Under the pieces are notes generated by a model that was not told the DNA's origin, searched no databases, and worked only from the letters and a program-made list of their open reading frames with translations. Below, in pieces: positions 1 to 64,000 of a stretch of 64,000 nucleotides of DNA. A program made the translations under genes and the position numbers. Every line of letters begins with the position of its first letter. Positions within the stretch are counted from its first letter, which is position 1. Source of the stretch: Phycisphaerae bacterium (GTDB lineage Bacteria > Planctomycetota > Phycisphaerae > UBA1845); the NCBI GenBank assembly GCA_029260025.1, contig JAJDDZ010000192.1, positions 1,495 through 65,494 on the forward strand. Direction: 5' to 3'.

Positions 1-350
1 ACCGCGCTATAAAGCAAAAAAGCCCCAAACAAGAGTCGAAGATAGGCCTCCCCGTCCCCAGCAAAAAATGGAGCCTCACTAAGCAAAACCCCGCCCACAA
101 CAGAAACACCAGCAATCGGAAGAAGCCGCCTCACACTCTGACCATCAATCGCCCCCGCACGAAAATGTTGATAAGCAGCCGGCGTCGTAACAAAAAAACC
201 GACCACCATCGAAGCAGCCTGATACTTGTGCTGGTCAGGCCCAAAAACCTCACTAAGCAAAGGGATCAAGACAATCCCCCCCCCAATCCCAAAAAGCCCA
301 CCCGCAGCCCCAACGAACAAACCAATACAAGCAAAAATCAGCGTATCCAT
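1..350 (-). CDS. TauE/SafE (DUF81)-family membrane permease, N-terminal part only (gene continues past window start)
   Basis: Own translation of the minus strand from ATG (350-348) gives MDTLIFACIGLFVGAAGGLFGIGGGIVLIPLLSEVFGPDQHKYQAASMVVGFFVTTPAAY... The glycine-rich first TM (GxGGG) is typical of TauE/SafE permeases. It is not in the ORF track because there is no stop inside the window. Confidence 0.55.
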   Translation of the reverse strand, partial: MDTLIFACIGLFVGAAGGLFGIGGGIVLIPLLSEVFGPDQHKYQAASMVVGFFVTTPAAYQHFRAGAIDGQSVRRLLPIAGVSVVGGVLLSEAPFFAGDGEAYLRLLFGAFLLYSA

Positions 351-374
351 CGTAAGTATCGTCGCGCCCAGCCG

Positions 375-3300
375 TCAGTGAGTCTCAAAATACGCCTGAA
401 GCGGCTTAACGTCCAAAGGAAGCGGCGCATTCCCGTCGTCATCCTTATTAAGCGCCCGAATCCCAGCAACAGCAGCCCGCGCACCCGCAAGCGTAGTAAT
501 CAAAGGAACCTTCCGTGCATTCGCCGCAGCCCGCCAACGACCTTCCGCCGAAGCAGGCCCGGTGCGAATCGGCGTATTGATCAGCAGATGAAGTGTCCCG
601 TCCTCAATCAAATCCTTCAAAAATGGCGCATCCAGCGCATCCGAAGACTTAGAAACAAGCTTCGCAGCGATCCCCGCCTCCGCCAAAACCTCCTGCGTCC
701 CGCTCGTTGAATAAATGACAAACCCAAGATCATACAAATCCCGAGCAATCGAAACAATCCGCAACTTATCTGGATCATTCACGCTAACCAGAGCATTCCC
801 CGAAGTCGGCAGGTCAAACCCAGTAGCAATCTGAGCCTTTGCAAGCGCCCGACCAAACGTCGGAGCAATCGCCATCACCTCGCCCGTACTCCGCATCTCC
901 GGACCAAGAATAACATCAACCCCCGGGAACTTATGAAAAGGAAAAACCGGCGCCTTAATCGCCGTATGACGAGGCCGAGGCGTTTCGCTCACCCCAAGTT
1001 CATCCAAAACGTCTTGCAGCGCCTCACCAAGCATGACCCGCGTAGCAACCCCAGCCCAGGGGACCCCCGTCGCCTTAGCAACAAACGGCAGCGTCCGAGA
1101 AGCACGAGGATTCACCTCGATCAGGTAAACTGTTCGATTGAGCACCGCATACTGAACGTTCATCGCCCCACAAACTCCAAGTCGCTTCGCCAGGCGTTTC
1201 GTAGACCGAAAAAGCTCCTCGACAACGACCCGACCAAGAGAAAACGGCGGCAATACCGTCGTACTGTCCCCGCTATGAACCCCAGCCTCTTCAATATGCT
1301 CCATAATCCCCGCAACCATACAGGTCGGCGCAGGAGCATCTTCATCGTCATTCAACCGACCAAAGTCCGCCACCGCATCAACATCAACCTCAATCGCATC
1401 AACCAGAAACTTATCAACAAGAATCGGGTTATCGCTAGCGCTCGCCAGTCGATCCGTCGCCCCAAACGCCTCATCAAGAAACGCGTTAAGATCGTCCGCG
1501 TTATTACAAATCTTCATTCCCCGCCCACCAAGCACATAGCTAGGACGAACGATCACCGGATACTCAACCCGATCAGCTATTGCAATCGCTTCCGTCCGAT
1601 TCCGAGCAATTCCGCTAGGTGGCTGAAGCAAGCTAAGATCGCGCAGCACCTTCTGAAACTCATCCCGATCCTCCGCCAGATGAATCATCTCCGGCTGCGT
1701 GCCAAGAATTGGCACCCCAGCGTCTTTGAGTCCCTGCGCAAGATTCAGCGGAGTTTGACCACCAAACTGAACAATCGCCCCCTTGATAAGTCCGCCCCCA
1801 TCCCTCAAAGGCCCGCCGTTAAGTCGCTCAACAATGTTAAGCACATCCTCATGTGTCAAAGGCTCAAAGAAAAGGTGATCACTCGTATCAAAGTCCGTAC
1901 TAACCGTCTCAGGATTAGAGTTAATCATCACAGCCTCGCGCCCGCTCGCCTTAGACGCAAACGCCGCATGACAGCAGCAATAATCAAACTCAATCCCCTG
2001 CCCAATCCGGTTAGGACCTCCCCCAAGGATGACCACTTTTTCCTTATCCGTGACCCGAATCTCATCATCAAAAGCGCGAATCCCATCGACCGTCGAAAAC
2101 GCCTCCTCGTGCGTCGAGTAGTAGTAGGGAGTGCTCGCCTCGAATTCCGCCGCACACGTATCAACAAGTTTATAACTAACTCGCGTCCCAAAAGACGCAG
2201 CCCGGGTCGCTACCGTCTCTTGCGAACAGCGTCCGCTCGAAGCAAGCTGCACGTTTGAATATCCCCGCCGTTTCGCCCCAGCAAGAAGCTCCCCGTCACA
2301 GTCCCCCGGCTCACCTTCAACAAGGTCATGCATCTGATCCAAAAACCAAGGATCAATCCGCGTCAGCTCATAAACTCCCTCAACGCTCCAACCCATCTTA
2401 AACGCATACCGAATGTAGTAAGGTCGCCCCTGGCAAGGACGAGCAAGTTTATCACGCAGCACATCACGCGGGATAGGCCAAGACTTCGCATGCTGCTCTT
2501 CGGTATCCGGCGGAGCTTCCGTAGACGTAACCCCACCAATCGGACCACTATCCGTCGAGGACGAACTTGCCTCTCCATTTGCCCGCGTCGCTTTCAACCA
2601 GGCATCGTTATCATCAAGCCCAAACCCATACCGCTGAATTTCCATCGACCGAATACATTTCTGAAACGCTTCCTTAAACGTCCGACCAATCGCCATCGCT
2701 TCGCCAACAGATTTCATCTGCGTCGTCAGCGTCTCATCAGAGTCGGGAAATTTCTCAAAAGTCCACCGAGGCATTTTCACCACGACGTAGTCAATCGTTG
2801 GCTCATAACAAGCGGGCGTGGTTTTGGTAATATCGTTCGGAAGCTCATCCAGCGTATACCCCACAGCGAGCTTCGCCGCGATCCGAGCAATCGGGTACCC
2901 CGTCGCTTTTCTAGCAAGCGCAGAAGACCGAGAAACCCGCGGGTTCATCTCGATCACAACCTGCCGACCTGTCTCCGGGCAAACCCCAAACTGAACGTTA
3001 CAACCACCCGTATCAACCCCGATCGCACGAATAATCGCAACAGCGCTATCCCGCATCTTCTGATATTCCTTATCAGAGAGCGTCTGCGCAGGCGCAACCG
3101 TAATAGAGTCCCCAGTATGCACCCCCATAGCGTCCACGTTCTCGATAGAGCAGATAATCACCACGTTATCCGCCCGATCCCGCATCAGCTCAAGCTCAAA
3201 CTCTTTCCACCCAAGCAAGCTTTCCTCGATCAGAATCTCGCTAACCCGAGAAGCAGCAAGCCCCCGCCCAACGATCGTATCGAATTCGGCTCGCGTCCGA

Positions 3301-3860
3301 CAGAACCCCCCGCCTTCCCCACCAAGCGTATAAGCAGGCCGGATGCAACAAGGCAATTGAATATCATCAAGAATCCCAGCCGCTTCCTCAAACGTATGCG
3401 CAATCGCCGACCGGGGCAGATCCATCCCGATGTCCAGCATCGTTTTCTTAAAAGCGGTCCGATCCTCAGCCTTATGGATCGCCTCCGGATTCGCCCCGAT
3501 CATCGTCACCCCATACCGCTCAAGAATCCCAGCCTCAGCGCATTCCATCGCACAGTTAAGACCCGTCTGCCCCCCAAGCGTCGGCAGAAGCGCATCGATA
3601 GGAAACCCCACCGCCTTTTCCCGCGCAAGAACCTTCTCAATAAATTCAGGCGTAATCGGCTCAACATAGGTAGCGTCAGCCGTCCCCGGATCCGTCATAA
3701 TCGTCGCGGGGTTAGAGTTGATCAGAGCAACGCGATACCCCTCCTCGCGAAGCGCCTTGCACGCCTGCGTACCCGAATAATCAAACTCAGCCCCCTGCCC
3801 AATAACAATAGGCCCAGAGCCAATAATCAGAATATTACGAATATCACTCCGCCTCGGCAC
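375..3860 (-). CDS. carB: carbamoyl-phosphate synthase large subunit
   Basis: 1161-aa ORF. It has duplicated ATP-grasp halves ([42 protein letters not shown]... and ...[24 protein letters not shown]...) and a C-terminal MGS-like domain. Confidence 0.97.
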
Positions 3861-3949
3861 GCGAGTGATGATAGCGGAACCAGCAGTAGGGCGGTAGGCC
3901 TTTCATGAAATCGCGCCGAGTAGTCAAAGCCCCAAGACCGCCAGATCCC

Positions 3950-4483
3950 TCAACTCTCAGGCACAACCCCACGGCGTGCCCTCAACGTCAAGCAACCCAC
4001 GGTCAAAAGCAACAGCGCCAACCCCACCAACCCCCACCCAGAGGCAGCCGGGACCGTAACCGCATTATCCCCAACGCAAATGGTCCCGTCCCCGGCATAA
4101 GAACCATTGAAAATATTCTGTGTGCACATCACCTCGGTCGTAACGACACACGTCGGCAAGGTATCCGCTCCGATGCAAGCCCCGCTTGGCAGATCGCAGC
4201 AGTTAGCAAACCCTTGTGAGGAGCAGCTGACCACGCCCATATCGACGTAGTCCACATCCCCGTCGCAGTCCACATCGCAGTCATTAACACAAGAGCTGCA
4301 GTCCCCCTCGGCACAATCCTTGGTCGTGAGCACGTCGGTGATACTATCCATCCCACCGCTGCCATCCGTATCAGTCACGCATGGACAAATGCCCGCACCC
4401 CAACTCATCGACGTACCAAATCCAAAAACCGAAATCCCAGCCAACAGGAACAATGAGCGAATGCCCAAGAAAGAAATTCTCAT
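3950..4483 (-). CDS. Cys-rich secreted protein with PEP-CTERM-like C-terminal anchor
   Basis: Lies inside ORF 3950..4558. I moved the start to ATG 4483, which has a GGAGG about 7 nt upstream and gives the signal peptide MRISFLGIRSLFLLAGISVFGFG. There are about 14 Cys and an acidic DCDVDCDGDVDYVD (Ca-binding/dockerin-like) motif. The C-terminus is VPAASGWGLVGLALLLLTVGCLTLRARRG. Confidence 0.6.
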   Translation of the reverse strand: MRISFLGIRSLFLLAGISVFGFGTSMSWGAGICPCVTDTDGSGGMDSITDVLTTKDCAEGDCSSCVNDCDVDCDGDVDYVDMGVVSCSSQGFANCCDLPSGACIGADTLPTCVVTTEVMCTQNIFNGSYAGDGTICVGDNAVTVPAASGWGLVGLALLLLTVGCLTLRARRGVVPES

Positions 4484-4890
4484 CGTCGACCCTCCAAACC
4501 GTGAAGCGATTCTCAGCAGAAATGGACAACGGATACGTTCCGATGCCGCAACGCCCACCCTAACCCATCCCCAACCAAAAAGTCAAGGAAAAAATTCCCT
4601 ACTTCCCGACAATACCTTTCGCGGCGGGTGCAATGCTCGTGTGGCCATGTCGGACGACAGAAAACGCCCCCACGACCCCCAATCAGGCCTCATTTTCTCG
4701 CATGAAACCCACACCCCATCGGAATGCAAGACTTGTTTGACTAGCAGCTCAAACCGGGGCAAATAATCCTTGGAACTGCATGATCGTTTTGCTACCATAG
4801 TCCGCTGTTGGACCGCACACCATCGTGGGAATTTCCGCCGAGCAAATTCGTACGGAAGAAACTCACCGCCAACATCAGAGGAGAGATACT

Positions 4891-5514
4891 ATGTCAACTA
4901 GAGCATCGCATCGCCTTGTGCCAGTTTTGGCGACAGTGGTACTGATTTCCGCCGCCGCTCCCGTCCAAGCATCATTCCATTTCTGGGCCTTCACGGAGAT
5001 TTTCTCAAACGACGACGGCTCCGTCCAATTCGTCGAGCTATTCACCGAAAGTGTGGGGCAACAGTTCGCAAACGGACAAACTTTCCAAGTAACCCAAGGC
5101 GCGAGCACAAACAGCTACATCTTCCCCGCAAACACGCCCGCACCAACAAATGCCCATCACCTACTACTCGCAACAGCAGGATTCGCCGCCATCCCCGGCG
5201 CACCAACCCCCGACTTCATCATCCCCGACGGATTCCTCTTCGCCCCCAACGGAACCCTCACCGGATTAGGCTTAGTAACACCACCCGTCGCCTACGCAAA
5301 CATCCCAACCGACGGCATCCTCTCCCTGGACGCCGACGGAACCACAACCGCCCCGAATTCACCAACAAACTACAACGGAGACACCGCATCCATCGACGTC
5401 TCGCCACAACCGTCGGTCCCGACAACAAGCACATGGGGAAGCATAGCCCTAGTCCTGTCGATCTGCATCGCATCCGCAATCTTGATCCGCCAGCGACGAA
5501 TAGCCTCAGCCTAG
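4891..5514 (+). CDS. secreted protein, lamin-tail-domain-like N-terminal region, PEP-CTERM-like C-terminal anchor
   Basis: Lies inside ORF 4825..5514. ATG 4891 is preceded by GAGGAGAG. The signal peptide is MSTRASHRLVPVLATVVLISAAAPVQA. FTEIFSNDDGSVQFVELFT resembles the LTD core. The C-terminus is VPTTSTWGSIALVLSICIASAILIRQRRI. Confidence 0.6.
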   Translation: MSTRASHRLVPVLATVVLISAAAPVQASFHFWAFTEIFSNDDGSVQFVELFTESVGQQFANGQTFQVTQGASTNSYIFPANTPAPTNAHHLLLATAGFAAIPGAPTPDFIIPDGFLFAPNGTLTGLGLVTPPVAYANIPTDGILSLDADGTTTAPNSPTNYNGDTASIDVSPQPSVPTTSTWGSIALVLSICIASAILIRQRRIASA

Positions 5515-5541
5515 CATCCTGTTGAAAAACGAAGTTTTTCA

Positions 5542-5616
5542 GTGTGGCACCGGTTTGTAACCGGTGCTGGGGGCTGAGGCACGGGAAAATGCACCAGTTG
5601 GAAACAGGTGCCACAT
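5542..5616. repeat. REP/REPIN-like inverted doublet of a 26-nt palindromic element
   Basis: gtgtggcaccggtttgtaaccggtgc (5542-5567) is itself a 9-bp-stem hairpin (gcaccggtt/aaccggtgc). A degenerate inverted copy, gcaccagttggaaacaggtgccacat, lies at 5591-5616. An identical 26-mer recurs at 57651-57676. Confidence 0.7.
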
Positions 5617-5639
5617 TTTTTCAGCAGCCGGCTAGCCCG

Positions 5640-6125
5640 CAAAAAAAACCAGCGACCACGCAACCGCGATGAGGCGACGTTCCCCGCCGTCCGCCCATCC
5701 TATTTCTTCATTCCCACATTGCGAATCCTCATTCTGCGTCCCTAGCCACGCGCGCTACTAAGAAATCCCCTTAACCGATCACGCGCCAAGTTATGAATAG
5801 GGTCCGCTGTTCGGACCACTGGGCTTTGGCTCCTCTGTTCGGACCAGGGGATTACAAAGGCACGCACGCGAGCAAACGAGAAAAGGAAATGAAATTCCAA
5901 CAAAGAACCCACCATCGCGGCCCCGACCCATCCAAAAAAAACCAGAATGTCCCCAACCCCCTTCAAAACATAAAACCTACAAACAAACCCATTATCTCCC
6001 CTTGCAACCCCAAATCGCCGATTCGCATGCAAACGAACCCATTGTCAAACCCATTCAAGACCACCTACCTGCGATCCCCGCTCGCCGATGCCCCCGCAGT
6101 CGTTGAGTATTCTGAATTCGCTACT
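5640..6125 (+). repeat. diverged noncoding paralogous block (partner 57790-58165)
   Basis: Colinear shared blocks include aaccagcgaccacgcaaccgcgat vs aaccagcgccaacgcgaagcgcaat. taagaaatccccttaaccgatcac is 24/24 identical (5759-5782 vs 57945-57968), followed by +caagttat. Also acaaacaaacccatt (5979-5993 vs 58056-58070), caaatcgccgat vs caatcgacgat, and ctgaattcgc vs cagaattcgc. The reading frame is not conserved between the copies. Confidence 0.65.
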
Positions 6126-6230
6126 TGGAATTTCTCCCCCCCCTCTTTTACCGGACGATCGCACCTCGCTATTTTCCCGCGCCCATTCTGCCGATCCCCA
6201 GTAATAGGCTACCATCAGGAGGAGTCTGCG

Positions 6231-6731
6231 ATCCGCAGCATAGTCCGAAAACTTGCGTTCTCGATGATCGAGCTAGTCATTGTTGTCGTCATTATTGGCA
6301 CCATTGCAGCGATAGCCATCCCGCGCCTAAGTCGCGCCGCAGAAGGAACAGACGAAGCTTCCCTAAAAGCAAGCCTGAAAGCCCTCAGAGGTGCAATCGA
6401 CATGTTCGCCGCAGAACACACCGATCAGTGGCCAGCCCAAGACAAGATCGCTGCCACCTTCGTCGCCCAACTGACAACCAAGACAGACATCGCCGGAGTC
6501 GCAGGGACCACCCCCGGCATACACGTCTATGGCCCCTACCTAAGAAGCATGCCCCCAGTAACCGTAGGCCCAAACAACGGGACGACGGGTGTTGGATTCG
6601 ACGAAAAAGGAAACGTCAAGATGGGAGGCGGGGACAAACTCAACGGCTGGATTTACAACTTCAAGACAGGACAAATCTACGCAAACTCAGACCAGATAGA
6701 CGAAGACGGAAAGGCCTACAAGGACTACTAA
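6231..6731 (+). CDS. type IV pilin / pseudopilin-like protein with prepilin N-terminal methylation motif (start codon uncertain, possibly ATC 6231)
   Basis: The 3' part of ORF 5793..6731 contains ...RKLAFSMIELVIVVVIIGTIAAIAIPRLSRAAEG, i.e. the class III signal pattern with A at -1, F at +1 and E at +5. AGGAGG at 6217-6222 sits 8 nt before ATC 6231. The only in-frame ATG (6264) lies inside the motif. Confidence 0.6.
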   Translation: MRSIVRKLAFSMIELVIVVVIIGTIAAIAIPRLSRAAEGTDEASLKASLKALRGAIDMFAAEHTDQWPAQDKIAATFVAQLTTKTDIAGVAGTTPGIHVYGPYLRSMPPVTVGPNNGTTGVGFDEKGNVKMGGGDKLNGWIYNFKTGQIYANSDQIDEDGKAYKDY

Positions 6732-7330
6732 AACGTATCCCGAAGAACAACCCGATCAAACGAAAGCTGCCCAGAACGCTCCCGCGCAGGCTTCAGCGCC
6801 TTACCAACCGTAACCATCATCCCGATCACATGATTCTCAGGAAGCTTAATAAGTTCCCCGACCTTCCCCGGGTCAAAACCGATCATCGGACAAGAGTCAT
6901 AACCCATCGCTTTCGCCGCGAGCATAATGGTCTGCGCCGCGATCCCAGCAGAACGCATCGCCTCATCGCGTTTCAGTTGTTCGTTACCTTCATAAAAACC
7001 ACCCATCATCCCAACCATCGCCTTAGCAGTTTCCGCAGGTGCGTCTTTCCAATAAGACTCAGGCTCCTGCTTAAAGGAATCGAGGTTAGCAGTAATGATG
7101 ACAAGGATCGATGCCTCAGAAATTTGCGCTTGATTGTAAGAAGCACCCCGAAGCTCCTGGCGAAGCGCCGGATCAGTCACAACAACAAAACGCCAGTTCT
7201 GCATATTGAAAGACGTAGGACTAAGAAGAGCCGCCGTCATCAAGCGAGTAATTTCGTCCTCGCTGAAAGAGTGACCTGGGTCGTAGTGCTTCACCGACCG
7301 CCGCGATTCAATGGCTGTAAACGTATCCAT
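6728..7330 (-). CDS. NAD(P)H nitroreductase family protein
   Basis: MDTFTAIESRRSVKHYDPGHSFSEDEITRLMTAALLSPTSFNMQNWRFVVVTD... is the classic nitroreductase N-terminal signature (RRSxR/K..., SxxNxQxW). Confidence 0.85.
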   Translation of the reverse strand: MDTFTAIESRRSVKHYDPGHSFSEDEITRLMTAALLSPTSFNMQNWRFVVVTDPALRQELRGASYNQAQISEASILVIITANLDSFKQEPESYWKDAPAETAKAMVGMMGGFYEGNEQLKRDEAMRSAGIAAQTIMLAAKAMGYDSCPMIGFDPGKVGELIKLPENHVIGMMVTVGKALKPARERSGQLSFDRVVLRDTF

Positions 7331-7482
7331 GACTCACTTTCAAAAAAAGAAAAACAGACATCATCCCCTAAGAGTATGCACCAAAAGGGCGGTCACACGC
7401 AAGAGGCCCAGAACGAAGGCCCGAAAATGAATAAAGATTCGCAGTTCGTGGTTACCGAAAAGGGAGGGATCTCGACAGCGGA

Positions 7483-7872
7483 TCAGTTCGCTTCGAGAAG
7501 TTCTTCCATGCGCTCAACGAGGCGCTCCATGCGAAACGGCTTGTTAAGATACCCATCAACGCCCAAGCTCTCCGCCCAGATTTGGTGGCGCTTACCGGCG
7601 TTCCCGGTTATCATGATGATAAAAGGACGACATCCCTTTTTCTTCCCGTCGGTCTTGAGTTTTTCAAGAACCAAAAAACCGCTTCGCTTAGGAAGCATGG
7701 CGTCAAGAACGACAAGGTCGGGATCAAAATCGTGGGCTTGTTGGAGGGCGGCATTCCCATCGACAGCGGTGATCACCTCAGCCCCACTACCGTCGAGAAC
7801 GGTCTGCAGAGCGGTAATCATGTCCGGATCGTCATCGACAATCAGGAGTTTCTTCCCTTCAAATGAACTCAC
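7483..7872 (-). CDS. single-domain response regulator (CheY-like receiver)
   Basis: KKLLIVDDDPDMITALQTVLDGSGAEVITAVDGNAALQQAHDFDPDLVVLDAMLPKRSGF...K. I moved the start to GTG 7872, which is preceded by GGAGGA with a 6-nt spacer. The track ORF begins at TTG 7926. Confidence 0.8.
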   Translation of the reverse strand: MSSFEGKKLLIVDDDPDMITALQTVLDGSGAEVITAVDGNAALQQAHDFDPDLVVLDAMLPKRSGFLVLEKLKTDGKKKGCRPFIIMITGNAGKRHQIWAESLGVDGYLNKPFRMERLVERMEELLEAN

Positions 7873-8113
7873 AGTCTTTCCTCCAACGTGCGCAAAGGTT
7901 ATCGGCCCCTTCAATAGGGTAACCAACTCCGGACGTAACGAGTGTAGGGCTCGCGGTGGCGGTAATCAAGGAGTTGATCGTCAGGTTTTGGCGCCCATGC
8001 CGAAGAGAAGGCGGGTTTACCGGTTGCTCGCTGGTCGCTAAAGTCCATCTGCGATGCGAGCACCCCATGGATCCCCCGATTGGGGGCCTGCGATCGACGA
8101 TTAGTGGAGTTCG

Positions 8114-9838
8114 ATGCCCAAACAGTGGTTAATTCAAACGCCCGCCTCCGATCGGGATGCTTTTGCATCGCGATGGGGCGTCCCGTCCCTCGTCGCTCAG
8201 CTTCTGATCAACCGAGGCGTCGATCCCGACTCCCCAAGCGATACTTTCCTGTCGCCACAGCTAAAGGATCTACACCCCCCGTCAGCCCTCCCCGGAGCGG
8301 TTGAAGCAGCGGAGGTCATCGTGGCAGCCATTCGTCAGGGCAAGAAGATTGTCCTCTACGGCGACTATGACGTGGACGGAACCACCGGCGTTGCAATCTT
8401 GTGGCACATGTTGCAACTCGCCCAAGCCAACGTCTCCTTCTATGTCCCACACAGAGTTTCCGAGGGTTACGGGCTAAACGTCGGGGCGGTCCGAAGTCTC
8501 GCGGAGGATGGGGCGAGCCTTATTATTTCGATCGACTGCGGAATCCGTGCCGTTCAAGTCGCCAAAGAACTCGCGACCCTCGGGGTGACCTTCATTGTCA
8601 CCGATCATCATCAACCCGGTCCAACGCTTCCCGAGGCAACAGTAATTGTCCACCCCACAGCTGTCGGCGATAGTCCAAACCGTGACCTCTGTGGAGCAGG
8701 CGTTGCCTTCAAGCTGGCGTGGGCGGTCGCCCAAAACGTGTCCGGTTCAGATCGCGTTGATCCGGCCTTTCGAGAATTGTTGAAACATCTACTTCCGTTG
8801 GCTGCCCTTGGGACGATTGCCGACGTGGTTTCGCTGATTGGAGAAAACAGGATTCTCGCGCGCCACGGACTGGCGAACTTACCGACGTGCGCGATACCGG
8901 GCGTCAAGGCGCTCATGGAGTCAGCCGGTCTGAGCGGAACGAGTGTGAGCGGGTATGACGTGGGTTTCAAAATTGGTCCGCGAATTAACGCTGCTGGTCG
9001 CATGGGGCACGCACGCTTGGCGGTTGAGTTACTTACGCGTGCCGATGGAAATCGCGCAAGAGAAATCGCCATTTACCTCGAAGGACACAACAAATCGCGT
9101 CAGTCAACCGAGCGAAAAATCTCCAAGCAGGCGCGGGACAGGGTCGATAGCAACGAGCTAGCCAGTGATGCAAGGCGCGCCATCGTGATAGCGGGCGAGG
9201 ATTGGCACGCAGGCGTGATCGGGATCGTAGCAGCGCGCATGGTGGATCGGTATCACCGTCCTACGGTCGTCTTTTCGATCAACGGCGACGAAGCTCAAGG
9301 GAGTGCCCGAGGGATCCCGCATTTCGATCTCGCGCAGGCGTTTTCAGCCTGCGGCGAACATCTTCTTGGGCATGGCGGTCATGCGATGGCTGCGGGTTGT
9401 CGGATCAGTGCCAAGAGCATTCCCGCATTCACCGAAGCGTTTGTTGATCTCGCCAACAAGCGTTTGACGCACAACGATCTCATACCGAAGGTGAGAATCG
9501 ATTCCGAGGTGAATCTGGCGGAGCTTACGCTCGCGACCACCGAGGCGATTGTCGGTCTTGGTCCGTTTGGTACAGGGAATCCAAGGCCGAAATTTGCCAC
9601 AGACTGGATCGACTTGGCGGAAGAACCCCGATGCGTTGGTCGAAGTCAAGAACACTTGCAGGTGTCCTTTCGCCAAAACGGAACGAGGATGAAAGGGATC
9701 GGGTTTGGCCAGGCTGCCAATTTTGAAAACATCAAAGAGCACCGCAGGTGTCGCGTCGCGTTCGAGCCGATTGTCAACGACTTTCGCGGTCGGCGGTCGG
9801 TGGAAATGCAAATCATCGACCTTCAGTTTCCAGAGTGA
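8114..9838 (+). CDS. recJ: single-stranded-DNA-specific exonuclease RecJ
   Basis: 574 aa. DHH family motifs are present (LYGDYDVDGTTGVAILWHML, ITDHHQP) along with a DHHA1-like GGHAMAAG. Confidence 0.92.
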   Translation: MPKQWLIQTPASDRDAFASRWGVPSLVAQLLINRGVDPDSPSDTFLSPQLKDLHPPSALPGAVEAAEVIVAAIRQGKKIVLYGDYDVDGTTGVAILWHMLQLAQANVSFYVPHRVSEGYGLNVGAVRSLAEDGASLIISIDCGIRAVQVAKELATLGVTFIVTDHHQPGPTLPEATVIVHPTAVGDSPNRDLCGAGVAFKLAWAVAQNVSGSDRVDPAFRELLKHLLPLAALGTIADVVSLIGENRILARHGLANLPTCAIPGVKALMESAGLSGTSVSGYDVGFKIGPRINAAGRMGHARLAVELLTRADGNRAREIAIYLEGHNKSRQSTERKISKQARDRVDSNELASDARRAIVIAGEDWHAGVIGIVAARMVDRYHRPTVVFSINGDEAQGSARGIPHFDLAQAFSACGEHLLGHGGHAMAAGCRISAKSIPAFTEAFVDLANKRLTHNDLIPKVRIDSEVNLAELTLATTEAIVGLGPFGTGNPRPKFATDWIDLAEEPRCVGRSQEHLQVSFRQNGTRMKGIGFGQAANFENIKEHRRCRVAFEPIVNDFRGRRSVEMQIIDLQFPE

Positions 9839-9847
9839 CGCATCGTG

Positions 9848-11527
9848 TTACTTTTGTATCAACCGGCGGCGAGGCTGCCCGCCGTTGTGGTTTCTCGCGA
9901 TCGTGACGTCAAAAAAATCCTTCAACTCCGCTTCTTTGCAGTCTTCTCGAAAGTGGACCCCGATAGAATGGTCGCGCTGTCGCGCCGAGACCGCAACGGT
10001 CCACGCGACGGTTAGTTCGTTCTGCAGTTCCCATCCGTCGCGCGTGTCGAAGGTCTTGTCGAGAACATAGTGTCCCCAAAAACCTAGGATTTCGCACGTC
10101 TCGCGAAGACGACTCTCGCTTCGTACGATTCCGGCGTTGCGCCACATGACACTCGTAAGCGAGTTACGAATGTCAGCGACGTCAAGCGGCGTGCGCGCAG
10201 ACGGATCAATCTCGCTAACCACAGTCGAGACCCGCGACTTGCCATTGCGAGCGCCGATGGCATGCCCGGCGCTTTCGCCGGCCAGTCGCCCAAAGACTAG
10301 CCCCTCTAAGAGCGAGTTGCTCGCCATTCTGTTCGCGCCGTGGACGCCGGTACACGACGCCTCGCCGCAACAGATGAGTCCCTCGATGCTCGTCGTTCCG
10401 TCGAGTCCTACGTCAACGCCGCCAATCATATAATGAGCGCTCGGGCGGACCGGGATCAAGTCCTTCTTCGGGTCGATCTGAAAATCCGTGCAAAGTCGAG
10501 CCAGTCCTGGAAAACGCTTCGCAAAGTTATCCAGGTGCCTCGTATCGAGAAAGACAGAGTTCGAGCGCGTCTCGATCAGGTGATTGTGGATTGCGCGACT
10601 AACGATATCACGCGGCGCAAGTTCGCCGTCTTTGTGATGGTCAAAGAGGAATCGCTTGCCATCTCGGTCGAGCAGATACGCGCCTTCGCCCCGGACAGCT
10701 TCAGATACTAAAGCGCGACCTGCCCCTGCGATGTACAGGGTCGTTGGATGAAACTGCATGAGTTCCATGTTGCAAAGTCTCGCTCCTGCACGGAAGGCGG
10801 CGGCGATTCCGTCGCCGGTTGATCCGGGCGGGTTGGTCGTTTCTCGCCATATTTGGCCGCATCCGCCGGAAGCGAGGATCGTTCGGTGTGCCCAGATGAG
10901 TTGGTGGCCATGCTTAGGGTGATGAGAGATCGCGCCGATGCAAGTGTCGCCTTCTGTTACAAAATCGATCAAGAAGCAGTGTTCAAAGACCCGGATGTTG
11001 TCTTGTCTATCGACGCGCTCGCGAAGCGTTCGGACGAGTTCCCGGCCAGTTTGATCGCCTTGTGCGTGGACGATTCGGTTTACGGAGTGTCCCCCCTCGC
11101 GGGTTCGAGCAAGAGATGTTCCGTCGCGATCGAGCTGAATTCCCCAGTCGATCAATTCTTCGACCCGAGAGGGCCCGTCGTCAACCAGTTTGTGAACGAC
11201 GTCGGGGCGGTTTACGCCAGCCCCGGCGCGGAGGGTGTCGTCAAAATGTCTTTGTGCGTCGGTGTCTTTGTCGCATGCTGCAGCGATCCCGCCTTGCGCA
11301 TATCGGGTCGCGGATTGTCCGAATTCGTCCTTGCAGAGAAGGATGACCTCGCCGAACAAAGCAGCTTCGATGGCGGCCCGCATTCCGGCGACGCCACTTC
11401 CGATAACAAGTACGTCGGTGAGGACGTGGCTGATCCGACGCGAATCGAAGTTCGTGAGGTATCGCTGTGTGTCGAGAGTCGCCTGCATGATGGTGATTAT
11501 CGTACGCTTGGGTGGGTTGCTCGGCAA
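9848..11527 (-). CDS. nadB: L-aspartate oxidase
   Basis: FAD-binding DVLVIGSGVAGMRAAIEA, YAQGGIAAA, and a succinate DH/fumarate reductase flavoprotein-like body of NadB length. The start is uncertain (TTG 11527 or ATG 11488). Confidence 0.9.
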   Translation of the reverse strand: MPSNPPKRTIITIMQATLDTQRYLTNFDSRRISHVLTDVLVIGSGVAGMRAAIEAALFGEVILLCKDEFGQSATRYAQGGIAAACDKDTDAQRHFDDTLRAGAGVNRPDVVHKLVDDGPSRVEELIDWGIQLDRDGTSLARTREGGHSVNRIVHAQGDQTGRELVRTLRERVDRQDNIRVFEHCFLIDFVTEGDTCIGAISHHPKHGHQLIWAHRTILASGGCGQIWRETTNPPGSTGDGIAAAFRAGARLCNMELMQFHPTTLYIAGAGRALVSEAVRGEGAYLLDRDGKRFLFDHHKDGELAPRDIVSRAIHNHLIETRSNSVFLDTRHLDNFAKRFPGLARLCTDFQIDPKKDLIPVRPSAHYMIGGVDVGLDGTTSIEGLICCGEASCTGVHGANRMASNSLLEGLVFGRLAGESAGHAIGARNGKSRVSTVVSEIDPSARTPLDVADIRNSLTSVMWRNAGIVRSESRLRETCEILGFWGHYVLDKTFDTRDGWELQNELTVAWTVAVSARQRDHSIGVHFREDCKEAELKDFFDVTIARNHNGGQPRRRLIQK

Positions 11528-11582
11528 TCCTTGGTCAATGGTGCGCCGGGAACGGTTCTAACCTGACGGTTTGCGGGTTCCG

Positions 11583-14297
11583 ATGAAGAAGAGTCCGAAT
11601 ATGGTTAATCAGCGAGCCAATCTGAAGCAGTGTTGGTCGCGCTCGGCGCCGCTTGTTGCAGTTCTTGTTGCATCGTGCGTTGGGGCGGTGGTTTGCGATG
11701 CGCGCGGCGAGGATGACGCCCCTTCCAAGAACAAGCGTCTCGTCTATCAGTTCGGTTTTGACGAACGTTCAGACGGAAATCTGGAGACTATTCCCAAATA
11801 CTGGGAGCCGTTGCGCATGCCTGGGTTCCCCGGTTTTGCGGTCGGGCGTTTCGACGAAGAGGTCGGGCATGCCGCCCCACCGTCGTTTCGCCTCGAGAGC
11901 AGTGGGCGCAATGTTGCTTACGAATATGGCGGGCCGGCTCTGGCGGTTCGAGCTTCTGGAAATTACCGGGTCATCGCCTATCTGCGCCCTGATCATTTGG
12001 AGAATGCCCGCACTTGTCTTTGTGCCTTCTTTCGGGACCGACATGGAAACGCAATCCTCGATTCGTTCGTGCGTTCACCCTATATTTCGTCTGCCGATGC
12101 GAGCGACGACTGGATTCCCGCGCAGTTGTTGCTGCCGACGGCTCCTTTTGATGCGAGGACGATTGGGCTTGCCGTTTGGGTGTTGCAGGAATCGACGTGG
12201 ACTACCGCGACCCCATCGGCGCGGGATATTCAGCGCGTTGATGTCAGCGGGGGCGTGTGGATCGATGACATAAGCGTCATGACTCTCCCGAGAATCTCGC
12301 TCGACACCTCGACACCAGGGAACGTGCTTGAGCCAAATGACAAGGCAGAGCTGGTCATTCGCGCGTCGGATTATGAGACGGGTTCGATGGACGGCGTGCT
12401 TACGATCTGGGATGCGGCGGAGACGGTTGTTTCTACGCGCGAGCTGGCTATTACGCTTGGCGGTGGCGAGCATCGAAACACGGTTTCGATCGAAGAACTT
12501 CCTGTCGGGTGGTACCACTCGAAGCTGGCGGTGAGCGCGGGCGGCGCGAAGGTATTGACGCGATTCCTTTCGTTCGCGAAGGTGCCTGCTTCTGCTTCGG
12601 AATCGACTCGGGGTACGACGTCGTTTGGAATATCGATCAATTCGGGAAGGCGGAGTTCGCCACTGACAGAGCTATCGCTCTTGCGGCGGCAGCTCTGCGA
12701 TTCGGTGAAGATTCCGGTTTGGTCTGGTCATCACGACCTGTCTCCGGGTGCTTCGTATGCCCTTGAGCATGACCTGCTATTGCAGGAGTTGTTGAAACGC
12801 GGGTTCTCGATGACCGCAGTTCTTGGTGAGATTCCTACATTTTTTACCGGTATGAACGGCAATTACTCGGGTACGGCGGTGGATTTGCTGGGTGATTCGC
12901 CAAGTCTTTGGCAAGATTATCTCGCTGGGGTTGCAGCTCCGTACGCGAGTACCTACCGCTGGTGGCAGGTTGGTGCGGATGGTGATTCTGTTAATACGAC
13001 CAGTGATGCCTACTTGCGGGCAGTTGGGCAAGTCCGCCAGACGCTGGGTCCGTACATTCTTGTGCCGCGGATGACGGTCGCGATTTCGCATGGAACAGAT
13101 CCTGAAGGGGCGAGACTTCCTGTGGAGCAAGTCACGACGATGATCGGCGCGTCTGTTGCTGTGGATCGTATCGCTCCTGTCGCGTCGTCGCTTCGCTCGA
13201 AGGGTTATGAAGAGCTGAGCGCTCTGGTGGGGTTGCATGACGCGGCGCGGTTCGATCGACTGGGACGCCTGGCGAATTGGTCACAGCGTCTGGTTGCGGC
13301 GCGACATAGCGGTGCGAGCGTTGTCTACGCGCGTCCGACCTGGGAGGTCCGTGATACGGTTTTTGGTCCCGTGACCGAGCCAAAGGAAGAGTTTATCCTT
13401 CTGCGAACTCTTGCGGATGTGCTTCGTGAATCTCAACCCGGACCGAAGGTCCCACTTAGTGGCGGTGTTCAGTGCTTTGCTTTTACTGTTGGTGAGGGCG
13501 AATCAATTTTCGCGATCTGGGATCCCGCCGCACCGCCCGAAGGCATTGATCACACGATTCAACTTGGGGCTGCGACTGAGGTTCTTGATCTGTGGGGTCG
13601 ACGTGAATCTCTGGTCCGAGACAAACAAGGTCGTCATCGGATTCGGTTGACGAGTATGCCTGTTTTAGTGCCGGGGGTGGAGTCGTGGTTGGTGGATTTT
13701 CGTAGCTCTCTTTCGATCGTTCCTAACCGGGTTCAGCCAGGAACCGAGCTTGTAGAACATCGACTCGAGTCGAGCTATTTTGGCGCGACGCCGGTGACCG
13801 GTCGGGCAGCCCTTCATACGCCGGAAGCGTGGCGAGTAGAGCCTCGGGCGTTTGCAATGAGTTATTCATCCGGTGAGCCGGCGGAGGTCATTCAAACGAT
13901 TCGTTATTCTCACAGGGAACCTGCTGGCGTCAGACAGATTTCAGCCCAGGTCTTGCTGGATAACAAGGACTATTTTTTGGAGATCCCTTTGCAAGTAGAG
14001 ATTGCCCACGACGATTTTCAGGTTCGCGGGGCGGCTGTCATGGAGGGTAATTCGCTAGTGGTTCATCAATATGTGAGTAACCAGAGCGGCGAGCCAGTGA
14101 ACTTGCGCGGATCAATTGCTGTTCCTGGAAAGATGCGCCAATACCGCCCTTTCACTGCGATCGCACCGGGTGAGACCCAGCATGTCGAGTACCGATTTCG
14201 CGATGCGGGTGGACTCGCGGGTCGGCAAATTCTCTTGGGGCTGCGTGAGATTCGCGACAATCCACGCGTGCATAACTTAGAGCTGACGGTTCCCTAG
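11583..14297 (+). CDS. large secreted hypothetical protein (N-terminal jelly-roll/CBM-like region)
   Basis: ORF 11571..14297 with the start set to ATG 11583 (MKKSPNMVNQ...). The hydrophobic signal region is APLVAVLVASCVGAVVCDA. No catalytic family is recognisable by eye. The segment ...GGVWIDDISV resembles the end of a CBM4/9-type sandwich. Confidence 0.6.
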   Translation: MKKSPNMVNQRANLKQCWSRSAPLVAVLVASCVGAVVCDARGEDDAPSKNKRLVYQFGFDERSDGNLETIPKYWEPLRMPGFPGFAVGRFDEEVGHAAPPSFRLESSGRNVAYEYGGPALAVRASGNYRVIAYLRPDHLENARTCLCAFFRDRHGNAILDSFVRSPYISSADASDDWIPAQLLLPTAPFDARTIGLAVWVLQESTWTTATPSARDIQRVDVSGGVWIDDISVMTLPRISLDTSTPGNVLEPNDKAELVIRASDYETGSMDGVLTIWDAAETVVSTRELAITLGGGEHRNTVSIEELPVGWYHSKLAVSAGGAKVLTRFLSFAKVPASASESTRGTTSFGISINSGRRSSPLTELSLLRRQLCDSVKIPVWSGHHDLSPGASYALEHDLLLQELLKRGFSMTAVLGEIPTFFTGMNGNYSGTAVDLLGDSPSLWQDYLAGVAAPYASTYRWWQVGADGDSVNTTSDAYLRAVGQVRQTLGPYILVPRMTVAISHGTDPEGARLPVEQVTTMIGASVAVDRIAPVASSLRSKGYEELSALVGLHDAARFDRLGRLANWSQRLVAARHSGASVVYARPTWEVRDTVFGPVTEPKEEFILLRTLADVLRESQPGPKVPLSGGVQCFAFTVGEGESIFAIWDPAAPPEGIDHTIQLGAATEVLDLWGRRESLVRDKQGRHRIRLTSMPVLVPGVESWLVDFRSSLSIVPNRVQPGTELVEHRLESSYFGATPVTGRAALHTPEAWRVEPRAFAMSYSSGEPAEVIQTIRYSHREPAGVRQISAQVLLDNKDYFLEIPLQVEIAHDDFQVRGAAVMEGNSLVVHQYVSNQSGEPVNLRGSIAVPGKMRQYRPFTAIAPGETQHVEYRFRDAGGLAGRQILLGLREIRDNPRVHNLELTVP

Positions 14298-14491
14298 CTG
14301 TCTGTCGGTATCCTAAGTTCGACTCTTATTCCTTTCTTGCTTCGTTTTTGCCTATCTTTGCGCGCGGTTTGCGATGTTAATCGTTGTTGTTGGCGGCGAT
14401 GGTTGGTTGGGGCTAAAATGGTGGGGCGATGGTTTTCGGGGACGATTCTTCGGAAAATTAGTCGTTGGCGCTATTTGGCGCATTGTCAACT

Positions 14492-15208
14492 ATGATCGAA
14501 GCCATGCTCTTCGACGTGGGCGATACTTTCGTTCATTTCGAAACTAGCAATCTAAAGAAGTTTCTCGAGCTGGCGGCGACGCCGGCGTGGGAACGTCTGC
14601 GCGAACTTGGAATGAACCCGCCGCCGTTTCGTTCCTACGTTCGATCGTTGAAGTTACCCGCCATTTATGAAGTCATCTGGTCGCGTATTTGCCGCCGCGA
14701 AGCGCGACTCATGCCCGCGCTTCTGTCGAAGCACCGGCGGATGGGTATGGATTTGTCAGAGGAGCAATGGGCCGAAGTTCTCTCGCGGTGCGTGCCCATT
14801 GTTCGTCAATACTTTGAGGCGGATGAAGAGGCGGTTTCTGTCATGCAGAAGCTGCACGCGAAGGGGATCAAGATGGGGATCGTGTCGAACACGATGTTCC
14901 CTGCGTTCGCGATTGACGATGTGCTCGAACATGACGGGCTGTTGGAGTGGTTCCCCGTTCGCATTTATTCTTCTGATGTTGGGTACATGAAACCGCACCC
15001 GAAGATATTTGAGGCGGCGCTGGATCAACTGGGCGTGCGTGCTGACCGAACGGTTTTCGTTGGCGATCGTATTGACAAAGACGTGAAGGGAGCGTCGAGA
15101 CTCGGGATGACGACGGTCTTGATCACGCGCAACGGAGCAACGCCCGGCGGCAAGCCTCGCCCAGATCACGCGATCAATCGTTTGTCAGAACTTCTATCGC
15201 TCGTCTAA
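14492..15208 (+). CDS. HAD-superfamily hydrolase (subfamily IA-like)
   Basis: MLFDVGDTF carries motif I (DxD/DxG). ...IVSNT is motif II. ...VFVGDRIDKDVKGASRLGMTTVLI covers motifs III/IV. Confidence 0.8.
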   Translation: MIEAMLFDVGDTFVHFETSNLKKFLELAATPAWERLRELGMNPPPFRSYVRSLKLPAIYEVIWSRICRREARLMPALLSKHRRMGMDLSEEQWAEVLSRCVPIVRQYFEADEEAVSVMQKLHAKGIKMGIVSNTMFPAFAIDDVLEHDGLLEWFPVRIYSSDVGYMKPHPKIFEAALDQLGVRADRTVFVGDRIDKDVKGASRLGMTTVLITRNGATPGGKPRPDHAINRLSELLSLV

Positions 15209-15225
15209 TCCGAGGGCACTGGGTT

Positions 15226-15837
15226 ATGGCTGACTTTCTTGCTCCTGACCAGCTTCTAACCGCCTACTCGATGGGTCTCTTCCCGATGGCAGATCATTCG
15301 GGGGAGGTGCAATGGCTTGCTCCGGACCCGAGGTGCATTATCGAGCTGTATGCGTTCCGGGCGTCAAGGTCGCTTCGGTCGGTGATCAAGCAGAATGTTT
15401 TTGATGTGACGATCGACGAATCCTTCGAGGAGGTGATCGACGCGTGCGCCAATCGTCCGGAGGGAACATGGATATCCGCTGAGATTCGATCAGCCTACGT
15501 CGCCTTGCACAGGGCCGGTTTTGCTCATAGCGTCGAGAGCAGGCAGGAATCTCGTCTGGTGGGGGGGCTTTATGGGGTTGCGCTTGGAGGCGTGTTCTGC
15601 GGGGAGTCGATGTTTCATCAAGAAACGGATGCGTCTAAGGTCGCGCTGGCAGCTTTGGTTCAGCGAATGCGAGAGCGCGGATACGCCTTGCTTGATATTC
15701 AGTTTATGACCGAGCACCTCCGTCAATTCGGCGCGATCGAGATTCCTCGGCACCAGTACGAGGCGCGGTTGGAGGATGCTGTGGGAATGGCATGCTCTTT
15801 TGTCGATGATGAACCGAGTGTATTTGAGAGCAAATGA
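15226..15837 (+). CDS. aat: leucyl/phenylalanyl-tRNA--protein transferase
   Basis: LLTAYSMGLFPMADHSGEVQWLAPDPRCII..., GGLYGVALGGVFCGESMFH and LLDIQFMTEHLRQFGAIEIPR are typical L/F-transferase blocks. Confidence 0.9.
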   Translation: MADFLAPDQLLTAYSMGLFPMADHSGEVQWLAPDPRCIIELYAFRASRSLRSVIKQNVFDVTIDESFEEVIDACANRPEGTWISAEIRSAYVALHRAGFAHSVESRQESRLVGGLYGVALGGVFCGESMFHQETDASKVALAALVQRMRERGYALLDIQFMTEHLRQFGAIEIPRHQYEARLEDAVGMACSFVDDEPSVFESK

Positions 15838-17810
15838 CCAGTACGGAGACTGTGATCGCACGTAACCGGCGCATTAGCGATGAACTTTTTTTGCGCAACA
15901 TGCGCGTGCTATGGCGGCGCGATCCTGCGCTGGCGGCGCGTGTTGACGCGGTTGATGACGTCGATCGCGTGGCTGTTGAGGCTGCCAGGAACGGCGATGC
16001 GACCGCACGCGTATCCTTGCCCGATGGGAACAGCGCGTATCTGCATAGTCGTCATCAGCCAGGCGCCGAGGCGAAGAAATGGGCGGATGCGATCGACCGG
16101 GAGGGGAATTTTTGTTTCGTTGTTTCGGGGATTGGGCTGGGGTATCACATTCGTGCCTTGTTCGATGATCTTCACGATGAGACGGTCGTTGTTTGCCTAG
16201 AGCCATCCATCGAATTGATGGCTACTGCGCTGACTTGTGTTGATTTTGCGGACCTGATCGACGCGGATCGTCTAATCTTTCTGGTGGACGATGATAAGAC
16301 GCGACTTCATGCACGATTACACAGGCACAGCACGCTCTTGATGCTCGGGACGCAGTTCGCCAAGCATGTTCCTTCTGTTCGTCGCGATGAGCCCGCGTAC
16401 AACCGAATTCACACCGCGTTGACGGAATTTGTGACGTACTCGCGGATGTCGCTGCTGACCCTGCTTGGGAATTCGCGGATTACTTGTAAGAACATCGCGA
16501 TGAATCTTCCCAATTATGTTGCGACGCCGCCGATTGATTTATTGCAGGATCGGTTTCGCGGTTGTCCAGGAATCGTCATCTCGGCTGGTCCTTCGCTGTC
16601 GAAGAATCTGGATCAGCTGGGCGCGCTCAAGGGCAAGGCGGTTCTTTGTGCGGTCCAGACAGCTCTTCGTCCGCTGACTCTGCGAGGGATCGTTCCTGAT
16701 TTTGTGACGAGCCTTGATTTTCACGAAATGTCGAGCAAGTTTTATGAGGGCGTGGAAGGTCTCGAGGATGTCCACCTTGTGGCAGAACCCAAGGCGACGT
16801 GGCATGTCACGGATACTTATCCCGGCCCGATGTCCCTATTGGATAATGAATGGGCGCGGCTGGTTGCTGGTGACGAGCTGGGTGGTCGAAGCGGGTTGAC
16901 GGCTGGGGCGACGGTTGCCCATCTTGCATTTTACCTAGCGGCGTATATGGGTTGCGATCCGATTATTTTCGTCGGGCAGGATCTGGCGTTTACCGGGCAT
17001 GTTTTTTACGTGCCCGGTGTTGAGATACATCGTGCGTGGCGGGGCGAGATCAACCGGTTCAATTCGATGGAGCAAAAGGAGTGGGATCGGATCGCTCGCA
17101 ATAGGCCTATCCTTCGCAAAGTTGTTGGGAATGATGGGTCGGAACTCTACACCGACGAATTGTTGTTCACATACTTGGAACAATTCGAAAAAGACATCCG
17201 TACGGTTCCCGCCACGGTCGTGAATGCGACCGAGGGTGGGGCGCGGATTCGTGGTACGTCGGTGATGTCGCTGGCGGATGCGACGGAGAAGTTTTGCAGA
17301 GGGCCGATTGATCCTGCGCTGTTTGAGTATCGAAAAGACGCGAATTGGTGGGACGAATCGAAGCTCGCTTCGCTGAAAGGCGTCTTGGAAAATCGCATTG
17401 CGTCTCTTGATGAGGTCGTGAAGGTTTGTGACGAACTGCTCGACTTATTCAAGGAACTGAGAGGTCTGACCGACGATCCCACGAAATTCAATAAAAAAAT
17501 TATTCGCGTGGACGAGCTTCGCGTGAAGGTTCATCAGGACACGCGTGCTTACGAGATGGTCAATGCCGCGACGCAGACGGCTGAGCTTCGGCGGTATCAC
17601 GCCGATCGAATGATTAGCGCCGCCGCAGGCGACGACGTTGAACGCGCGAAACGGCAGATTCGGCGCGACTCGGAGTTTATCGGCAGCGTCGGAACCGGTG
17701 CGCAAGATGTTCGGGAAATGCTCGAAGAAACGCTCCAACGGGTGAATGATCCTCCGCGTCGCAATGTTCCACTTTCGCGAGCAGAGAAAGACTCGGGGGT
17801 GTCGCTTTGA
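15834..17810 (+). CDS. Maf-like / DUF115 (MptE-like) family protein, putative glycosyltransferase
   Basis: 658 aa. The central block is GCPGIVISAGPSLSKNLDQLGALKGKAVLCAVQTALRPLTLRGIVPDFVTSLDFHE ... GATVAHLAFYLAAYMGCDPIIFVGQDLAFT, which I recall as the DUF115/motility-accessory-factor core. The start overlaps the aat stop (ATGA). Confidence 0.6.
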   Translation: MTSTETVIARNRRISDELFLRNMRVLWRRDPALAARVDAVDDVDRVAVEAARNGDATARVSLPDGNSAYLHSRHQPGAEAKKWADAIDREGNFCFVVSGIGLGYHIRALFDDLHDETVVVCLEPSIELMATALTCVDFADLIDADRLIFLVDDDKTRLHARLHRHSTLLMLGTQFAKHVPSVRRDEPAYNRIHTALTEFVTYSRMSLLTLLGNSRITCKNIAMNLPNYVATPPIDLLQDRFRGCPGIVISAGPSLSKNLDQLGALKGKAVLCAVQTALRPLTLRGIVPDFVTSLDFHEMSSKFYEGVEGLEDVHLVAEPKATWHVTDTYPGPMSLLDNEWARLVAGDELGGRSGLTAGATVAHLAFYLAAYMGCDPIIFVGQDLAFTGHVFYVPGVEIHRAWRGEINRFNSMEQKEWDRIARNRPILRKVVGNDGSELYTDELLFTYLEQFEKDIRTVPATVVNATEGGARIRGTSVMSLADATEKFCRGPIDPALFEYRKDANWWDESKLASLKGVLENRIASLDEVVKVCDELLDLFKELRGLTDDPTKFNKKIIRVDELRVKVHQDTRAYEMVNAATQTAELRRYHADRMISAAAGDDVERAKRQIRRDSEFIGSVGTGAQDVREMLEETLQRVNDPPRRNVPLSRAEKDSGVSL

Positions 17811-19471
17811 GGGTAATTGCGGCGCTTAATGCGAATTTGGACCGGACGCCGGTCGGGACGCGGAGTCGATTGGCAGACGAACTTGGCGGTGCAACGATTT
17901 TGGCGCGAACCGTCGAGCGCGTTTCTCAGATTTCGTCTATTGCCGGCGTTTTTGTGTTTTGCCCATCGGATCAGCTTGATCGGTGCGGCGCGATTCTGGC
18001 GCATACCCGCGCGACGACTTGCCAACACAACGCGGGTCCGCCGCCCTGGTCGAACTTGGTTTGTTCGGCGCGAAAATGGTCGCTCGACGGGTGGCGCGGC
18101 GGAATCGGTGGGGCGACATCGTTTGATGAATACACGGATGTCCGATTGATTGCCGGTCTGTTGGAAACGACTAAGGCTGATGCAGTCTTGTCGGTCCCGC
18201 CGGGGGCGGTTCTGTTCGACCCAGCCCTTGGCGAGAAGATCATTGATCATCGCAAAGCAATTGGCGAAGAGGCGAAGATGAGCTTCATTCAGGGTCCGCC
18301 AGGGTTGACCGCGGTGCTTTTGGATGCTGACGTGATTCGCGAACTTTCTGATAAAGCGCTGCCCATCGGTGCCATTTTTGGATACAAACCCGAGTCTCCG
18401 CAGAAGGATATGATTTTCGAGCCCTGTTGCTGTCCGACGTCTTCCGATGTTCGGTTTGGGACGGGTCGACTTATTGCGGACACGGATCGCGCAATCGCTC
18501 GGATTGAGCGGTTGTCATCTTCCAGGGCGAAACTATCCGCCGAGGCGATCGGTCGTCTCCTAATCGAAGAGGATGAACGCGGATGTGAAACTTTTCCTTA
18601 CGAAGTGGAGATCGAGCTTACGACCGATGACCCATATCCCTCTGGGGTTCTTCGCCCGCGTGGGTCGCGCGTTCCCACTCGTGGGCCCATCTCGATGGAG
18701 CATGTTCGCAAGGTTGCTTCGGAGCTTTCCGGACGGGACGACATTCTTTGCGTCCTAGGCGGTTTCGGCGATCCGCTTTGTCATCCGCAACTATCTGCCG
18801 TGCTGGAAGCACTAAGACCAAGCGAGTTGGCCGCGACCGGTGGCGGCGTCTTTGGACTTGCGGTTCGTACCTCGGCTGTCGATCTGACGGCTGAGGTCAT
18901 CGATATGTTAATCGCCCATCGCGTTGATGTTCTCAACGTCACGCTCGACGCCTGGACGCCGGAGACCTACCAGGATCTTCAAAGTCCCGGTGGTGAAATG
19001 ACTGCGAATCTTGACGCGGTGCTCGAAAGTCTCGATCGACTCGCCGCCGCCAAAGCCGATTGTCTGTCAGTGGCCCCCCTGGTTGTGCCCGAGTTCTGTA
19101 AATCGCGCGATAATCTTCATGAGCTGGACGATTTCTACGATGGATGGATGCAACGATTAGGCATCGCTTCGATCACCGGTTTCAATCACTTCGGGCAGCG
19201 TCTTGAAGATCGCGGCCTAATCAAGATGGCCCCCGCCGCTCGCACGCCATGTCGCCGGGTTCGGTCTCGGGCGTTGGTGCTTGCGGATGGCCGGGTGACG
19301 CTCTGCGATCAAGACTTCGAGGGGAAGCATACGATCGGAACGATCGAGGAATCGACGATGGGGGAGTTGTGGGCTGGTGAGTCGCTTTCGCAGGTGCGAG
19401 AAGCTCACGTCTCGGGTTCGGCGGAGCTGCCGGTGATCTGCGGATCTTGCGAGGAGTGGCATCGACCTTAG
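17807..19471 (+). CDS. fusion protein: SpsF/cytidylyltransferase-like N-domain plus radical-SAM-like barrel lacking the CxxxCxxC cluster plus SPASM/twitch-like C-terminus
   Basis: The TTG start overlaps the upstream stop (TTGA). The N-terminus MRVIAALNANLDRTPVGTRSRLADELGGATILARTVERV parallels the SpsF-type IIQARxGSTRLPGKxLxxLGGxPLL. The middle has ...EIELTTDDPYPSG... where rSAM enzymes carry CxxxCxxC, followed by LGGFGDPLCHPQ. The C-terminus is CRRVRSRALVLADGRVTLCDQDF...ICGSCEEW. Confidence 0.55.
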   Translation: MRVIAALNANLDRTPVGTRSRLADELGGATILARTVERVSQISSIAGVFVFCPSDQLDRCGAILAHTRATTCQHNAGPPPWSNLVCSARKWSLDGWRGGIGGATSFDEYTDVRLIAGLLETTKADAVLSVPPGAVLFDPALGEKIIDHRKAIGEEAKMSFIQGPPGLTAVLLDADVIRELSDKALPIGAIFGYKPESPQKDMIFEPCCCPTSSDVRFGTGRLIADTDRAIARIERLSSSRAKLSAEAIGRLLIEEDERGCETFPYEVEIELTTDDPYPSGVLRPRGSRVPTRGPISMEHVRKVASELSGRDDILCVLGGFGDPLCHPQLSAVLEALRPSELAATGGGVFGLAVRTSAVDLTAEVIDMLIAHRVDVLNVTLDAWTPETYQDLQSPGGEMTANLDAVLESLDRLAAAKADCLSVAPLVVPEFCKSRDNLHELDDFYDGWMQRLGIASITGFNHFGQRLEDRGLIKMAPAARTPCRRVRSRALVLADGRVTLCDQDFEGKHTIGTIEESTMGELWAGESLSQVREAHVSGSAELPVICGSCEEWHRP

Positions 19472-19674
19472 TCGGGCGCAAGGAAAACCCCACGATCCGA
19501 TTGGGCCGAATTGCGGCGTCGGTATCGCCGCCCACGCTTACCATCGCTCGGAAGATAGAGCTCCACAATTCATAGGTTCTCGAATCATGGCAGGGTTGTT
19601 TCACGGGAATGCCCCGCCGATCAACGCTTTTTTAGCCGATTTGAGTCGCTCCCAACGTTCGGAGAACGACCCCG

Positions 19675-19702
19675 TTCAAAAAATCGTGGTTCGTGGTAGA
19701 CT
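19675..19702 (+). promoter_or_regulatory. candidate sigma70-type promoter for SRP RNA
   Basis: TTCAAA (19675-19680), a 16-nt spacer, then TAGACT (19697-19702), directly upstream of the structured region. Confidence 0.3.
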
Positions 19703-19704
19703 AC

Positions 19705-19900
19705 ATCTCTCTGCGAGGAGCCGGGGGAGGGAGCCGACGCTGGTTGACGACCAGGTCCCATGCAATGCGTGGTTCAGGCAACGGGTCAGACTGGAGACAG
19801 AGCAGCCCACTTGTTTCATTCAGGTGCCGTGGATCACCTGGTCGTCAACGAGCGCCGGCGGTATCCGGGGTGAATTTCGCGCCCGCTATTGTGGCGCTTG
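19705..19900 (+). ncRNA. ffs: signal recognition particle RNA (ends approximate)
   Basis: A 19-bp helix with one mismatch forms between 19738-19756 (cgctggttgacgaccaggt) and 19836-19854 (acctggtcgtcaacgagcg). Its apical part contains GUCAGACUGGAGACAGAGCAGCC (19785-19807) and GGUGCCGUGGAU. These resemble the 4.5S domain IV sequences GUCAGGUCCGGAAGGAAGCAGCC and GUGCCGGGAU. It sits immediately upstream of dnaX-ybaB-recR, as scr does in Bacillus subtilis. Confidence 0.65.
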
Positions 19901-19921
19901 AGGGATGTTTTTGAGGGCAAA

Positions 19922-21397
19922 ATGTCGTACCGCGTATTAGCGAGGGCCTACCGAAGTTCGACGTTCGATGAAGTCGTCGGGCAGGACGCCATTGCAACTA
20001 CGCTTAAAAATGCAATCACCGGCGGTCGCGTGCACCACGGGTACCTTTTTACCGGGACGCGCGGTGTTGGCAAAACGTCGATGGCCAGGATTCTCGCCAA
20101 GGCGCTCAACTGTCTTGCGTTTGATGATGCGACGGCTACTCCATGTCTTGAGTGCGATTCGTGCAAGGCGGTTTCGGAGGGCGAAGACGTGGACGTCGTC
20201 GAGATCGACGCCGCGAGCAACACCGGCGTTGATAACATTCGCGAGCTTCGCAGTAACGCGACGCTTCGCCCTGCCCGGGCACGTTTTAAGATATACATTA
20301 TCGACGAGGTTCACATGCTCTCGCCGGGGGCGTTCAACGCGCTTCTCAAGACTCTTGAGGAACCTCCCCCGCATGTGAAATTTATCCTCGCGACGACCGT
20401 GTCGCACAAGGTCCCCGCTACGATTCAGAGTCGGTGTCAGCGGTTCGACTTTCGGGCGATCGATGTGGATTCGATTACAGCCCACCTCGAGCGACTGATC
20501 CAGGCGGAGAAGATTGAGGCGGAAGACGGCGTTCTGCGCCGGGTGGCTCGCCTGGCGAACGGGTCGATGCGAGACGCTCTTTCGATTCTTGATAAGCTGC
20601 TGTCGTACGACGCGAAGCACCTAACGCGAGAGGTGACCGACCAGGTCATTCCGCCGCCTCACGACGAGCTATCGCTGGGGATTATTGATCGCGTTTCGGA
20701 GAATGACGCCGGTGGGGCGCTCAAGGCGCTCGACGACGCCCTTCAAACGGGTCGCACGGCTGAGCAGTTTTGCACTCACCTCATCGAACATCTGCGAACG
20801 CTAATGCTCCTGAACGTTTGCGGGGCGAAGACGGACTTGATCGACGTATCCACATCGATGCGCGAGACGCTTGTTGACCAATCGAACCGGTTCGACGCCC
20901 CGACCTATGTCTACATGATTACACTTTTGGAGGAGCTTCGTCGAAGCGTCAAATCCAGCGGTGCAGCCCGGGCACTGGCGGACGCTGCCGTTGTCCGGTT
21001 GGCGATGAGCGCTCGCTTTAGCGATATCAATGCGTTGATCGAACAGATCGATCAGCAAGCTCCGGGTGCTCTCGACGAATCGAATCAGCAAACGCTCCCG
21101 GCAAAAAAAAAAGGCCCTGACGTCGGACGGGTATTAGCTTCGTCACAATCCCCACTCGCCGAGGTTGTTCAGCCAGCGAAGTCGGCAGGATCTTCGAACG
21201 ACCATCACACGCGAGAAGTTGCAACACCAATTCCGACGCGTGTGAGTGAGGCAGAAACCAAGCCCTCTCCGGAAGAATGGCACGAGGCCTCGCGTGATCC
21301 GCTGGTGACACGCGTGAAAAACGCGGTGGATGGGACGCTCATGGACATCAAGCAGCGGACGATGCCGCAACCCGACAAGAACGATTCAAACGATTAG
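19922..21397 (+). CDS. dnaX: DNA polymerase III subunits gamma/tau
   Basis: MSYRVLARAYRSSTFDEVVGQDAIATTLKNAITGGRVHHGYLFTGTRGVGKTSMARILAKALNC, a Zn module CLECDSCKAV, and box VII SRCQRFDF. Start taken at ATG 19922 within ORF 19889..21397. Confidence 0.95.
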   Translation: MSYRVLARAYRSSTFDEVVGQDAIATTLKNAITGGRVHHGYLFTGTRGVGKTSMARILAKALNCLAFDDATATPCLECDSCKAVSEGEDVDVVEIDAASNTGVDNIRELRSNATLRPARARFKIYIIDEVHMLSPGAFNALLKTLEEPPPHVKFILATTVSHKVPATIQSRCQRFDFRAIDVDSITAHLERLIQAEKIEAEDGVLRRVARLANGSMRDALSILDKLLSYDAKHLTREVTDQVIPPPHDELSLGIIDRVSENDAGGALKALDDALQTGRTAEQFCTHLIEHLRTLMLLNVCGAKTDLIDVSTSMRETLVDQSNRFDAPTYVYMITLLEELRRSVKSSGAARALADAAVVRLAMSARFSDINALIEQIDQQAPGALDESNQQTLPAKKKGPDVGRVLASSQSPLAEVVQPAKSAGSSNDHHTREVATPIPTRVSEAETKPSPEEWHEASRDPLVTRVKNAVDGTLMDIKQRTMPQPDKNDSND

Positions 21398-21428
21398 TAG
21401 AATGAAACCCGTTATTTGGAGTGAAGAA

Positions 21429-21767
21429 ATGTTCGGAGGTCTCGGAAACATGGCGGAGATGCTCAAAAACGCCAAGCAGATGCAGGGTAATCTCGTAAAA
21501 ATGCAGGAGGAGATGGCTGCCAAGCGTTTTGAAGGTGCGGCCGGCGGCGACATGGTAAGAGCAACCGTCGATGGGAAGGGTACGCTCCTTGATCTGAAAA
21601 TCGATCCCAAAGCGGTTGAAGACGTCGAGCTGCTGGAGGATCTGGTTAAGTCTGCGGTCTGTGCTGCCACGACGAAGTCGCAGGAGGCGATGAAAGAGCA
21701 AATGTCTTCGCTCGCCGGGGGTATGGACTTAGGCGGACTGTCGCAAATGCTGGGCGGCGGAAGCTAA
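21429..21767 (+). CDS. ybaB: YbaB/EbfC family nucleoid-associated protein
   Basis: MFGGLGNMAEMLKNAKQMQGNLVKMQEEMAAKRFEGAAGGDMVRATVDGKGTLLDLKIDPKAV... Conserved position between dnaX and recR. Confidence 0.9.
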   Translation: MFGGLGNMAEMLKNAKQMQGNLVKMQEEMAAKRFEGAAGGDMVRATVDGKGTLLDLKIDPKAVEDVELLEDLVKSAVCAATTKSQEAMKEQMSSLAGGMDLGGLSQMLGGGS

Positions 21768-21769
21768 AC

Positions 21770-22372
21770 ATGAACACCGAGCCGATCGAGTCCTTGGCGC
21801 GTCTGAAGGAGCAGTTTCGCAAGCTGCCCGGAATCGGCGCGCGCAGTGCGGAGCGATTGGCGTTTCACGTCTTGCGTGAACCACGCGACTACGCGAGCGC
21901 GCTGGCACGCGCGATTATCGACGTGAAGGACAAGGTGATTCATTGTCGGACGTGTTTCAATCTAACCGAAGCTGATCCGTGCTCGATTTGCAGCGACGCC
22001 CGCCGTGATGCGCAAGAGATTTGGGTTGTCGAACAGCCCAAGGACTTAATTGCGTTGGAGGCGACGGGTCTAGTTCGTGGAGTCTACCATGTATTGATGG
22101 GACACATCGCGCCGCTGGATGGGATCGAACCCGAGCATCTTACGATTGATGCACTCGTCCAACGGGTGAAGACCGATCCGCCGCGAGAGGTGGTTCTTGC
22201 GCTCAATCCGACGCTCGAAGGAGACGGGACAGCCCTGCATATTCAGAGCCTTTTGGCGGATTTTGGAATCAAAGTCACCAGGCCCGCACGCGGGCTTGCA
22301 GTCGGGTCGCAGCTGGAATACGCGTCCGTGGGGATGCTAGAGTCCGCTATTAGAGGACGCAGCGATATGTGA
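21770..22372 (+). CDS. recR: recombination protein RecR
   Basis: LKEQFRKLPGIGARSAERLAFHVL (HhH), a C4 zinc finger CRTCFNLTEADPCSICSD, and a Toprim domain. Confidence 0.95.
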   Translation: MNTEPIESLARLKEQFRKLPGIGARSAERLAFHVLREPRDYASALARAIIDVKDKVIHCRTCFNLTEADPCSICSDARRDAQEIWVVEQPKDLIALEATGLVRGVYHVLMGHIAPLDGIEPEHLTIDALVQRVKTDPPREVVLALNPTLEGDGTALHIQSLLADFGIKVTRPARGLAVGSQLEYASVGMLESAIRGRSDM

Positions 22373-22497
22373 CGACGCCCAATTCTTCTTCGCTGGAGTA
22401 GTCGCCATTTCTGCTATAATAAATGGCTGGCGTCCCGCGTTTGCGTGGACGACACCCGCTCTGATTAGGGCGGCTGATCAATAGAATTTGAAAAACA

Positions 22498-23958
22498 ATG
22501 TCGCAGTACTTCTCACAACATCTTGGTCAGAACATGCGGATGGAGCAACGGCTTACTCCGCGCCTAATTCAGTCGATGGCTGTGCTGCAGAAACCGGTTG
22601 CCGACCTTGAAGCCTATGTCGAAGAGGCGCTCGAATCGAATGCCGCGCTAGAGCTTGCCGAGCCAACCCTCGATCCGTCCTCTGAGCCCAGAAGCGACGA
22701 CGGCAGTAACGGAGCAGCCTCAGAGGAAGCCGCCGAGGGGTTCGCTCGGGCAGAGCGTTTTTCTCGCGAGAATGATCCCGATTGGCAAGATCGACCCGCG
22801 TACACCCATCGGCGCGTTTCCTCCAGCGGTGAGCCAGATGCGAAGATGGGTGCGATGGCGAACACGGCCGGTCGCGAGATTTCCTTGACCGAGCATCTTC
22901 GAAACCAGTGGTCACTCGCCGAGGTTGATGACGAGCTGCGAGCCGCAGGCGATGCGATTATTGATAAGCTCGATCCCGATGGTTTTTTGCGTGCGGAGTT
23001 TTTCGACGTCGCCCGAAGCGCTAGACCCCAGGTGTCCATTGAGGCGATCGAGCGCGCTCGACCGCTGGTTCAAGCGCTCGATCCGATCGGTGTTGCATCG
23101 CTGGATACGAAAGAGTGCTTGCTTCTTCAACTTGATGCGCTTGAAGGCGACAATTCGATCGAGCGCGTCTTGGTTGAAAACCACCTCGACGACATTACAC
23201 ACAACCGCCTGCCTGCCGTTGCGAAGGCCACGGGTTTTTCGCTTGGCGAGATCAACGAAGCGATCAAAGCGATGGGGACGACGCTACATCTTCAACCCGG
23301 ACACCTCGTGGGCGACCGCTCGGTTCCGCCAATTCGACCTGACGTGATCGTCGATTACGCCAACTCTGGCGGCGGTCTTGAAGTTCGCCTAACACGAGGG
23401 AACATGCCAAATCTTCGTGTTCGCGACGATGTCGTCGCGCTCGCCAAGACCAAGGGGAACGGAAAAGACGAACGAGATTTCGCTCGCAAGCACGTCGAAG
23501 AGGCTGCTGCGTTGATTGATGCGGTGAGCTTTCGACGGACACGCCTGTTGCAAGTTGCCAGGATGCTCGTTGAAAAGCAGCGGGAGTTTTTCGACGTCGG
23601 ACCCGCCGGATTGAGAATCTGCAAAATGAGTGATCTTGCGGATGAGCTTGAGTGTGACCCGTCGACGATCAGTCGGACGGTGGCTGAGAAGTACATCCAG
23701 ACGCCGCGCGGGATACTTCCGATGCGATACTTCTTCACCGGCGGGACCGAGACCGAAGACGGTGAAGCGGTTGGCTGGGACCACGTCAAAACGCGCGTGA
23801 AAGAATTGATCGACGAAGAGCCCAAGGGTAAACCGCTAAACGACGATCAGATCGCGGCGCTACTTCACGATGAAGGTATCGAGTTATCTCGTCGTACCGT
23901 AGCTAAGTATCGCCAGCAGATGAGCATCCCCGCCGCACGTCAGCGAAAGACGTTTTAA
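22498..23958 (+). CDS. rpoN: RNA polymerase sigma-54 factor
   Basis: N-terminal region I (MRMEQRLTPRLIQSMAVLQ), an acidic region II, and a C-terminal HTH and RpoN box (ISRTVAEKYIQTPRGILPMRYFF ... SRRTVAKYR). Confidence 0.92.
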   Translation: MSQYFSQHLGQNMRMEQRLTPRLIQSMAVLQKPVADLEAYVEEALESNAALELAEPTLDPSSEPRSDDGSNGAASEEAAEGFARAERFSRENDPDWQDRPAYTHRRVSSSGEPDAKMGAMANTAGREISLTEHLRNQWSLAEVDDELRAAGDAIIDKLDPDGFLRAEFFDVARSARPQVSIEAIERARPLVQALDPIGVASLDTKECLLLQLDALEGDNSIERVLVENHLDDITHNRLPAVAKATGFSLGEINEAIKAMGTTLHLQPGHLVGDRSVPPIRPDVIVDYANSGGGLEVRLTRGNMPNLRVRDDVVALAKTKGNGKDERDFARKHVEEAAALIDAVSFRRTRLLQVARMLVEKQREFFDVGPAGLRICKMSDLADELECDPSTISRTVAEKYIQTPRGILPMRYFFTGGTETEDGEAVGWDHVKTRVKELIDEEPKGKPLNDDQIAALLHDEGIELSRRTVAKYRQQMSIPAARQRKTF

Positions 23959-24164
23959 AAGGTTTTCGCTATTCACGATCAACCCCGCTTGATCGCAATT
24001 CTTGTGCCCTTTCGCTATCATAGGGGCCACGGTGAAAACGCCCACAAGTACTATTTCGCACGAGGTCTTGTTGGTTGGTTGTTGTTCGCTGGAAACAGCA
24101 GCCAGATGGATCGTGATAAATCGAGACCGACTTTGGTCTCCCAGACTGGTAGAGTTTCTTTCCT

Positions 24165-25211
24165 TTGAAAATCGGATCGATCGAATTTGACGTACCGTTC
24201 GTGCAGGCTGCGCTCAGCGGGTACAGCGACCTTGCGATGCGCCGCGTCAATCGGCGCTATGGCGCTCCGTATACTCTCAACGAGGTCGTGCTCGACAAAA
24301 CGGTCGTAGAATCGGGCAAAAAACGCAACGCGATCTTGTGCGTGACCCAAGACGATCATCCCGTCGGCGGTCAGCTGATGGGGAGCGATCCGAACGTCTT
24401 CGGACCGGCTGCTGCGGACCTCGCTGGCGCTGGGTACGACATGATCGATATCAACTTTGGTTGTCCGGTCAAAAAGGTGCTCGGCCGTTGTCGGGGCGGG
24501 TTTCTGCTATCGCAACCCGAAATCGCTCTGGACATTGTACGCCGCGTTTACGATGCAGTCGGCGAAACGCACCCAGTTACCGTAAAAATGCGTCGCGGTA
24601 TGGATGATTCGCGCGGCGCCGAGCGAAATTTCTTTGAGATTCTCGATGGGGCGTTTTCGATCGGAGTTTCTGCGGTCACGGTGCATTGTCGAACCGTCAG
24701 GCAGCGATACGTTGGACCCAGCGAGTGGTCTTTCCTAAAAAAAGTCAAAAAACACGTCGGCGATCGCGTCATCTTTGGTAGCGGCGATTTGTTTAGTGCG
24801 CATGCGTGCGTAAACATGATCAACGAGACGGGTGTGGACGGCGTGACGATCGCTCGCGGGTGTATTGGGAATCCGTGGATTTTCTTGGAGTGTCGCGCAC
24901 TCTGGAGCGGCCACCCACTACCGCCGCCTCCGTCGATTGCCCAGCAAGGCGAAGCGATCATGTATCATTGGGAGCAGTCCTTAGAGGTTCACGGGGCACA
25001 GCTTGCGGGCCGTATCATGCGAAAATTCGGGATCAAGTACGCAGAGCATCATCCGTGCGCCGAAGAGCTTCGCCGTGCGTATATCGCCGTGAAGACGCCG
25101 CAAGATTTCGACGCAGTGCTTAGCGAGTGGTACGACGCGGACCGCGATTGGCCTGCGGTCAAACGCCGCGACGGACACGGCGACCTCATCGCGGCGGGCG
25201 CGAAACTGTAG
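24165..25211 (+). CDS. dus: tRNA-dihydrouridine synthase
   Basis: APYTLNEVV..., GGQLMGSDP, and DINFGCPVKKVLGRCRGGFLL, on a TIM-barrel flavoenzyme of Dus length. TTG start is assumed. Confidence 0.85.
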   Translation: MKIGSIEFDVPFVQAALSGYSDLAMRRVNRRYGAPYTLNEVVLDKTVVESGKKRNAILCVTQDDHPVGGQLMGSDPNVFGPAAADLAGAGYDMIDINFGCPVKKVLGRCRGGFLLSQPEIALDIVRRVYDAVGETHPVTVKMRRGMDDSRGAERNFFEILDGAFSIGVSAVTVHCRTVRQRYVGPSEWSFLKKVKKHVGDRVIFGSGDLFSAHACVNMINETGVDGVTIARGCIGNPWIFLECRALWSGHPLPPPPSIAQQGEAIMYHWEQSLEVHGAQLAGRIMRKFGIKYAEHHPCAEELRRAYIAVKTPQDFDAVLSEWYDADRDWPAVKRRDGHGDLIAAGAKL

Positions 25212-25239
25212 CTTCCCCTTGATACAGATTGCGAATCTG

Positions 25240-25809
25240 ATGATGCGATTTTTTCTCGAAGACGTTTGGAAGCTCGCGGTCTTGCTGGGTGTTATGCAAT
25301 TCTGCCTGGTGTGCCTTTGGTCCTGGACTCGATCGCGACAGGTTGCCATCGCCAATTGGGTCGTTCTCTCCCTAATTCCGGTCCTTCTTTCGCTATCGGT
25401 TTTCGTGACCACGCCCGCCGAGAAAATCATCGAAACCTGTCGTCGCGTCGCAGCCGCGATCGACGACGGGGACATGCCAACGATCGGTGCTCATGTCGCA
25501 ACGGATTTTCAAGCGGGTGATTTCGACCGCGACGCGCTCTTGGAAAAGGTAGAAAGCGCCCTGACGCGCGTTCGCGTGGACAATCCTCGCCTTCGCTCAT
25601 TTGAGGTTTCCCTCGCAAGTCCGATGCTTGCGGAGGTTGTCTTTCGAGCATCTTGTCGCGTGAGGACGCCCGATCTTTCGCAAAACGGACTCCCATCGAA
25701 GTGGCGGATTCGCTTCCGGCGCGATGGTAATGCCTGGCAGATGACGGCGATCGAGTCGCTACCGGTCCCACCGATGAACCTGCGCGTGCTGGGCGACTGG
25801 TTGCGATAA
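25240..25809 (+). CDS. hypothetical membrane protein with SnoaL/NTF2-like C-terminal region
   Basis: ORF 25219..25809. Two N-terminal TM segments are followed by a soluble domain. No family is recognised with certainty. Confidence 0.5.
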   Translation: MMRFFLEDVWKLAVLLGVMQFCLVCLWSWTRSRQVAIANWVVLSLIPVLLSLSVFVTTPAEKIIETCRRVAAAIDDGDMPTIGAHVATDFQAGDFDRDALLEKVESALTRVRVDNPRLRSFEVSLASPMLAEVVFRASCRVRTPDLSQNGLPSKWRIRFRRDGNAWQMTAIESLPVPPMNLRVLGDWLR

Positions 25810-25939
25810 TTCCCCGGTTCGCGTCCTGCAGAAGTCCACATGACCCCGAACCTCTCTAGGCCCCACTTGTATTTTTCCGTCGTTTTCCGAGGGTTTCGCG
25901 CGTCAGCGGGCATATTCACGGTAGAAGGCACGAAGAGTT

Positions 25940-26548
25940 GTGCATGAGGCGACGCCAATTGGAGAGGCTGTGACCGTAGTACCGACCGCACAGACAACCG
26001 GAACGATCACGTATCACGAAGCGTCCGCGGACAGGCTTCGTCGCGTGTTCTCCGCGCGGTGCGACGCGATCTATGGTTTTATCGTAGTGCGGGTCGGCGG
26101 CGATCGGCACGTTGCCGACGATCTACTTCAGCAGACCTGCTACGAGGCGGCTCGCAAGACTCATGCACCCGCGCCAGACGACGCATGTGAAGCTTACCTT
26201 TTTGGCATCGCACGCAACCTGGTTCGCAAGCACTGGCGGACGCAAAAGCGCCGCGGAGTTGTTCTACCGCTTGAAGATCACGACAGCGGTCGAAACATCG
26301 TCGAGAAGATGCAAGCCGGCGATCTCTCGGCGGAATCAATCAGTGATCCCGAGATGCTGACACAGCTCATGCTCGCGATTACGTCTCTGCCCAGTGAAGA
26401 TCAGCGACTCATCTTTGCCTTCTATTTCGACGGGCGATCGCAACAGCAGATCGCGGAGGACCAAAACACGACAGCCAAGAGCGTCGAGGCAAAGCTATAT
26501 CGCCTGCGGTCGAGGTTGCGAGAAAGACTTCAGAACTTAGAAAGGTAA
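25940..26548 (+). CDS. ECF-type RNA polymerase sigma factor
   Basis: Region 2 (...DDLLQQTCYEAARK...YLFGIARNLVRKHWR) and region 4 (LPSEDQRLIFAFYFDGRSQQQIAEDQNTTAKSVEAKLYRLRSRLRERL). Confidence 0.85.
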   Translation: MHEATPIGEAVTVVPTAQTTGTITYHEASADRLRRVFSARCDAIYGFIVVRVGGDRHVADDLLQQTCYEAARKTHAPAPDDACEAYLFGIARNLVRKHWRTQKRRGVVLPLEDHDSGRNIVEKMQAGDLSAESISDPEMLTQLMLAITSLPSEDQRLIFAFYFDGRSQQQIAEDQNTTAKSVEAKLYRLRSRLRERLQNLER

Positions 26549-26557
26549 CGGTGTCCT

Positions 26558-27658
26558 ATGAGCGATCGACACGACACAGACAGACAGTTTTCTCAGAACC
26601 TAGAGGCGATCGGGCAAAAAGCCCAAGCACCTGCGGGAGTCTCGCCAGAGATGAAATCGCGCTGCATGGAAACCCTTGCGAGCCGAGCCTCGTCACGCTC
26701 AACGCGCATGCCGATGCTCCGCCGTGCCCGAATTTTCTCGACGGTTGGGTTGGCGGCTGCGATTGTAATGGCGGTGACCTTACTACCTTGGAGCACAGGC
26801 ACAACGGTCGAGGCTGCCGTCGTGTTGCAGAGGCTGACAGCCCAGGTTGCGGGCGACGATCTTCTCGATGTGGTGCTCGACTCGGTCGGCGCCGAAGGCG
26901 CCAGCGTTGACGGTCGCGTACAGGTCGGTAAAAACGCTGTCGCGGGTGATCTCAAGGTCAGCGTTGGCCAACAAGTTGGCATGCCAGATATCGAGGTCGA
27001 TATCTCGCTTGGAATTTCAGATGCTGGCGGCTGGGTCTTAATCCGCGAATTGAAGATCCCCGACCCTGAAATCCAAATGATGATCAATATGTTTTTCCCG
27101 TCAGGTTCTGAGACACTCTTGATTCTTCCCGACGAAATCGTAGAGGAGTTCGCAAAAGGCAAGCTCGACAAGGAACTCGAAGAAGCTCGCGGTTTGGTTT
27201 CGGGCGAACTGGCCAAGTTTCTCAAGGAAGTCCTCAATACAGACAAAGAAACCGGCGTGGAAATCGAGACGCAACGAGATGGTACCGTGCTAATGACGCT
27301 GCGAGTCCAAGACGCCGGGTCACTCAAGAGTCTCTTGGAAATCGCGCGCGATTCATTTCCTGACCAGTTCGACAGCGAGAAAATCGAAATCGATGATTCG
27401 GATGTGGAAGAATTAGTCGGTGGAACCCTCAGCGTCATCTACGACCCGACCACCGAGACAGTAAGGTCGTTCTCCGTCTCCGATATCGGCGAGATGACCG
27501 GAGCCGTGACGATCTCGTTCCGCAGCGGCGACATCGACCCAGCCCTACTCGACTCCAGCAGGGTGGCAGGTCCCAATACGCGAGAGTTGGACATCGGAGC
27601 CCTCAAATCCATGTTCGAGGGCCTCAGTCACGACGGCAAAGGAAAAGACAACGAATAA
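26558..27658 (+). CDS. putative membrane-anchored anti-sigma factor / hypothetical protein
   Basis: Begins 10 nt after the ECF sigma gene. It has a cytoplasmic N-terminal region, a single TM (IFSTVGLAAAIVMAVTLLPW) and a large acidic extracytoplasmic domain. Confidence 0.5.
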   Translation: MSDRHDTDRQFSQNLEAIGQKAQAPAGVSPEMKSRCMETLASRASSRSTRMPMLRRARIFSTVGLAAAIVMAVTLLPWSTGTTVEAAVVLQRLTAQVAGDDLLDVVLDSVGAEGASVDGRVQVGKNAVAGDLKVSVGQQVGMPDIEVDISLGISDAGGWVLIRELKIPDPEIQMMINMFFPSGSETLLILPDEIVEEFAKGKLDKELEEARGLVSGELAKFLKEVLNTDKETGVEIETQRDGTVLMTLRVQDAGSLKSLLEIARDSFPDQFDSEKIEIDDSDVEELVGGTLSVIYDPTTETVRSFSVSDIGEMTGAVTISFRSGDIDPALLDSSRVAGPNTRELDIGALKSMFEGLSHDGKGKDNE

Positions 27659-28011
27659 GGATTCGTCACCGGCGGCGATACGGATCTCCCGTGCGCTGGG
27701 ATACGTGGGGACCGCCGAAAACATGTCCCCATCGCCGCCATCGCAGTAGGCAGGGCGATACAAGACCCCGGACTGTGGAAGGTCAGCCAACCTCCCAGGG
27801 TCCGGGGGTCTTCCATTGGAGGGATGGGTGGTCTGACTCATGTTGATCACGCCGCGTCCGTCCGGTCTCACCGGGGATTCAGAAATGATGATTCATGTCT
27901 GATCAGGTGGGTCGGTTTGCCTGTTTCTCACGAACCGGGGTACAATGCGAGGGTTCCTCGACGGAGGAGGCCACGGGAGGATCCGGTAAGTTTGAACGGA
28001 GTCTGCGAGTG

Positions 28012-28986
28012 ATGAAAAAATCGATTTTGGCGATCGTTTGCCTGTCTGGTTGGACAGCAGCCCTCGGGGACCAGCCTCGCGCCCGCACGCTTGAGTACAA
28101 CCCTGCTGGGAAGACCTGGGCAGAGGAGAGTCCGCCGATGGCGGGAACGCCTGACGGCGATTTGTATCTGGCGAACTCGCACGTTCGCCGAGGTGAGTAT
28201 CGCAAGGCGATCGCCGGGGCGGCGTCATTTTTGAAAAAGTACGGCGACGCACACGCGCTGTATCCCGAAAGCGTTCTTGTCAGGGCTGCCGCTCTTGTCG
28301 GAATGAAGAACTACAATGAGGCGGACAAGGTTGTGCAGGCGTTCCTGTCTCAGTTCTCCGGTGGCGCGCTGACTCGTGAAGCGCTACGACTGCAGTTCGT
28401 CATCGCAGAGAATTTCCTTCGCGGCGCGAAGGTACGCAAGTGGTTAATTTTTTGGGTTCGCGGCGAAGATCGCGGACTGGCGATGCTAGATGATATATGG
28501 ACGGGTTTCCCGGATCAACGCGTAGCAGAGCTGGCGATCAAGACGAAGGCTGATTATCTGTTCCAGACAGGGGATCACGCGCTTGCGGAATTGGAGTACG
28601 CGAGGTTGCTACGCGACTATCCGCAGAGCAGGTACCATCAGTTTTCGTTAGCTAGGACAGCCGAGGCGGCGCTGGCCAGCTTCGGCGGCGTCGATTACGA
28701 CGAAGCCGCGTTGATTGAATCCGAAGAAAGATACCACGACTATCGCACCGCGTATCGTGGTCCCGCGGAGCGCGAGGGCGTCGATCTGATCTTGGAGTCG
28801 ATTCGCGAAATGCGGGCGGAGAAAGAACTAAGGATCGGCGAGTATTACGAACGCACCGATCATGCCGATTCGGCGATTTTCTATTATCGCGGCGTGCGTC
28901 AATACTTCCCAAGCACGCTCGCATCCGCCAAGGCAGCCGAGAGACTATCGCTTATGGGTGCCCCGATCGAGCCGGAGGGAAACTAG
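28012..28986 (+). CDS. BamD/YfiO-like TPR outer-membrane assembly lipoprotein-like protein
   Basis: Start set to ATG 28012 (MKKSILAIVCLSGWTAALG signal). TPR-like repeats are present, and the C-terminal pattern ...EYYERTDHADSAIFYYRGVRQYFPSTLASAKAAERL is typical of BamD-like proteins. Confidence 0.55.
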   Translation: MKKSILAIVCLSGWTAALGDQPRARTLEYNPAGKTWAEESPPMAGTPDGDLYLANSHVRRGEYRKAIAGAASFLKKYGDAHALYPESVLVRAAALVGMKNYNEADKVVQAFLSQFSGGALTREALRLQFVIAENFLRGAKVRKWLIFWVRGEDRGLAMLDDIWTGFPDQRVAELAIKTKADYLFQTGDHALAELEYARLLRDYPQSRYHQFSLARTAEAALASFGGVDYDEAALIESEERYHDYRTAYRGPAEREGVDLILESIREMRAEKELRIGEYYERTDHADSAIFYYRGVRQYFPSTLASAKAAERLSLMGAPIEPEGN

Positions 28987-29535
28987 ATGTTGATTTCTGA
29001 CCGTTTTGAGATTCGGATTCCTTCGCAAGCAAGTAGCCTGTTCGCCGGGATGCGGATGCTGCTTATCGGATGTCTGGCAATCTTATTCACGGGGTGTAGT
29101 TATTCCCGTGAACGCCCGTTTCGGACCGATATTCGCACGATTCACGTAGAAATGTTTCAGTCTAAGGACTTTCGACGCGAGTTGGAGTTCCGCCTGACCG
29201 AATCGATAGTGAAGCGCATCGAGATGGATACCCCCTATCGGATCTCGCCGAAGAAGGGTGCCGATACCCTACTAGCGGGGGAAATCTTGCGCGTCGAGAA
29301 TCGAACGCTGGGCGATGACTTTGACACGGACCTTCCACGTGAGATTGGATCGACGGTCGTGGTTCGATACACGCTGACCGACATGCGAACGGGTGAGATT
29401 CTGGTCGAAAGGCCACGGTTTGTGTATCAAACGAGTTTCATCCCGCCAGTGGGTGAGACGTTTACGCATGGTATGACGCGATCCATGGACGGATTGGCAG
29501 AAGTCATCGTCGAATCGATGGAAACAAGCTGGTAG
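28987..29535 (+). CDS. LptE-like lipoprotein (alternative start ATG 29050)
   Basis: The ATG abuts the upstream stop. MRMLLIGCLAILFTGCSY is a lipobox. The body (IRTIHVEMFQSKDF..., ADTLLAGEILRVE..., VVVRYTLTDMRTGEIL) resembles LptE-type lipoproteins. Confidence 0.45.
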   Translation: MLISDRFEIRIPSQASSLFAGMRMLLIGCLAILFTGCSYSRERPFRTDIRTIHVEMFQSKDFRRELEFRLTESIVKRIEMDTPYRISPKKGADTLLAGEILRVENRTLGDDFDTDLPREIGSTVVVRYTLTDMRTGEILVERPRFVYQTSFIPPVGETFTHGMTRSMDGLAEVIVESMETSW

Positions 29536-29673
29536 TAGCACTATCATTCCAAGTGAGGGTGAAGCGGGGCTTGGTTGAGGTGAGTGGGTCGAGGTTGAGT
29601 AGGGTGTGGCGTCGTCAGTTTTCGGCGGATGCGCGGACAACGAAGTTTACAACATGCGGAGTGAAAAGCGCTG

Positions 29674-31719
29674 ATGAGTGACGACAACGGAAACGGCAAC
29701 GCAAACCCACCGCCCGAGAAGAAGGATCCAAACAGCCCCAACGGTCCTGGCGTGAAGATGTCAAGGAACATGATCAGCTGGATCGTGCTGATGGGTCTGG
29801 CGCTTCTGCTGGTCGCGCTCCTTCAGAGCACGATGCTGACCCCACAAGACGTCTCGATTAGCGAGTTCGACGCGCTCGTTCGAAATGACAATGTTAAAGA
29901 AATCGTCCTGAAAGAGGACGAGTACATTGAAGGTACAAAGCGTCACCTGACCGAGGGCGAACCCGCGGGCACGCCGCTTGAGTTCCGCGTCGCATATCCT
30001 CGCCAGGGGATTGACGGCGCGTTCCTCGAAAAAATGATCGTCGCGGTCCGAGAGGGCGGCGGTGACGTTAAGTACGAAAAACAGAATCAGTTCGTGATTT
30101 TGTTGGTCAGCATGTTGCCTTGGCTTTTGATCTTCGGTTTTATTTGGTTCTTCATCTTCCGCCAGCTTCGCGGATCAAACGGACCCGGTGGAATGCTGGG
30201 GAACTTCGGTCGCTCCAAGCATCGCATGATGCACAAGGAACACACCAACATCACTTTTGCGGATGTAGCTGGGATCGAGGAAGCGAAGGAAGAGGTCGAA
30301 GAAATCGTCGAATTCCTCAAATCGCCCAAAAAATTCCAAAGACTCGGCGGGCGCATTCCACGTGGCGTCTTGCTAGTCGGTTCGCCCGGTTGCGGAAAGA
30401 CGCTGCTCGCTAAGGCGATCGCCGGGGAGGCCGACGTTCCGTTTTTCTCGATCAGCGGTTCGGATTTCGTTGAGATGTTTGTCGGTGTGGGTGCCTCGCG
30501 CGTTCGCGATCTGTTCAAACAAGCCAAGGAAAACTCGCCTTGCATAATCTTCCTCGACGAGATCGACGCGGTCGGTCGCAAGCGCGGCGGGAACTTTGGC
30601 GGTGGCGGTCACGACGAGCGCGAGCAAACGCTCAACGCGATCCTGGTTGAAATGGACGGTTTTGAGACGAACTCCCAGGTCATTGTAATCGCCGCGACAA
30701 ACCGCGCAGATGTACTAGACCCAGCCCTCGTTCGCCCCGGGCGATTCGATCGGCAGGTTTTCGTTTCGCTTCCCGATTTGCATGGTCGCTTCGAGATCCT
30801 CAAAGTCCACATGAGAAAGGTCAAGCTTGGTCCAAATGTCGACGTTCGTCGCGTCGCACGCGGTACGCCGATGTTTAGCGGTGCTGAACTCGCTGCCTTG
30901 GTCAACGAAGCAGCCCTGGTTGCGACGCTACACAGCAAGGAATTCGTCGAGCAAGACGACCTCGAAGAAGCTCGCGACAAGATTCGCTGGGGTCGCGCCA
31001 AGAAACGCGCGTCCGTCGATGAGCAAGACCGCAAGCTCACCGCTTATCATGAAGCAGGCCACGCCGTCATTCAAGCGCTAGAAACTGAAGCAGACCCAGT
31101 GCACAAGGTCAGCATTATCCCTCGCGGACCCGCAGGCGGCGCAACGTTCTCACTGCCAGAACGCGACCGCATGGTCTATACCAAAAACTACCTTCTCGCG
31201 ACGATGCGGGTCATGTTCGGCGGACGCATCGCCGAAGAGGTCTTCTTCAATGAAATCAGCAGCGGCGCAGCCTCAGACATCAAGCAGGCGACCGACATCG
31301 CAAAGCGTATGGTGCGCGAGTGGGGAATGGCTGAGGCAACCGGATTTATCTTCTTCGGTGACGAAGAAAACCAAGGGATGATCGATATGGGCGGTCGGGA
31401 GTATTCCGACAAGACCGCCGAGGTCATCGATAGCGAGATGAAAAGACTCGTCGATACTGCCTATGCGGAGGCGACACGGATCATCACAGAAAACCGTCAT
31501 CACATCGAGGGCGTCGCAAAGGCGCTCCTCCAGTACGAAACGATCAGCGGGGAAGAGGTCAATGCGGTCATTCGCGGGGAGTCGTTAGACCGCGCAAGCG
31601 TCAACGATCTCCTCGATGTCGTCGATGGTGAAAAGAAACCCCCGGTCGCCCGACCCGTCGAGAAGAAGGAAGATACCAAGACAGACCTAGGTTCAGGACC
31701 GCTCCCGCAACCGGGATAA
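29674..31719 (+). CDS. ftsH: ATP-dependent zinc metalloprotease FtsH
   Basis: Two N-terminal TMs, AAA+ Walker [19 protein letters not shown], Walker [33 protein letters not shown], and the HEAGH zinc site. Confidence 0.97.
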
Positions 31720-31729
31720 CGAAGAACCG

Positions 31730-31754
31730 CGCCGGTTTCAGTTGCAAACCGGCG
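31730..31754. terminator. hairpin between convergent ftsH and the small lipoprotein gene
   Basis: cgccggttt / aaaccggcg form a 9-bp stem with the 7-nt loop cagttgc. There is no clear U-tract. Confidence 0.35.
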
Positions 31755-31783
31755 AGGTTAGACGCCTGAGGTTGATCGAAAAG

Positions 31784-32017
31784 CTAATCTTCTGTAGTCT
31801 CAACGTCGACAACGGTCTCCTTGTCCGCGGGGTGAACCGTCCCATCATGGAGGTCAACGACGTACGTCGCTCCTTCGATTTCAACGTAGTGAACATCTTC
31901 GTTTGAATGTCTCGCGTGTCGCCCGGTACCAATCGCGATCACGCATCCCGTCGCACATATCGCCACAGCCACCGCTAGGGTCGAAATAGTCAGTTTCCGC
32001 ATTGCAAGAGTCTCCAA
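31784..32017 (-). CDS. small lipoprotein, hypothetical
   Basis: (METLA)MRKLTISTLAVAVAICATGC has a lipobox, followed by a 50-aa acidic mature part. Confidence 0.5.
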   Translation of the reverse strand: METLAMRKLTISTLAVAVAICATGCVIAIGTGRHARHSNEDVHYVEIEGATYVVDLHDGTVHPADKETVVDVETTED

Positions 32018-32188
32018 AATATGTCGTCTAGGTTTTTCGGCTCAGGATCGTTCAATCGCCGCGCCGGCGAGACTCCTGCCCCATATTCATTCCATCGGAC
32101 ACGAAAAGCCACCAGTCGTTAGAGATTCCGATGCATTTTTTCTCACAAAAGTAAGACGGGCCTTCCGTCAGCCTCTAGAATCTCAACC

Positions 32189-33010
32189 ATGCCCGCATTG
32201 TTCCAAGAGGATGTAGCCACCCCCGGCGACGTTCGCCAAAAAGACCGCTCTCGCGTCGGCAAGATTTTCCGATCGTTCGCGGACGTTCTATTTCCGCCTC
32301 GTTGTCTCGCCTGCGCTCATCCTTTGGCGATTTCGGGGAGTTTGCTTTGCGATCCGTGCGACGCAGCGATCGACTTGTTGACCCAACATCTCGCCTGCCC
32401 AACATGTGCAGCCAACGTCGCCGAGTATGCGGTTTCCGAGGGTTGCTGTCGCCAATGTCGAAGTGGCCCGCATTCCGTTAGCGGCACCGTTCGGACCGCC
32501 CCGTATCGATCGGTCGTTGGCGATCTTCTGAGGCGATATAAATACGACGCTCGTGAAGACCTTGAACCTCTGCTCGCGGGCATGCTGTCCAGCATGATCG
32601 ACGCAGCCCCTTGGCGCGATCAGATCGAAGCGGTGGTTTCCGTACCGACGCATTGGCGCCGACGCTTATCACGCCGTCTTCACGCAGCCGAGACACTCGC
32701 GGCAGCCGTCGCGACCCGACTGGAGCTTCCGGTTGTTAACGCGCTTCGCCGCGTTCGAAGCGGTCCACATCAGGTCGGACTATCCTATACAAAAAGAGCG
32801 GAGAATGTTCGCGGCGCCTTTGCGAGTACTCGCGACGTGACGTTACATGCTCCAACGATCCTCTTGGTCGATGATGTTCGCACATCCGGCGCGACCTTGA
32901 CCGAGTGCGCGCGAATTCTTCGCAAGGCGGGAGCAAAAAGAGTTTACGCAGCCGTCGTAGCTCGGGCGGGGTTCGAACAAAAAAGAGACGTCAAGCATCT
33001 TCCGGTCTAG
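32189..33010 (+). CDS. comF: ComF family protein (phosphoribosyltransferase-like)
   Basis: N-terminal Cys-rich zinc motif (LFPPRCLACAHPL...CDPC...CPTC) and C-terminal PRTase motif ILLVDDVRTSGATLTECARIL. Confidence 0.8.
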   Translation: MPALFQEDVATPGDVRQKDRSRVGKIFRSFADVLFPPRCLACAHPLAISGSLLCDPCDAAIDLLTQHLACPTCAANVAEYAVSEGCCRQCRSGPHSVSGTVRTAPYRSVVGDLLRRYKYDAREDLEPLLAGMLSSMIDAAPWRDQIEAVVSVPTHWRRRLSRRLHAAETLAAAVATRLELPVVNALRRVRSGPHQVGLSYTKRAENVRGAFASTRDVTLHAPTILLVDDVRTSGATLTECARILRKAGAKRVYAAVVARAGFEQKRDVKHLPV

Positions 33011-34502
33011 GTACAGTCGAGGCAAAGCCCATGTGTGGGCTTAGTGAAGTCGCAGGCAGTTCGCCATATAAAACGTAGCACGCCTGCTCGTACCAGCTCT
33101 GTCCCCAATGATTTCGTCCGTGAATCAAGAGCCCAGCCTCCGCAACTGCCGCAATAGGAGCCGCCCGACGAAGAAACGGAAGAACCGCGTCCGGGTCGTT
33201 ATGAACGAACTCGATCGCCGTGTGCTCTTGATCTTTCGCCAATGGGTCGAAACGCTCGAGGACCTCTGCCTTCGTCGCCCCGATCGTCACGTCGAAAAGA
33301 AGCTCAGGTTGAAGGATCGATTGGTCCCGGACTACGCCGATCACGACGATCTTCGAGATTTCGCGGTCGGATACCGTCAATTCCTCGTGCAATTCGCGGA
33401 TCGCCGCCCCGAAAAGATCGTAGCTTCCCTGGTCGTCTCGGTCCGATTGATCGACGAGTCCACCAAACATGTGCAGAAACCCACCGTGATAGGCTACAGA
33501 ATCATTCCGACGCCCAAGCGCGATAAATCCGTCGGCCGTTACAACGATCGAACTGATCCCCAACGCGTCCGCCAGGTAACCGAGGTCATCTTTGGCGACC
33601 TGCTGGGCGTTGAACAGGTTCGTTCCCAGAAAGTCACGAAAACAGGTCGGACCAAGTTCGAAGTGGAGTTTGGTCTTGGTGCAAGTGATGCGCGACGCAC
33701 GGACAAGATCGTCGTTGAATAGCACAACCGTAGTTTGCTCAGCGAGCGCCTTCTGCGTCTCCCAAGTTTCGCGAATGATGCGCTCCACAGCCGGGCTAGT
33801 CGGGCGGTTCAAACCATGCCACGCTTGCGTAATCTCGCTCGCGTCGAAATTCTGCATGGCGTCTATTGAGAAGGAAGCGGATGTAGGCACGCCCGATGGC
33901 CCGCGGGTTTCAGTTTGTTTTCGCGAAGGCGATGCTTTCCTTGCCGCGTGTCGATAAGAAACCGCACGAAGGGCGAGCAGCGACAACCCGGGCAGCGCAT
34001 AGACCAGCGCCGTGATCCCGAATTCGAAAATGCCGTTCACTTGAACCCCGCGTACAACTCTCTCAGTCGGCGCAGCATCCCAGACCTGGATCGCCCCGAT
34101 ACCCGCCCCCGCCAGAGACAACCCTCCGCACACAAGCAGCAAGTCAGCACAAAGAGATCGGCGAAGAGGAAACCGCCTCCCGTAAAACAGGACGCTCGCC
34201 CCAAGAACAAAGTGTCCCAACGCCCCGGTTCCAACGCCTAACACCGCGGCGGCGTCGAAAAGCGTCAGGTCGCGCGAGCGCAAAATGAGCGCGACAAGCG
34301 CAGCAATCGTGAGTCCGCCAACGAGCAGGGCGGTCAGTCCGGCGCTGATTCGCCGCGCCGTAGGATTCGAGCGAGCGTCTTCGATCAAGACATCCACGTC
34401 GATTTCCCAACCACACCAAGGGCATCGCTCGCTCGTGAGCGCATGAAGATTGTAGTCGCACTCGGGACAAAGTATCTCGACTGGATCGCCGTCGTCGCTC
34501 AC
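32991..34502 (-). CDS. zinc-ribbon / multi-TM / Nudix-domain protein
   Basis: I moved the start to GTG 34502, which overlaps the upstream stop (GTGA). The N-terminus has CPECDYNLHALTSERCPWCGWEI, followed by about 5 hydrophobic segments. The C-terminal domain carries a Nudix-box-like segment GGLVDQSDRDDQGSYDLFGAAIRELHEELTV. Confidence 0.6.
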   Translation of the reverse strand: MSDDGDPVEILCPECDYNLHALTSERCPWCGWEIDVDVLIEDARSNPTARRISAGLTALLVGGLTIAALVALILRSRDLTLFDAAAVLGVGTGALGHFVLGASVLFYGRRFPLRRSLCADLLLVCGGLSLAGAGIGAIQVWDAAPTERVVRGVQVNGIFEFGITALVYALPGLSLLALRAVSYRHAARKASPSRKQTETRGPSGVPTSASFSIDAMQNFDASEITQAWHGLNRPTSPAVERIIRETWETQKALAEQTTVVLFNDDLVRASRITCTKTKLHFELGPTCFRDFLGTNLFNAQQVAKDDLGYLADALGISSIVVTADGFIALGRRNDSVAYHGGFLHMFGGLVDQSDRDDQGSYDLFGAAIRELHEELTVSDREISKIVVIGVVRDQSILQPELLFDVTIGATKAEVLERFDPLAKDQEHTAIEFVHNDPDAVLPFLRRAAPIAAVAEAGLLIHGRNHWGQSWYEQACYVLYGELPATSLSPHMGFASTVPRPEDA

Positions 34503-34738
34503 AGGATCGCCACGATCAACATCGAAAGTACCATCAACCCGATGACCACCAGGAAAACCCATCGCCTCGCCGAGCTACCAGGATACACCGGCGTGATCCA
34601 GTCACCGCAGTGCGGGCATTGCTGCGAATCCTCATGGACGTCGCCCCGACACGACGGGCAGACCAGCAGTTGAGCGTCGAGCTCGTCAGCCCCGTCGTCC
34701 TCAACCCACTCGTCGTCCGGTTCGTCGAAATAGCTCAT
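34499..34738 (-). CDS. small zinc-ribbon membrane protein
   Basis: 79 aa. It has an acidic N-terminus, CPSCRGDVHEDSQQCPHCGDWI, and a single C-terminal TM RRWVFLVVIGLMVLSMLIVAIL. It is paralogous to the N-terminus of the downstream gene. Confidence 0.55.
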   Translation of the reverse strand: MSYFDEPDDEWVEDDGADELDAQLLVCPSCRGDVHEDSQQCPHCGDWITPVYPGSSARRWVFLVVIGLMVLSMLIVAIL

Positions 34739-34820
34739 AGATGGATCATCGCTCCATGACTCTGTCGAGCGTCGCCAGCGCGCGAAACTCGTCCTCGGCC
34801 CACAAGTTCCGTGTCGACGC

Positions 34821-35894
34821 TTACGCTCGCGCTTCCAGGACCATGTTCGTCGGAGTCTCAGCCACTCGTCGCACCTTCGAAAACCCAGCTTCGTTCAGCA
34901 CTTCTGTCAGTCGTTTCTGACCAGCTTGAGCGCCGAGCGCCAAACCAACAGGCTGAGCTTTCGACGCCGGTGCACAGACCATTGTCGAAAACGAATAGTA
35001 GATTTGTCCCAAAGGGTGCATGTTCTCTTCGACGCTATCACCCGCGATCGGTTCGACAATCATGAACGTTCCTTCGTCAGAGAGGCAGCTGAGAATATGC
35101 CCCGAAGCTCCGACCGGATCCCCCATGTCGTGGAGCGCATCGAAGATCGTGACCAAGTCGTATCCACCGCCCGGAAACGCTGCAGCATTCTTCACTTCAA
35201 AAATAGTATTAGCCGCCACCCCCGCATCTCTGGCTCTTGCCTTCGCCTGATCGATCGACGGCGCATGAAAGTCAAATCCGTGAAACGTAGAGTTCGGAAA
35301 CGCCTTCGCCATGATGATCGTCGATGACCCATGACCGCAACCGATGTCGGCCACCTTGGCACCCGCTTCAAGTTTCTCACGAACACCCGAAAGAGCCGGG
35401 ATCCAAGTGTCGACTAGGTTCGCAGCGTACAGCGGGCGGAAGAAACGCTCCGTCCCGCAAAACAGACAACCATTGTGATCCGACCAGGGAAGTCCAGCGC
35501 CGCTACGGAACACTTCCGTCACTTTCGATTCGTCGAGATAGGAAGAAACGACCGCCTGGAAAAACCCCTGCATACAGTTGGCGTGACCTTCTTTTGCAAA
35601 GGTCACCGCCTGCTCAGGCGACATCGAGAATCGCTCAGTCTTAGCGTCATAGTTGATGTACCCCCCAGCCGCGTTCGCCGCCAGCCACTCTCTGACATAA
35701 CGTTCGGCGAGTCCCGTCTTCTCTGCGAGCTGTTCACTTGTAGCTGCGTTGATTTCGTCGAGGGCTTTGTACATCCCAAGCTGATCGCCCATGTAGGCCA
35801 TGACAACACCCATAGCGCCAGCCACATCGGTCACGACTTTGCCTTGAAGCTGCTCAAGCTGCTTCCCATCGGTTTTCGGTTCCTGCTCGCTCAT
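34821..35894 (-). CDS. class I SAM-dependent methyltransferase with N-terminal winged-helix-like domain
   Basis: Motif I VADIGCGHGSSTIIMAKAF, post-I FHGFDFH, and DLVTIFDALHDMGDP. Confidence 0.8.
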   Translation of the reverse strand: MSEQEPKTDGKQLEQLQGKVVTDVAGAMGVVMAYMGDQLGMYKALDEINAATSEQLAEKTGLAERYVREWLAANAAGGYINYDAKTERFSMSPEQAVTFAKEGHANCMQGFFQAVVSSYLDESKVTEVFRSGAGLPWSDHNGCLFCGTERFFRPLYAANLVDTWIPALSGVREKLEAGAKVADIGCGHGSSTIIMAKAFPNSTFHGFDFHAPSIDQAKARARDAGVAANTIFEVKNAAAFPGGGYDLVTIFDALHDMGDPVGASGHILSCLSDEGTFMIVEPIAGDSVEENMHPLGQIYYSFSTMVCAPASKAQPVGLALGAQAGQKRLTEVLNEAGFSKVRRVAETPTNMVLEARA

Positions 35895-35958
35895 ACTCGT
35901 TTCCTCTCAGTTGGTATTCGCGGTTATCAGTTATTGGTTGTATTGGAGTCGACTCGAT

Positions 35959-36534
35959 CTAACACGGTGGGAATGGCTTAACGATTGCGAGTAACCCCTT
36001 GAACTTCTCAGAGTCGCACCGGCCGCACAGCTCAAAAAGAACGCTCTCAACCGTTGTCACAAACGCGCCAGCCTGCGTCATGCGGGCGACGGCAGTCTTA
36101 CAGGCGACCTTACCCCGCGACCCGACCGCATCAGCAAGCACGAAGACTTGATAATCGCGAGAGACAAGATCAAGGACGGTCTGTTGCACGCAAACGTGCG
36201 CCTCAATGCCGCAGACCAAGATCTTCTGGCGATCGACGGCAACAATCGCCTCACGCGCAGTCGCGTCACCCCAAACCGAGAACGTCGATTTCTCAATCGT
36301 TGTCGCCTCGCACGCCGCAAGTTTCTCAGCCACCTCGCCAACAGTCGCCCCGATCCCTTTGGGGTATTGTTCCGTTGCGATCACAGGCAGCCCGAACAGC
36401 TTCGCGCCCTCGAGAAGAGTCCGCGTCATCGTGACGACTCGTTTTCCATTGCGGATCAGAGGGAGAAGTTTCTCCTGGATGTCCACAACCAACACCATAA
36501 CTTGATCCGCGTCGAGTTGCTCTGCTCGGTACAT
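35959..36534 (-). CDS. isochorismatase-family cysteine hydrolase
   Basis: VLVVDIQEKLL, PVIATEQYPKG, and ILVCGIEAHVCVQQTVLDL (catalytic Cys motif). The start is taken at ATG 36534 (the track ORF begins at 36564). Confidence 0.8.
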   Translation of the reverse strand: MYRAEQLDADQVMVLVVDIQEKLLPLIRNGKRVVTMTRTLLEGAKLFGLPVIATEQYPKGIGATVGEVAEKLAACEATTIEKSTFSVWGDATAREAIVAVDRQKILVCGIEAHVCVQQTVLDLVSRDYQVFVLADAVGSRGKVACKTAVARMTQAGAFVTTVESVLFELCGRCDSEKFKGLLAIVKPFPPC

Positions 36535-36618
36535 TCGGGAGTCTCTCTGGTTAATCCATAGCAAAAAAACGGCGATAGGCGGACTGTAACGCCGTTTCTA
36601 GGGGCTGTCGAGCACTCT

Positions 36619-36673
36619 TGGGCACATCCTTGCCCATGATGATACGGCTTGCCTACCTAGCGCTTGTTAGGTA
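36619..36673. promoter_or_regulatory. two inverted repeats in the divergent promoter region (candidate TetR operators)
   Basis: TGGGCA-N6-TGCCCA at 36619-36636 and TACCTA-N8-TAGGTA at 36654-36673. Both lie between the isochorismatase gene (-) and the TetR/paa genes (+). Confidence 0.35.
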
Positions 36674-36720
36674 AACTTCCCTAGGGAGTCGAATGGGTCT
36701 TCTGAAAGGGTCAAGGTCTA

Positions 36721-37308
36721 ATGGGCGACGTAGCCACCCACAGGCGTGATGAACTTCTCGCCGCAGCGGAAGAGCTTTTTGCGAGGCGAGGGTTTCAGGC
36801 GACCAGCGTCCGCGAAATCGCCGACGCCATGAACATCCAGGCGGGAAGCCTCTACGCCCACATTGAAACTAAAGAGGACCTCCTCTGGGAGATTCTGACC
36901 GCCGCCGCCGACCGTTTCTTTGACGCGATCAACCCCGTCGTCGGGTCCGACCTGGTCACGATAGAAAAACTCCGCCGCGCTATCGCTGCACACGTTGGCG
37001 TCATCACCAACAGCGTCAAATCCGCCGCCGTATACTCCACAGAATGGCGACACCTGACCGAACCCCACCGAAGCGAGTTCGCAGCCAGGCGTGATGAATA
37101 CGAAAAACTATTTCGATCAATGGTCCGCGAGGCAATCCGCGAAGGCGCCCTCGGGGACGTCGACGAAAAATTCGCAACGCTGCTTATTCTCTCGTCGATC
37201 AACTGGATTTATCAGTGGTACAGTCCAGAAGGCCCCATGACGCCTGAGGACATCGCCCGGCGCATTACCGACCTTCTTCTCAACGGCCTCCGCCGCGCAG
37301 GAACGTAA
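36721..37308 (+). CDS. TetR/AcrR family transcriptional regulator (PaaR-like by context)
   Basis: HTH segment RRDELLAAAEELFARRGFQATSVREIADAMNIQAGSLYAHIETKEDLL. Located directly upstream of paaABCD. Confidence 0.85.
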   Translation: MGDVATHRRDELLAAAEELFARRGFQATSVREIADAMNIQAGSLYAHIETKEDLLWEILTAAADRFFDAINPVVGSDLVTIEKLRRAIAAHVGVITNSVKSAAVYSTEWRHLTEPHRSEFAARRDEYEKLFRSMVREAIREGALGDVDEKFATLLILSSINWIYQWYSPEGPMTPEDIARRITDLLLNGLRRAGT

Positions 37309-37362
37309 ACGGTCAGAAATCTAATCGCATAACGGCAAAAGAGAGCAGGGAGAAATCGCATC

Positions 37363-38352
37363 GTGGTAGCAGCTAACGAAAACACAGTCGGCCTATCGCA
37401 GGCAGAGTACGACCACAAGCTAGGCGTGTTCGAAGCTCGCATCAATCGCGGCGAAAAAATCGAACCCGCAGACTGGATGCCAGACGACTATCGAAACCAA
37501 CTCATCCGCCTGATCCACGTCCACGCCAACAGCGAGATTTGTGGAGCCCTACCAGAGGGCAAGTGGATCCCCCACGCACCGACCTTCAAGCGAAAACTCG
37601 CCCTCTTGGCAAAAGTCCAAGACGAGGTAGGTCACGCGCAGCTACTCTACAGAGCAGCGGAGACGCTAGGCCCATCGCGCGAGCAAATGCTCGAAGACCT
37701 CATCTCAGGCAAGAGCAAGTTTTCGAACGTCTTTCACTACCCCGCCGAAACCTGGGCAGACGTCGCAACGATCGCATGGCTCATCGACGGCGCAGCGATC
37801 GTGAATCAAGTCATGATGGCCGAGGGGTCATATGGCCCCTACGCACGAGCCCTCAAGCGAATCTGCTACGAAGAGGCATTTCATCTCAAGCACGGTTACG
37901 AAATGTGCGTCGTGCTCGCAACCGGTACCAAGGTTCAAAGAGCCATGCTTCAAGATGCGATGAACCGCTGGTGGGAACCGATCATGATGTTCCACGGACC
38001 ATCGGACAAGGTTTCCAAGCACACGAGTCTCCTGGTCCGCTGGAGGATCAAACTAAAAACCAACGACGAGCAGCGTCAGCAGTTCCTTCGCCAGTTCGTC
38101 CCCAAGATGATCGACCTGGGCATCGAGGTTCCCGACAAGAGTCTCCGCCTCGACAAGAAGACCGAGACTTGGATGTACGACGACCCAGATTGGAGCGTCT
38201 TCAAAAAGGTCGTCAACAACGGAGGCCCCGTCTCCGGCGAACGCGTCGAAGCAAGACGCCTCGCTCACGAAGACGGACGCTGGGTCCGCGAAGCACTCGA
38301 AGCAGCCGCAAAAAACAGACCAATTCCAATGCCGCCGGCGAGTATACGCTAA
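37363..38352 (+). CDS. paaA: 1,2-phenylacetyl-CoA epoxidase subunit A
   Basis: Diiron ferritin-like motifs (HANSEICGA..., [19 protein letters not shown]). GTG start with GGGAGA 9 nt upstream. Confidence 0.88.
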
Positions 38353-38394
38353 AACCGACAGCCGAGCTGTCGGCCTAAGACGAGGTAAATCAAC

Positions 38395-38709
38395 ATGACT
38401 GACACACAAGGCGACGTCTACGAAGTCTTTCACCAGCAATCGCGAGGTGATCCCCACATCTACGTTGGATCCGTTCACGCACCCGACCCAGAAATGGCAC
38501 TACTCATGGCCAAGGAGCAATACGCACGCCGACAAGCCTGCGTGAACCTCTGGGTCGTCCCCGCATCAGCCATTCTCGCAACCGAGTACGCCGACGAAGA
38601 CATTTTCGATCGAGCAACCGACAAGAGCTACCGCGAATCATGGGGCTACAAAACCCCAAAGACCGTTCGTGCCACCGAAGACGGAGAATCCACCAATGAC
38701 GAAGATTGA
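38395..38709 (+). CDS. paaB: 1,2-phenylacetyl-CoA epoxidase subunit B
   Basis: 104 aa. YEVFHQQSRGDPHIYVGSVHAPDPEMALLMAKEQYARR is typical of PaaB. Confidence 0.88.
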   Translation: MTDTQGDVYEVFHQQSRGDPHIYVGSVHAPDPEMALLMAKEQYARRQACVNLWVVPASAILATEYADEDIFDRATDKSYRESWGYKTPKTVRATEDGESTNDED

Positions 38710-39481
38710 AACATGCCAAGCACTGTCTGGCGTGACCAAAGAGGGCGTCATTGATCTGTTGTATCGCATGGCCGACGACGAGTTGATGATCGGTCATCGC
38801 AATTCCGAATGGACCGGGCACGCCCCAATCTTAGAGGAAGACATCGCGTTTTCATCCATGGCCCAGGACGAAATCGGTCACGCCCAAGCTTATTTTCAGA
38901 TGCTGCATGAACTCGGCGAAGCAGACGCAGACACTCTAGCGTTCGGGCGAAAACCTCGCGAGTATCGCTGCGCCGCACTCGTTTCGCTACAAAAAGACGA
39001 CTGGGCATTCACCATCGTTCGCCAGTTCCTGTACGACGCATCAGAACAGGTCCGCCTAACCGCTCTGGCAAATTGTAACTTCAAGCCGCTAGCCCAACTC
39101 GCTACAAAACTGCGCAGCGAAGAGAAATACCACATGATGCACGGTAGAGTCTGGATGCTTAGACTCGGAAAATCAACCGATGAGAGTCACGCCTTGATGC
39201 AGGCAGCCCTCGACAAGGCGTACCCCTACGCGCTTGGTCTTTTCGAACCCACCGAGCACTGTCAGCCGCTCAGCCAAGCGGGCATTTGCCCCCCCGAAGA
39301 CGACCTAAAAAGTCAGTGGGAGTCGGCCGTCGCACCAGTGCTCGCAGACGCAGGCCTAACGATTCCCGAGTCGTGCAAACCGGTTTACGGTGGTCGCGTC
39401 GGAAAACATCCGCCGGAGTTGACCCAATTACTCGACGGGTTACAACTCGTTTATAACATAGACCCCGCAGCCAAGTGGTAG
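38696..39481 (+). CDS. paaC: 1,2-phenylacetyl-CoA epoxidase subunit C
   Basis: LYRMADDELMIGHRNSEWTGHAPILEEDIAFSSMAQDEIGHAQAYF. The ATG at 38696 overlaps the paaB end by 14 nt. Confidence 0.85.
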   Translation: MTKIETCQALSGVTKEGVIDLLYRMADDELMIGHRNSEWTGHAPILEEDIAFSSMAQDEIGHAQAYFQMLHELGEADADTLAFGRKPREYRCAALVSLQKDDWAFTIVRQFLYDASEQVRLTALANCNFKPLAQLATKLRSEEKYHMMHGRVWMLRLGKSTDESHALMQAALDKAYPYALGLFEPTEHCQPLSQAGICPPEDDLKSQWESAVAPVLADAGLTIPESCKPVYGGRVGKHPPELTQLLDGLQLVYNIDPAAKW

Positions 39482-39484
39482 AAA

Positions 39485-40021
39485 ATGGCTCACGAAACGA
39501 CAGACAATTCTGACTGTCCGGTTGCTTCGACAAGCGAGTTGCGCCCACCACAAATTCAAGTCGCGTGGACCGCGCTCACCACCGTCGCCGACCCCGAAAT
39601 CCCGACCGTAAGTATTGTCGAGCTGGGAATGATCGCTCATGTCCGCGAGGTGGATGAGTCCATTGTTGTCGATCTGACGCCAACATTCGCTGGTTGTCCA
39701 GCCCTCGCCCTAATCCAAGAAGAGATCAAGGCGGCCCTCGCAGCCAACAATATGCCAAACGCGACGGTCAATATCGTCTACGATCCACCGTGGACCACCG
39801 ATCGCATAACCGAAGAGGGTCGCAAAAAACTCAAGGAGTTCGGCCTAGCGCCTCCGGGCGATCGCTGCGAAGGCGGAATGCCAAACCTCGACCAAACCCC
39901 TTGCCCATTATGCGACTCAGCGAACACCGAACTAGAATCGATCTTTGGCCCAACCCTGTGCAGGTCGATCCACTACTGCCACAACTGCTTCCAGTCCTTC
40001 GAGCATTTCAAAGCAGTCTAA
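39485..40021 (+). CDS. paaD: phenylacetate-CoA oxygenase subunit PaaD (PaaJ)
   Basis: MIP18/SUF-like VADPEIPTVSIVELGMI and C-terminal Cys motif CPLCDS...CRSIHYCHNCFQSFEHFK. Confidence 0.85.
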   Translation: MAHETTDNSDCPVASTSELRPPQIQVAWTALTTVADPEIPTVSIVELGMIAHVREVDESIVVDLTPTFAGCPALALIQEEIKAALAANNMPNATVNIVYDPPWTTDRITEEGRKKLKEFGLAPPGDRCEGGMPNLDQTPCPLCDSANTELESIFGPTLCRSIHYCHNCFQSFEHFKAV

Positions 40022-40254
40022 CCCACCTCCCAAGACGCGCCTCTGCGTCCCTCACACTCTCCAGATTTATTCGTCCGAGGTGACACCCGTACGTCACCAC
40101 CGAGCTTGCCGGGCGAACAAGATTCCGGTGAGCTACAGCATTTGGCTCGCCGAAGTCCCGAAATGCTCGAAGGGGTCGTCTCGAGACGATGCGTCGCCGC
40201 TGACTTCCGTAGATGTTGACGCTGGCGGTGGTATGCCATGACCTCCGCCGCATG

Positions 40255-40290
40255 GAAAAGCCCACGAGTGTAACACTCGTGGGCTTTTTC
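40255..40290. terminator. bidirectional intrinsic terminator between convergent paaD and the secretin-like gene
   Basis: aaaagcccacgagtg-taa-cactcgtgggctttt forms a perfect 15-bp stem with a 3-nt loop, flanked by an A-run and a T-run. Confidence 0.8.
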
Positions 40291-40314
40291 TATGCTCAAA
40301 CTAAAACCCGGCTA

Positions 40315-41307
40315 CTATTTCGACGTCACCCGAATCGCAAGCGCGATCACATCGCCGCTCGCCGTCGAGCTAGGGGCCGCCGCGAGGATCGCATAGTCGC
40401 CCACCGGAGTCGCGACAGACGTACTGACTTGGAACCCAGTCTGCCCATCCTTTTCTCTCTGGTTGTGGTAAAGTCCTTGGACGTTCGCCTCAATAGCGAT
40501 CTCGGCAGTCCCCCCATCTTCGCTGAGTTTCGCACTTCCCGTGACGCGGAAGTCCATCTGTCCCCGACTTTCGACAGTTTCTTGATGGCGATCACCAAAA
40601 GTCGCACCCGTTTCAAAGTGCTCCCCCTCTTGAGAATGAACCATCATCGGAGAAAGCAATTCCAGACTCGTCAGTCCGCTAGCCTCCAATGCCGTTCCAA
40701 CCGAAGAAAGGATCTTAGGTAACTTCGAATCAGTCTTTCCGTTCGGCCCTTCCAGCGTCGCGCGAATGAAGAAACATTCTAACAGGATCGGTCGCGACGG
40801 CTTGGCAAGTTGATCGAGCACGCCCTTGATCTCATCGATCTCGCCCTGCGGTGCTCTGACCAACAGCGTTTGCGAACCTTCGTCGTAAGCGATTTGCGTC
40901 TGCCCTCCGCGCGTTGTCGAAACACTGAACATATTGAGCAAGTTCTTCGAGCTCGTAGGACCAATCGGTGCGGACAAAACCGCCGTGGTCACCTTCATCC
41001 TGTCCGTATCAGCCACGTCGAGGACACTAACGATAGTTGCCAAGATGTGTTCCACCAGCTCCGCGCGCCCACGAAGCATGATCTGGTGCTCGCCGACAGC
41101 AATGGCCTTAATGGGAAGTCCAAGTTCCCGCATCGAGTCCACGAGTTGGTAGGCAGAGATGAACGAAAGATTCACGATGCGCACCGGATCCATCTGGATC
41201 ACCGAAGCCGGATTTTGCTTTCCCTTAGCTTCCTGCGCAATCGCAAGGCTCGTCGTAGACGCGGACAACACCGCAGCAAACAACCAACACAAATTCTTCA
41301 TCTTCAT
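40315..41307 (-). CDS. secreted protein with two secretin-N-like (T2SS/T3SS short) domains and a short secretin-like C-terminal region
   Basis: Start at ATG 41307 (GGGAGA SD) gives the signal peptide MKMKNLCWLFAAVLSASTTSLAIAQ. The repeats VRIVNLSFISAYQLVDSMRELGLPIKAIAVGEHQIMLRGRAELVEHILATIVSVLD and ...QIAYDEGSQTLLVRAPQGEIDEIKGVLDQLA follow the secretin N1-domain pattern. At about 330 aa it is too short for a full secretin. Confidence 0.55.
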   Translation of the reverse strand: MKMKNLCWLFAAVLSASTTSLAIAQEAKGKQNPASVIQMDPVRIVNLSFISAYQLVDSMRELGLPIKAIAVGEHQIMLRGRAELVEHILATIVSVLDVADTDRMKVTTAVLSAPIGPTSSKNLLNMFSVSTTRGGQTQIAYDEGSQTLLVRAPQGEIDEIKGVLDQLAKPSRPILLECFFIRATLEGPNGKTDSKLPKILSSVGTALEASGLTSLELLSPMMVHSQEGEHFETGATFGDRHQETVESRGQMDFRVTGSAKLSEDGGTAEIAIEANVQGLYHNQREKDGQTGFQVSTSVATPVGDYAILAAAPSSTASGDVIALAIRVTSK

Positions 41308-41353
41308 CAGTTTCTCCCTTGTCTTGGAGTGAAAAGTTTCAAAGTCGATCCCC

Positions 41354-41923
41354 CTACGGGGTTCTTCCATCAGCTGTTCCGCCACGACGGTCATTCGTTG
41401 CGACCATCGGATACAACCAATACAACTGCACGTTGGCGACAGGCGTCGGACGCCTCAGAGCGAGGTACTCGCCAGCAGATTTCCCTCGCAATGAAAGCCC
41501 AACGCGATCGTTCCCACCAGATCGGGGTCCAGTAGGCGACTCGATCACCGTCCCGTCCGCAGTGTACTTACCTCTTCTTTCTGCGCCTTGTTGTGGCATG
41601 AGAATCGTGACCCACCAAGCACCTCCCGCAACAAGAGCGATCATGGCTGCCATCCCAAGGAGTCGCCAAGATTTCTGTGAAACCAATCGCATCGGCGTTA
41701 CCGCGTCGTAGGCAGGAACCGCCTCCGCTCCAAGCTCATCAAGAGCACAAACAATCAGAAGCATCTCCGCGTCATAATCGCGGCAAGATTCACACAACGC
41801 GATATGCGCATCAAGTTCGAAGTGGGCGGCGGGTTCGGCGTTGTGGTCTGAATTCGCGTCGCCGCTATCATCGAATCGTGCATGCCACAGTGTTCTTGCT
41901 TCTTCGCAGTTCATTGTTCTCAT
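41354..41923 (-). CDS. anti-sigma factor (zf-HC2 type), single-pass membrane
   Basis: MNCEEARTLWHARFDD...HIALCESCRDYDAEM gives the H-x3-C-x2-C motif, and there is a TM WRLLGMAAMIALVAGGAWWV. The start overlaps the sigma gene stop. Confidence 0.75.
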   Translation of the reverse strand: MRTMNCEEARTLWHARFDDSGDANSDHNAEPAAHFELDAHIALCESCRDYDAEMLLIVCALDELGAEAVPAYDAVTPMRLVSQKSWRLLGMAAMIALVAGGAWWVTILMPQQGAERRGKYTADGTVIESPTGPRSGGNDRVGLSLRGKSAGEYLALRRPTPVANVQLYWLYPMVATNDRRGGTADGRTP

Positions 41924-42552
41924 CCAGAAAATACCGAGCGAAAGGCCTCGGGATGATCCTGCTTAATCAAATCGCGAAGTGCCTCGCGAGCGTCCTTCGC
42001 ATGAACCCGCGCCGTACTTGGCGAGATTAAGAGAATCTCAGCCACCTCCGCGTACTCCATCCCTTCGAGATCCTTGAGGATCAATACTTGTTGCTGTCGC
42101 GGCGATAGTTTTGGAATCGCACGATGCACCAATTCTCTCACATCCGCCCGCTGCAACGAGCCCGCCGGATCGCGCGTGTCGTACACTTGCCTTGGGCTGA
42201 TCGAGTACGCTTCTTGATGCCTCGCTCGGCGCTGCTGCTGCCTTCCGTGTTCGTAGCATTCTCGAACCACGATTCTGCATAACCAGGACCATCGTTTCCC
42301 GCCATCGCGCAGTTGGTCGTCTTTCGTGTGCGCCGCCAGAAGCGCCTCCTGCACAGCGTCCTCAGCTTCATTGCGATTCCACATCACCCGGTGTGCAAGG
42401 CGCACTAGTCGTTCGCGTTCAACGGTCGTGATATCCGAAACCCGAGCACTTTCCCCCAAGACATCCCGCCTCGCAGGACGATCCCCTGTCGCGGTTGGGT
42501 CACGGTCCGGGTTGGTCTCGGGGCTAGGCACTTTCCTAAAGGTTTCCTGCAC
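41920..42552 (-). CDS. ECF-type RNA polymerase sigma factor
   Basis: Region 2 (EAEDAVQEALLAAH...WSWLCRIVVRECYEH) and region 4 (LSPRQQQVLILKDLEGMEYAEVAEILLISPSTARVHAKDAREALRDL). Confidence 0.88.
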   Translation of the reverse strand: MQETFRKVPSPETNPDRDPTATGDRPARRDVLGESARVSDITTVERERLVRLAHRVMWNRNEAEDAVQEALLAAHTKDDQLRDGGKRWSWLCRIVVRECYEHGRQQQRRARHQEAYSISPRQVYDTRDPAGSLQRADVRELVHRAIPKLSPRQQQVLILKDLEGMEYAEVAEILLISPSTARVHAKDAREALRDLIKQDHPEAFRSVFSG

Positions 42553-42855
42553 CGGTTTTAACCCGCCTCCATCATTCCGCCGCTCTCATCAGCCGGGCCG
42601 TCGGTAGTTATGATGATCGAGAGGTTCGGTTCGTTTAGATCGATTCTCAGAAATCCTAGGGCAATAAAGGATGTCATCCTCGCCTCGATTCCCCGCTTCT
42701 AGCGACTTGTACGCGAAAAAACCCGTCCCGTTGCATCTCGAGCCCTGTTAGGCGCCTCACATTCCAATGATGCATACCGCAACGCCACACCGCGAGAAAA
42801 TCCTCTTCAACACTGAACCCCCGCCCACCCCAATCGACCATATCATAGGAATCCC

Positions 42856-43428
42856 ATGCAAAGGACGCACGATGACATCCAAAGCGAGCTCCTCGTGCTC
42901 AAAGCTCAAGAGGGCGACAGCGACGCACTTGAATCCCTCGTCGCGCACTGGCACCCACGGTTCGCAAGACTTGCATGGCGCCTAACGAACCAACAAGAAG
43001 CGGCAAGCGACGTCGCTCAAGAGGCGTGGATCGCGATTGTTCGCGGACTAACGAAACTAGACGACCCAGCTCGCTTTAGAGCATGGGCCTATCGAATCGT
43101 CACCAACAAGTGCTCAGACTGGACGCGCAAGAGAATCGTAGGCCGAAAGGTCCAAAGAAAGCTAGAAACAGAATCCAACCTAACGGGCATGGAGTCAAAA
43201 GAAGGCTCCCAAGAAATAACAGAAACCGTCGACCAGGTGAAATGCTTAAGAGAAACGCTGGCCACCCTACCAGATGATCAGCGTGCCATCCTCTCGCTTC
43301 ACTATCTCGAAGACATGGGAATTAGGGAGATCGCCAGCGTATTGGGCGTCCCAAAGGGAACAATCAAGTCGCGACTCTTCTACGCACGCGACCGCCTGAA
43401 ACAGGCACTAGAAAGGATAGGATCATGA
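42856..43428 (+). CDS. ECF-type RNA polymerase sigma factor
   Basis: LVLKAQEGDSDALESLVAHWHPRFARLAWRLTNQQEAASDVAQEAWIAIVRGL, FRAWAYRIVTNKCSDWTRK, and region 4 LPDDQRAILSLHYLEDMGIREIASVLGVPKGTIKSRLFYARDRLKQAL. Confidence 0.9.
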   Translation: MQRTHDDIQSELLVLKAQEGDSDALESLVAHWHPRFARLAWRLTNQQEAASDVAQEAWIAIVRGLTKLDDPARFRAWAYRIVTNKCSDWTRKRIVGRKVQRKLETESNLTGMESKEGSQEITETVDQVKCLRETLATLPDDQRAILSLHYLEDMGIREIASVLGVPKGTIKSRLFYARDRLKQALERIGS

Positions 43429-43802
43429 AAGAGCTAGACAAGAGAATCAGAGAAGCCCTCAAAGGCGAAGACGCCGAATGGATGAAACAGCTCGATGCCG
43501 AACCGTCAATGTTTGAGTTGGTACTGGAGACATTCCAAGGCAGATCACGATGGATCGCGTTCTTGTTCATCTTCTGGTCGTTCATATTCTTGGGCCTTTC
43601 CATCTTCGCGATCGTTCGCTTTCTTGATTCGACCGATACGCATGACATGATTCTGTGGGCTGGCGCAGGGATCCTCTTCCTATCTGGCGTGTCCATGATG
43701 AAGCTTTGGTACTGGATGGAGATGAACAAAAACAGCATCACGCGCGAAATCAAGCGACTCGAATTGCAAGTCGCGCGCCTAGCAAACAGGATCAAAGAGT
43801 AA
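43425..43802 (+). CDS. two-TM membrane protein coupled to the ECF sigma (possible anti-sigma partner)
   Basis: ATGA overlap with the sigma gene. It has an N-terminal amphipathic region, two TMs (WIAFLFIFWSFIFLGLSIFAIV, ILWAGAGILFLSGVSMM) and a C-terminal coiled segment. Confidence 0.55.
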   Translation: MKELDKRIREALKGEDAEWMKQLDAEPSMFELVLETFQGRSRWIAFLFIFWSFIFLGLSIFAIVRFLDSTDTHDMILWAGAGILFLSGVSMMKLWYWMEMNKNSITREIKRLELQVARLANRIKE

Positions 43803-43907
43803 AAAGAATCCGCCCTGAGATGCGCCGGGAAGGCGGAAATTCAAGAGGGGAGGGGTAAAAGGTGCGCAAGCAAGACCCGAAAGCACATAGAACGCGGCGG
43901 GAGAGCG

Positions 43908-44207
43908 TTACTCCGCCGCTTCTTCGCTTTTAGCAGCAGCCGCAGCTTCCTTCTCCGCTGCCGCCTTGGCAGCGGCGTCGGCAGCTTCTTTTTCCTTCGC
44001 GGCCACTTCTTTCGCCGCCGTGGCAGCAGCGTCAGCAGCCGCAGCCTCCGAAGCTATCTTCTTCTTGTTTCGCTTCTGGTACCCGTGTTCTTTGGTACTC
44101 GCCGCAGCCTTCTCCCAAAGAGTGTAGGCTTCAGCTTTGTCACCGCGCTTGTAAGCGATGGCTGCATTGATTTTCTGGCGACGAAATGCTTTGGTTGGTC
44201 TGGGCAT
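43908..44207 (-). CDS. small basic protein with Ala/Lys/Glu-rich low-complexity tail, hypothetical
   Basis: 99 aa. MPRPTKAFRRQKINAAIAYKRGDKAEAYTLWEKAAASTKEHGYQKRNKKK is followed by (A/E/K)n. Confidence 0.45.
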   Translation of the reverse strand: MPRPTKAFRRQKINAAIAYKRGDKAEAYTLWEKAAASTKEHGYQKRNKKKIASEAAAADAAATAAKEVAAKEKEAADAAAKAAAEKEAAAAAKSEEAAE

Positions 44208-44626
44208 TCTACTTCTCTGTTTCTCAACGATCTCAACCGAGCCACGGAAAACGCCGGACCCTTCACGCTAATACAACGTCAGGTCACTATTCTCAGCGAC
44301 CCAAGCCGGGCATTGTACCGATTTCACAGAAATCCGCCAACCACCTCAAAGAACAAAAAAAACGCCCGAATTCCACCCACCAGCACAGATTTCCACAAAG
44401 TGGAACCCGCCCACACGACCGAGCAGGATCCTTGGCAATGGCGCTGACGATAGGCTTCGATACCTCCGGGATGACCCGTTCGAGCCGTTCAGGCTCTCCA
44501 TCTCAGATGAGGATCACTACGACCTGAGGCAATAGCTTCCAGCCGGTCAAGGCGCTCGAACGAGGTCGCCGACAGACTTCTTCAAGGGGCTGCCAGCACC
44601 ACCCGCTCGAGAGTCCACAAAAACCA

Positions 44627-46072
44627 CTACTCAATCACCGGAAGCGAAACCCCATCCGCCTCCTCTTCCTCGTCCCCGATCGACACCCCAAAAACACCAT
44701 CCACAATCGCATCAAAATCATCCTCGCGAAGCGTCCGCACATCAAAACAAACAGCATCATCACGAACCCGAGCGACAATCGGAACCTCCGCCTCCCGAAG
44801 CGACGAAGCAGCATCCGACGCCGTTAGCTCACCAGGACGCCACTGCACAACGACCGTCTCAAGTTCATGCTCGGGCATCGCGCCGCCACCAGCAAACCCA
44901 ACGTCCGTACAAACAAGAAACTCTTCGCCCAAAACAGTCGCCCGCAGTTTCTCCGCCAGCGCTTGAGCAGCATGCCCAAGATCTTCCGTCGATCGCCGTA
45001 GCATCGAAAGCGTTGGAATCGTCTCGACCGCTTCCGCAGGATCAAAGCACTGTCGAAGCGTTGCTTCCAGAGCAAGTAGCGTCATTTTATCTACGCGATA
45101 AGTTCGCATTAGCGGATGCGACTCGATTCGCTCGATCAATTCTTCCCGACCGACAATGATTCCGCACTGCGGTCCGCCCAGCAGCTTATCGCCCGAAAAG
45201 CAAACAACGTCAGCCCCATCGTTAATCGAATCAGCCACCGACGGCTCATCAGGAAGTCCCGGCACCTTCGTATCAACGAGGGCGCCGCTACCAAGGTCGT
45301 CAAGCGCGATCAATTCGTGTTCATGAGCAAGATCGGCAAGCTCGGCAATCGAAACTTCCTCAGTAAACCCAATCACGCGAAAGTTGCTAGGGTGGGCGCG
45401 CATGAGAATCGCGGTCTCATCGCCGATCCCCTTTTCGTAGTCGCCGATTCGAGTCCGATTCGTCGTCCCCACTTCGCGCATCGTCGCCCCGCTCGCCGAA
45501 AAAATATCAGGAAGGCGAAAACTCCCTCCGATTTCGATCAACTGCCCACGGGAAACAACGACCTCTTTCCCCTCGGCAAGAACCCTCAAAATCAGGTAGG
45601 TCGCCGCCGCATTGTTATTCACGACCGTCGCAGCCTCCGCCCCAGATAACTCGCAAAGAAGCTCAGACACATGCGATGAACGTTTCCCCCGCTCACCAGT
45701 CTCAAGGTCATATTCCAAGTTACAATAACCCGACGCGCCTTCGACGATCGCCTCGATCGCCGCCTCGCTCAACGGCGCTCGACCAAGTCCCGTATGAAGT
45801 ACAATCCCAGTCGCGTTCACCACCGCCTGCAACGACGGAAGCGCCCGGCGAGTTAATTCCTCTTCCGCAGCCGTCAACAGCTCCTCAGCAGAAAACTCCT
45901 CATCCACCTCGCCGTCAATAATCTGTTGACGCGCGTCGTCGATCGCCGCCTGCAGGGCACCAACCACCAAACTACGAGGCATCCCCTGCAACCAGTCCGC
46001 CACCTCTTCCGTTTCAAGAAGCGTCGACATCGACGGCAGCGATCGCAGCAAATCTTTCGTGGCTTTGTCCAT
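44627..46072 (-). CDS. selA: L-seryl-tRNA(Sec) selenium transferase
   Basis: LRSLPSMSTLLE..., VNATGIVLHTGLGRAPL, VNNNAAATYLIL, and CFSGDKLLGGPQCGIIVG (PLP lysine motif). Confidence 0.92.
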   Translation of the reverse strand: MDKATKDLLRSLPSMSTLLETEEVADWLQGMPRSLVVGALQAAIDDARQQIIDGEVDEEFSAEELLTAAEEELTRRALPSLQAVVNATGIVLHTGLGRAPLSEAAIEAIVEGASGYCNLEYDLETGERGKRSSHVSELLCELSGAEAATVVNNNAAATYLILRVLAEGKEVVVSRGQLIEIGGSFRLPDIFSASGATMREVGTTNRTRIGDYEKGIGDETAILMRAHPSNFRVIGFTEEVSIAELADLAHEHELIALDDLGSGALVDTKVPGLPDEPSVADSINDGADVVCFSGDKLLGGPQCGIIVGREELIERIESHPLMRTYRVDKMTLLALEATLRQCFDPAEAVETIPTLSMLRRSTEDLGHAAQALAEKLRATVLGEEFLVCTDVGFAGGGAMPEHELETVVVQWRPGELTASDAASSLREAEVPIVARVRDDAVCFDVRTLREDDFDAIVDGVFGVSIGDEEEEADGVSLPVIE

Positions 46073-46075
46073 AAA

Positions 46076-48064
46076 CTAATCCGCCAGAACGCGACGATCT
46101 CCGTCGCGACGTGTGAAACCAACCCGGTCGAGGTATTCTAGAAAAGGAACCACAAACTTGCGACTAGAACCAAGCGCCACGCGAACCTCCGACACCGCAG
46201 CCCCTCCAGATTCCGCAACAAGCGCCGCGACCTTCGATCGCAAGTACGCTTCCATTTCCGCATGAAGATACATCTTCGGCGCAATTACCACCAGTTCCCC
46301 CATCGCAACAGCAAGCGTCGCAAGTCGCAAAACACGCTTCTTATCTGCCTGGGTACCGATTTTCACCGTGTCGAGCGTCGGCGGTTGGAACGCCCCCCCC
46401 TTGATCTCCGCGATCATCTCCGTAAGCAGTTTTTCGTCAGCTTTGCTAAGCTCCGGCGCAAACGACGGCGCACAAATGAATTTCCCGAAGTCTTTGACCG
46501 TCTTTTTCGCCACCAGCTGATCCAGCAGAGGTTTCGCGATAGCACGATGTCCCGTCACACGCTCGATCCATCCAACCACCGCGTCAAAAGGTCGCCCAGG
46601 TAGCTCTGGATGCGACCGATGATGACGCTCAAGCCACCGAACAAGTCGCCGCGAAACTTCCTCAACCGCGCCCGGCGTCGCCGTTACCTCCGACCCAGCC
46701 ACAGACCCGAGCCGTTTCGAAGAAACAAGCTCACCCATCAAACCCGAAAGCTCGTCAACTTCCACACCCGCCTGCCCGCAAAGTTGAAGCTCGGTCGGCC
46801 TCTCAAACCGATACCCTTCCAACACTTGCTCAACCCGATCAATCGGCGACCCCGTCTCAAGTTTCTGTAAGGATGCGAGTTGCTCGTTTGCTTCGCGCCT
46901 TCGACGCCGGGCTACAGGACGAACGACAACCCCCCCCCCAATCGTCCTCGATGCAGTCTCGTCTCGAATGATAAAACGTTGGCCATGAACGCTCGCGATC
47001 GGCGTCCCGCTTCGAAGTTGTGCATATCCCGACGCGCCAGGTTGGAGCGAAGAATCTCCGTAGAGCACAACGCGCACCGCAACCTCCGCCGTACCCAGCT
47101 CAAGTCGAACCTTCGTCGTAGATTTCAGAGGCCTAGGCGAAGAGGAAAGACAATCGAGTCGCACATCGAGCATCGGCGAAGGTTGCAAGTATCCCGGTGT
47201 CGCCAGTTCGCTACCGCGCTCGATCTGCCCGCGATCGATTCCACTAAGGTTGATCGCCGCCCGCTCCCCGCGCGCGAGCTGCTCCGTTGAACTGCCATGC
47301 GCTTGGAGATCGCGCACCCGACAAGTCGCACCCCCCGGAAACACCTCCAGTGAGTCACCCGATTGAACCTGCCCGCGAAGAACAGATCCAGTCACGACCG
47401 TCCCGCGACCTTGAATTGTAAAAACCCGATCGATCGCCATGCGAAAAGGGTTGCAAGTCTGTCCGCGAGAAATCTTCTCCGTCGCCGCTTCAAGTTGCCC
47501 TCGCAAAGCATCAAGCCCCGCCCCAGTAATCGACGACACCGGGCAGATCGGCGAATCCGCAAGCGGAGTCCCCGATAGAAACTCGCGAACATCCTCCGTG
47601 ACTAGCTCCACCATCGTTTCGTCAACCGTATCGATCTTCGTAATCGCAACCACCGCGTTCGTGATCCCAAGCAAATGCAGAATCTCGACATGTTCAATCG
47701 TCTGCGGCATGACAGAGTCATCCGCCGCAACCACCAACAGAGCAACGTCAATCCCCGTCGCCCCCGCGACCATTGTGCGAACAAACCGCTCGTGACCCGG
47801 CACGTCAACAACCCCAAAACGCACCTCATCGATCGACAGCTCGGCGAACCCCAGTTCGATCGTCATCCCCCGCTTTTTCTCCTCCGGAAGCCGGTCAGGG
47901 TTCGTCCCAGTCAGCGCACGGATCAGCGACGTCTTTCCGTGGTCGATATGCCCAGCCGTTCCCAAAATATAGCGCGTCCCTGAGGTCGCGGCGTCGGTTT
48001 CAAGCGCGGTCGTCACGCCGTCGATTATCAAACCAGTTACCTTCGCTGGCAAGTGGACACGCAA
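46076..48064 (-). CDS. selB: selenocysteine-specific translation elongation factor
   Basis: [27 protein letters not shown] and ITKID form the GTPase domain. C-terminal winged-helix repeats are present. The true start may be as late as TTG 47965, giving (M)[11 protein letters not shown]. Confidence 0.9.
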
Positions 48065-48118
48065 ACCACCATGAGTATCCTTGCCGCGGAGGTGTTTTTT
48101 TCAGGAGGCGACAGACCC

Positions 48119-49849
48119 ATGAAGTTCAAGAGATTCACGTTGGTTTCCAAACAGCTCGCGACTATTCTACCCATCCTCGCGACCACGATGGCCTCGCCAG
48201 TCGTCGTCCGAGCAGCAGACCCCGACTGGGTAGCACACGGCGCCTATGGCATGGTCGCAGCCGATTCCGAGCTCGCGTCAATTATCGGCAAAGGCATCCT
48301 CGTCAACGGCGGAAACGCGATCGACGCCGCCGTCGCCGTCTCCTTTGCGCTGGCAGTCACAAGACCCTATAGCACAGGCCTCGGCGGTGGCGGTTTCTTC
48401 ATGGCACGCCTCGGAGACCAGAAGTACGTCGTCCAAGACTTCCGAGAAACCGCCCCGGCGGCCTCAACCCAAGACATGTTCGTCGCGCCCCCGGCCTCCG
48501 CCGGTACTCGCCCAAGCGAAATCGGCGCCCTCGCAGTCGCAATCCCCGGAATGGTTGCCGGTCGAGCAGAGGCGCTATCCAAGTGGGGAACCATGCCCCT
48601 GGAAATGGTCGTCGCCCCCGCCGTACGCCTCGCACGAGAGGGCTACCCGGTAGACGCAGATTATGTTCGAGTCACCAAGGAAATCGCAAAAGAATTCAAG
48701 AAAAATCCAACCCTAGAAAAAACCTGCAGCTACGTCTGGAAGACCCACCTCAATGAGGGAAAGTTCCACGCCGTCGGTGACATCCTCAAGCAACCAGCAC
48801 TCGCAAACCTAATCGAAAAAATCGGCAAAGAAGGCCCCGACGCTTTCTACAAAGGGGAAGTCGCAACCGCGATCGCCAAGACCATCGCCGATGGCGGCGG
48901 GATCATGACAGAAAAAGACCTCGCCGGATACAAGACAAAACTGCGCAAACCCATCAAAGTCGAATTTCGAGGACACGAATTCTTGCTCATGCCTCCCCCC
49001 TCCTCAGGCGGCATCGCCATAGCGCAGATGCTAACCATGCTTAGTGTGTTCCCAAAACACCGCGACGTAGACCAAGCACGAACCATGCACTATCGTATCG
49101 AAGCAATGAAGCATGCCTTCGCCGACCGCGCCAAATATCTCGGAGACACCGACTTCGCCAATGTCCCCGTTCGCGAATTATTGTCCAACAGGCACGCCAT
49201 CGGAAAAGTCAGCAAGACCCGACCCAACAAAACAGGATCCCCCGATCAATACGGAACCCACGGACTCGTCAGCGACTCAGGCACCTCGCACTTTTCAATC
49301 GTCGACAATGAAGGCAAAGTCGTCGTTAGCTCTGAAACGATCAACACAGAGTTCGGATCTCTCCTCGCCGTAGACGATTGGGGCTTGATTCTAAATAACG
49401 AAATGGACGATTTCACCGCCCAACCGGGTAAGCCAAACACCTTCGGGTTGATGCAATCAAAGACAAACGCAATCGCACCCGGAAAACGACCGCTCTCGAG
49501 CATGTCGCCAACCATCGTCATGAAAAGTGACAAGGCGGTTCTCATGATCGGAGCATCAGGCGGACCACGCATTATCACAGCAGTCCTAAACGTCGCACTA
49601 GGCGTCATTGTAGATGGACTTTCTCTACCAGACGCCGTAGAACGCATCAGACCGCACCATCAGTGGCAACCCAACGAGGTCTACTTCGACAAAGACCCCT
49701 CAGCCTCAATCGAAACAGCTCTCAAAGAAAGAGGCCACATCGTCAGCGAAAAGAGAAAAACCGCCGCCGTCCAGGCAGTCCGCTGGGACGGTTCACAGTG
49801 GGTAGGCGTCTCCGATCCTAGAAAGGGCGGCAAACCCTCAGGCTACTAG
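48119..49849 (+). CDS. ggt: gamma-glutamyltransferase
   Basis: ATG 48119 with CAGGAGG 10 nt upstream. The signal peptide is MKFKRFTLVSKQLATILPILATTMA. Also YSTGLGGGGFFM and the autoprocessing site SDSGTSHFSIVD. Confidence 0.92.
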   Translation: MKFKRFTLVSKQLATILPILATTMASPVVVRAADPDWVAHGAYGMVAADSELASIIGKGILVNGGNAIDAAVAVSFALAVTRPYSTGLGGGGFFMARLGDQKYVVQDFRETAPAASTQDMFVAPPASAGTRPSEIGALAVAIPGMVAGRAEALSKWGTMPLEMVVAPAVRLAREGYPVDADYVRVTKEIAKEFKKNPTLEKTCSYVWKTHLNEGKFHAVGDILKQPALANLIEKIGKEGPDAFYKGEVATAIAKTIADGGGIMTEKDLAGYKTKLRKPIKVEFRGHEFLLMPPPSSGGIAIAQMLTMLSVFPKHRDVDQARTMHYRIEAMKHAFADRAKYLGDTDFANVPVRELLSNRHAIGKVSKTRPNKTGSPDQYGTHGLVSDSGTSHFSIVDNEGKVVVSSETINTEFGSLLAVDDWGLILNNEMDDFTAQPGKPNTFGLMQSKTNAIAPGKRPLSSMSPTIVMKSDKAVLMIGASGGPRIITAVLNVALGVIVDGLSLPDAVERIRPHHQWQPNEVYFDKDPSASIETALKERGHIVSEKRKTAAVQAVRWDGSQWVGVSDPRKGGKPSGY

Positions 49850-49899
49850 AAAGCGTCAACGGGTCTTCGTCGTCACACACGAGCAGGAGGAGTACAAAA

Positions 49900-50787
49900 G
49901 TGAAACGCGCAACAGTCGGCATCATCGGCGGTTCGGGTCTCGGTGAAACCATCCTCCAAAAAGCAGGAGGTCAACCGATTGACGTGAAGACTCCCTTCGG
50001 GTCACCCAGCGCTCCGCCGATCCTCGCCAACTGGGAAGGCGTGGAAGTCGCCTTCATCGCCCGCCACGGAGAAGGCCACCACCTAAACCCCTCAGCCATC
50101 CCCTACCGCGCCAACATCTTCGCGCTAAAAAAACTCGGTGTCTCGTCAATCATCGCCAGCGGCGCAACAGGAAGTCTAAGAGAGGACATGCAACCAGCCC
50201 ATCTCGTAATTTGCGACCAGGTCATCGATAAAACAAATCGGCGCGACAATACTTTTTATGACCAAGGGCTCGTCGCCCACGTCGAGTTCGCCGACCCGTT
50301 TTGTCAGACGCTTCGTGAACTTCTAGCAAAAGCAGGTGAAAAGGTCGCAACAACTATCCACCACGCAGGCACCTACGTCTGCATGGAGGGTCCACAATTC
50401 TCAACCCGCGCAGAGTCAAATATGCACAGACAGTGGGGCGGTGACTTGATCGGAATGACCTGCATGCCCGAGGCAAAGCTCGCCCGCGAAGCGGAGATCT
50501 GCTACGCACTAGTCGCACTCCCGACCGACTACGACTGCTGGCGACCCGTCAAACAAGGGCGCGCAAAAGACGAGCTTCTGACAGAAATAATAGGGAATCT
50601 CAAGAAAGCAACCGAAAACGCAATCGCCCTAATCCATGAAGCCCTCCGCATCATGGACACCTCTCCGCGCACCTGCGCCTGTCACGACGCACTCAAAATG
50701 GCCATTTGGTCTGATAAAAACGCCATCGATCCCGAACTTCGAGACCGCCTCGAACCGCTGATCGGTCGCCATCTCGCCGATAATTAA
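49900..50787 (+). CDS. mtnP: S-methyl-5'-thioadenosine phosphorylase
   Basis: VGIIGGSGL..., FIARHGEGHHLNPSAIPYRANIFALKKLGV, and GPQFSTRAES...GMT. Confidence 0.9.
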   Translation: MKRATVGIIGGSGLGETILQKAGGQPIDVKTPFGSPSAPPILANWEGVEVAFIARHGEGHHLNPSAIPYRANIFALKKLGVSSIIASGATGSLREDMQPAHLVICDQVIDKTNRRDNTFYDQGLVAHVEFADPFCQTLRELLAKAGEKVATTIHHAGTYVCMEGPQFSTRAESNMHRQWGGDLIGMTCMPEAKLAREAEICYALVALPTDYDCWRPVKQGRAKDELLTEIIGNLKKATENAIALIHEALRIMDTSPRTCACHDALKMAIWSDKNAIDPELRDRLEPLIGRHLADN

Positions 50788-50791
50788 TCTA

Positions 50792-53700
50792 ATGAGATCC
50801 CATCTCGAGAATCCTTGGCCTATTGCAACGCTCGTTGCGATAGGTGGTCTGTTCGTAGCTCAACCGCCACCGTTGCGTGCCCAGCAACCCCCAGTTGCGC
50901 CAAAACCGCAAGTCCCAGATGATCTTCGCCCCGACAAACAAGCAGGCGACGTATACCTGAACGACAGCTTCGAGGCAGTCGATGCACTCGCCCGCGTAGC
51001 AAAACTCGCAGCCCTAGCGCGATGGCAAGACGCCGCCGCTCTCCTCGAAGGAACCGTACAAACAGAAGGCGAGAAGCTCATCCGCACACCCGACGGAAAA
51101 TACCAAAGCGTACGCGATCACATAAACAACCTGATCATCGCCTGGCCACCCGCCGGGTTGACCGCCTACCGCAGTCTCGTCGCCGATCGCGCCGAAAATG
51201 CCATCACCCAGGCCCAAGAAAGACGAGACGTCGACGAACTCGTTCGACTCTTCGACCGCTATTTCTGTACCACAGTCGCCGCAGAATCGGCCGCCACCAT
51301 CGCACAGCTCGCCATCGAAGCAGGCGACTTCGACCTCGCCGCCTACGTCTACCAGCGAGTCATCGAATCGCATCCCGAAAAAGATCGCCACAAGACGCGA
51401 TACAGGCCAATGCTCAGGATCGTCTACGCTCTTCGCGCCGACCCGCCCAAGACCAATGTAGAGAAGCCCTCGACAGAAACCGGCGAAAACCAACAAGTCC
51501 GATGGCACGGCCGCGATCGATCCGTCGATGATGTCGTACAAGAAATCAAGGAGAACTTCGAACCACCCCAACCAATGAATTCGCCTGGCCAATGGCCTGT
51601 CTTCGGCGGATCATATCAAAGATCTGCACAAGCAAGCTGCAACGTCGAAGAACCTGGCTTACTTTGGAGATTTCGTTTTCGACAACGCGAAACAGATGAC
51701 ACAAACGGCCTCCGCATAGAGTTCAACCGGCGATCCGCACGTGAGGCTTCGCGCGACCTCACGATTTTTCCGGTCGTCAACGACGGCCTGGTCGTCGTGC
51801 AACGCTTCCGAGACATCGTCGCACTCCACAGAAACACCGGAGCTTTAGCTTGGCGGTTTAGTCCAGACGCCCTTCCAACAGAACCTGACAACTACCTCGA
51901 TGACCGTCCGCCAGGATGGGATTCCGTGACCATCCATCGCGGCAGAGTCTACGCAGCCCTCCCGCGCGAGGACGTGTCATACTATGACTACAACACCACC
52001 GGCAGCGGCGTGGAACTGGTTTGCCTTGATCTTCACACCGGGCATCTCCTTTGGCGCACCGGAAAAAGCGCCGCATCCGAGTTCGCCTCAGAGCTGAAGT
52101 TCGACTCAACTCCCATCGTCGAAAACGGACGAATCTTCCTAGTCGGAAGAAGAAGAAGATCGTTTGGTTTCGAGGATTGTTATCTCTATAGATTCCGCGC
52201 GACAGACGGTCGATTAATCGGACGCGTCCACCTGGGAAGTGCATCCACAGCCACATTCGGATCGCGGACGGCTACGTCCGCCATCGCAGCGATGAATCGT
52301 GGAACCATCTACGTAAACTCAGGACTTGGAACCATCGCAGCCGTCTCCGCATTCACCGGCAATGTACAGTGGCTGACCCTCTACAAACGCCTGCGCGAAG
52401 AGGAAGGCGCAGCGGCTGGGCGATCCTCACGCGACGTAAGACCCTGGCAGTTTAACCCGATCATCTACGACCGCGACAAGCTCTATGCACTCCCAACAGA
52501 CTCCGCCGCACTTCTCATCTTGAATCCAACCAACGGAAGCACGATCCAAGAAATTCCGATCACCGAACTCGGAGGGATCGACACACTCGTTGGCGTGGAC
52601 CAGGATCTACTATGCGGCGTCGGACGAACGATCTCATGTTTCAACGCTCAGACCCGATCCACCGTTTGGTCCGCGACTCTTGAAGGCAGCGAAAGACCCT
52701 TCGGGCGAGCGTCATGGGCGAAAGACCGCTTGCTGGTCCCGTTTAGAAACCACCTGGCGACCTACGCAGCCACAAACGGCGCAGCGCATCAAAACCCTTG
52801 GGAAGTCGAGAGTCAGGGCGGAAACCTACTACCCCTGGGCGACATGCTCATCGTCGCGGGCGTCGCCGAGGTGACCGCCTACGTTCGCAAAGCAGACATA
52901 TGGCGGTCCCTTCGCCAGGCAATGACAGACGCCCCCGACAACCCGCTTCCAGCGATCGAATTGGCAGAGGTCGCCATCGGCGCAGGCGACCATAAACAAG
53001 CAATGGAAGTCTTGGACGAAGCGGTAAAGAGGTTCGCACGCGCAGCAGATCCAAGCGATCCCGCCGTCCAAGCCCGCCTCTTCAACGACGTCTGCAAGTT
53101 CGCGCAAGTTCTCGCTGATCACGAAACGCTGGATCGTGAGACCCTTGACCGACTTCAGACCTACGCATCCCGTCACGCCCCAGATCCAAAAGCCGGCTTG
53201 CGATACCGCTTCGAGTTCGCCAGAATCTACGAACGCGTCGGCGCCTCAAAAGAAACCGTCCAGCTATACCACCAGGTCTTGCGCGATCGCTCACTTCGAG
53301 AATTGCCCACCAACGCTGGTCGCCGAGGCGAGCGCGACGCAGCATCTGTCGCCGCCACCGAAATCGCGGCACTAATCGCCAGGCACGGAAAAGAAGTCTA
53401 CCAGCAGCTCGAAGAAGAGGCCCAGCGATGGCTCGAAGGCGCATACAAAACAGATCACGAAGGCGTCTTCATCAGGCTCATCGAGACCTTCCCCAATAGC
53501 GACGCCGCACCCAAAGCCATGGTCGCCTACGGAAGATGGCTCGGCAGAGAGGGGCGATTCGACGGCGCCGTCAAGCAACTAACCCTCGCCTACCATCGAA
53601 ACACAGACCGAAAAAACGCCCCAACCCTCATGAGAGAAATCGCCGACGCCCATCAGGCAGCAGGTTCCCCACAGCACGCCTACCGATGGTTAACCAAAGC

Positions 53701-55024
53701 AATGCACGACTTCCCTTCCCTGGAATTCCTCCAAAATGGACGAAGCATAACCTTCAAACAATACCGAAAAAGACTTGAAGGCGTCCGCGACCAAGTCGTT
53801 CACGTCAGACCAACCGTAAAACTCCCACTGAATCGCAGCGCAACCTTAGACCTACCAGAGTCAGCCTCACTTCTGTCACCGATCCTAGGCCCCCAACCGG
53901 GATCGACTTGGAACACCGTTTTCGTAGCAACCTCAAAGGGCCTGCGAGCAATCAACCCAGCCACCGCAGAAGACCTCTGGCCCGCACCCGTCAAAGTCCC
54001 CGGCGACGTCCAACTTCTTCTCGCAAGGAAGGACGTCGCAATACTAAAAAACCTCTACCAAGTTTTCGCCCTAGACCCTTCCACAGGCAATCGCTTGTGG
54101 ACTGCCGGAGAATCACCCCCACACGTCGCCGACCCCGGAGCAGACTGGGAGGGCGGAGGAACCCTGCGCTCGGTCGCCCCAGACGGCGACAGTCTCGTCA
54201 TCGCCTTCGACAATGGCGACATGCGCAGCGTATCGATTCAAGACGGTACCGAAAGCTTCAAACGCGTCGTAGAAGATGTCCCAACAGGCGAAGTCCGCTT
54301 CACCGCCCCGTTCATCGTCTACCACCTTAGAAGCGCAGACCACGTCAAGCTATGCGTATTAGACGCAAAAACAGGCGACCTTATCGGCTCAACCCTGACC
54401 GAGGAGACCCGACCCGTAGAGCGAATATTCGTCACAATCGACGGACGCATTGTCGTGGTCACCTCCCAGTCGATTTCACTCTTCGACGCCTCCACACTAA
54501 AAAGGCGATGGCGATTCGCATCCACCGGTCTAATTCGAAGCTCCTCGCTCTTTCTCGACCTCGACGCCATCTACTACTCCGACGACGCGACGAAGTTCTG
54601 CAAGCTCCAACTCGGCGACGGAAAAAAAGATTGGTGCAGTGAAGAAATCGTTGCCCAGGGCAACAACATCGCAGTTCAAAAGGCAGACACCAACCTCATC
54701 GTCACAACAACAACAGACGTCGTTTCTATCGACAGCGCAAGCGGAATAACCCTCTGGCGAGGAACAACCACAGACCACCCGAACCTGACCGCCAGACTCA
54801 TGACAACAAACTACGCTTTGGTCGTAGACGTAACCGAACGCGACAAAGCCAATAGTAACCGCGCCTTTTTCTACGATCACCGAAACGCAAGCGGACTCAT
54901 CCCCAAAAAGGGCGGCGCACTAGACCTGGGCGACCTGCAAGACGTACGCAACATCCAAGCAACAGACCAAGGATTAGCCATCCAAGCAGACGGCAAGCTC
55001 CACCTCTTCACAACCGACCCCTAA
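50792..55024 (+). CDS. giant secreted TPR plus PQQ-like beta-propeller repeat protein, function unknown
   Basis: 1410 aa. It has a signal-like N-terminus and helical TPR-like regions (residues about 60-220 and about 700-1000). Repeated blocks of the form ...G.L.W... (GALAWRF, GHLLWRT, NVQWLT, STVWSA, NRLWTA, ITLWRG) are typical of PQQ/BamB-like propellers. Confidence 0.7.
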   Translation: MRSHLENPWPIATLVAIGGLFVAQPPPLRAQQPPVAPKPQVPDDLRPDKQAGDVYLNDSFEAVDALARVAKLAALARWQDAAALLEGTVQTEGEKLIRTPDGKYQSVRDHINNLIIAWPPAGLTAYRSLVADRAENAITQAQERRDVDELVRLFDRYFCTTVAAESAATIAQLAIEAGDFDLAAYVYQRVIESHPEKDRHKTRYRPMLRIVYALRADPPKTNVEKPSTETGENQQVRWHGRDRSVDDVVQEIKENFEPPQPMNSPGQWPVFGGSYQRSAQASCNVEEPGLLWRFRFRQRETDDTNGLRIEFNRRSAREASRDLTIFPVVNDGLVVVQRFRDIVALHRNTGALAWRFSPDALPTEPDNYLDDRPPGWDSVTIHRGRVYAALPREDVSYYDYNTTGSGVELVCLDLHTGHLLWRTGKSAASEFASELKFDSTPIVENGRIFLVGRRRRSFGFEDCYLYRFRATDGRLIGRVHLGSASTATFGSRTATSAIAAMNRGTIYVNSGLGTIAAVSAFTGNVQWLTLYKRLREEEGAAAGRSSRDVRPWQFNPIIYDRDKLYALPTDSAALLILNPTNGSTIQEIPITELGGIDTLVGVDQDLLCGVGRTISCFNAQTRSTVWSATLEGSERPFGRASWAKDRLLVPFRNHLATYAATNGAAHQNPWEVESQGGNLLPLGDMLIVAGVAEVTAYVRKADIWRSLRQAMTDAPDNPLPAIELAEVAIGAGDHKQAMEVLDEAVKRFARAADPSDPAVQARLFNDVCKFAQVLADHETLDRETLDRLQTYASRHAPDPKAGLRYRFEFARIYERVGASKETVQLYHQVLRDRSLRELPTNAGRRGERDAASVAATEIAALIARHGKEVYQQLEEEAQRWLEGAYKTDHEGVFIRLIETFPNSDAAPKAMVAYGRWLGREGRFDGAVKQLTLAYHRNTDRKNAPTLMREIADAHQAAGSPQHAYRWLTKAMHDFPSLEFLQNGRSITFKQYRKRLEGVRDQVVHVRPTVKLPLNRSATLDLPESASLLSPILGPQPGSTWNTVFVATSKGLRAINPATAEDLWPAPVKVPGDVQLLLARKDVAILKNLYQVFALDPSTGNRLWTAGESPPHVADPGADWEGGGTLRSVAPDGDSLVIAFDNGDMRSVSIQDGTESFKRVVEDVPTGEVRFTAPFIVYHLRSADHVKLCVLDAKTGDLIGSTLTEETRPVERIFVTIDGRIVVVTSQSISLFDASTLKRRWRFASTGLIRSSSLFLDLDAIYYSDDATKFCKLQLGDGKKDWCSEEIVAQGNNIAVQKADTNLIVTTTTDVVSIDSASGITLWRGTTTDHPNLTARLMTTNYALVVDVTERDKANSNRAFFYDHRNASGLIPKKGGALDLGDLQDVRNIQATDQGLAIQADGKLHLFTTDP

Positions 55025-55135
55025 CCTCCCCGCGTATCAATCTCGTATCCCATCGGCATCCCGCCCGTCGGTGACAAAGCCCACCCTTGTGTCCCACCGG
55101 CTAGCAACTCCTGCCCAAGACTTCGCCCCAACCCG

Positions 55136-55972
55136 TCAAAAAACAATCTGGCAGCCCCCACAAATAAACGAGGAACGCCCCGCAACCGTCATCCGTTCGA
55201 TCAAACCCCCACAACGACAGCATTCTCCCCCCTCGCGCCCATACACCCGATGCATCTGCTGAAAAGACCCCGCCTCCCCATCCGCCGAGCGATAATCTTT
55301 CAGAGTAGAACCGTTATGTTCAATCGCCTTCCGCAGCGTCTTCTTAATCGAAGAAAGAAGCACCCGACACATCGCATCATCAATCCTCATAGCAATCGTC
55401 GTAGGATGAATCCCAGCATCAAACAGCGCCTCATCGCAATAAATATTCCCAATCCCGGCAATCGCCGCCTGATCAAGCAGCAGCGCCTTAATCTGTCGCT
55501 TCCGCCCTAGGATCGTGCGAAACGCCGCAACGCGCATCGTCAAAGGCTCCTCCCCAAGCGCCCCCAAAACCTTCCCGCGATACTTCGGATTCCCCGTCAA
55601 ACACCACACCCCCCCCAACCGGCGAGGATCGCGAAACCGAAGCTCAACCCGTTCATCCGCAAACCCAATCCGAATATGCGTATGCGTCTCACATTTTTCG
55701 CTCACATCATGAAGAAGCAATTGCCCCGACATCCCCAGATGAAAAACAAGTCGAACCGGATCGTGCTCGTCCCCCGCACCCAGGTCCAAGATCACCCGCT
55801 TCGCCCGCCGCCGAACCTCAGCCACCCGAAGACCAATCAAAACTCGCCCCAGAGGCCTCGGATCACCATGCACAACATCCTTCCTCAAAACCCGCGCCCG
55901 CGCAACCCGCCAACCGGTGATGACCTCACCCACCTGTCGCACAATCGTTTCAACTTCCGGAAGTTCCGGCAT
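55136..55972 (-). CDS. mutM: formamidopyrimidine-DNA glycosylase
   Basis: Start set at ATG 55972 giving MPELPEVETIVRQ (catalytic Pro2/Glu3). There is an H2TH motif and a C-terminal zinc finger CCRCGGLIERMTVAGRSSFICGGCQ. Confidence 0.93.
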   Translation of the reverse strand: MPELPEVETIVRQVGEVITGWRVARARVLRKDVVHGDPRPLGRVLIGLRVAEVRRRAKRVILDLGAGDEHDPVRLVFHLGMSGQLLLHDVSEKCETHTHIRIGFADERVELRFRDPRRLGGVWCLTGNPKYRGKVLGALGEEPLTMRVAAFRTILGRKRQIKALLLDQAAIAGIGNIYCDEALFDAGIHPTTIAMRIDDAMCRVLLSSIKKTLRKAIEHNGSTLKDYRSADGEAGSFQQMHRVYGREGGECCRCGGLIERMTVAGRSSFICGGCQIVF

Positions 55973-56119
55973 CGCACTTCGCCCTCCAAATCGCCCAGCA
56001 CCACCACCTAACGGACGCTCAAGAAAACCCATCTTCCAGCATCACACCGCCACCCGCAATCCGTTCTATTTCCCCCCCGAACCTCCCACCCGATGAGCCG
56101 ATGAAAAAGGGGGTTTCCG

Positions 56120-56148
56120 TTGACGCTTTCGGCTCCTCGCACTACCAT
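56120..56148 (+). promoter_or_regulatory. candidate sigma70-type promoter upstream of icd
   Basis: TTGACG (56120-56125), a 17-nt spacer, then TACCAT (56143-56148). Confidence 0.25.
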
Positions 56149-56256
56149 GCTGGGTCTTCGGTTCGCGGCGAAAATCACTGTTTCGCCCCATAGAAAAAAG
56201 GACCCCGCCGCACCGCGGCAATCGGATTCTGCAAACACCACGAAAGGCGCACCACC

Positions 56257-57579
56257 ATGAGCTTCGAGAACCTCACCCCACCAACAAACGGTACACCAAT
56301 CACCATGCAAGGTGACGTCCTCAACGTCCCAGACAACCCCATCCTTCCGTTCATCGAGGGCGACGGCATCGGCCGAGACATCTGGAAAGCTGCCGTCCGT
56401 GTTTTCGACGCAGCAATCAACAAAGCATACCAAGGCAAAAAGAAAGTTGCATGGTTCGAGGTCTTTGCCGGTCAAAAATCATACGACAAGTACGGAACAT
56501 GGCTCCCCGAAGACACCGTCGAAGCTTTCCGAACATTCCTGGTCGGCATCAAAGGCCCCCTCACAACCCCCATCGGTTCCGCCGCAGGCACCTCCGTCAT
56601 GCGATCCCTAAACGTCGCCCTAAGGCAAAAGTTAGACCTCTACACCTGCCTAAGACCAGTCCAATACTTCAATGGCGTTCCATCCCCGGTCAAGCGCCCC
56701 GAACTCATCGACATGGCCATCTTCCGCGAAAACACAGAAGACATCTACGCAGGAATCGAATGGCAGGAGGGCACCCCCGAAGTCAAAAAAGTCATCGCCT
56801 TCCTGCAAGATACAATGGGCGTAAAGAACATCCGCTTCCCAGAGACCAGCGGCATCGGCGTCAAACCAGTCTCGAAAGAAGGCAGCGAGCGCCTAATCAG
56901 AGCAGCCATCAACTACGCCATCATCAACAAGCGAAAGAGCGTCACCCTTGTCCACAAGGGCAACATCATGAAGTTCACCGAAGGCGCTTTCCGCGACTGG
57001 GGTTATGCATTAGCAGATCGCGAGTTCGCTGATAAAACCTACACGTGGTCCCGGTGGGAAAAAACAAAAGCAGAAAAAGGCGAAGAAGCAGCCAACACCG
57101 AACAAGAAAACGAGCTAGCCTCCGGCAAGATCCTGGTCAAAGACGCCATCGCCGATATTGCCCTCCAACAAGTCCTAACCCGCCCAAGAGAGTTCGACGT
57201 AATCGCCACCCTCAACTTGAACGGCGACTACCTTAGCGACGCCCTCGCAGCCCAGGTAGGCGGCATCGGCATCGCCCCCGGCGGCAACATCAACTACAAG
57301 ACCGGTCACGCCATCTTCGAAGCAACCCACGGCACAGCCCCCAAGTACGCCGACCAGGACAAGGTAAACCCCGGCAGCGTCATCCTCTCCGGCGAGATGA
57401 TGTTCCGCCACCTGGGCTGGACCGAAGTAGCCGACCTAATCAACAAAGGCCTAAACGGAGCAATCGCCGCCAAGACAGTAACCTACGACTTCGAACGCCT
57501 AATGAGAAGCGAAGGCACAGAAGCCAAACTCCTAAAATGCTCCGAATTCGGCGACGCAATCATCGAACACATGGGGTAA
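56257..57579 (+). CDS. icd: NADP-dependent isocitrate dehydrogenase
   Basis: [58 protein letters not shown], and [12 protein letters not shown]. Confidence 0.95.
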
Positions 57580-57595
57580 TCGAACACATGGGGTA
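57562..57595 (+). repeat. perfect 17-bp tandem duplication spanning the icd stop codon
   Basis: atcgaacacatggggta occurs at 57562-57578 and again at 57579-57595. The TAA stop (57577-57579) is formed across the junction. The second copy ends in ...gggtag. Confidence 0.9.
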
Positions 57596-57612
57596 GGCAA
57601 ATAAAACGAGAC

Positions 57613-57646
57613 GGCGACACCACAACGACACCGCCGTGGTGTCGCC
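57613..57646 (+). terminator. strong hairpin downstream of icd (possible terminator, no U-tract)
   Basis: ggcgacaccac (57613-57623) pairs with gtggtgtcgcc (57636-57646) in an 11-bp perfect stem with a 12-nt loop. Confidence 0.4.
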
Positions 57647-57650
57647 TCTT

Positions 57651-58165
57651 GTGTGGCACCGGTTTGTAACCGGTGCAATTAAGCCGAGTAGGCCAAGCAA
57701 ACCATAGGGCGGGCACTTCCCGCCGCATGCGCTATCAACCCTCAAGTCCGTAGCCTCCACCGTGCGGACCACCAAGATCAGAGCAGCGACCGTAAGGGAG
57801 CTAGACGGCGAAACCAGCGCCAACGCGAAGCGCAATCGCCCCGGACACCATCTTCAAGTAGGGCACGGTGGTTCTTCCGCCTCAAAGCGGAAGGTTCACC
57901 TGCCGTCCGGAACGCCATTTCCCGCCTCTAAAGCGCTGATCGCTTAAGAAATCCCCTTAACCGATCACCCGTCAAGTTATTACCGTAGGAACCGCGCGTA
58001 AGGTCCGCGCCTTGGAGTCAAAAGAAATAGATGAGCACACCAAACAACAAAACTGACAAACAAACCCATTTTTCCCACCTCACGCACTCCAATCGACGAT
58101 CCCCCTCAAAACAAACCCATCAAAAAGCCATTTCCAACCCATTTCAACAACAGAATTCGCCAAGA
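57651..58165 (+). repeat. second copy of the REP-led noncoding paralogous module (partner 5542-6125)
   Basis: The identical 26-mer gtgtggcaccggtttgtaaccggtgc lies at 57651-57676. The shared blocks at 57945-57980 and 58051-58165 appear in the same order and orientation as at 5542-6125. The module fills a 620-bp ORF-free gap between convergent icd and the glycosylase gene. Confidence 0.65.
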
Positions 58166-58199
58166 AATCGCGCAAAAACCCCTCCCGGTCAGCCCGCAT

Positions 58200-59162
58200 C
58201 TACTCCTGCTCTGCCACAAGCCCCCGCGCCGTATCCCAGGTCAACCAATTCTCCAACCAGCAAGCCTTGTTCTTCCACTTCCCATACTTCGCATAGATCC
58301 GCTCGATCTTCTTCGCCGTCGGTTTCTTCCCGCGCGTATGAAACTTTGCAACGTGCGCATAAGTCGCACTATCAATCGCAAGTCGATCATGTCGCCCCAA
58401 AAAACCAATCAGATAATTCGCACTCGTCGGCCCAATCCCATCAATCTCCCGAAACATCTTCACCAGATCCTCGCTCGATACATCCGGATCATTCGCAAGA
58501 GTCTTCAACGAGTCAGGGTCGAATCGTTTCGATGCAACGTCATCACAAAACTTCAAAACCGAATCGCATCGATATCCAAGGCGACAAACATCACTCAGAT
58601 ATTTCTTCCCACCCTTCAGAATCTCACGAGGAGTAGGCCACGCCGACATGTTCCGAAAGTGCGTCAGGTTAGGTCCAAGCTGACACATCCGGTTAATCAT
58701 CTTCACCGCCTGTGTCCAGTTCACGTTCGTAGAGCAGAGCGCCTTGAGAATATTCTCCGTCATCGACGCAGAACGAATCATCCGACCCGCCCCGATACTA
58801 GGAACGACCGACAACACATCATCCCCGTCACACATCACATAAAACTCAGACAAGTCCAAGTCCAGACCAAGGGTAAATCGCAACCGAGTAACGATCCCAT
58901 CAAGAACGTCATCTTCAATCAACGTCCCGTTGCGAACATCGGTATCAACCGAAACGTCCAAAGTCTTTTTCGCCCGCGATCGCGTCGACGCTTCGGTCAC
59001 ACAAACACGAAACACCCGATCGCGATCCCGTTCGATCAACTGAAAACAAGACCCCCCTTCGGACCAGCTCATAGGCGCACACTCATGCCACCCATGACTA
59101 AGAACGGTAGCCTTCAAAGAGAACTCCCCCGGCGCTTGTATTTTCCGTTTTCGTTGAATCAT
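58200..59162 (-). CDS. HhH-GPD superfamily DNA glycosylase (AlkA/Ogg-like)
   Basis: HhH-GPD segment LVKMFREIDGIGPTSANYLIGFLGRHDRLAIDSA (helix-hairpin-helix plus catalytic Asp) and an N-terminal AlkA_N-like domain. Confidence 0.75.
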   Translation of the reverse strand: MIQRKRKIQAPGEFSLKATVLSHGWHECAPMSWSEGGSCFQLIERDRDRVFRVCVTEASTRSRAKKTLDVSVDTDVRNGTLIEDDVLDGIVTRLRFTLGLDLDLSEFYVMCDGDDVLSVVPSIGAGRMIRSASMTENILKALCSTNVNWTQAVKMINRMCQLGPNLTHFRNMSAWPTPREILKGGKKYLSDVCRLGYRCDSVLKFCDDVASKRFDPDSLKTLANDPDVSSEDLVKMFREIDGIGPTSANYLIGFLGRHDRLAIDSATYAHVAKFHTRGKKPTAKKIERIYAKYGKWKNKACWLENWLTWDTARGLVAEQE

Positions 59163-59451
59163 AATCCCATCTTTACCGAGTCTTTCTCAAATCGCTACCG
59201 CTTTCTGGCACCGCGCAATTCGAAGCCGTCACGACACGACTATCCGACCGCGCCACGCCCGGGTCAAACACCTAGAATCCGACCTTTTTCCCAAGAACGG
59301 AGGGCCAAGCCTGAACATTTCGCCTCATTTTTACGCTGAGTTATCGGACGCCTTTGACCAAACGGCGTTTTTCTGATGGCCCTGTGATTCAGGTTGTTAC
59401 AATCGACGTAAGTACCGAAACCCCCGTAACTTGTGCCTGATTTCGACTATA

Positions 59452-59503
59452 CCACAATATGTAGATGATTTTCGTTGACGATGCCCGATAGGTGGTGTAG
59501 AAT
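59452..59503 (+). promoter_or_regulatory. candidate nrdJ promoter with two NrdR-box-like sites
   Basis: TTGACG (59475-59480), a 17-nt spacer, then TAGAAT (59498-59503). ccacaatatgtagatg (59452-59467) matches 11/16 of the remembered NrdR consensus acaCwAtATaTwGtgt. gcccgataggtggtgt (59483-59498) matches 10/16. The two sites start 31 bp apart. Confidence 0.4.
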
Positions 59504-59542
59504 TGAGTTTGCCGCGATAGAGTTGAGTCGAGGGCAAGAATG

Positions 59543-59564
59543 ACCCGGCGTAAGCCGGGTTTTT
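59543..59564 (+). terminator. terminator-like hairpin inside the nrdJ 5' leader (possible attenuator)
   Basis: acccggc-gtaa-gccgggt forms a 7-bp stem with a GNRA loop, followed by ttttt. It lies about 40 nt after the candidate -10 and about 150 nt before the nrdJ start. Confidence 0.45.
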
Positions 59565-59714
59565 GGTCTGCGGATCACTTCGGGTCGGCTATTAGGCAAG
59601 TGGGACGAAGCTGGTAGTGCGTCAGAAGAGGACGCAGAATCTAGTGGTTCTTGGGATCATTTTCATTAGGCATTTCAATCCGGTGCGTGGTCGCCGGTGG
59701 AGGCGTATAGGCTT

Positions 59715-62318
59715 ATGGCAGAAGCGTTGGTAGAAAGCCAGAGCTTGGGTGCTAAGGAAGGCACACGGAAGTCGCACTTGGGTCTTTCGCAGAATGCGGA
59801 GCGAGTCCTTCGAGCGCGATACTTAAAAAAGGACGAGCAGGGCAACTGCACTGAGTCGTCGACGGACCTCTTTCGCCGCGTCGCCAAGGCAGTGGCTGAG
59901 GCGGAGACCCGTTACGACAAGGACCCTGAGGTCCGAAGTCGATGGGAAGAGCGATTCTATTCGCGAATGGTCTCTCGCCAGTTCATGCCCAACAGTCCGA
60001 CCTTAATGAACGCCGGTCGAGAAATGGGTATGCTTAGCGCGTGCTTTGTCCTCCCCGTCCGAGACTCGATCAACGAAATCTTTGATTCTATCAAGCATAC
60101 CGCGCTCATTCAAAAGGCGGGTGGCGGAACCGGTTTCGCGTTTGATGAACTGCGGCCAACGGGTGACTATATCAACAGCTCTGGCGGAACGACCAGCGGA
60201 CCAATTTCCTTCTGGCGTGCGTTCAGTGAAGCGACCAACGCGATTCAGCAGGGTGCGTTCCGTCGCGGTGCGAACATGGGGATGATGTACGTTAGTCACC
60301 CCGATATTCTCAAATTCCTGCACGCCAAGCAGGATCTCGATCAATTCACCAACTACAACATCTCGATCAAGATGACTGATGAGTGGATGAAGGGGTTCAT
60401 GGCCGAGCCCAATCATATTCACGTCGTCAAGAATCCGCGGACGAATCGCACTTATGCACTCCCCAAGAACCTCAAGATTTGGGAGTACGATCTGAGATCG
60501 CTTATCGAGATTAAGTCTGGCGAGCCGGACCCGGTCGGCGAGTTCTATACCCGCCAAGATATCTGGGACATCATCGTCAACAACGCCCACGCCACTGGCG
60601 AGCCAGGCGTTATCTTTATTGACCGGATCAACCAGCACAATCCCACGCCGCACATCGGGCGGATGGAAGCGACCAACCCCTGCGGCGAGCAGCCACTATT
60701 GCCCTACGAAGCATGCAATCTTGGCAGCATCAATCTCGAGCGATTCCTCACTGAAAACGAGCAGGGGGCGTGCGACGTCGATTGGGATTCGCTGCGTGAA
60801 GCGATCCACGATTCGACTCGTTTTCTAGACAATATCATCGACGTGAACCGTTATCCGCTGCCAGAAATCACGGAAATGTGCACGAACAATCGCAAGATTG
60901 GTCTCGGAGTGATGGGCTTTGCGGACGCGCTCTACCGTCTTGGCGTTGCTTACAATAGTGACGAAGGCGTGAAGTGGGGCGAGCGATTCATGAAGTTCCT
61001 CGACGACGAGTCGCACGATTACAGCGAGAAGCTCGCCAAAGAGCGAGGATGCTTCCCGAACTGGAAGGGGAGTACGTGGGACACGAAACACAATCGTCCA
61101 ATGCGCAACGCAACGTGCACTACCGTGGCACCCACAGGGACGATCAGCATCATCTCTGGATGTTCCGGTGGGATTGAACCTATGTTCAGCCTCGCCTTCT
61201 TCCGCAACGTCCTCAAAGGGCAGTCGGAAGGGCAGACGCCGATGGTGGAGATCAACCCCATATTCGAAGCTGTTGCGAAGCGCGCAGGTCTCTTAAGCGA
61301 GGGTTTGATGGAGCGGATTGCCACGGAGGGCACCCTCGCTCATATGTCCGAGATTCCGGACGATGTGAAAGAGGTCTTTGTTTGCGCCCACGACATCAAT
61401 CCCAAGCAACATATGCTGATGCAGGCTGCTTTCCAGAAGCACTGCGACGCTTCAATTTCCAAGACGATCAATTTCCCCGAGACCGCAACGGTTCAAGATG
61501 TCGACTCCATTTACAAGATGGCCTTCGAGCTAGATTGCAAGGGCGTAACGGTTTACCGAAACGGCTGTCGTCAGCATCAGCCAATGGCACTCAAAGACAG
61601 TGGCAAAAACCCCGAGGTTATCGAGGCAAAGGAAGTCGAGACCAAGAAAGAATACAAACCGCTCGAACCGGCGGTCCTGCCTGAGATTACAAGTGGGATT
61701 CGCGTTCGCCAGCTAACACCGTTTGGAAATATGCACATCAACATCACTGTTGATCCTGCGACCGGTCGTGCGATGGAAGTCTTCGCGCAACTGGGAAAAG
61801 GCGGCGATCTTGCCAACAGCGACCTGGAAGCGATCTGCCGAATGATCAGCTTGTGGTTGCGATCTGGCGGAAGTTTGCAGCATGTCATCAATCAATTGCA
61901 GTCCATCGGGTCCAGCCTCCAGGTCCACACCAAAGACGGCAAAATTATGAGCTTGGGCGACGGGATCGCCCGAGGTTTGCGGCGATTCATGCGAGCTAAG
62001 CAGGACAAGGGCCTCGTAGGTCTTCTGATCGGCGATGATGCGATGGAAACGCTCAATCGGCAGAGCCCCGATTCCGACGGCAAGAGTACCGGAAATGGAA
62101 ATGGAAATGGAAACGGCCACGGAACCAGGCCGAACGGGGCTGACTCAGCCACAGCGACTTTGAAAAGAACGGCAAATGCGGTCCCTTCACGCATGGAGTC
62201 CCAAGGAATTCAGTGGCAGCAGACGCAATACAAGGTAGTTTGCCCAGATTGCCAATCTGGGCTTCGTTTTAGTGAAGGCTGCGTAACTTGCGACTCCTGC
62301 GGGTTTTCGAAGTGCTAA
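59715..62318 (+). CDS. nrdJ: adenosylcobalamin-dependent (class II) ribonucleoside reductase
   Basis: LSQNAERVLRARYLKKDEQGN..., FMPNSPTLMNAG, ATNPCGEQPLLPYEACNLGSINL, SISKTINFP, and CKGVTVYRNG. Start taken at ATG 59715 (GGAGG 11 nt upstream); the track ORF begins at GTG 59697. The C-terminus has a GNGNGNGNGHG linker and the zinc ribbon CPDCQSGLRFSEGCVTCDSCG. Confidence 0.93.
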   Translation: MAEALVESQSLGAKEGTRKSHLGLSQNAERVLRARYLKKDEQGNCTESSTDLFRRVAKAVAEAETRYDKDPEVRSRWEERFYSRMVSRQFMPNSPTLMNAGREMGMLSACFVLPVRDSINEIFDSIKHTALIQKAGGGTGFAFDELRPTGDYINSSGGTTSGPISFWRAFSEATNAIQQGAFRRGANMGMMYVSHPDILKFLHAKQDLDQFTNYNISIKMTDEWMKGFMAEPNHIHVVKNPRTNRTYALPKNLKIWEYDLRSLIEIKSGEPDPVGEFYTRQDIWDIIVNNAHATGEPGVIFIDRINQHNPTPHIGRMEATNPCGEQPLLPYEACNLGSINLERFLTENEQGACDVDWDSLREAIHDSTRFLDNIIDVNRYPLPEITEMCTNNRKIGLGVMGFADALYRLGVAYNSDEGVKWGERFMKFLDDESHDYSEKLAKERGCFPNWKGSTWDTKHNRPMRNATCTTVAPTGTISIISGCSGGIEPMFSLAFFRNVLKGQSEGQTPMVEINPIFEAVAKRAGLLSEGLMERIATEGTLAHMSEIPDDVKEVFVCAHDINPKQHMLMQAAFQKHCDASISKTINFPETATVQDVDSIYKMAFELDCKGVTVYRNGCRQHQPMALKDSGKNPEVIEAKEVETKKEYKPLEPAVLPEITSGIRVRQLTPFGNMHINITVDPATGRAMEVFAQLGKGGDLANSDLEAICRMISLWLRSGGSLQHVINQLQSIGSSLQVHTKDGKIMSLGDGIARGLRRFMRAKQDKGLVGLLIGDDAMETLNRQSPDSDGKSTGNGNGNGNGHGTRPNGADSATATLKRTANAVPSRMESQGIQWQQTQYKVVCPDCQSGLRFSEGCVTCDSCGFSKC

Positions 62319-62538
62319 CAAATGTTTCAGTCCGGTAAAAAACGCATTTTTTAGGCGACTTTTTTCACCTGAGGGGTACAATTATCATGGGTGGACCAAA
62401 GTTCGCCCATGTTTGGAGCCGATATTCTTGTGAGGCGGGCTGGCGAGCTGCCGATTGGCACTATTGCTTTTCGCCTTTGACAACTGAATTCATAAGAGGG
62501 AACGATACTGAGAATTACCATGGCTTCTTTCCCCTCCG

Positions 62539-62580
62539 GAAAGCACCGTTTCGCCTTCGGGTGAGCGGTGCTTTCTTTAT
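62539..62580 (+). terminator. hairpin plus T-rich tail downstream of nrdJ
   Basis: gaaagcaccg (62539-62548) pairs with cggtgctttc (62566-62575) in a 10-bp perfect stem. The inner cgcc-ttcg-ggtg extends it, and tttat follows. Confidence 0.5.
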
Positions 62581-62622
62581 GCCTACCGCCGAATTCTTCG
62601 ACTTAGCCGCCAAGCTGCCCGC

Positions 62623-62650
62623 TTGTCAGAATCCGACCCTCCGCTATACT
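62623..62650 (+). promoter_or_regulatory. candidate sigma70-type promoter for rpsP-trmD-rplS
   Basis: TTGTCA (62623-62628), a 16-nt spacer, then TATACT (62645-62650), about 70 nt upstream of the rpsP ATG. Confidence 0.4.
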
Positions 62651-62718
62651 TGCTGGGCTCAGGATGAGCGTTGTGAAGTCCTCTTGCTAGTGGCTGAGGA
62701 CATGAATTGGAGAGATAG

Positions 62719-62970
62719 ATGGCTGTCCGGATCAGATTGAAACGAATTGGACGCAGGCACCGCCCGGCGTATCGCCTTACAGCGGTCGATAGTCGCAAAG
62801 CTCGCGACAGTAAGGTGATCGAAGAGCTTGGGTGGTTCGATCCACTCAAACCCCAAGATGACCAACAGGTCGAGCTCAAGAAGGAGCGTATCGAATATTG
62901 GTTGAGCGTCGGCGCTCAGCCAAGCGACACGGTCCGTGCTCTTTTGAAAAAGCAGAGCGTCGGCGTTTAG
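62719..62970 (+). CDS. rpsP: 30S ribosomal protein S16
   Basis: MAVRIRLKRIGRRHRPAYRLTAVDSRKARDSKVIEELGWFDPL. Confidence 0.97.
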   Translation: MAVRIRLKRIGRRHRPAYRLTAVDSRKARDSKVIEELGWFDPLKPQDDQQVELKKERIEYWLSVGAQPSDTVRALLKKQSVGV

Positions 62971-63000
62971 TCGCGCCGCACGGTTTGTGCGCGGTACTAC

Positions 63001-63711
63001 ATGCGGATCAACATCCTGACATTGTTTCCGGAGTTGTTCGGTCCGTTTTTCTCGACGAGTATCGTCGGGCGTGCAGTTGCAGCTGGTCTTGTTTCACTGC
63101 GTTGCATGAACTTCCGCGAATTTGCAACAGACGCTCATCGCAGCGTCGATGACCGACCGTTTGGCGGCGGTCCTGGGATGGTCTTAATGTGTCCACCGAT
63201 TGTGGATGCGTTAGAAGATCTTGAGTCTGGCGAAAAAGAAGAACCGGTTCGCATTCTGCTAACACCGCAGGGCGAACCGTTTACACAAGAAATCGCAGCC
63301 GAGCTTTCCAGTGAACCTTGGCTGACTTTGATTTGCGGGCATTACGAAGGTTTTGACGATCGAATTCGGTCGGTCAAAAAGGTCCGCGAGATTTCGATCG
63401 GCGACTTTGTGTTATCTGGCGGCGAACCCGCCGCGATCGTCTTGGTTGATTCGGTGGTGCGACTGCTACCGGGTGCGCTGGGACATAAAGAGTCTGCCTT
63501 GGACGAGTCGTTTGCGGATGGCACGCTGGAGTATCCGCAATACACCAGACCGCGCGAGTATCGCGGGTTAGAGGTCCCCGAGGTTTTGCTCTCGGGCGAC
63601 CACGGTCGAATCGCCGCGTGGCGTTTGGAGCAATCGCTTCTTCGCACGGCGCAGCGAAGACCGGATTTGTTAGACCGACTCGCCTCGGGCGGTCGGGAAC
63701 GGAAACAGTAG
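63001..63711 (+). CDS. trmD: tRNA (guanine37-N1)-methyltransferase
   Basis: MRINILTLFPELF..., DDRPFGGGPGMVL, CGHYEGFDDR, and SIGDFVLSGGE. Confidence 0.95.
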   Translation: MRINILTLFPELFGPFFSTSIVGRAVAAGLVSLRCMNFREFATDAHRSVDDRPFGGGPGMVLMCPPIVDALEDLESGEKEEPVRILLTPQGEPFTQEIAAELSSEPWLTLICGHYEGFDDRIRSVKKVREISIGDFVLSGGEPAAIVLVDSVVRLLPGALGHKESALDESFADGTLEYPQYTRPREYRGLEVPEVLLSGDHGRIAAWRLEQSLLRTAQRRPDLLDRLASGGRERKQ

Positions 63712-63767
63712 GGTACGCCGTCTCGATAGTTTCGGGCGGCTTTGGATACGCAGGAGCTAACGCACCG

Positions 63768-64000
63768 ATGGCTAAGCCACTAGTTGATCTCGTCGAAAAG
63801 GCGTACCACAAAGAGACGATTCCCGTCTATCACGTTGGCGATACCGTTGACGTCCATACGCGCATCGTTGAGGGCGAGAAAGAGCGCGTTCAAGTCTTCA
63901 ACGGCGTGATCATCGCTTCTCGCGGCCAAGGCATTAATGAATGTTTCAAGGTTCGACGCATCGTCGCCAACCAGGGCGTCGAGCGAACTTTCCTGATTCA
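63768..64000 (+). CDS. rplS: 50S ribosomal protein L19 (3' end beyond window)
   Basis: Own translation from ATG 63768 gives MAKPLVDLVEKAYHKETIPVYHVGDTVDVHTRIVEGEKERVQVFNGVIIASRGQGINECFKVRRIVANQGVERTFLI. Confidence 0.9.
   Translation, partial: MAKPLVDLVEKAYHKETIPVYHVGDTVDVHTRIVEGEKERVQVFNGVIIASRGQGINECFKVRRIVANQGVERTFLI

Follow-up and report, generated by a model that had tools for sequence, protein, structure and literature searches.

The BIMEs of Escherichia coli and other enterobacteria occur in hundreds of copies of 40-300 nt, and some of their motifs bind proteins such as IHF and gyrase. The BOX elements of Streptococcus pneumoniae and the Correia elements of Neisseria, present in more than 100 copies of about 100-350 nt, can carry regulatory signals affecting neighboring genes; Correia elements additionally possess terminal inverted repeats and a TA target duplication. 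Unstructured C-rich or CA-rich regulatory RNAs include CrcZ and CrcY of Pseudomonas and the C-rich sRNAs of the RsaE/RoxS type in Firmicutes. The rut sites of Rho-dependent terminators are stretches of at least ~80 nt of C-rich, G-poor, unstructured RNA, and G-poor, CA-rich unstructured leaders, such as TMV omega, enhance translation. To our knowledge, Phycisphaerae and other Planctomycetota remain almost unexplored with respect to both repeat families and regulatory RNAs, and a search of the literature on small RNAs in Phycisphaerae returned nothing relevant. REP and REPIN elements are mobilized by RAYT transposases (Bertels and Rainey 2011, PMC3116915; PMC3337134).

Here we describe an intergenic module found twice in a 64-kb window, that is, the whole stretch of DNA analyzed (64,000 nt of a Phycisphaerae bacterium, GCA_029260025.1, JAJDDZ010000192.1:1495-65494). 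The module is neither coding nor a folded RNA, nor is it tied to one type of neighboring gene; the finding is real but modest. The first-pass annotation had presented the gap upstream of a pilin-like gene as a diverged paralog of the gap downstream of icd, with the same ordered blocks on the same strand. A whole-window repeat search bears this out: colinear plus-strand blocks are common to positions 5542-6130 (copy 1) and 57651-58190 (copy 2), every block listed earlier is present in the same order, and no such exact colinear blocks arise in shuffled sequences (Table 1). The REP 26-mer is identical in the two copies (26/26), and the core matches at 34 of 36 positions, including an exact run of 24/24, with no comparable match to either in shuffles. 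Both the REP 26-mer and the 24-mer TAAGAAATCCCCTTAACCGATCAC are found at exactly two sites in the window even when up to three mismatches are allowed. By direct reading, the block AACCAGCG[A/C]C[C/A]ACGC, whose earlier notation was one letter off, agrees at 13 of 15 positions. The first block of the tail, a CA block, agrees at 25 of 30 (5964-5993 vs 58041-58070), and both copies also carry AAAC[G/A]AACCCAT, AACCCATT(T)CAA and C[T/A]GAATTCGC (6112-6121 and 58151-58160).

Conservation within the module is uneven. Global alignment is uninformative on this point because, with cheap gaps, even shuffled sequences reach 72% identity, and segment-wise local scores were used instead. When segments of copies 1 and 2 were compared in this manner with shuffled sequences, the tails gave z = 12.2, the REP-to-core segments z = 2.8 and the core-to-tail segments z = 0.1, in line with the low similarity between blocks reported at the outset, which is no better than that of shuffled sequence. 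The distance from core to tail differs by 109 nt between the two copies. Including a third full copy described below, the tails are alike in every pair (z = 12-34), and the order of parts, namely REP, block B where present, core, hp and tail, is the same in all three. With the core at 34/36 and the tail at ~70% identity between copies 1 and 2, conservation declines steeply from the core to the tail and again from the tail to the filler.

Table 1. Features of the two window copies of the module and of their immediate surroundings (window coordinates)
Feature	Position	Strand	Remarks
Small perfect hairpin TGAAAAAC-GAA-GTTTTTCA	5523..5541	+	Just 3' of the stop codon of a 229-aa gene; opens the 135-nt unit common with the OFTM250 copy
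REPIN-like doublet: REP 26-mer 5542-5567, inverted arm 5591-5615, then TTTTTT	5542..5622	+	Terminator-type hairpin for the upstream gene; counterpart L002 3384-3457
Short shared block AACCAGCGACCACGC	5647..5661	+	13/15 vs 57812-57826; similar AACCAGTGCGACCGC upstream of the L002 core
Core of copy 1, TAAGAAATCCCCTTAACCGATCAC-G-CG-C-CAAGTTAT	5759..5794	+	Right half of the dyad only
hp palindrome GGTCCGCTGTTCGGACC, two tandem copies	5800..5846	+	Also 3' of the L002 core (4097-4116); in L007 adjoining REP
Tail of copy 1, C/A-rich, G-poor, unstructured	5850..6075	+	Conserved blocks 5964-6058; AACCCATT at 5986, 6036, 6048
CTGAATTCGC, last block common to copy 2	6112..6121	+	Short, could be chance; C.GAATTCGC three times in the window, two of them at module ends
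Pilin-like (prepilin-type) gene, outside the repeat	6231..6731	+	Downstream of copy 1; true start ~6228-6231
Bidirectional terminator hairpin after icd	57613..57646	.	Minus strand: 15-bp stem, then GUCUCGUUUU
REP 26-mer singlet of copy 2	57651..57676	+	Probably ancestral at the site; the post-icd gap of L007 holds a GTGTGGCACCGG hairpin in the same position
Block B AGAGCAGCGACCGTAAGGGAGCTAGA	57780..57805	+	26/26 with the OFTM250 copy; absent from copy 1
Short shared block AACCAGCGCCAACGC	57812..57826	+	Counterpart of 5647-5661
Pre-core and core of copy 2	57921..57980	+	Dyad TGATCGCTTAAG-AAATCCC-CTTAACCGATCA 57937-57967; core 57945-57980; 55-nt exact run with L002; resembles the region upstream of the sigma-factor gene
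Tail of copy 2, C/A-rich, G-poor, unstructured	58005..58180	+	Conserved blocks 58041-58147; AACCCATT at 58063, 58136; runs to within ~20 nt of the stop codon of convergent gene 58200-59162

Further copies do exist: a third full and a fourth partial one were found in the Phycisphaerae MAG OFTM250 (GCA_029260075.1, JAJDDY010000075; loci L002 and L015). An exact-core scan of the GTDB representative genomes, one per species, produced a single true match, the one in OFTM250, and one chance match. The third full copy spans ~1,040 nt (L002 3360-4400), shows the same block order, and lies between two minus-strand genes, one of them QueE-like and the other encoding a 618-aa protein. Its first 135 nt, comprising the small hairpin, REP, inverted REP and T-run, are 92% identical to copy 1 (5518-5651 vs L002 3360-3493); its block B, pre-core and core correspond to those of copy 2, with 55 nt in a row identical, and its tail is 80% identical to that of copy 2. 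On this comparison, the OFTM250 copy looks like an approximately full-length version of which the window copies would be different deletion derivatives, copy 1 having retained the REPIN and hp, and copy 2 block B and the pre-core. The fourth copy, consisting of the core cassette only, occupies the next gap downstream in OFTM250, directly against the start codon of a 556-aa sigma-70-family gene: a 73-nt stretch that ends at and overlaps the annotated start codon can be aligned, in the plus orientation of the modules, to their pre-core and core (score 21, compared with 10.2 +/- 1.3 and a maximum of 17 for shuffles). In this gap, the core and the REPs have opposite orientations.

Exact-core scans of the JGI metagenomes yielded only three chance matches to an unrelated AT-rich repeat, and the same scan of IMG/VR yielded nothing, as did a blastn search of the full-length copy against plasmid and phage collections. 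An nhmmer profile of core plus tail detected no additional full copy in ~90 kb of related loci. The tetranucleotide usage of L015 correlates with that of parts of the window at r 0.92-0.96, a level equal to that among the window parts themselves, and strand skew is unusually strong in both; OFTM250 may therefore be the very genome from which the window comes. As far as these searches reach, the module is lineage-restricted and low-copy (three full copies and one partial copy known); the family is poorly sampled because only three or four copies are known, possibly all from one genome.

Comparison of the same sites in relatives places the module late. In icd relatives with 88% and 94% protein identity, the neighboring genes are kept and the module is absent. 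The gap after icd measures 110 nt and holds one GTGTGGCACCGG-containing hairpin in L007, and holds an unrelated 287-aa ORF in L008; the contig of L006 stops exactly at icd, which may be an assembly break at a repeat. In L010, from the same sample as L008, the gap after QueE contains unrelated sequence. Because four-fold degenerate sites are only 43-53% identical between the window and L008, neutral DNA would be unrecognizable at this distance, but a conserved core would be recognizable and yet is absent. The absence from these sites implies that the module, which sits at unrelated sites, arose or arrived only once these relatives had diverged, and that it has spread by some route. A classical non-autonomous transposon, as one form of the mobile element first suggested, is nevertheless not supported: an inverted repeat joining the module ends was found in none of the copies, and no duplicated bases could be read from the flanks at the homology boundaries. 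A classical MITE or Correia-type transposon was rejected because both terminal inverted repeats and a target-site duplication are missing.

The REP 26-mer is a short extragenic imperfect palindrome with a 9-bp stem, GCACCGGTT/AACCGGTGC, and its copies differ in the loop only (TGT, TCT or TTT). It had been taken for a part of the module and is indeed present in both window copies, but units containing GTGTGGCACCGG are found in intergenic gaps of all related loci (L002, L006, L007 and L008), and by this distribution the REP is a separate, older clade-wide family located at gene ends, where it forms a predicted terminator-type hairpin. In two copies it occurs as a REPIN, that is, an inverted REP pair with a short spacer forming a hairpin (5543-5567 and 5591-5615 in copy 1; 3385-3409 and 3433-3457 in L002), with arms of 25 nt that are 84% complementary and 23 nt apart; in both, the doublet is followed by T6, giving a REPIN-like terminator hairpin. 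Copy 2 has a singlet only, and this REP is probably ancestral because L007 carries a GTGTGGCACCGG hairpin at the same position after icd. The strong terminator next to copy 2 reads best on the minus strand (57646-57613, then a U-run), and the module is flanked there by the convergent gene's stop codon (58200) on one side and its terminator on the other. Neither a RAYT gene nor any other transposase was seen in the 64-kb window or in ~20 kb of OFTM250.

Three of the copies (copy 2, that of OFTM250 and the one at the sigma-factor gene) contain, within the core, an intact 12-7-12 dyad, TGATCNNTTAAN-N7-NTTAANNGATCA followed by CAAGTT; in copy 1 the spacer and right arm are perfect and the left arm is missing. 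By our reading of the alignment, most of the differences that separate the arms of the sigma-gene copy from those of the module dyad are non-compensatory, so that a protein-binding site fits better than a hairpin, and the core is probably an operator-like site at which a protein binds DNA. Against a simple dimer-operator model, the loss of the left arm next to a perfect spacer and right arm in copy 1 is not what such a model predicts, and short-tract gene conversion could leave the same pattern without a binding protein. No sigma-70-type promoter (-35 and -10 elements 16-18 nt apart) was detected in or near the core of either window copy; accordingly, there is no evidence for transcription of the tail starting within the module. 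A better promoter-like site lies ~280 nt upstream of the sigma-70-family gene, which makes the cassette there more likely a piece of the 5' UTR than a promoter. Several other candidate signals were considered and rejected. The best hand-fit promoter, TTAACC-N15-TATKAN, has the wrong spacing, and in an ECF-type GAAAT-N17-CGTC promoter the sole variable positions of the core fall within the would-be -10 element. A CtrA-like TTAA-N7-TTAAC box is excluded by the spacing, which is N9 here. A sigma-54 promoter in the REP was dropped because the spacing after TGGCAC is incorrect and the variable loop of the hairpin takes the place of the -12 element. The consensus sequences of integron attC sites, IHF sites, DnaA boxes and iterons were not matched either, including, by our own reading, the IHF consensus WATCAANNNNTTR in the tail.

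The tails span 110-200 nt, and no other 150-nt stretch of the 64 kb is as poor in G as those in the two window tails (G 7-9%), in agreement with the C/A-rich, G-poor plus strand noted in the first-pass annotation; the C/G ratios over 160-196 nt are 3.4 (copy 1), 3.9 (copy 2) and 3.2 (OFTM250). Each tail carries three phased AACCCAT(T) units, with a spacing between the first two (AAACRAACCCAT) of 50 nt in copy 1 and in OFTM250 and of 51 nt in copy 2, and all five AACCCATT octamers of the 64 kb, counting either strand, are within the two window tails. The tail is predicted to be single-stranded, being unpaired in centroid folds, and as a C-rich, G-poor, unstructured stretch of more than ~80 nt it has the composition of a rut site. 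The surrounding kilobases are also C/A-rich on the same strand, regardless of gene orientation, and changes specific to the icd lineage of the window are toward A and C. Part of the tail composition is therefore background and may reflect mutational bias rather than function. The tails nevertheless remain extreme against this background, and their blocks have been kept while the adjoining filler was replaced.

The gap of copy 1 had been called ORF-free. It is non-coding, but an open reading frame extends over 5793-6731, in which the public gene model, P0241 (280 aa), takes the ATG at 5889 as its start. The pilin-like homologs are 155-170 aa long, with an initiator methionine that aligns at window position ~6228-6231. 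It follows that the gap is non-coding and that the upstream part of the model is an over-extension, probably annotated as coding; the frame stays open because G- and T-poor sequence has few stop codons. The module has thus caused a mis-annotation, the public pilin-like model being ~115 codons too long and running into the tail. The earlier observation that the shared blocks fall into different frames also holds, with three frames used across three copies and a 1-nt indel between tail units (50 vs 51 nt). When the tail ORF of copy 2 was compared by phmmer with 1.84 billion proteins, one weak match came up (E = 7.5e-4, 22% identity), which we judged not meaningful. Given the differing frames, the 50/51/50-nt unit spacing and the lack of a meaningful protein match, the module is non-coding; a protein-coding gene was rejected as no frame is conserved between copies and no meaningful homolog turned up, and a minus-strand small ORF from block B to the core is not conserved between copy 2 and L002.

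A structured sRNA family, one of the possibilities raised initially, finds no support. Rfam searches of the whole window at gathering score produced no match, permissive searches of both gaps and L002 returned noise only (E >= 0.9), and a scan for tRNA and tmRNA gave nothing useful. The folding z-scores of the core-to-tail segments are close to zero (+0.15, +0.80 and -1.17 in the three copies), and no shared consensus structure emerged: the alifold consensus of the three copies, at -2.6 kcal/mol, contains the dyad and the hp palindrome only, a result to be read as absence of evidence because covariation cannot be judged fairly from only three sequences. The proposal of a 5' leader fails as a general explanation, given that a convergent gene turns its 3' end toward two of the three full copies and that the ~500-nt upstream gaps of the pilin-like homologs (62-68% identity) show no similarity to the module.

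Our best explanation, to which we would give an even chance, is that the module is a small, lineage-restricted, BIME/BOX-like composite intergenic repeat made of a REP/REPIN, filler, a near-invariant putative binding core and a C-rich tail that would load Rho if transcribed. The first part of each full copy is a terminator-type REP/REPIN hairpin drawn from the older clade-wide family at gene ends. This is followed by filler that is unalignable between copies and studded with other short palindromes, by the near-invariant 36-nt core with its 12-7-12 dyad in three of four copies, and by the 110-200-nt C/A-rich, G-poor, unstructured tail with its three phased AACCCAT(T) units. The module would have been copied to new intergenic sites within the lineage, by recombination or by some transposition step, and the core, which also abuts the start codon of the sigma-70-family gene, would persist because a protein recognizes its DNA like an operator. 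If transcribed rightwards, the tail would be a long unstructured C-rich RNA with the make-up of a Rho-loading (rut) site, at which Rho might stop transcription before it runs antisense into the convergent neighbor (copy 2 and the OFTM250 copy) or into the pilin-like gene (copy 1); Rho dependence is purely inferred.

The other readings of these data differ in which part of the module they put first. Core and tail could form an independent ncRNA gene family, with the core as promoter or operator and a long, unstructured, C-rich transcript that would either base-pair through its CCUC/CCCAU motifs with ribosome-binding sites rich in G or titrate an RNA-binding protein as a sponge, in the manner of CrcZ and the C-rich staphylococcal sRNAs. 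The invariant segment, at 36 nt, has roughly promoter length, similarity between copies falls right after CAAGTTAT, a related cassette stands at the 5' end of a real gene, and the tail has escaped large indels while the adjoining filler was replaced, with AACCCAT(T) units in every copy; furthermore, two copies have no co-oriented downstream gene, so that a stand-alone transcript would be the simplest product. We nonetheless regard this as unlikely, because the core does not match a sigma-70-type promoter, its only two variable positions fall at the would-be ECF-type -10 element (CGTC), a plus-strand terminator is missing at the end of the tail, and there is neither a stable or conserved structure nor an Rfam relative; the better site upstream of the sigma-factor gene, moreover, puts the cassette in a 5' UTR. 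A bolder proposal, in which the core cassette, present also at the start of the sigma-70-family gene, is a portable unit under a single regulatory protein that drives C-rich AACCCAU-repeat RNAs at two or three sites and so defines a small new Phycisphaerae regulon, for instance a sponge for an RNA-binding protein, appears decidedly doubtful. The leader reading is largely refuted as a general explanation and seems extremely unlikely: copy 1 is directly upstream of, and co-oriented with, the pilin-like gene, which has a strong AGGAGG and no canonical start codon, but the other two full copies have no co-oriented gene downstream, and the upstream regions of pilin-like homologs are unrelated.

Two further readings concern the history of the module more than its function. 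It might be a neutral relic, a segment duplicated two or three times and now decaying, in which the perfect blocks reflect short-tract gene conversion or chance survival. Decay of this kind would accommodate the low copy number, the appearance of copies 1 and 2 as separate deletion derivatives of a ~1 kb version of the OFTM250 type, and a tail composition that follows the local strand bias. What makes it distinctly unlikely is the contrast between 34/36 in the core and ~70% in the tail (binomial p ~3e-4 by our own arithmetic), together with the recurrence of the same core at a fourth site with different flanks and the 50-51-nt unit spacing that is kept in all copies while the flanking filler has been completely replaced. 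Alternatively, the module could be a non-autonomous element that depends on a Y1/HUH transposase (RAYT or IS200/IS605 type) acting in trans, travels as single-stranded DNA and has the REPIN for its left end. In that class, missing terminal inverted repeats and target-site duplications are normal, copy 1 and the OFTM250 copy open with a REP doublet that would form a long hairpin, relatives lack the module at the corresponding sites, and all three full copies share one orientation relative to the local strand skew, as expected from insertion into one replication strand. However, the right boundary has no hairpin or conserved end, the REP of copy 2 is a singlet apparently ancestral to its site, the core is inverted relative to the REPs in the gap of the sigma-factor gene, no transposase is known in the sequence examined, and the one MAG matched contains only one exact core in its searchable data; we consider such an element highly unlikely. 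Of these readings, we retain the composite intergenic repeat.

Should the core prove to bind a protein at sites shared with the sigma-factor gene, a regulator of an uncultured lineage would become accessible for the first time; otherwise, the module simply adds to the known lineage-specific intergenic repeats and is of only local interest. In either case, there are consequences for annotation and assembly, namely an over-extended gene model and a possible contig break at the repeat.

Among the known systems, rut regions resemble the tails in their C/G ratios of 3.2-3.9, in the absence of predicted stable structure and in their placement where transcription would enter a neighboring gene; unlike the tails, with their conserved blocks and phased repeats, rut sites are defined by composition. 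The RNA of the tail would be G-poor with several short single-stranded motif repeats, as in CrcZ/CrcY and the RsaE/RoxS sRNAs, but it has no sequence or structural similarity to these, no Rfam match and no detected promoter or terminator, and only two of the three tails contain the A-rich Hfq/Crc motif AANAANAA. With REPINs the module shares the 26-mer short extragenic palindrome, the inverted pair with a 23-nt spacer that forms a long hairpin, and the clade-wide occurrence at gene ends; the doublet, however, accounts for only the first 80-135 nt, and the core and tail do not belong to a REPIN. Compared with BOX and Correia elements, the module is longer, has far fewer known copies and shows neither Correia-type terminal repeats nor a TA duplication, but it is likewise a modular, lineage-specific intergenic repeat with parts that are present or absent depending on the copy. 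BIMEs share no sequence similarity with it and differ in copy number and size, given the three or four copies of ~0.5-1 kb seen here, and in having no counterpart of the long C/A-rich tail. As in BIMEs, however, this is an extragenic, non-coding mosaic in which a palindromic REP, also as an inverted doublet, and non-REP motifs are combined in a fixed order outside genes; it sits between convergent or co-oriented genes, and its core may correspond to the protein-binding motifs of BIMEs.

Between icd and the convergent gene lies a turnover hot spot. This gap measures 110 nt in the relative L007, encloses a 287-aa ORF without a Pfam match in L008, and is occupied in the window by a 620-nt module, the second of the two diverged copies of the non-coding repeat; in L006, a third relative, the contig stops precisely at icd. 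The icd stop codon of the window is itself spanned by a perfect 17-nt tandem duplication (ATCGAACACATGGGGTA x2), which changed the stop from TAG, as found in L008, to TAA and left the protein unchanged. This duplication might have been produced by replication slippage or might represent the footprint of an excised insertion.

Further families of short palindromes populate the intergenic gaps of this clade, including a GGTCCGCTGTKCGGACC palindrome that adjoins the REPs and GCCGGGTCATCGACCCGGC-like palindromic units present in L007 and L008. One direct and one inverted repeat were additionally recorded in the window.

The other module copy lies upstream of a pilin-like gene in which no ATG, GTG or TTG is found at the start position of the homologues. 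An AGGAGG motif is followed, 7 nt on, by an ATC that aligns with the homologues' Met, and this ATC either serves as a non-canonical start codon or results from an erroneous base in the assembly. The publicly available gene model, which starts at an upstream ATG, is about 115 codons too long. In OFTM250, a Phycisphaerae genome with a third full copy of the module, the dyad cassette of the module abuts the annotated ATG of a gene for a sigma-70-family protein (556 aa), and two REPs and a promoter-like site are located upstream of this gene.

Coordinates of the features discussed (window positions unless a locus is named; GC skew refers to the + strand)
Feature	Location	Detail
icd/convergent-gene gap	57580-58199; L007 11324-11433; L008 4378-5241	
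17-nt duplication	57562-57595	
Short palindromes	5800-5846; L007 7606-7657; L008 5243-5285	
Direct repeat	62904/62955 (62904-62990)	36 nt, 75% identical, 51-nt spacing
Inverted repeat	19733/19836 (19733-19859)	24 nt, 92% complementary, arms 79 nt apart
Pilin-like gene start	6216-6270	AGGAGG 6218-6223; ATC 6231; public ATG 5889
Dyad cassette, OFTM250	L015 13866-13939 = L002 1024-1097	
Promoter-like site, OFTM250	L015 13614-13642	TTGACC-17-GATAAT
GC skew	1-7300	about -0.25
GC skew	7300-31500	+0.1
GC skew	31500-59200	-0.1 to -0.4
GC skew	59200-64000	about 0

Strand asymmetry in the window is block-wise and independent of gene orientation, and both modules lie 1-1.5 kb within strongly C-rich blocks, near a switch in the sign of the skew. 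Of the changes specific to the icd lineage of the window, most are C>A, G>A, G>C or T>C. Across the same genes, the relatives L006-L008 display almost no skew; that of OFTM250 (L015, 8-20.5 kb) is strong, as in the window.

Follow-up and report, generated by a model that had tools for sequence, protein, structure and literature searches.

The conserved core and functional unit of the operon described here is a pair of adjacent genes, located at 15834-19471 of the 64-kb window (the whole stretch of DNA that was analyzed), that encode a Maf-type glycosyltransferase and a partner protein derived from a radical-SAM enzyme. Because related genomes place this pair beside genes for flagellin and for sialic-acid-like sugars, it probably represents a two-subunit flagellin glycosylation machine, and Maf in combination with a pseudo-radical-SAM partner is probably an undescribed form of such a machine. 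On balance, we favor a two-subunit O-glycosyltransferase that would transfer a nonulosonic acid (NulO) of the Pse, Leg or Neu type from its CMP-activated form to protein, most likely flagellin. Bacteria attach sialic-acid-like sugars to flagellin chiefly through enzymes of the Maf (motility-associated factor) type. Most Maf enzymes have proved refractory to reconstitution, and the discovery of accessory factors, GlfM among them, has only just begun.

Organization of the locus

Open reading frames indicate four genes in the order HAD-aat-Maf-partner, all on the plus strand. The genes, their overlaps and the domains of the partner are as follows:

14492..15208, + strand: HAD-IA family hydrolase of 238 aa, which opens the operon (PF00702, TIGR01509, TIGR01549)
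15226..15837, + strand: aat, leucyl/phenylalanyl-tRNA--protein transferase, 203 aa (PF03588, TIGR00667)
15834..15837, + strand: stop of aat and start of Maf share ATGA (direct sequence reading)
15834..17810, + strand: Maf-type glycosyltransferase, 658 aa, three domains (PF01973, PF20157, fold of 5MU5)
17807..17810, + strand: stop of Maf and start of the partner share TTGA (direct sequence reading)
17807..19471, + strand: partner protein, whole, 554 aa (open reading frame)
17807..18526, + strand: partner N-terminal domain, residues ~1-240, predicted divergent cytidylyltransferase fold (GT-A-like nucleotidyltransferase; AF2, Foldseek)
18590..19216, + strand: partner middle domain, residues ~262-470, radical-SAM-type partial TIM barrel (PF04055, Foldseek)
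19229..19471, + strand: partner C-terminal twitch/SPASM-type domain, residues ~475-554 (PF13186, PDB profile search)

Direct reading of the DNA gives GCAAATGACC at the aat/Maf junction, where ATGA is shared (15834-15837), and CGCTTTGAGG at the Maf/partner junction, where TTGA is shared (17807-17810). Both overlaps were reported in the first-pass annotation of this DNA and both are present as described, whereas the HAD-to-aat gap that it gave as 18 nt measures 17 nt. The TTG start of the partner is supported by 55 homologs that align from residue 1 (MKVIAA...), and the HAD start at 14492 by orthologs that begin MIEAVLFD. Scanning of 14200-20000 for promoters and terminators returned sites no more numerous than in shuffled sequence. 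Rfam at the gathering threshold gave no match across the whole window, and a focused Rfam scan detects an SRP RNA in it. Just upstream of the module, the window encodes a 908-aa secreted protein whose family is not known. Examination of the 64-kb window by tblastn detected no NeuA, NeuB, NeuC, PseB, PseC or flagellar filament genes, in agreement with the earlier statement that nonulosonic acid synthase genes are absent.

Conservation of the Maf-partner pair

A lone 4-nt overlap is commonplace in operons. What goes beyond chance here is the conservation of the Maf/partner overlap and adjacency, not the single overlap itself. In two independent collections, 98 of 108 unique loci have Maf immediately upstream of the partner in the same orientation, bearing out the expectation that their adjacency would be conserved in related genomes. 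Of 120 unique related loci, 89 (74%; ATGA in 70, GTGA in 15 and TTGA in 4) have a 4-nt start/stop overlap between the two genes, although the loci come mostly from one phylum and the counts are not phylogenetically independent. The partner family, which is conserved throughout Planctomycetota, forms several hundred clusters at 50% identity; in ~9% of loci the partner has no adjacent Maf (for example L025, L026, L058, L083, L101, L126 and L127). The dependence among the counts would suit an explanation in which the adjacency is mere inherited synteny and the partner is an independent enzyme of unrelated function. We consider that explanation extremely improbable, as the pair persists to 28-35% partner identity while all other neighbors change, the exact overlap is retained at the frequency given above, and the two genes move as a unit between NulO/flagellar and housekeeping loci. 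In addition, two lineages encode Maf-partner fusions in a single polypeptide (P0260 and P0265), which could be frameshift or assembly artifacts at the 4-nt overlap.

The Maf protein

The assignment of the 658-aa protein to Maf/DUF115, originally proposed from the sequence, is confirmed by both domain models and fold. The central domain (residues 219-387) matches PF01973 (MptE-like/DUF115) at 127.4 bits against a gathering threshold of 34.6, and the Maf N-terminal domain PF20157 passes marginally, at 26.4 bits against 23.5. For the AF2 model (pLDDT 84.8), the top Foldseek match is the Magnetospirillum Maf 5MU5 (E 6.7e-21, 704 aligned columns, TM 0.54-0.56), the three-domain fold of which is shared over the full length, and the matches that follow cover the central domain alone. 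The PseD model NF050051 can be aligned with residues 98-633, yet the score of the window protein, 101.7 bits, is far under the cut-off of 670. Some homologs carry the name MptE (pterin diphosphokinase) at NCBI, a function that we rejected for this protein given that M. jannaschii HPPK fits the central domain only, whereas 5MU5 fits the whole protein. The defining activity of Maf flagellin glycosyltransferases is transfer of a CMP-nonulosonic acid to Ser/Thr of flagellin. A further hallmark is a shared location with flagellin and nonulosonic acid biosynthesis genes, which are missing from the window but present in the loci of relatives, as described below.

The partner protein

The partner had been described as a cytidylyltransferase/SPASM fusion. 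The two ends of that description stand, as the C-terminus is of SPASM type and the N-terminus is SpsF/cytidylyltransferase-like by predicted fold, but the radical-SAM barrel between them was missed. Because this barrel has lost its CxxxCxxC motif, the partner is better viewed as a pseudo-radical-SAM protein than as a simple fusion.

In the AF2 model of the partner (pLDDT 92, pTM 0.92), the fold of residues ~1-240 matches that of the CMP-sugar synthetases and IspD (PF02348, PF12804, PF01128; SpsF/NeuA/KdsB). Foldseek matches include IspD (2xwn, TMt 0.61), a Leptospira cytidylyltransferase (6oew, TMt 0.68) and CMP-Kdo and CMP-Neu5Ac synthetases, with E-values of 2e-7 to 1e-5, and the probability is 1.00 with TMt of 0.6-0.68 to 2xwn, 6oew, 1h6j and 6ifd. 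A Gly/Arg-rich loop that follows strand 1 near the N-terminus is likewise shared; in the partner it is the conserved GTRSRL (residues 17-22). Nevertheless, the partner shows no HMM-level membership of these families: the cytidylyltransferase and nucleotidyltransferase models (PF02348, PF12804, IspD), including the CTP_transf_3 type that had been suggested as a check, do not match residues 1-250 at E<=10. Profile similarity is weak, with a PDB profile search matching IspD at E 0.11 and hhalign against neighboring NeuA-like proteins giving 17% probability. No clear retention of the catalytic basic residues emerges either, the weak hhalign alignment not placing those of the partner on the invariant R14/K23 columns. 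A further difference is a large, invariant, family-specific insertion with the signature RKWSLDGWRGGIGG (residues 89-102). The putative cytidylyltransferase identity of this domain is visible by structure prediction alone.

These observations bear on an alternative in which the partner N-terminus makes the CMP-sugar, Maf transfers it and the HAD protein is the pathway phosphatase. The predicted fold would suit such a scheme, the GTRSRL loop recalls the GxGTR(L/M) nucleotide loop, PF12804 is present in some partner homologs, one homolog is called SpsF-like by JGI, and the window holds no other cytidylyltransferase gene. However, where NulO genes adjoin the pair, a separate, canonical CTP_transf_3 gene comes right after the partner (L081, L083, L085, L086 and L091-L093), and a second synthetase would therefore be redundant. 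Together with the missing HMM matches, the apparently unmatched invariant R/K positions and a HAD protein that is generic, is without the Asp+2 residue and is missing from two thirds of loci, this makes the scheme improbable in our view, and the earlier suggestion that the N-terminal domain activates a sugar is open to doubt.

The middle domain matches PF04055 (Radical_SAM) at 32.7 bits against 29.5 and forms a partial TIM barrel, from which the CxxxCxxC cluster motif is absent. In its place is EVEIELTTDDPYP (residues 266-278, nt 18602-18640), with an invariant TTDDPYP where CxxxCxxC would stand, and GGFGDP replaces the GGE motif. In two alignments of partner homologs (A1 and A2), E266, E268, E270, T272, D275 and P278 are invariant and no Cys is found. 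CxxxCxxC is missing from 147 of 149 family representatives and kept at the equivalent position in the other two, P0164 and P0174; with P0390 and P0392, these are the only rare relatives to carry it there. Without CxxxCxxC, the window partner is therefore incapable of AdoMet radical chemistry. Given how well its polar barrel residues are kept, the protein may still be an enzyme with non-radical chemistry, and not an accessory subunit.

The C-terminal half of the model matches BtrN, DesII, SuiB, SkfB and anSME, with BtrN best (TMt 0.72), and the SPASM HMM proposed as a check does match, PF13186 scoring 36 bits against 21.5. Four cysteines (C482, C500, C545 and C548) are invariant in 56 sequences, the C-terminal CxxCxEWHRP is an invariant feature too, and in a PDB profile search the BtrN twitch domain is matched at E 9e-8 with all four aligned one-to-one with four BtrN cysteines. 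Four conserved cysteines are enough for one cluster, as in a twitch domain, and do not make up the seven-Cys SPASM pattern, so the domain is presumed from its sequence to hold one auxiliary [4Fe-4S] cluster. BtrN and DesII are radical-SAM enzymes with a twitch or auxiliary-cluster domain that act on aminosugar-type substrates, and the nucleotide-sugar substrate of DesII parallels the presumed CMP-sugar link of the partner. They differ from the window partner, which is without the radical-SAM cluster and has an extra N-terminal domain of predicted nucleotidyltransferase fold. The top NCBIfam match for the window partner and for every family member tested is TIGR04321 ('spiro-SPASM'), an uncharacterized spirochete family whose name JGI gives to some planctomycete members. 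This match extends over the barrel and SPASM region, and for some members it reaches into the N-terminal domain. All scores (108.6 bits for the window partner, 72-209 for ten relatives) are under the cut-off of 250, and the partner family is therefore a sister family and not a member.

Sugar and flagellar genes near the pair

In divergent lineages, the pair lies within clusters of sugar and flagellar genes. The gene order at L081/L089 is flagellin x2-FlaG-FliD-FliS-DUF8042-Maf-partner-CTP_transf_3-NeuB, followed by Epimerase_2-methyltransferase-acetyltransferase-PseB-like-PseC-like. NeuA/NeuB(/NeuC) genes lie directly downstream of the pair at L079, L080, L085, L086, L090-L093, L125, L130 and L137. 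At L016, fliD-fliS abut aat-Maf-partner, and at L050 and L141 flagellin is within about 5-9 kb of the pair. Locus L083 belongs to an anammox planctomycete, as it carries hydrazine synthase. Among the surveyed loci, the lineages that keep CxxxCxxC number two (L081 and L090), both in NulO loci, which would fit a partner that was originally catalytic and tied to the sugar pathway. The window module had been read as one for glycosylation with an unknown substrate; the glycosylation part agrees with these contexts, whereas the substrate is not entirely open given the clusters with flagellin, FliD and FliS and with NeuB, NeuC, PseB and PseC.

An acceptor other than flagellin in Phycisphaerae (a surface, pilus or S-layer-like protein, or a general O-glycosylation target), with the flagellin link ancestral only, has to be weighed here. 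Neighbors of the module in the aat-linked clade are the housekeeping genes ffs, dnaX, recR, rpoN, nadB and recJ instead of flagellar genes, just 4 of about 147 unique loci place filament genes close to the pair, and the secreted 908-aa protein upstream of the module could be counted on the same side. Maf-like NulO transferases outside flagella have also reportedly been discussed for Tannerella. On the other hand, the best-resolved contexts are flagellar filament operons, and to our knowledge every characterized Maf protein acts on flagellin. Planctomycete flagellar genes are typically scattered, and their absence from the neighborhood is therefore weak evidence. We regard a non-flagellin acceptor as unlikely, and retain flagellin as the most likely target of the two-subunit transferase.

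The aat and HAD genes

The coupling of the module to aat was initially singled out as unusual. It is real and conserved, as 62 of 93 related loci that span 40-85% identity have aat as the gene directly preceding Maf. However, the link is restricted to a single Phycisphaerae clade, the spacing is variable, with a 4-nt aat/Maf overlap possible in only 6 of 41 loci, and Aat itself looks canonical. The aat product matches PF03588 (E 1e-67) and TIGR00667 (201.9 bits, cut-off 143.55), and alignment with E. coli Aat (2z3k) indicates that the GESMF and D-x-Q motifs are kept. Because of this equivalog score and the E. coli catalytic and specificity motifs, Aat is probably the ordinary N-degron enzyme of the genome. 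A functional linkage, in which Aat aminoacylates the amino group of a sugar or glycoprotein, or in which Maf, the partner or flagellin is under N-degron control, would account for the frequency of the arrangement. It could also draw on the way in which the aat link outlasts the downstream dnaX-recR-rpoN synteny, on the ATGA overlap in the window, and on a FemAB-like, aminoacyl-tRNA-type acyltransferase encoded in the NulO locus L081. Set against the canonical Aat, the loose spacing, and the absence of aat both from every locus with the pair beside NulO genes and from more distant lineages, such a linkage appears distinctly improbable.

The HAD protein matches PF00702 at 76 bits and scores above the cut-offs of TIGR01509 and TIGR01549, and it reaches no equivalog model. 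Its motif I reads FDVGDT, with the nucleophile Asp present and Gly at Asp+2, and is kept in orthologs. Of 92 related loci, 30 carry the gene upstream of aat. We considered and rejected a role as a NulO-9-phosphate phosphatase (NANP-like), as NANP is a weak and partial match in the PDB (E~5e-6), far behind generic PH0459-type HADs. The possible inclusion of a HAD phosphatase in the module is upheld as far as operon membership, and involvement beyond that is unsupported. Both aat and HAD partner the pair only in the Phycisphaerae clade.

Discussion

Under our preferred reading of the pair as a two-subunit transferase, Maf would be the catalytic transferase, and we infer that the partner binds it in a physical complex. 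The partner would descend from a radical-SAM/twitch enzyme with a cytidine-nucleotide-binding domain, the ancestral form of which presumably acted on a CMP-sugar or on a glycosylation step. In the window lineage the radical-SAM cluster has been lost, while the predicted nucleotidyltransferase fold, a strongly conserved polar barrel interior and the presumed four-Cys auxiliary Fe-S site are retained. The protein is most likely now a non-radical accessory subunit, kept stoichiometric with Maf through translational coupling, that would bind a cytidine nucleotide or the sugar donor, and/or stabilize or regulate Maf. In the Phycisphaerae clade of the window, the module has left the sugar/flagellar locus and is co-transcribed with aat, and in a subset of loci also with HAD, and we would treat both of these genes as operon passengers until proven otherwise.

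That Maf systems can need extra factors is established by Maf-2, which requires GlfM (bioRxiv 10.1101/2023.12.03.569772). The co-encoding of the window partner downstream of maf recalls that tripartite system, and the logic may be similar, with the partner serving the donor side instead of the acceptor side. However, GlfM is a small four-helix protein, whereas the window partner is a 550-aa combination of a predicted cytidylyltransferase fold, a pseudo-radical-SAM barrel and a twitch domain. The window module also departs from known Maf systems in that it lies apart from sugar and flagellar genes and is linked to aat. A search of the literature found no description of the Maf-partner pairing, of a function for spiro-SPASM proteins, or of radical SAM in flagellin glycosylation, and a 2026 paper on Treponema flagella mentions neither Maf nor radical SAM.

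More speculatively, the Maf-type sialyl-like transferases of Planctomycetota, and probably those of the spirochete 'spiro-SPASM' lineage too, could be obligate heterodimers with an unrecognized subunit. That subunit would be a radical-SAM/twitch and cytidine-nucleotide-binding fusion that is a pseudo-enzyme in most lineages, its four-Cys Fe-S cluster and CMP-sugar-binding domain would place glycosylation under donor or redox gating, and the Phycisphaerae operon with Aat would tie glycosylation to N-degron proteolysis. The same subunit could be the 'missing component' behind the difficulty of reconstituting Maf enzymes. We put these propositions forward jointly and tentatively, and as a whole they seem to us possible yet rather doubtful.

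A large accessory protein strongly coupled to Maf would offer a concrete candidate subunit for testing. The partner would also be a clear natural case of a radical-SAM enzyme that has become a pseudo-enzyme with its auxiliary cluster retained, and it would provide a functional lead for the uncharacterized 'spiro-SPASM' family of spirochetes, in which flagellin glycosylation is essential for motility. Should the partner instead prove to be simply an enzyme of sugar modification, the outcome would still annotate a widespread family that lacks an assigned function, and would reveal aat and HAD as lineage-specific operon passengers.

Organization of the operon

The Maf gene and the gene of its 554-aa partner form the 3' half of a four-gene operon, which is listed here with the features that bound it.

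11571-14297, + strand, gene of a 908-aa protein whose N-terminus has a hydrophobic, signal-like stretch, just 5' of the operon
14492-15208, same strand as the other three operon ORFs, HAD hydrolase gene
15226-15837, same strand, aat
15834-17810, same strand, Maf gene (658 aa)
17807-19471, same strand, partner gene (554 aa)
19749-19846, + strand, bacterial small SRP RNA

Direct reading of the DNA gives GCAAATGACC at 15834 and CGCTTTGAGG at 17807, and therefore both 4-nt start/stop overlaps proposed in the first-pass annotation, ATGA between aat and Maf and TTGA between Maf and the partner, are real. The spacer between the HAD gene and aat, previously put at 18 nt, measures 17 nt. The alignment of 55 homologues from the first residue onward makes the unusual TTG start of the partner credible, and the HAD start at 14492 agrees with orthologues, which begin MIEAVLFD. 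The upstream boundary is a 194-nt gap after the gene of the 908-aa protein, a secreted protein of no known family (no Pfam or NCBIfam match) that is conserved only in L001, the closest relative (76% identity). Downstream, the partner gene is followed by the SRP RNA and then by dnaX, recR and rpoN, the classical ffs-dnaX-ybaB-recR layout. This RNA matches RF00169 over the full-length model (44.4 bits, where the gathering score is 40; E 2e-8) and was not picked up by the whole-window scan at the gathering threshold. Because it occupies 19749-19846, the 104-aa ORF at 19587-19901 is spurious.

Maf and its partner

The 658-aa protein, first annotated as Maf-like, is a Maf. It matches PF01973 (127 bits) and PF20157 (26 bits), and the top structural match of its AlphaFold model (pLDDT 85) is the Magnetospirillum Maf 5MU5 (E 6.7e-21). 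The archaeal MptE/HPPK fold was rejected, as it covers only the central domain, whereas 5MU5 matches over the whole chain. Alignment to the PseD model is end to end, with a score far below that model's cut-off.

The partner structure is predicted very confidently (pLDDT 92, pTM 0.92) and has three parts.

Residues ~1-240, cytidylyltransferase fold (Foldseek)
Residues ~262-470, radical-SAM barrel (PF04055, 32.7 bits)
Residues ~475-554, twitch-type domain with four invariant cysteines (482, 500, 545, 548)

The first part matches IspD, a Leptospira cytidylyltransferase, and CMP-Kdo and CMP-Neu5Ac synthetases in Foldseek (TMt 0.6-0.68), but no nucleotidyltransferase HMM detects it, even at E<=10, so that the cytidylyltransferase-like domain of the earlier annotation stands as a predicted fold and not as an HMM assignment. 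By profile comparison the domain is weakly similar to genuine NeuA-like proteins, and it bears an invariant, family-specific motif, RKWSLDGWRGGIGG. The barrel resembles BtrN, DesII, SuiB and anSME (Foldseek), with an invariant EVEIELTTDDPYP standing where the CxxxCxxC cluster motif belongs. The four twitch-domain cysteines align one-to-one with four cysteines of the BtrN twitch domain, which we take to be the ligands of its auxiliary cluster. The best NCBIfam match of every partner-family member tested is TIGR04321, the uncharacterised spirochaete "spiro-SPASM" family; since all scores fall below its cut-off, the partner family is a sister of TIGR04321 rather than a member.

Among 149 partner-family representatives (50% identity), CxxxCxxC is kept only in P0164 and P0174, at the exactly equivalent position; the close relatives P0390 and P0392 also retain it. 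Because so few members keep the motif, we regard the family as a radical-SAM/twitch lineage that has mostly turned pseudo-radical-SAM. The small motif-keeping clade (L081 10001-11635, encoding P0174; L090; P0164; P0390; P0392) has canonical CxxxCxxC and GEPLL at the sites of TTDDPYP and GFGDP in the window protein.

Conservation of the pair

Our survey began with 80 loci in genomes of GTDB species, almost all of them MAGs of Phycisphaerae or other Planctomycetota, to which 66 metagenome loci and eight loci from exact look-up were added; counts were pooled and de-duplicated. The adjacency proves to be conserved, with Maf directly upstream of the partner on the same strand in 98 of the 108 loci with enough upstream DNA. 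The overlap is exactly 4 nt in 89/120 loci (ATGA 70, GTGA 15, TTGA 4), and the pair is kept even where partner identity falls to about 28-35% and every other neighbour is different. In two separate lineages the proteins form one polypeptide: P0260 (1233 aa, L086 8001-11702, with CTP_transf_3, NeuB and Epimerase_2 directly after) and P0265 (1224 aa, a Phycisphaeraceae MAG protein, NCBI MEX2671825.1). These could be real fusions or frameshift artefacts at the 4-nt overlap. That pure synteny explains the adjacency is highly improbable, being contradicted by the conserved overlap, by the single-polypeptide forms and by the movement of the pair as a unit.

Variant arrangements were also seen. Maf paralogues (588 and 568 aa) lie on both sides of the partner at L084 3297-8346, followed by a PglD-like acetyltransferase. 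About ten loci have an "orphan" partner, among them L083 (10001-13448), where it follows miaA, two genes before CTP_transf_3, in the genome of an anammox planctomycete with a hydrazine synthase alpha gene 4 kb away. In a second Phycisphaerae clade (L040-L043, L045, L046, L048, L050, L054, L056, L057, L059, L060, L062), conserved genes identified by eye from sequence as DnaK/Hsp70-like (~560-600 aa) and J-domain/FHA-like (~330 aa) replace ffs-dnaX 3' of the partner.

The upstream genes are less constant. Aat is an L/F-transferase at the equivalog level (201.9 bits; cut-off 143.55) and shares the motifs GESMF and D-x-Q with the E. coli enzyme. The HAD protein is a generic subfamily-IA hydrolase that reached no equivalog assignment; its motif I, DVGDT, is unusual yet conserved. 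HAD phosphatases have DxDxT, whereas this protein is atypical with Gly at +2. All orthologues compared (L001, L003, L005, L007, L018, L024, L032, L033, L039, L049, L064, L065, L069) read LFD(V/L/I)GDT, with the nucleophile Asp present, Gly at +2 and Asp at +3. Upstream of Maf, aat is found in 62/93 loci at varying spacing, and HAD precedes aat in 30/92; both are restricted to the clade whose pair does not adjoin sugar genes. A functional role for Aat in the module is intriguing but unsupported, and we consider it improbable given a canonical-looking Aat and a linkage confined to one clade.

Sugar and flagellar neighbourhoods

L081/L089 is a textbook flagellin nonulosonic-acid (NulO) glycosylation island. 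It reads flagellin, flagellin, FlaG, FliD, FliS, a 202-aa DUF8042/TP0873_N protein, Maf and a partner with intact CxxxCxxC, then CTP_transf_3, NeuB, a UDP-GlcNAc-2-epimerase-like protein, a methyltransferase, an acetyltransferase, a PseB-like dehydratase and a PseC-like aminotransferase. Both lineages with the radical-SAM motif (L081, L090) adjoin NulO genes among the surveyed loci, and NeuA/NeuB(/NeuC) directly follow the pair in L079, L080, L085, L086 (the fused form), L090-L093, L125, L130 and L137. In the model of the first-pass annotation, the partner would activate the sugar that Maf transfers; this is rather unlikely, as a separate canonical CTP_transf_3 gene adjoins the pair in NulO loci and HMM support is absent.

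On the flagellar side, fliD-fliS adjoin aat-Maf-partner in L016, and flagellin lies 5-9 kb from the pair in L050 and L141. A ~200-aa DUF8042/TP0873_N gene, the latter domain named after a Treponema pallidum protein, stands immediately 5' of Maf in several divergent loci (L081 7340-7948, L084 2656-3255, L087 7463-8131, L099 ~11538-12143). Its product may serve as an adaptor on the flagellin side. The window has no detectable homologue, and the 203-aa aat stands at that position instead. NulO-biosynthesis and flagellar filament genes are likewise undetectable in the 64-kb window, in agreement with the absence of NulO synthase genes first reported, and the module occurs in the window solely in its detached form. 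The lack of flagellar neighbours here and in most loci would suit a non-flagellin acceptor in Phycisphaerae, which we judge possible but on the unlikely side.

Proposed function

Gene content and predicted structure somewhat favour reading the pair as a protein glycosyltransferase of two subunits that adds NulO, most likely to flagellin, with Maf as the transferase. The partner's ancestor may have been a radical-SAM enzyme that also carried a domain for binding cytidine nucleotides and acted on a CMP-sugar or a glycosylation step; the present protein would be a non-radical accessory subunit, possibly still with a role for its putative Fe-S site. In a physical complex with Maf, it would bind the nucleotide or sugar of the donor, stabilise or regulate Maf, or do both. 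Translational coupling would ensure that it is made in stoichiometry with Maf. GlfM, an accessory factor required for Maf-2, is a precedent for a Maf needing extra factors (bioRxiv 10.1101/2023.12.03.569772).

Maf, Aat, HAD, twitch domains and the spiro-SPASM model are already known; a conserved, translationally coupled pair of Maf and a pseudo-radical-SAM protein was not found in the searchable literature. With its function proposed by genomic inference, the pair would offer specialists in flagellar glycosylation or radical-SAM enzymes a useful, testable lead.

Follow-up and report, generated by a model that had tools for sequence, protein, structure and literature searches.

We report that a run of ten adenines (A10) within the dnaX gene of an uncultured Phycisphaerae bacterium, represented by a MAG, is probably a selected recoding signal, through which one dnaX would supply two clamp-loader subunits, mostly by way of RNA polymerase slippage. 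We hold it very likely that the A10 site is a functional tau/gamma recoding site, and we consider it fairly probable that the main route is transcriptional slippage rather than ribosomal frameshifting. The analysis covers a stretch of 64,000 nucleotides (hereafter, the window) together with related dnaX loci. Directly observed are the anatomy of the sequence, the position of the run relative to the protein domains, and a strong, phylum-wide conservation at nucleotide level, which covers the run as well as the stops in both shifted frames.

The identity of the gene, which the initial annotation had given as dnaX, holds. The product scores 410.8 bits against TIGR02397 (cut-off 250) and 456.3 against NF004046 (cut-off 400), matches the E. 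coli gamma/tau structures with E = 4e-81, and contains the Pfam domains PF13177 (DNA_pol3_delta2), PF22608 (ATPase lid) and PF12169 (gamma domain III). Its clamp-loader core (AAA+, domains I-III) fits the curated dnaX models, and the protein matches database entry P0001 exactly. With domain III ending at residue 375-379 (375 for PF12169) and the A10 run at codons 394-397, the run lies after the clamp-loader core and before a conserved C-terminal motif at residues 453-477, the position expected of a Thermus-type site. Scans for promoters and terminators around the dnaX operon returned no match, and no tRNA genes were found in the 64-kb window. The features are as follows.

19922-21397, + strand: dnaX coding sequence, from the ATG at 19922 to the stop at 21395-21397; the zero frame gives a 491-aa tau-like product
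21103-21112, + strand: A10 slippery run (gcA AAA AAA AAA; A394 and K395-K397), the proposed RNA polymerase slippage site
21118-21120, + strand: TGA of the -1 frame, which would be read by A11 transcripts or by -1 frameshifted ribosomes
21135-21137, + strand: TAG of the +1 frame, which would be read by A12 or A9 transcripts
21113-21277, + strand: hypervariable linker, residues 398-452, in the long product only
21278-21352, + strand: conserved C-terminal motif W453-K477 (WHEASRDPLVTRVKNAVDGTLMDIK), in the long product only

The site reads gca aaa aaa aaa ggc cct gac, and 21101 is a codon start in the dnaX frame. After the run, the -1 frame continues as AGG CCC TGA and stops 2 codons on, and the +1 frame continues as GCC CTG ACG TCG GAC GGG TAT TAG and stops 7 codons on; re-reading the sequence confirmed this arrangement, which the initial annotation had described. 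Its further claim that either shift would leave a protein of about 400 aa lacking the conserved C-terminal element was borne out by simulated transcripts: an A11 transcript encodes 399 aa (43.7 kDa, C-terminus ...AKKKRP) and an A9 transcript 404 aa (44.2 kDa, C-terminus ...AKKKALTSDGY). A simulated A12 transcript gives 405 aa ending in ...ALTSDGY, and A10 and A13 transcripts give 491 and 492 aa (53.6 kDa). A sense-strand run of at least nine A in dnaX and near stops in both non-zero frames, both seen here, are further features of the Thermus type. Within the window alone, the combination of A10 and stops is only modestly unlikely. No other A/T run of at least nine occurs in the 64 kb, and the empirical decay of A-run lengths makes one A10 per 64 kb not extraordinary; a random codon boundary would have its two shifted frames closed as early as this, after at most 2 and 7 codons, with P ~0.02 (window alone). 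The significance of the A10 run and its stops therefore comes from their being kept in relatives and not from the window by itself.

A shift at the run would remove a linker and a short motif. The linker is mostly predicted to be disordered (AlphaFold2 pLDDT <50 for residues 396-443) and shows no conserved columns when 120 or 71 homologs are aligned. The motif that follows it is present in 113 of 120 homologs, with D459, P460, V462, A468, V469, G471 and L473 (nearly) invariant among 71, and AlphaFold2 predicts two short helices in this region, at 450-457 and 460-469 (pLDDT 64-84). The structured part of the C-terminal extension comes to only ~20 residues. Neither residues 398-491, searched against Pfam, NCBIfam and PDB profiles, nor a 26-sequence C-terminal profile, compared with known tau domains in the same three collections, gave a match even at E up to 10. 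The E. coli tau C-terminal domains IV and V are those we take to be represented by PF12168 and PF12170; the region lost on a shift showed no homology to these DnaB- and alpha-binding domains. The initial annotation had called this part tau-specific, a description for which its position, its conservation and the predicted two-helix motif speak, and for which homology to E. coli tau IV/V was not detected. The W453-K477 motif is presumed to be the partner-binding element of tau. We infer its functional equivalence to domains IV/V; as the searches detected no homology between the motif and these domains, a functional difference between tau and gamma is only assumed here.

The initial annotation had also suggested looking for the run and the off-frame stops in related genomes, and both proved to be strongly conserved. 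A clade alignment used to scan metagenomes gave only 12 loci, because one of the back-translated patterns lacked specificity, and was supplemented by exact-protein contig look-ups. Of 40 dnaX loci from Planctomycetota, 35 carry an A7-A10 run at the aligned site (A9 or more in 27/40, A7-8 in 8/40), and the closest relatives fetched (68-83% identity) all have A10 in the same phase (5/5). Both shifted frames are closed within 12 codons in 23 of the 24 single-ORF loci with A9 or more. Under a null of 0.10 (whole gene) or 0.12 (local linker), this corresponds to p ~1e-22 to 1e-20, binomial values that overstate independence because the loci are phylogenetically related. Conservation at this level indicates that the A10 run with its off-frame stops is not due to chance. 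Five of the 40 loci (L017, L018, L091, L100 and L101, of which L091 is a partial gene) have no run of at least 7 A at the site, so the switch appears dispensable in some lineages.

A lysine-rich stretch might be kept without any programmed function, either as a protein-level patch (a basic patch or protease site) or as a tolerated neutral homopolymer, with the off-frame stops just limiting the damage from accidental slippage and gamma, if any, arising by proteolysis as in Caulobacter. This would fit the KKK or KKN motif that 83 of 120 homologs have at the aligned position, the five loci without a run, and the general selection against slippery runs in coding regions (PMC1088944). Proteolytic gamma is moreover known in Caulobacter crescentus, where DnaX is reported to be processed by ClpXP (Vass and Chien 2013; 10.1101/2022.11.10.516041); the window would share with that system a tau and a C-terminally truncated gamma from one gene, but there the processing is post-translational proteolysis with no slippery sequence. 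We nevertheless judge an absence of programmed function distinctly improbable. The KKK/KKN site lies in a predicted disordered, otherwise unalignable and unconserved segment, its KKN variants retain A9, and AAA is strongly favored over AAG only in the linker (56:25, vs 123:257 elsewhere in these genes; p = 1.4e-9). These comparisons indicate that the constraint at the site is on nucleotides, not on amino acids.

Further evidence comes from relatives with a two-ORF dnaX (L008, L009 and L102-L107), in which the frame switches across the run with the C-terminal motif intact, a change that neither a purely protein-level explanation nor a neutral one can accommodate. L097 was also assigned to this architecture, on a contig that ends ~60 codons past the run, at the start of the motif. 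DnaX of L102-L107 shares ~75% amino acid and ~71% nucleotide identity with that of the window, as well as the ybaB-recR-rpoN synteny, and the A10 run is present in 6/6 assemblies from 6 samples (JGI 3300037705, 3300033407, 3300037515 and 3300037522; ENA ERZ27256991 and ERZ27256875). Their zero frame stops at ...EKKKNHLAVS, leaving the long form reachable only via a shift, and their -1 frame extends over 114 codons including SDPLVERVMEAVKGTLLEVR. Judged by these reading frames, shifting at A10 must be functional in this clade. No 3' hairpin was found at the L102-L107 A10 site, and an Rfam scan of the two-ORF relatives returned no frameshift element, only an SRP RNA upstream of dnaX. Two-ORF poly-A dnaX genes that need recoding for tau have been described in Chlorobi, Bacteroidetes and Coraliomargarita (Antonov et al. 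2013, PMC3711429), with exactly the architecture of L102-L107, L097, L008 and L009. The window has its A10 tract at the same place and differs from them in that its zero frame runs on for 94 codons to the natural end of tau, so that a shift would yield the short product and not the long one.

The occurrence of single-ORF and two-ORF versions among relatives, and the hypermutability of homopolymers (PMC1088944), would also be compatible with an explanation at the DNA level, in which the tract is mis-assembled or replication slippage toggles between tau and gamma alleles (phase variation). We find this scarcely credible. Orthologs at 68-83% identity share a stable run length, L095 and L096 from two samples have the same A10, as do the six L102-species assemblies, and dnaX is an essential, single-copy gene. 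Among 15 billion sequences, an exact look-up of the proteins that A8, A9, A11 or A12 tracts would encode in the window and in the L102 species found none, which, for a search of assemblies and not of RNA, argues against DNA-level length variation.

In E. coli, dnaX undergoes -1 programmed ribosomal frameshifting at A_AAA_AAG with the help of an SD-like element ~10 nt to the 5' side of the heptamer and a stable stem-loop 5-7 nt to its 3' side, and gamma terminates after 1-2 codons of the -1 frame. The window resembles this system in the gene, the position after domain III, the outcome and the A-rich slippery sequence, but it has no in-phase A_AAA_AAG, SD-like element, hairpin or Rfam match. The 25 nt upstream of the run (...aatcagcaaacgctcccggc) contain no GGAG, GAGG or AGGA. 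In line with the initial annotation, which had seen no convincing downstream hairpin, the 88 nt downstream of the run gave z = +0.38 vs shuffles and the 60 nt downstream ranked 0.58 among control windows; close relatives showed no conserved structure. An Rfam scan of the window site found no frameshift element; its sole hit there, to ctRNA on the minus strand, was at chance level (E = 0.45).

Upstream of the window run, 73 nt fold with z = -2.17, and the stem closes 1 nt before the run. We considered a terminator-like nascent-RNA hairpin at this place as a slippage stimulator and rejected it: over 27 loci the hairpin-to-run gap was similar to that of control windows (p ~0.09-0.10), and for the six closest sequences RNAalifold returned -0.62 kcal/mol, without covariation that would convince.

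Ribosomes could still be mainly responsible, through -1 programmed frameshifting on an in-phase A_AAA_AAA of the unedited A10 mRNA and termination at the TGA, a route to which we give some weight while thinking it unlikely. The window run holds two in-phase heptamers, both A_AAA_AAA with a next codon that starts with G, and with these two in A10, unstimulated -1 ribosomal frameshifting may contribute. Stops are also kept more tightly in the -1 frame than in the +1 frame (median distance 2 vs 6.5 codons in the 24 single-ORF relatives), Thermus dnaX has likewise been described as having a signature of translational frameshifting (PMC4320859), and, going by the sequence elements, related Planctomycetota clearly do have cassettes of the E. 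coli type (L008, L009, L023 and L026). L023 and L026, for example, have A7, a GGAGGA 8 nt upstream, and hairpins of -32 and -39 kcal/mol; it is these cassettes and not that of the window which resemble E. coli. However, in E. coli A_AAA_AAA shifts far less readily than A_AAA_AAG (PMC5009743), and a ribosomal route leaves unexplained why the run is A9-10 and not A7, why its phase varies among relatives (16:9:2), and why the +1 frame is closed in 23/24 loci. Strong 3' hairpins are found at 5/8 loci with A7-8 vs 4/28 with at least A9 (Fisher p = 0.013, Mann-Whitney p = 0.009), and all five hairpin-bearing A7-8 runs are in heptamer phase. The split between run length and stimulators is not clean, given that four loci with A9 or longer (L005, L006, L007 and L081) have stable downstream structure.

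We favor transcriptional slippage over the ribosomal route, then, because the run is longer than a heptamer, varies in phase and has both frames closed; because its in-phase heptamers are A_AAA_AAA, with no SD-like element, 3' structure or Rfam match; and because 3' hairpins concentrate in A7-8 relatives in heptamer phase. The site is nearly the same as the experimentally studied one of Thermus thermophilus dnaX, GAG-A9-GCCTGA (Fig. S3, PMC3711429). For T. thermophilus, dnaX recoding is attributed to slippage during transcription (Larsen et al. 2000; Yurieva et al. 1997; PMC1088944, PMC5009743, PMC4320859), the off-frame stops are placed 2 and 16 codons downstream (PMC4320859), and the short form is put at ~50% of product (PMC1088944). 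Both genes have a single tau ORF, a sense-strand A-run after the clamp-loader core (A9 there, A10 here) in a G/C-rich context, a TGA 2 codons on in one frame and a second stop in the other, with a short product that would lack a C-terminal extension of ~80-95 aa and no stimulatory hairpin required. The window differs in that its run is one A longer, its second stop comes at 7 codons vs 16, and it belongs to Planctomycetota, class Phycisphaerae, where slippage is predicted from sequence; the threshold length for slippage differs between bacteria (Baranov et al., PMC1088944). As slippage in dnaX is already known from Thermus, the window site represents no new mechanism and is a solid but unsurprising example.

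In the mechanism we propose, RNA polymerase on the T10 template would realign the nascent A-tract, giving rise to mixed mRNAs with A10, A11, A12 and so on. Those with 10 or 13 A would be translated into the 491/492-aa tau-like protein, with its disordered linker and a C-terminal helical motif that presumably tethers the polymerase or another replisome partner. Length changes that are not a multiple of three would lead to the TGA 2 codons on or the TAG 7 codons on, and the shifted mRNAs would encode a gamma-like protein of ~400 aa (44 kDa) that keeps the full AAA+ core (domains I-III) and ~20 linker residues. The sequence checks support the tau/gamma switch that the initial annotation had proposed, along with its preference for slippage; from them we infer the occurrence and efficiency of slippage, the accumulation of the gamma protein and the partner of the C-terminal motif.

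More broadly, we see an even chance that dnaX recoding is close to universal and evolutionarily fluid in Planctomycetota, with three inter-convertible forms. These may be a single ORF with A9-10, a two-ORF gene with A10, and an A7 run with an SD-like element and hairpin; in the two-ORF form the long, presumably essential tau may be made only by slippage, and the A7 cassettes may give tau or gamma.

It has yet to be settled why bacteria retain DnaX in a gamma form (PMC4456610; 10.1101/2022.11.10.516041), and reviews continue to treat frameshift-derived gamma as an essentially enterobacterial trait to which Thermus and Caulobacter offer isolated alternatives (PMC4456610). A phylum-wide A tract with closed off-frames offers independent evolutionary evidence that two DnaX forms are selected, as do sister lineages that have E. 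coli-like cassettes or need a shift for tau. For annotation, where a 401-aa 'dnaX' precedes an orphan ORF of 78-89 aa in a Phycisphaerae MAG, the two would be one recoded gene and not a pseudogene, and single-ORF dnaX genes in these lineages probably encode two products. If recoding is indeed close to universal in the phylum, the tau:gamma balance would be under selection far outside Proteobacteria and Thermus, and the planctomycete RNA polymerase would slip on A10 at tens of percent, supplying a core replisome subunit.

Re-reading of the window sequence bore out the initial annotation's description of an A10 run in dnaX with nearby stops in both shifted frames. The features concerned are as follows.

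19749-19846, + strand: ffs, bacterial small SRP RNA (44.4 bits against a gathering score of 40)
19922 (ATG) to 21395-21397 (stop), + strand: dnaX, 491 aa
21103-21112, + strand: A10 run, in the codons gca aaa aaa aaa ggc cct gac
21118-21120, + strand: TGA stop of the -1 frame, which is read as AGG CCC TGA
21135-21137, + strand: TAG stop of the +1 frame, seven codons on

In simulation, an A11 transcript yields 399 aa ending in ...KKKRP, A9 yields 404 aa ending in ...KKKALTSDGY and A12 yields 405 aa, while A10 and A13 give 491 and 492 aa. The dnaX A10 is the only A/T run of at least nine in the 64-kb window, a frequency compatible with the empirical run-length decay, and stops in both shifted frames lie as close at ~2% of codon boundaries. 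Judged by the window alone, such an arrangement is just mildly unlikely, so the case for the site must rest on context and conservation.

By its profile and structural matches, the encoded protein is DnaX (TIGR02397, 410.8 bits against a cut-off of 250; E. coli gamma/tau structures, E = 4e-81). Domain III (Pfam PF12169) ends at residue 375, and an AlphaFold2 model built from 71 homologs (mean pLDDT 82) is well folded up to about residue 379, has pLDDT < 50 at residues 396-443 and includes two short predicted helices at 450-457 and 460-469. These helices coincide with a C-terminal motif, W..A.RDPLV.RVK.AVDGTL, which is present in 113 of 120 DnaX homologs and in which D459, P460, V462, A468, V469, G471 and L473 are invariant or nearly so. 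As the A10 run supplies the codons for residues 394-397, it lies at the start of the disordered linker, and a shift there would keep the clamp-loader core whole while removing the linker and the motif. The loss of a “tau-specific” C-terminus, as first proposed, holds in that a conserved motif would be removed, but searches related the motif's sequence neither to domains IV/V of E. coli tau nor to a solved structure; its tau-specific character is suggested by position and conservation, and its function we infer.

The site agrees with the pattern of Thermus thermophilus dnaX, in which A9 is followed by GCCTGA (Fig. S3 of PMC3711429). There, RNA polymerase slippage gives mRNAs with extra A's; both non-zero frames soon reach a stop, after 2 and 16 codons, and the two resulting gamma (short) forms make up ~50% of the product (PMC1088944, PMC5009743, PMC4320859). 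E. coli dnaX instead relies on ribosomes that shift to the -1 frame at A_AAA_AAG, between a Shine-Dalgarno (SD)-like element and a stem-loop (PMC3711429), and the window lacks three of the four features that define this cassette. Its in-phase heptamers are A_AAA_AAA, a sequence far less shift-prone in E. coli (PMC5009743); the 25 nt upstream contain no SD-like element; and the RNA 3' of the run folds no more stably than shuffled sequences (z = +0.38) or control windows (rank 0.58), in agreement with the earlier impression that no convincing stimulatory hairpin lies 3' of the run. An Rfam scan of the site matched no family. A hairpin seen upstream was discarded, being neither conserved nor different from controls. 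Ribosomal frameshifting on the A-tract, which may add to slippage, appears improbable as the main route: a run three bases shorter would suffice for ribosomes, relatives differ in the phase of the run (16:9:2), and the +1 frame is also closed, which is relevant only if other A counts arise in transcripts. Run length, varying phase and the closed +1 frame support slippage as the likelier mechanism for this long, unstimulated run.

Conservation was assessed first on proteins, where the linker is essentially unalignable across the best 120 DnaX homologs (59-100% identity) except for one aligned site, KKK in 49 and KKN in 34. At the DNA level, we compared 40 Planctomycetota dnaX loci (L numbers below) drawn from one-genome-per-species contigs, metagenomes and exact-protein look-ups. 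The run is A9 or longer in 27, A7-8 in 8, and 5 have no run of at least seven A's; A10 in the window's phase is present in each of the five closest relatives retrieved (68-83% identity). Single-ORF loci with A9 or longer, in which the zero frame runs on to the end of tau (the long form), number 24; both alternative frames are closed within 12 codons in 23 of these and within 8 codons in 17. The chance of closure within 12 codons at a random codon boundary is 0.10 in the same genes and 0.12 in the same linkers, giving binomial tails for 23/24 of ~1e-22 and ~1e-20, in which independence is overstated as the loci are related. The median distance to the stop in relatives is 2 codons in the one-extra-A frame and 6.5 in the other. 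Because the off-frame stops vary in codon and position among lineages, they point to maintenance rather than mere inheritance. Run and stops are thus conserved, as expected of the tau/gamma switch that the initial annotation put forward.

A purely protein-level lysine patch, or a neutral homopolymer, is unlikely to account for this site. The AAA:AAG ratio of lysine codons is 56:25 in the linker and 123:257 in the remainder of these genes (odds ratio 4.7, p = 1.4e-9), and because of this bias the constraint, as read from codon usage, is on nucleotides and not on lysine; moreover, the KKN variants retain A9, and two-ORF relatives, whose zero frame stops after the run, change frame across it. Four loci have a linker without an A-run (L100, protein P0007; L101, P0015; L017; L018), and in L100 the aligned position reads ttgAGAAGAAGcgaa, which may be the remnant of a decayed tract. 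A9-A11 with close off-frame stops also occurs at the equivalent position (dnaX codons 376-423) in loci L038, L064, L066, L068, L070 and L071, from Bacteroidota, Leptospira, a Clostridia MAG, Ignavibacteriota and Fibrobacteria; ~40 Firmicutes dnaX loci in the same set have no such run.

A close two-ORF relative is represented by the database proteins P0112 and P0121 (~75% aa and 71% nt identity to the window's DnaX and its gene), encoded in the order 401-aa dnaX, orphan 78-89-aa ORF, ybaB, recR, rpoN. Gene callers give this same 401-aa dnaX and orphan ORF of 78-89 aa for L102-L107, six contigs from six samples that differ from one another by 0-3 nt in 1560 nt and share the A10 run (L102:3675-3684). 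The zero frame terminates after ...EKKKNHLAVS, the -1 frame stays open for 114 codons that include SDPLVERVMEAVKGTLLEVR, with the conserved motif intact, and no downstream structure is found at the run (rank 0.44). A second lineage, L097 (run 1263-1272; 89% nt identity to L102), matches this layout as far as its short contig goes, and a 15-billion-sequence collection holds no in-frame tract variant of the P0112/P0121 protein. Assembly error or DNA-level phase variation of the tract is very improbable, given identical tract lengths in independent assemblies and no length variants among database proteins. L102-L107 are of the two-ORF dnaX type described in Chlorobi, Bacteroidetes and Coraliomargarita (Antonov et al. 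2013, PMC3711429). Because the -1 frame is intact and conserved, the long form is probably still made, which would need a shift at an unstimulated A10 and indirectly suggests efficient shifting at A10 among near relatives of the window.

The short-run relatives serve as an internal control. Ranked by stability against control windows, the downstream structure is in the top tenth at 5 of 8 A7-8 loci versus 4 of 28 with A9 or longer (Fisher p = 0.013; Mann-Whitney p = 0.009), and all five hairpin-bearing short runs are in heptamer phase. Two freshwater Planctomycetota MAGs, L023 (run 4134-4140) and L026 (run 4158-4164), seem to possess every element of the E. coli-type gamma cassette: GGAGGA precedes the run by 8 nt, A_AAA_AAA G is in phase, the -1 frame closes within one codon, and the hairpins have energies of -32 and -39 kcal/mol (rank 0.00); frameshift-derived gamma is said in a review to seem limited to enterobacteria (PMC4456610). 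Two Phycisphaerales MAGs, L008 (run 4134-4140) and L009 (run 4125-4132), have only A7 or A8, a zero-frame TGA one sense codon past the run, within the spacer, and a very stable hairpin (-37 and -32 kcal/mol) beginning 5-6 nt downstream. Here the conserved C-terminal motif is encoded in the -1 frame, and the arrangement resembles -1 frameshifting of the E. coli type, except that the shift would yield tau. Both types of site appear to coexist in the phylum, with stimulators accompanying short runs, which supports slippage at the window's long, unstimulated one. The split is imperfect, as L005, L006, L007 and L081 combine long runs with stable downstream folds.

The gene order in the window, ffs - dnaX - ybaB - recR - rpoN, is the classic arrangement; the ffs match came from a 500-nt region scanned alone and was missed by the whole-window gathering scan. 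Adjoining ffs and dnaX are also seen in L008, L009 and L011. Homologs carry names that put the organism in Phycisphaerae, Planctomycetota. Upstream of ffs-dnaX lies a radical-SAM/SPASM protein gene (17807-19471, + strand), which in relatives follows an MptE-like gene, with synteny kept in L093 and L095. A second ten-base homopolymer, C10 on the + strand (46930-46939), reads as G10 encoding Gly-Gly-Gly in a minus-strand gene (46076-48064, 662 aa) whose sequence, judged by eye, looks like that of the selenocysteine elongation factor SelB. The + strand is markedly asymmetric (A 23.7% vs T 20.4%, C 29.7% vs G 26.3%; runs of at least six: 39 A vs 13 T, 18 C vs 1 G), and the 64 kb contain no tRNA genes.

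Taken by its sequence, then, the site is a probable Thermus-type dnaX slippage site in Planctomycetota, and we found no report of one among the few papers found on dnaX in Planctomycetes/Planctomycetota. Earlier literature already covers the slippage mechanism, sites with both shifted frames closed, two-ORF dnaX genes and the fact that slippage and frameshifting can stand in for one another (PMC3711429, PMC5009743, PMC1088944). The gain is comparative: a signal conserved nearly phylum-wide, three dnaX architectures side by side, and E. coli-like cassettes outside Proteobacteria. A specialist would not be surprised by this pattern, which reinforces the case for broad selection of the gamma form; the Planctomycetota dnaX sites offer natural variants for testing why gamma is selected.
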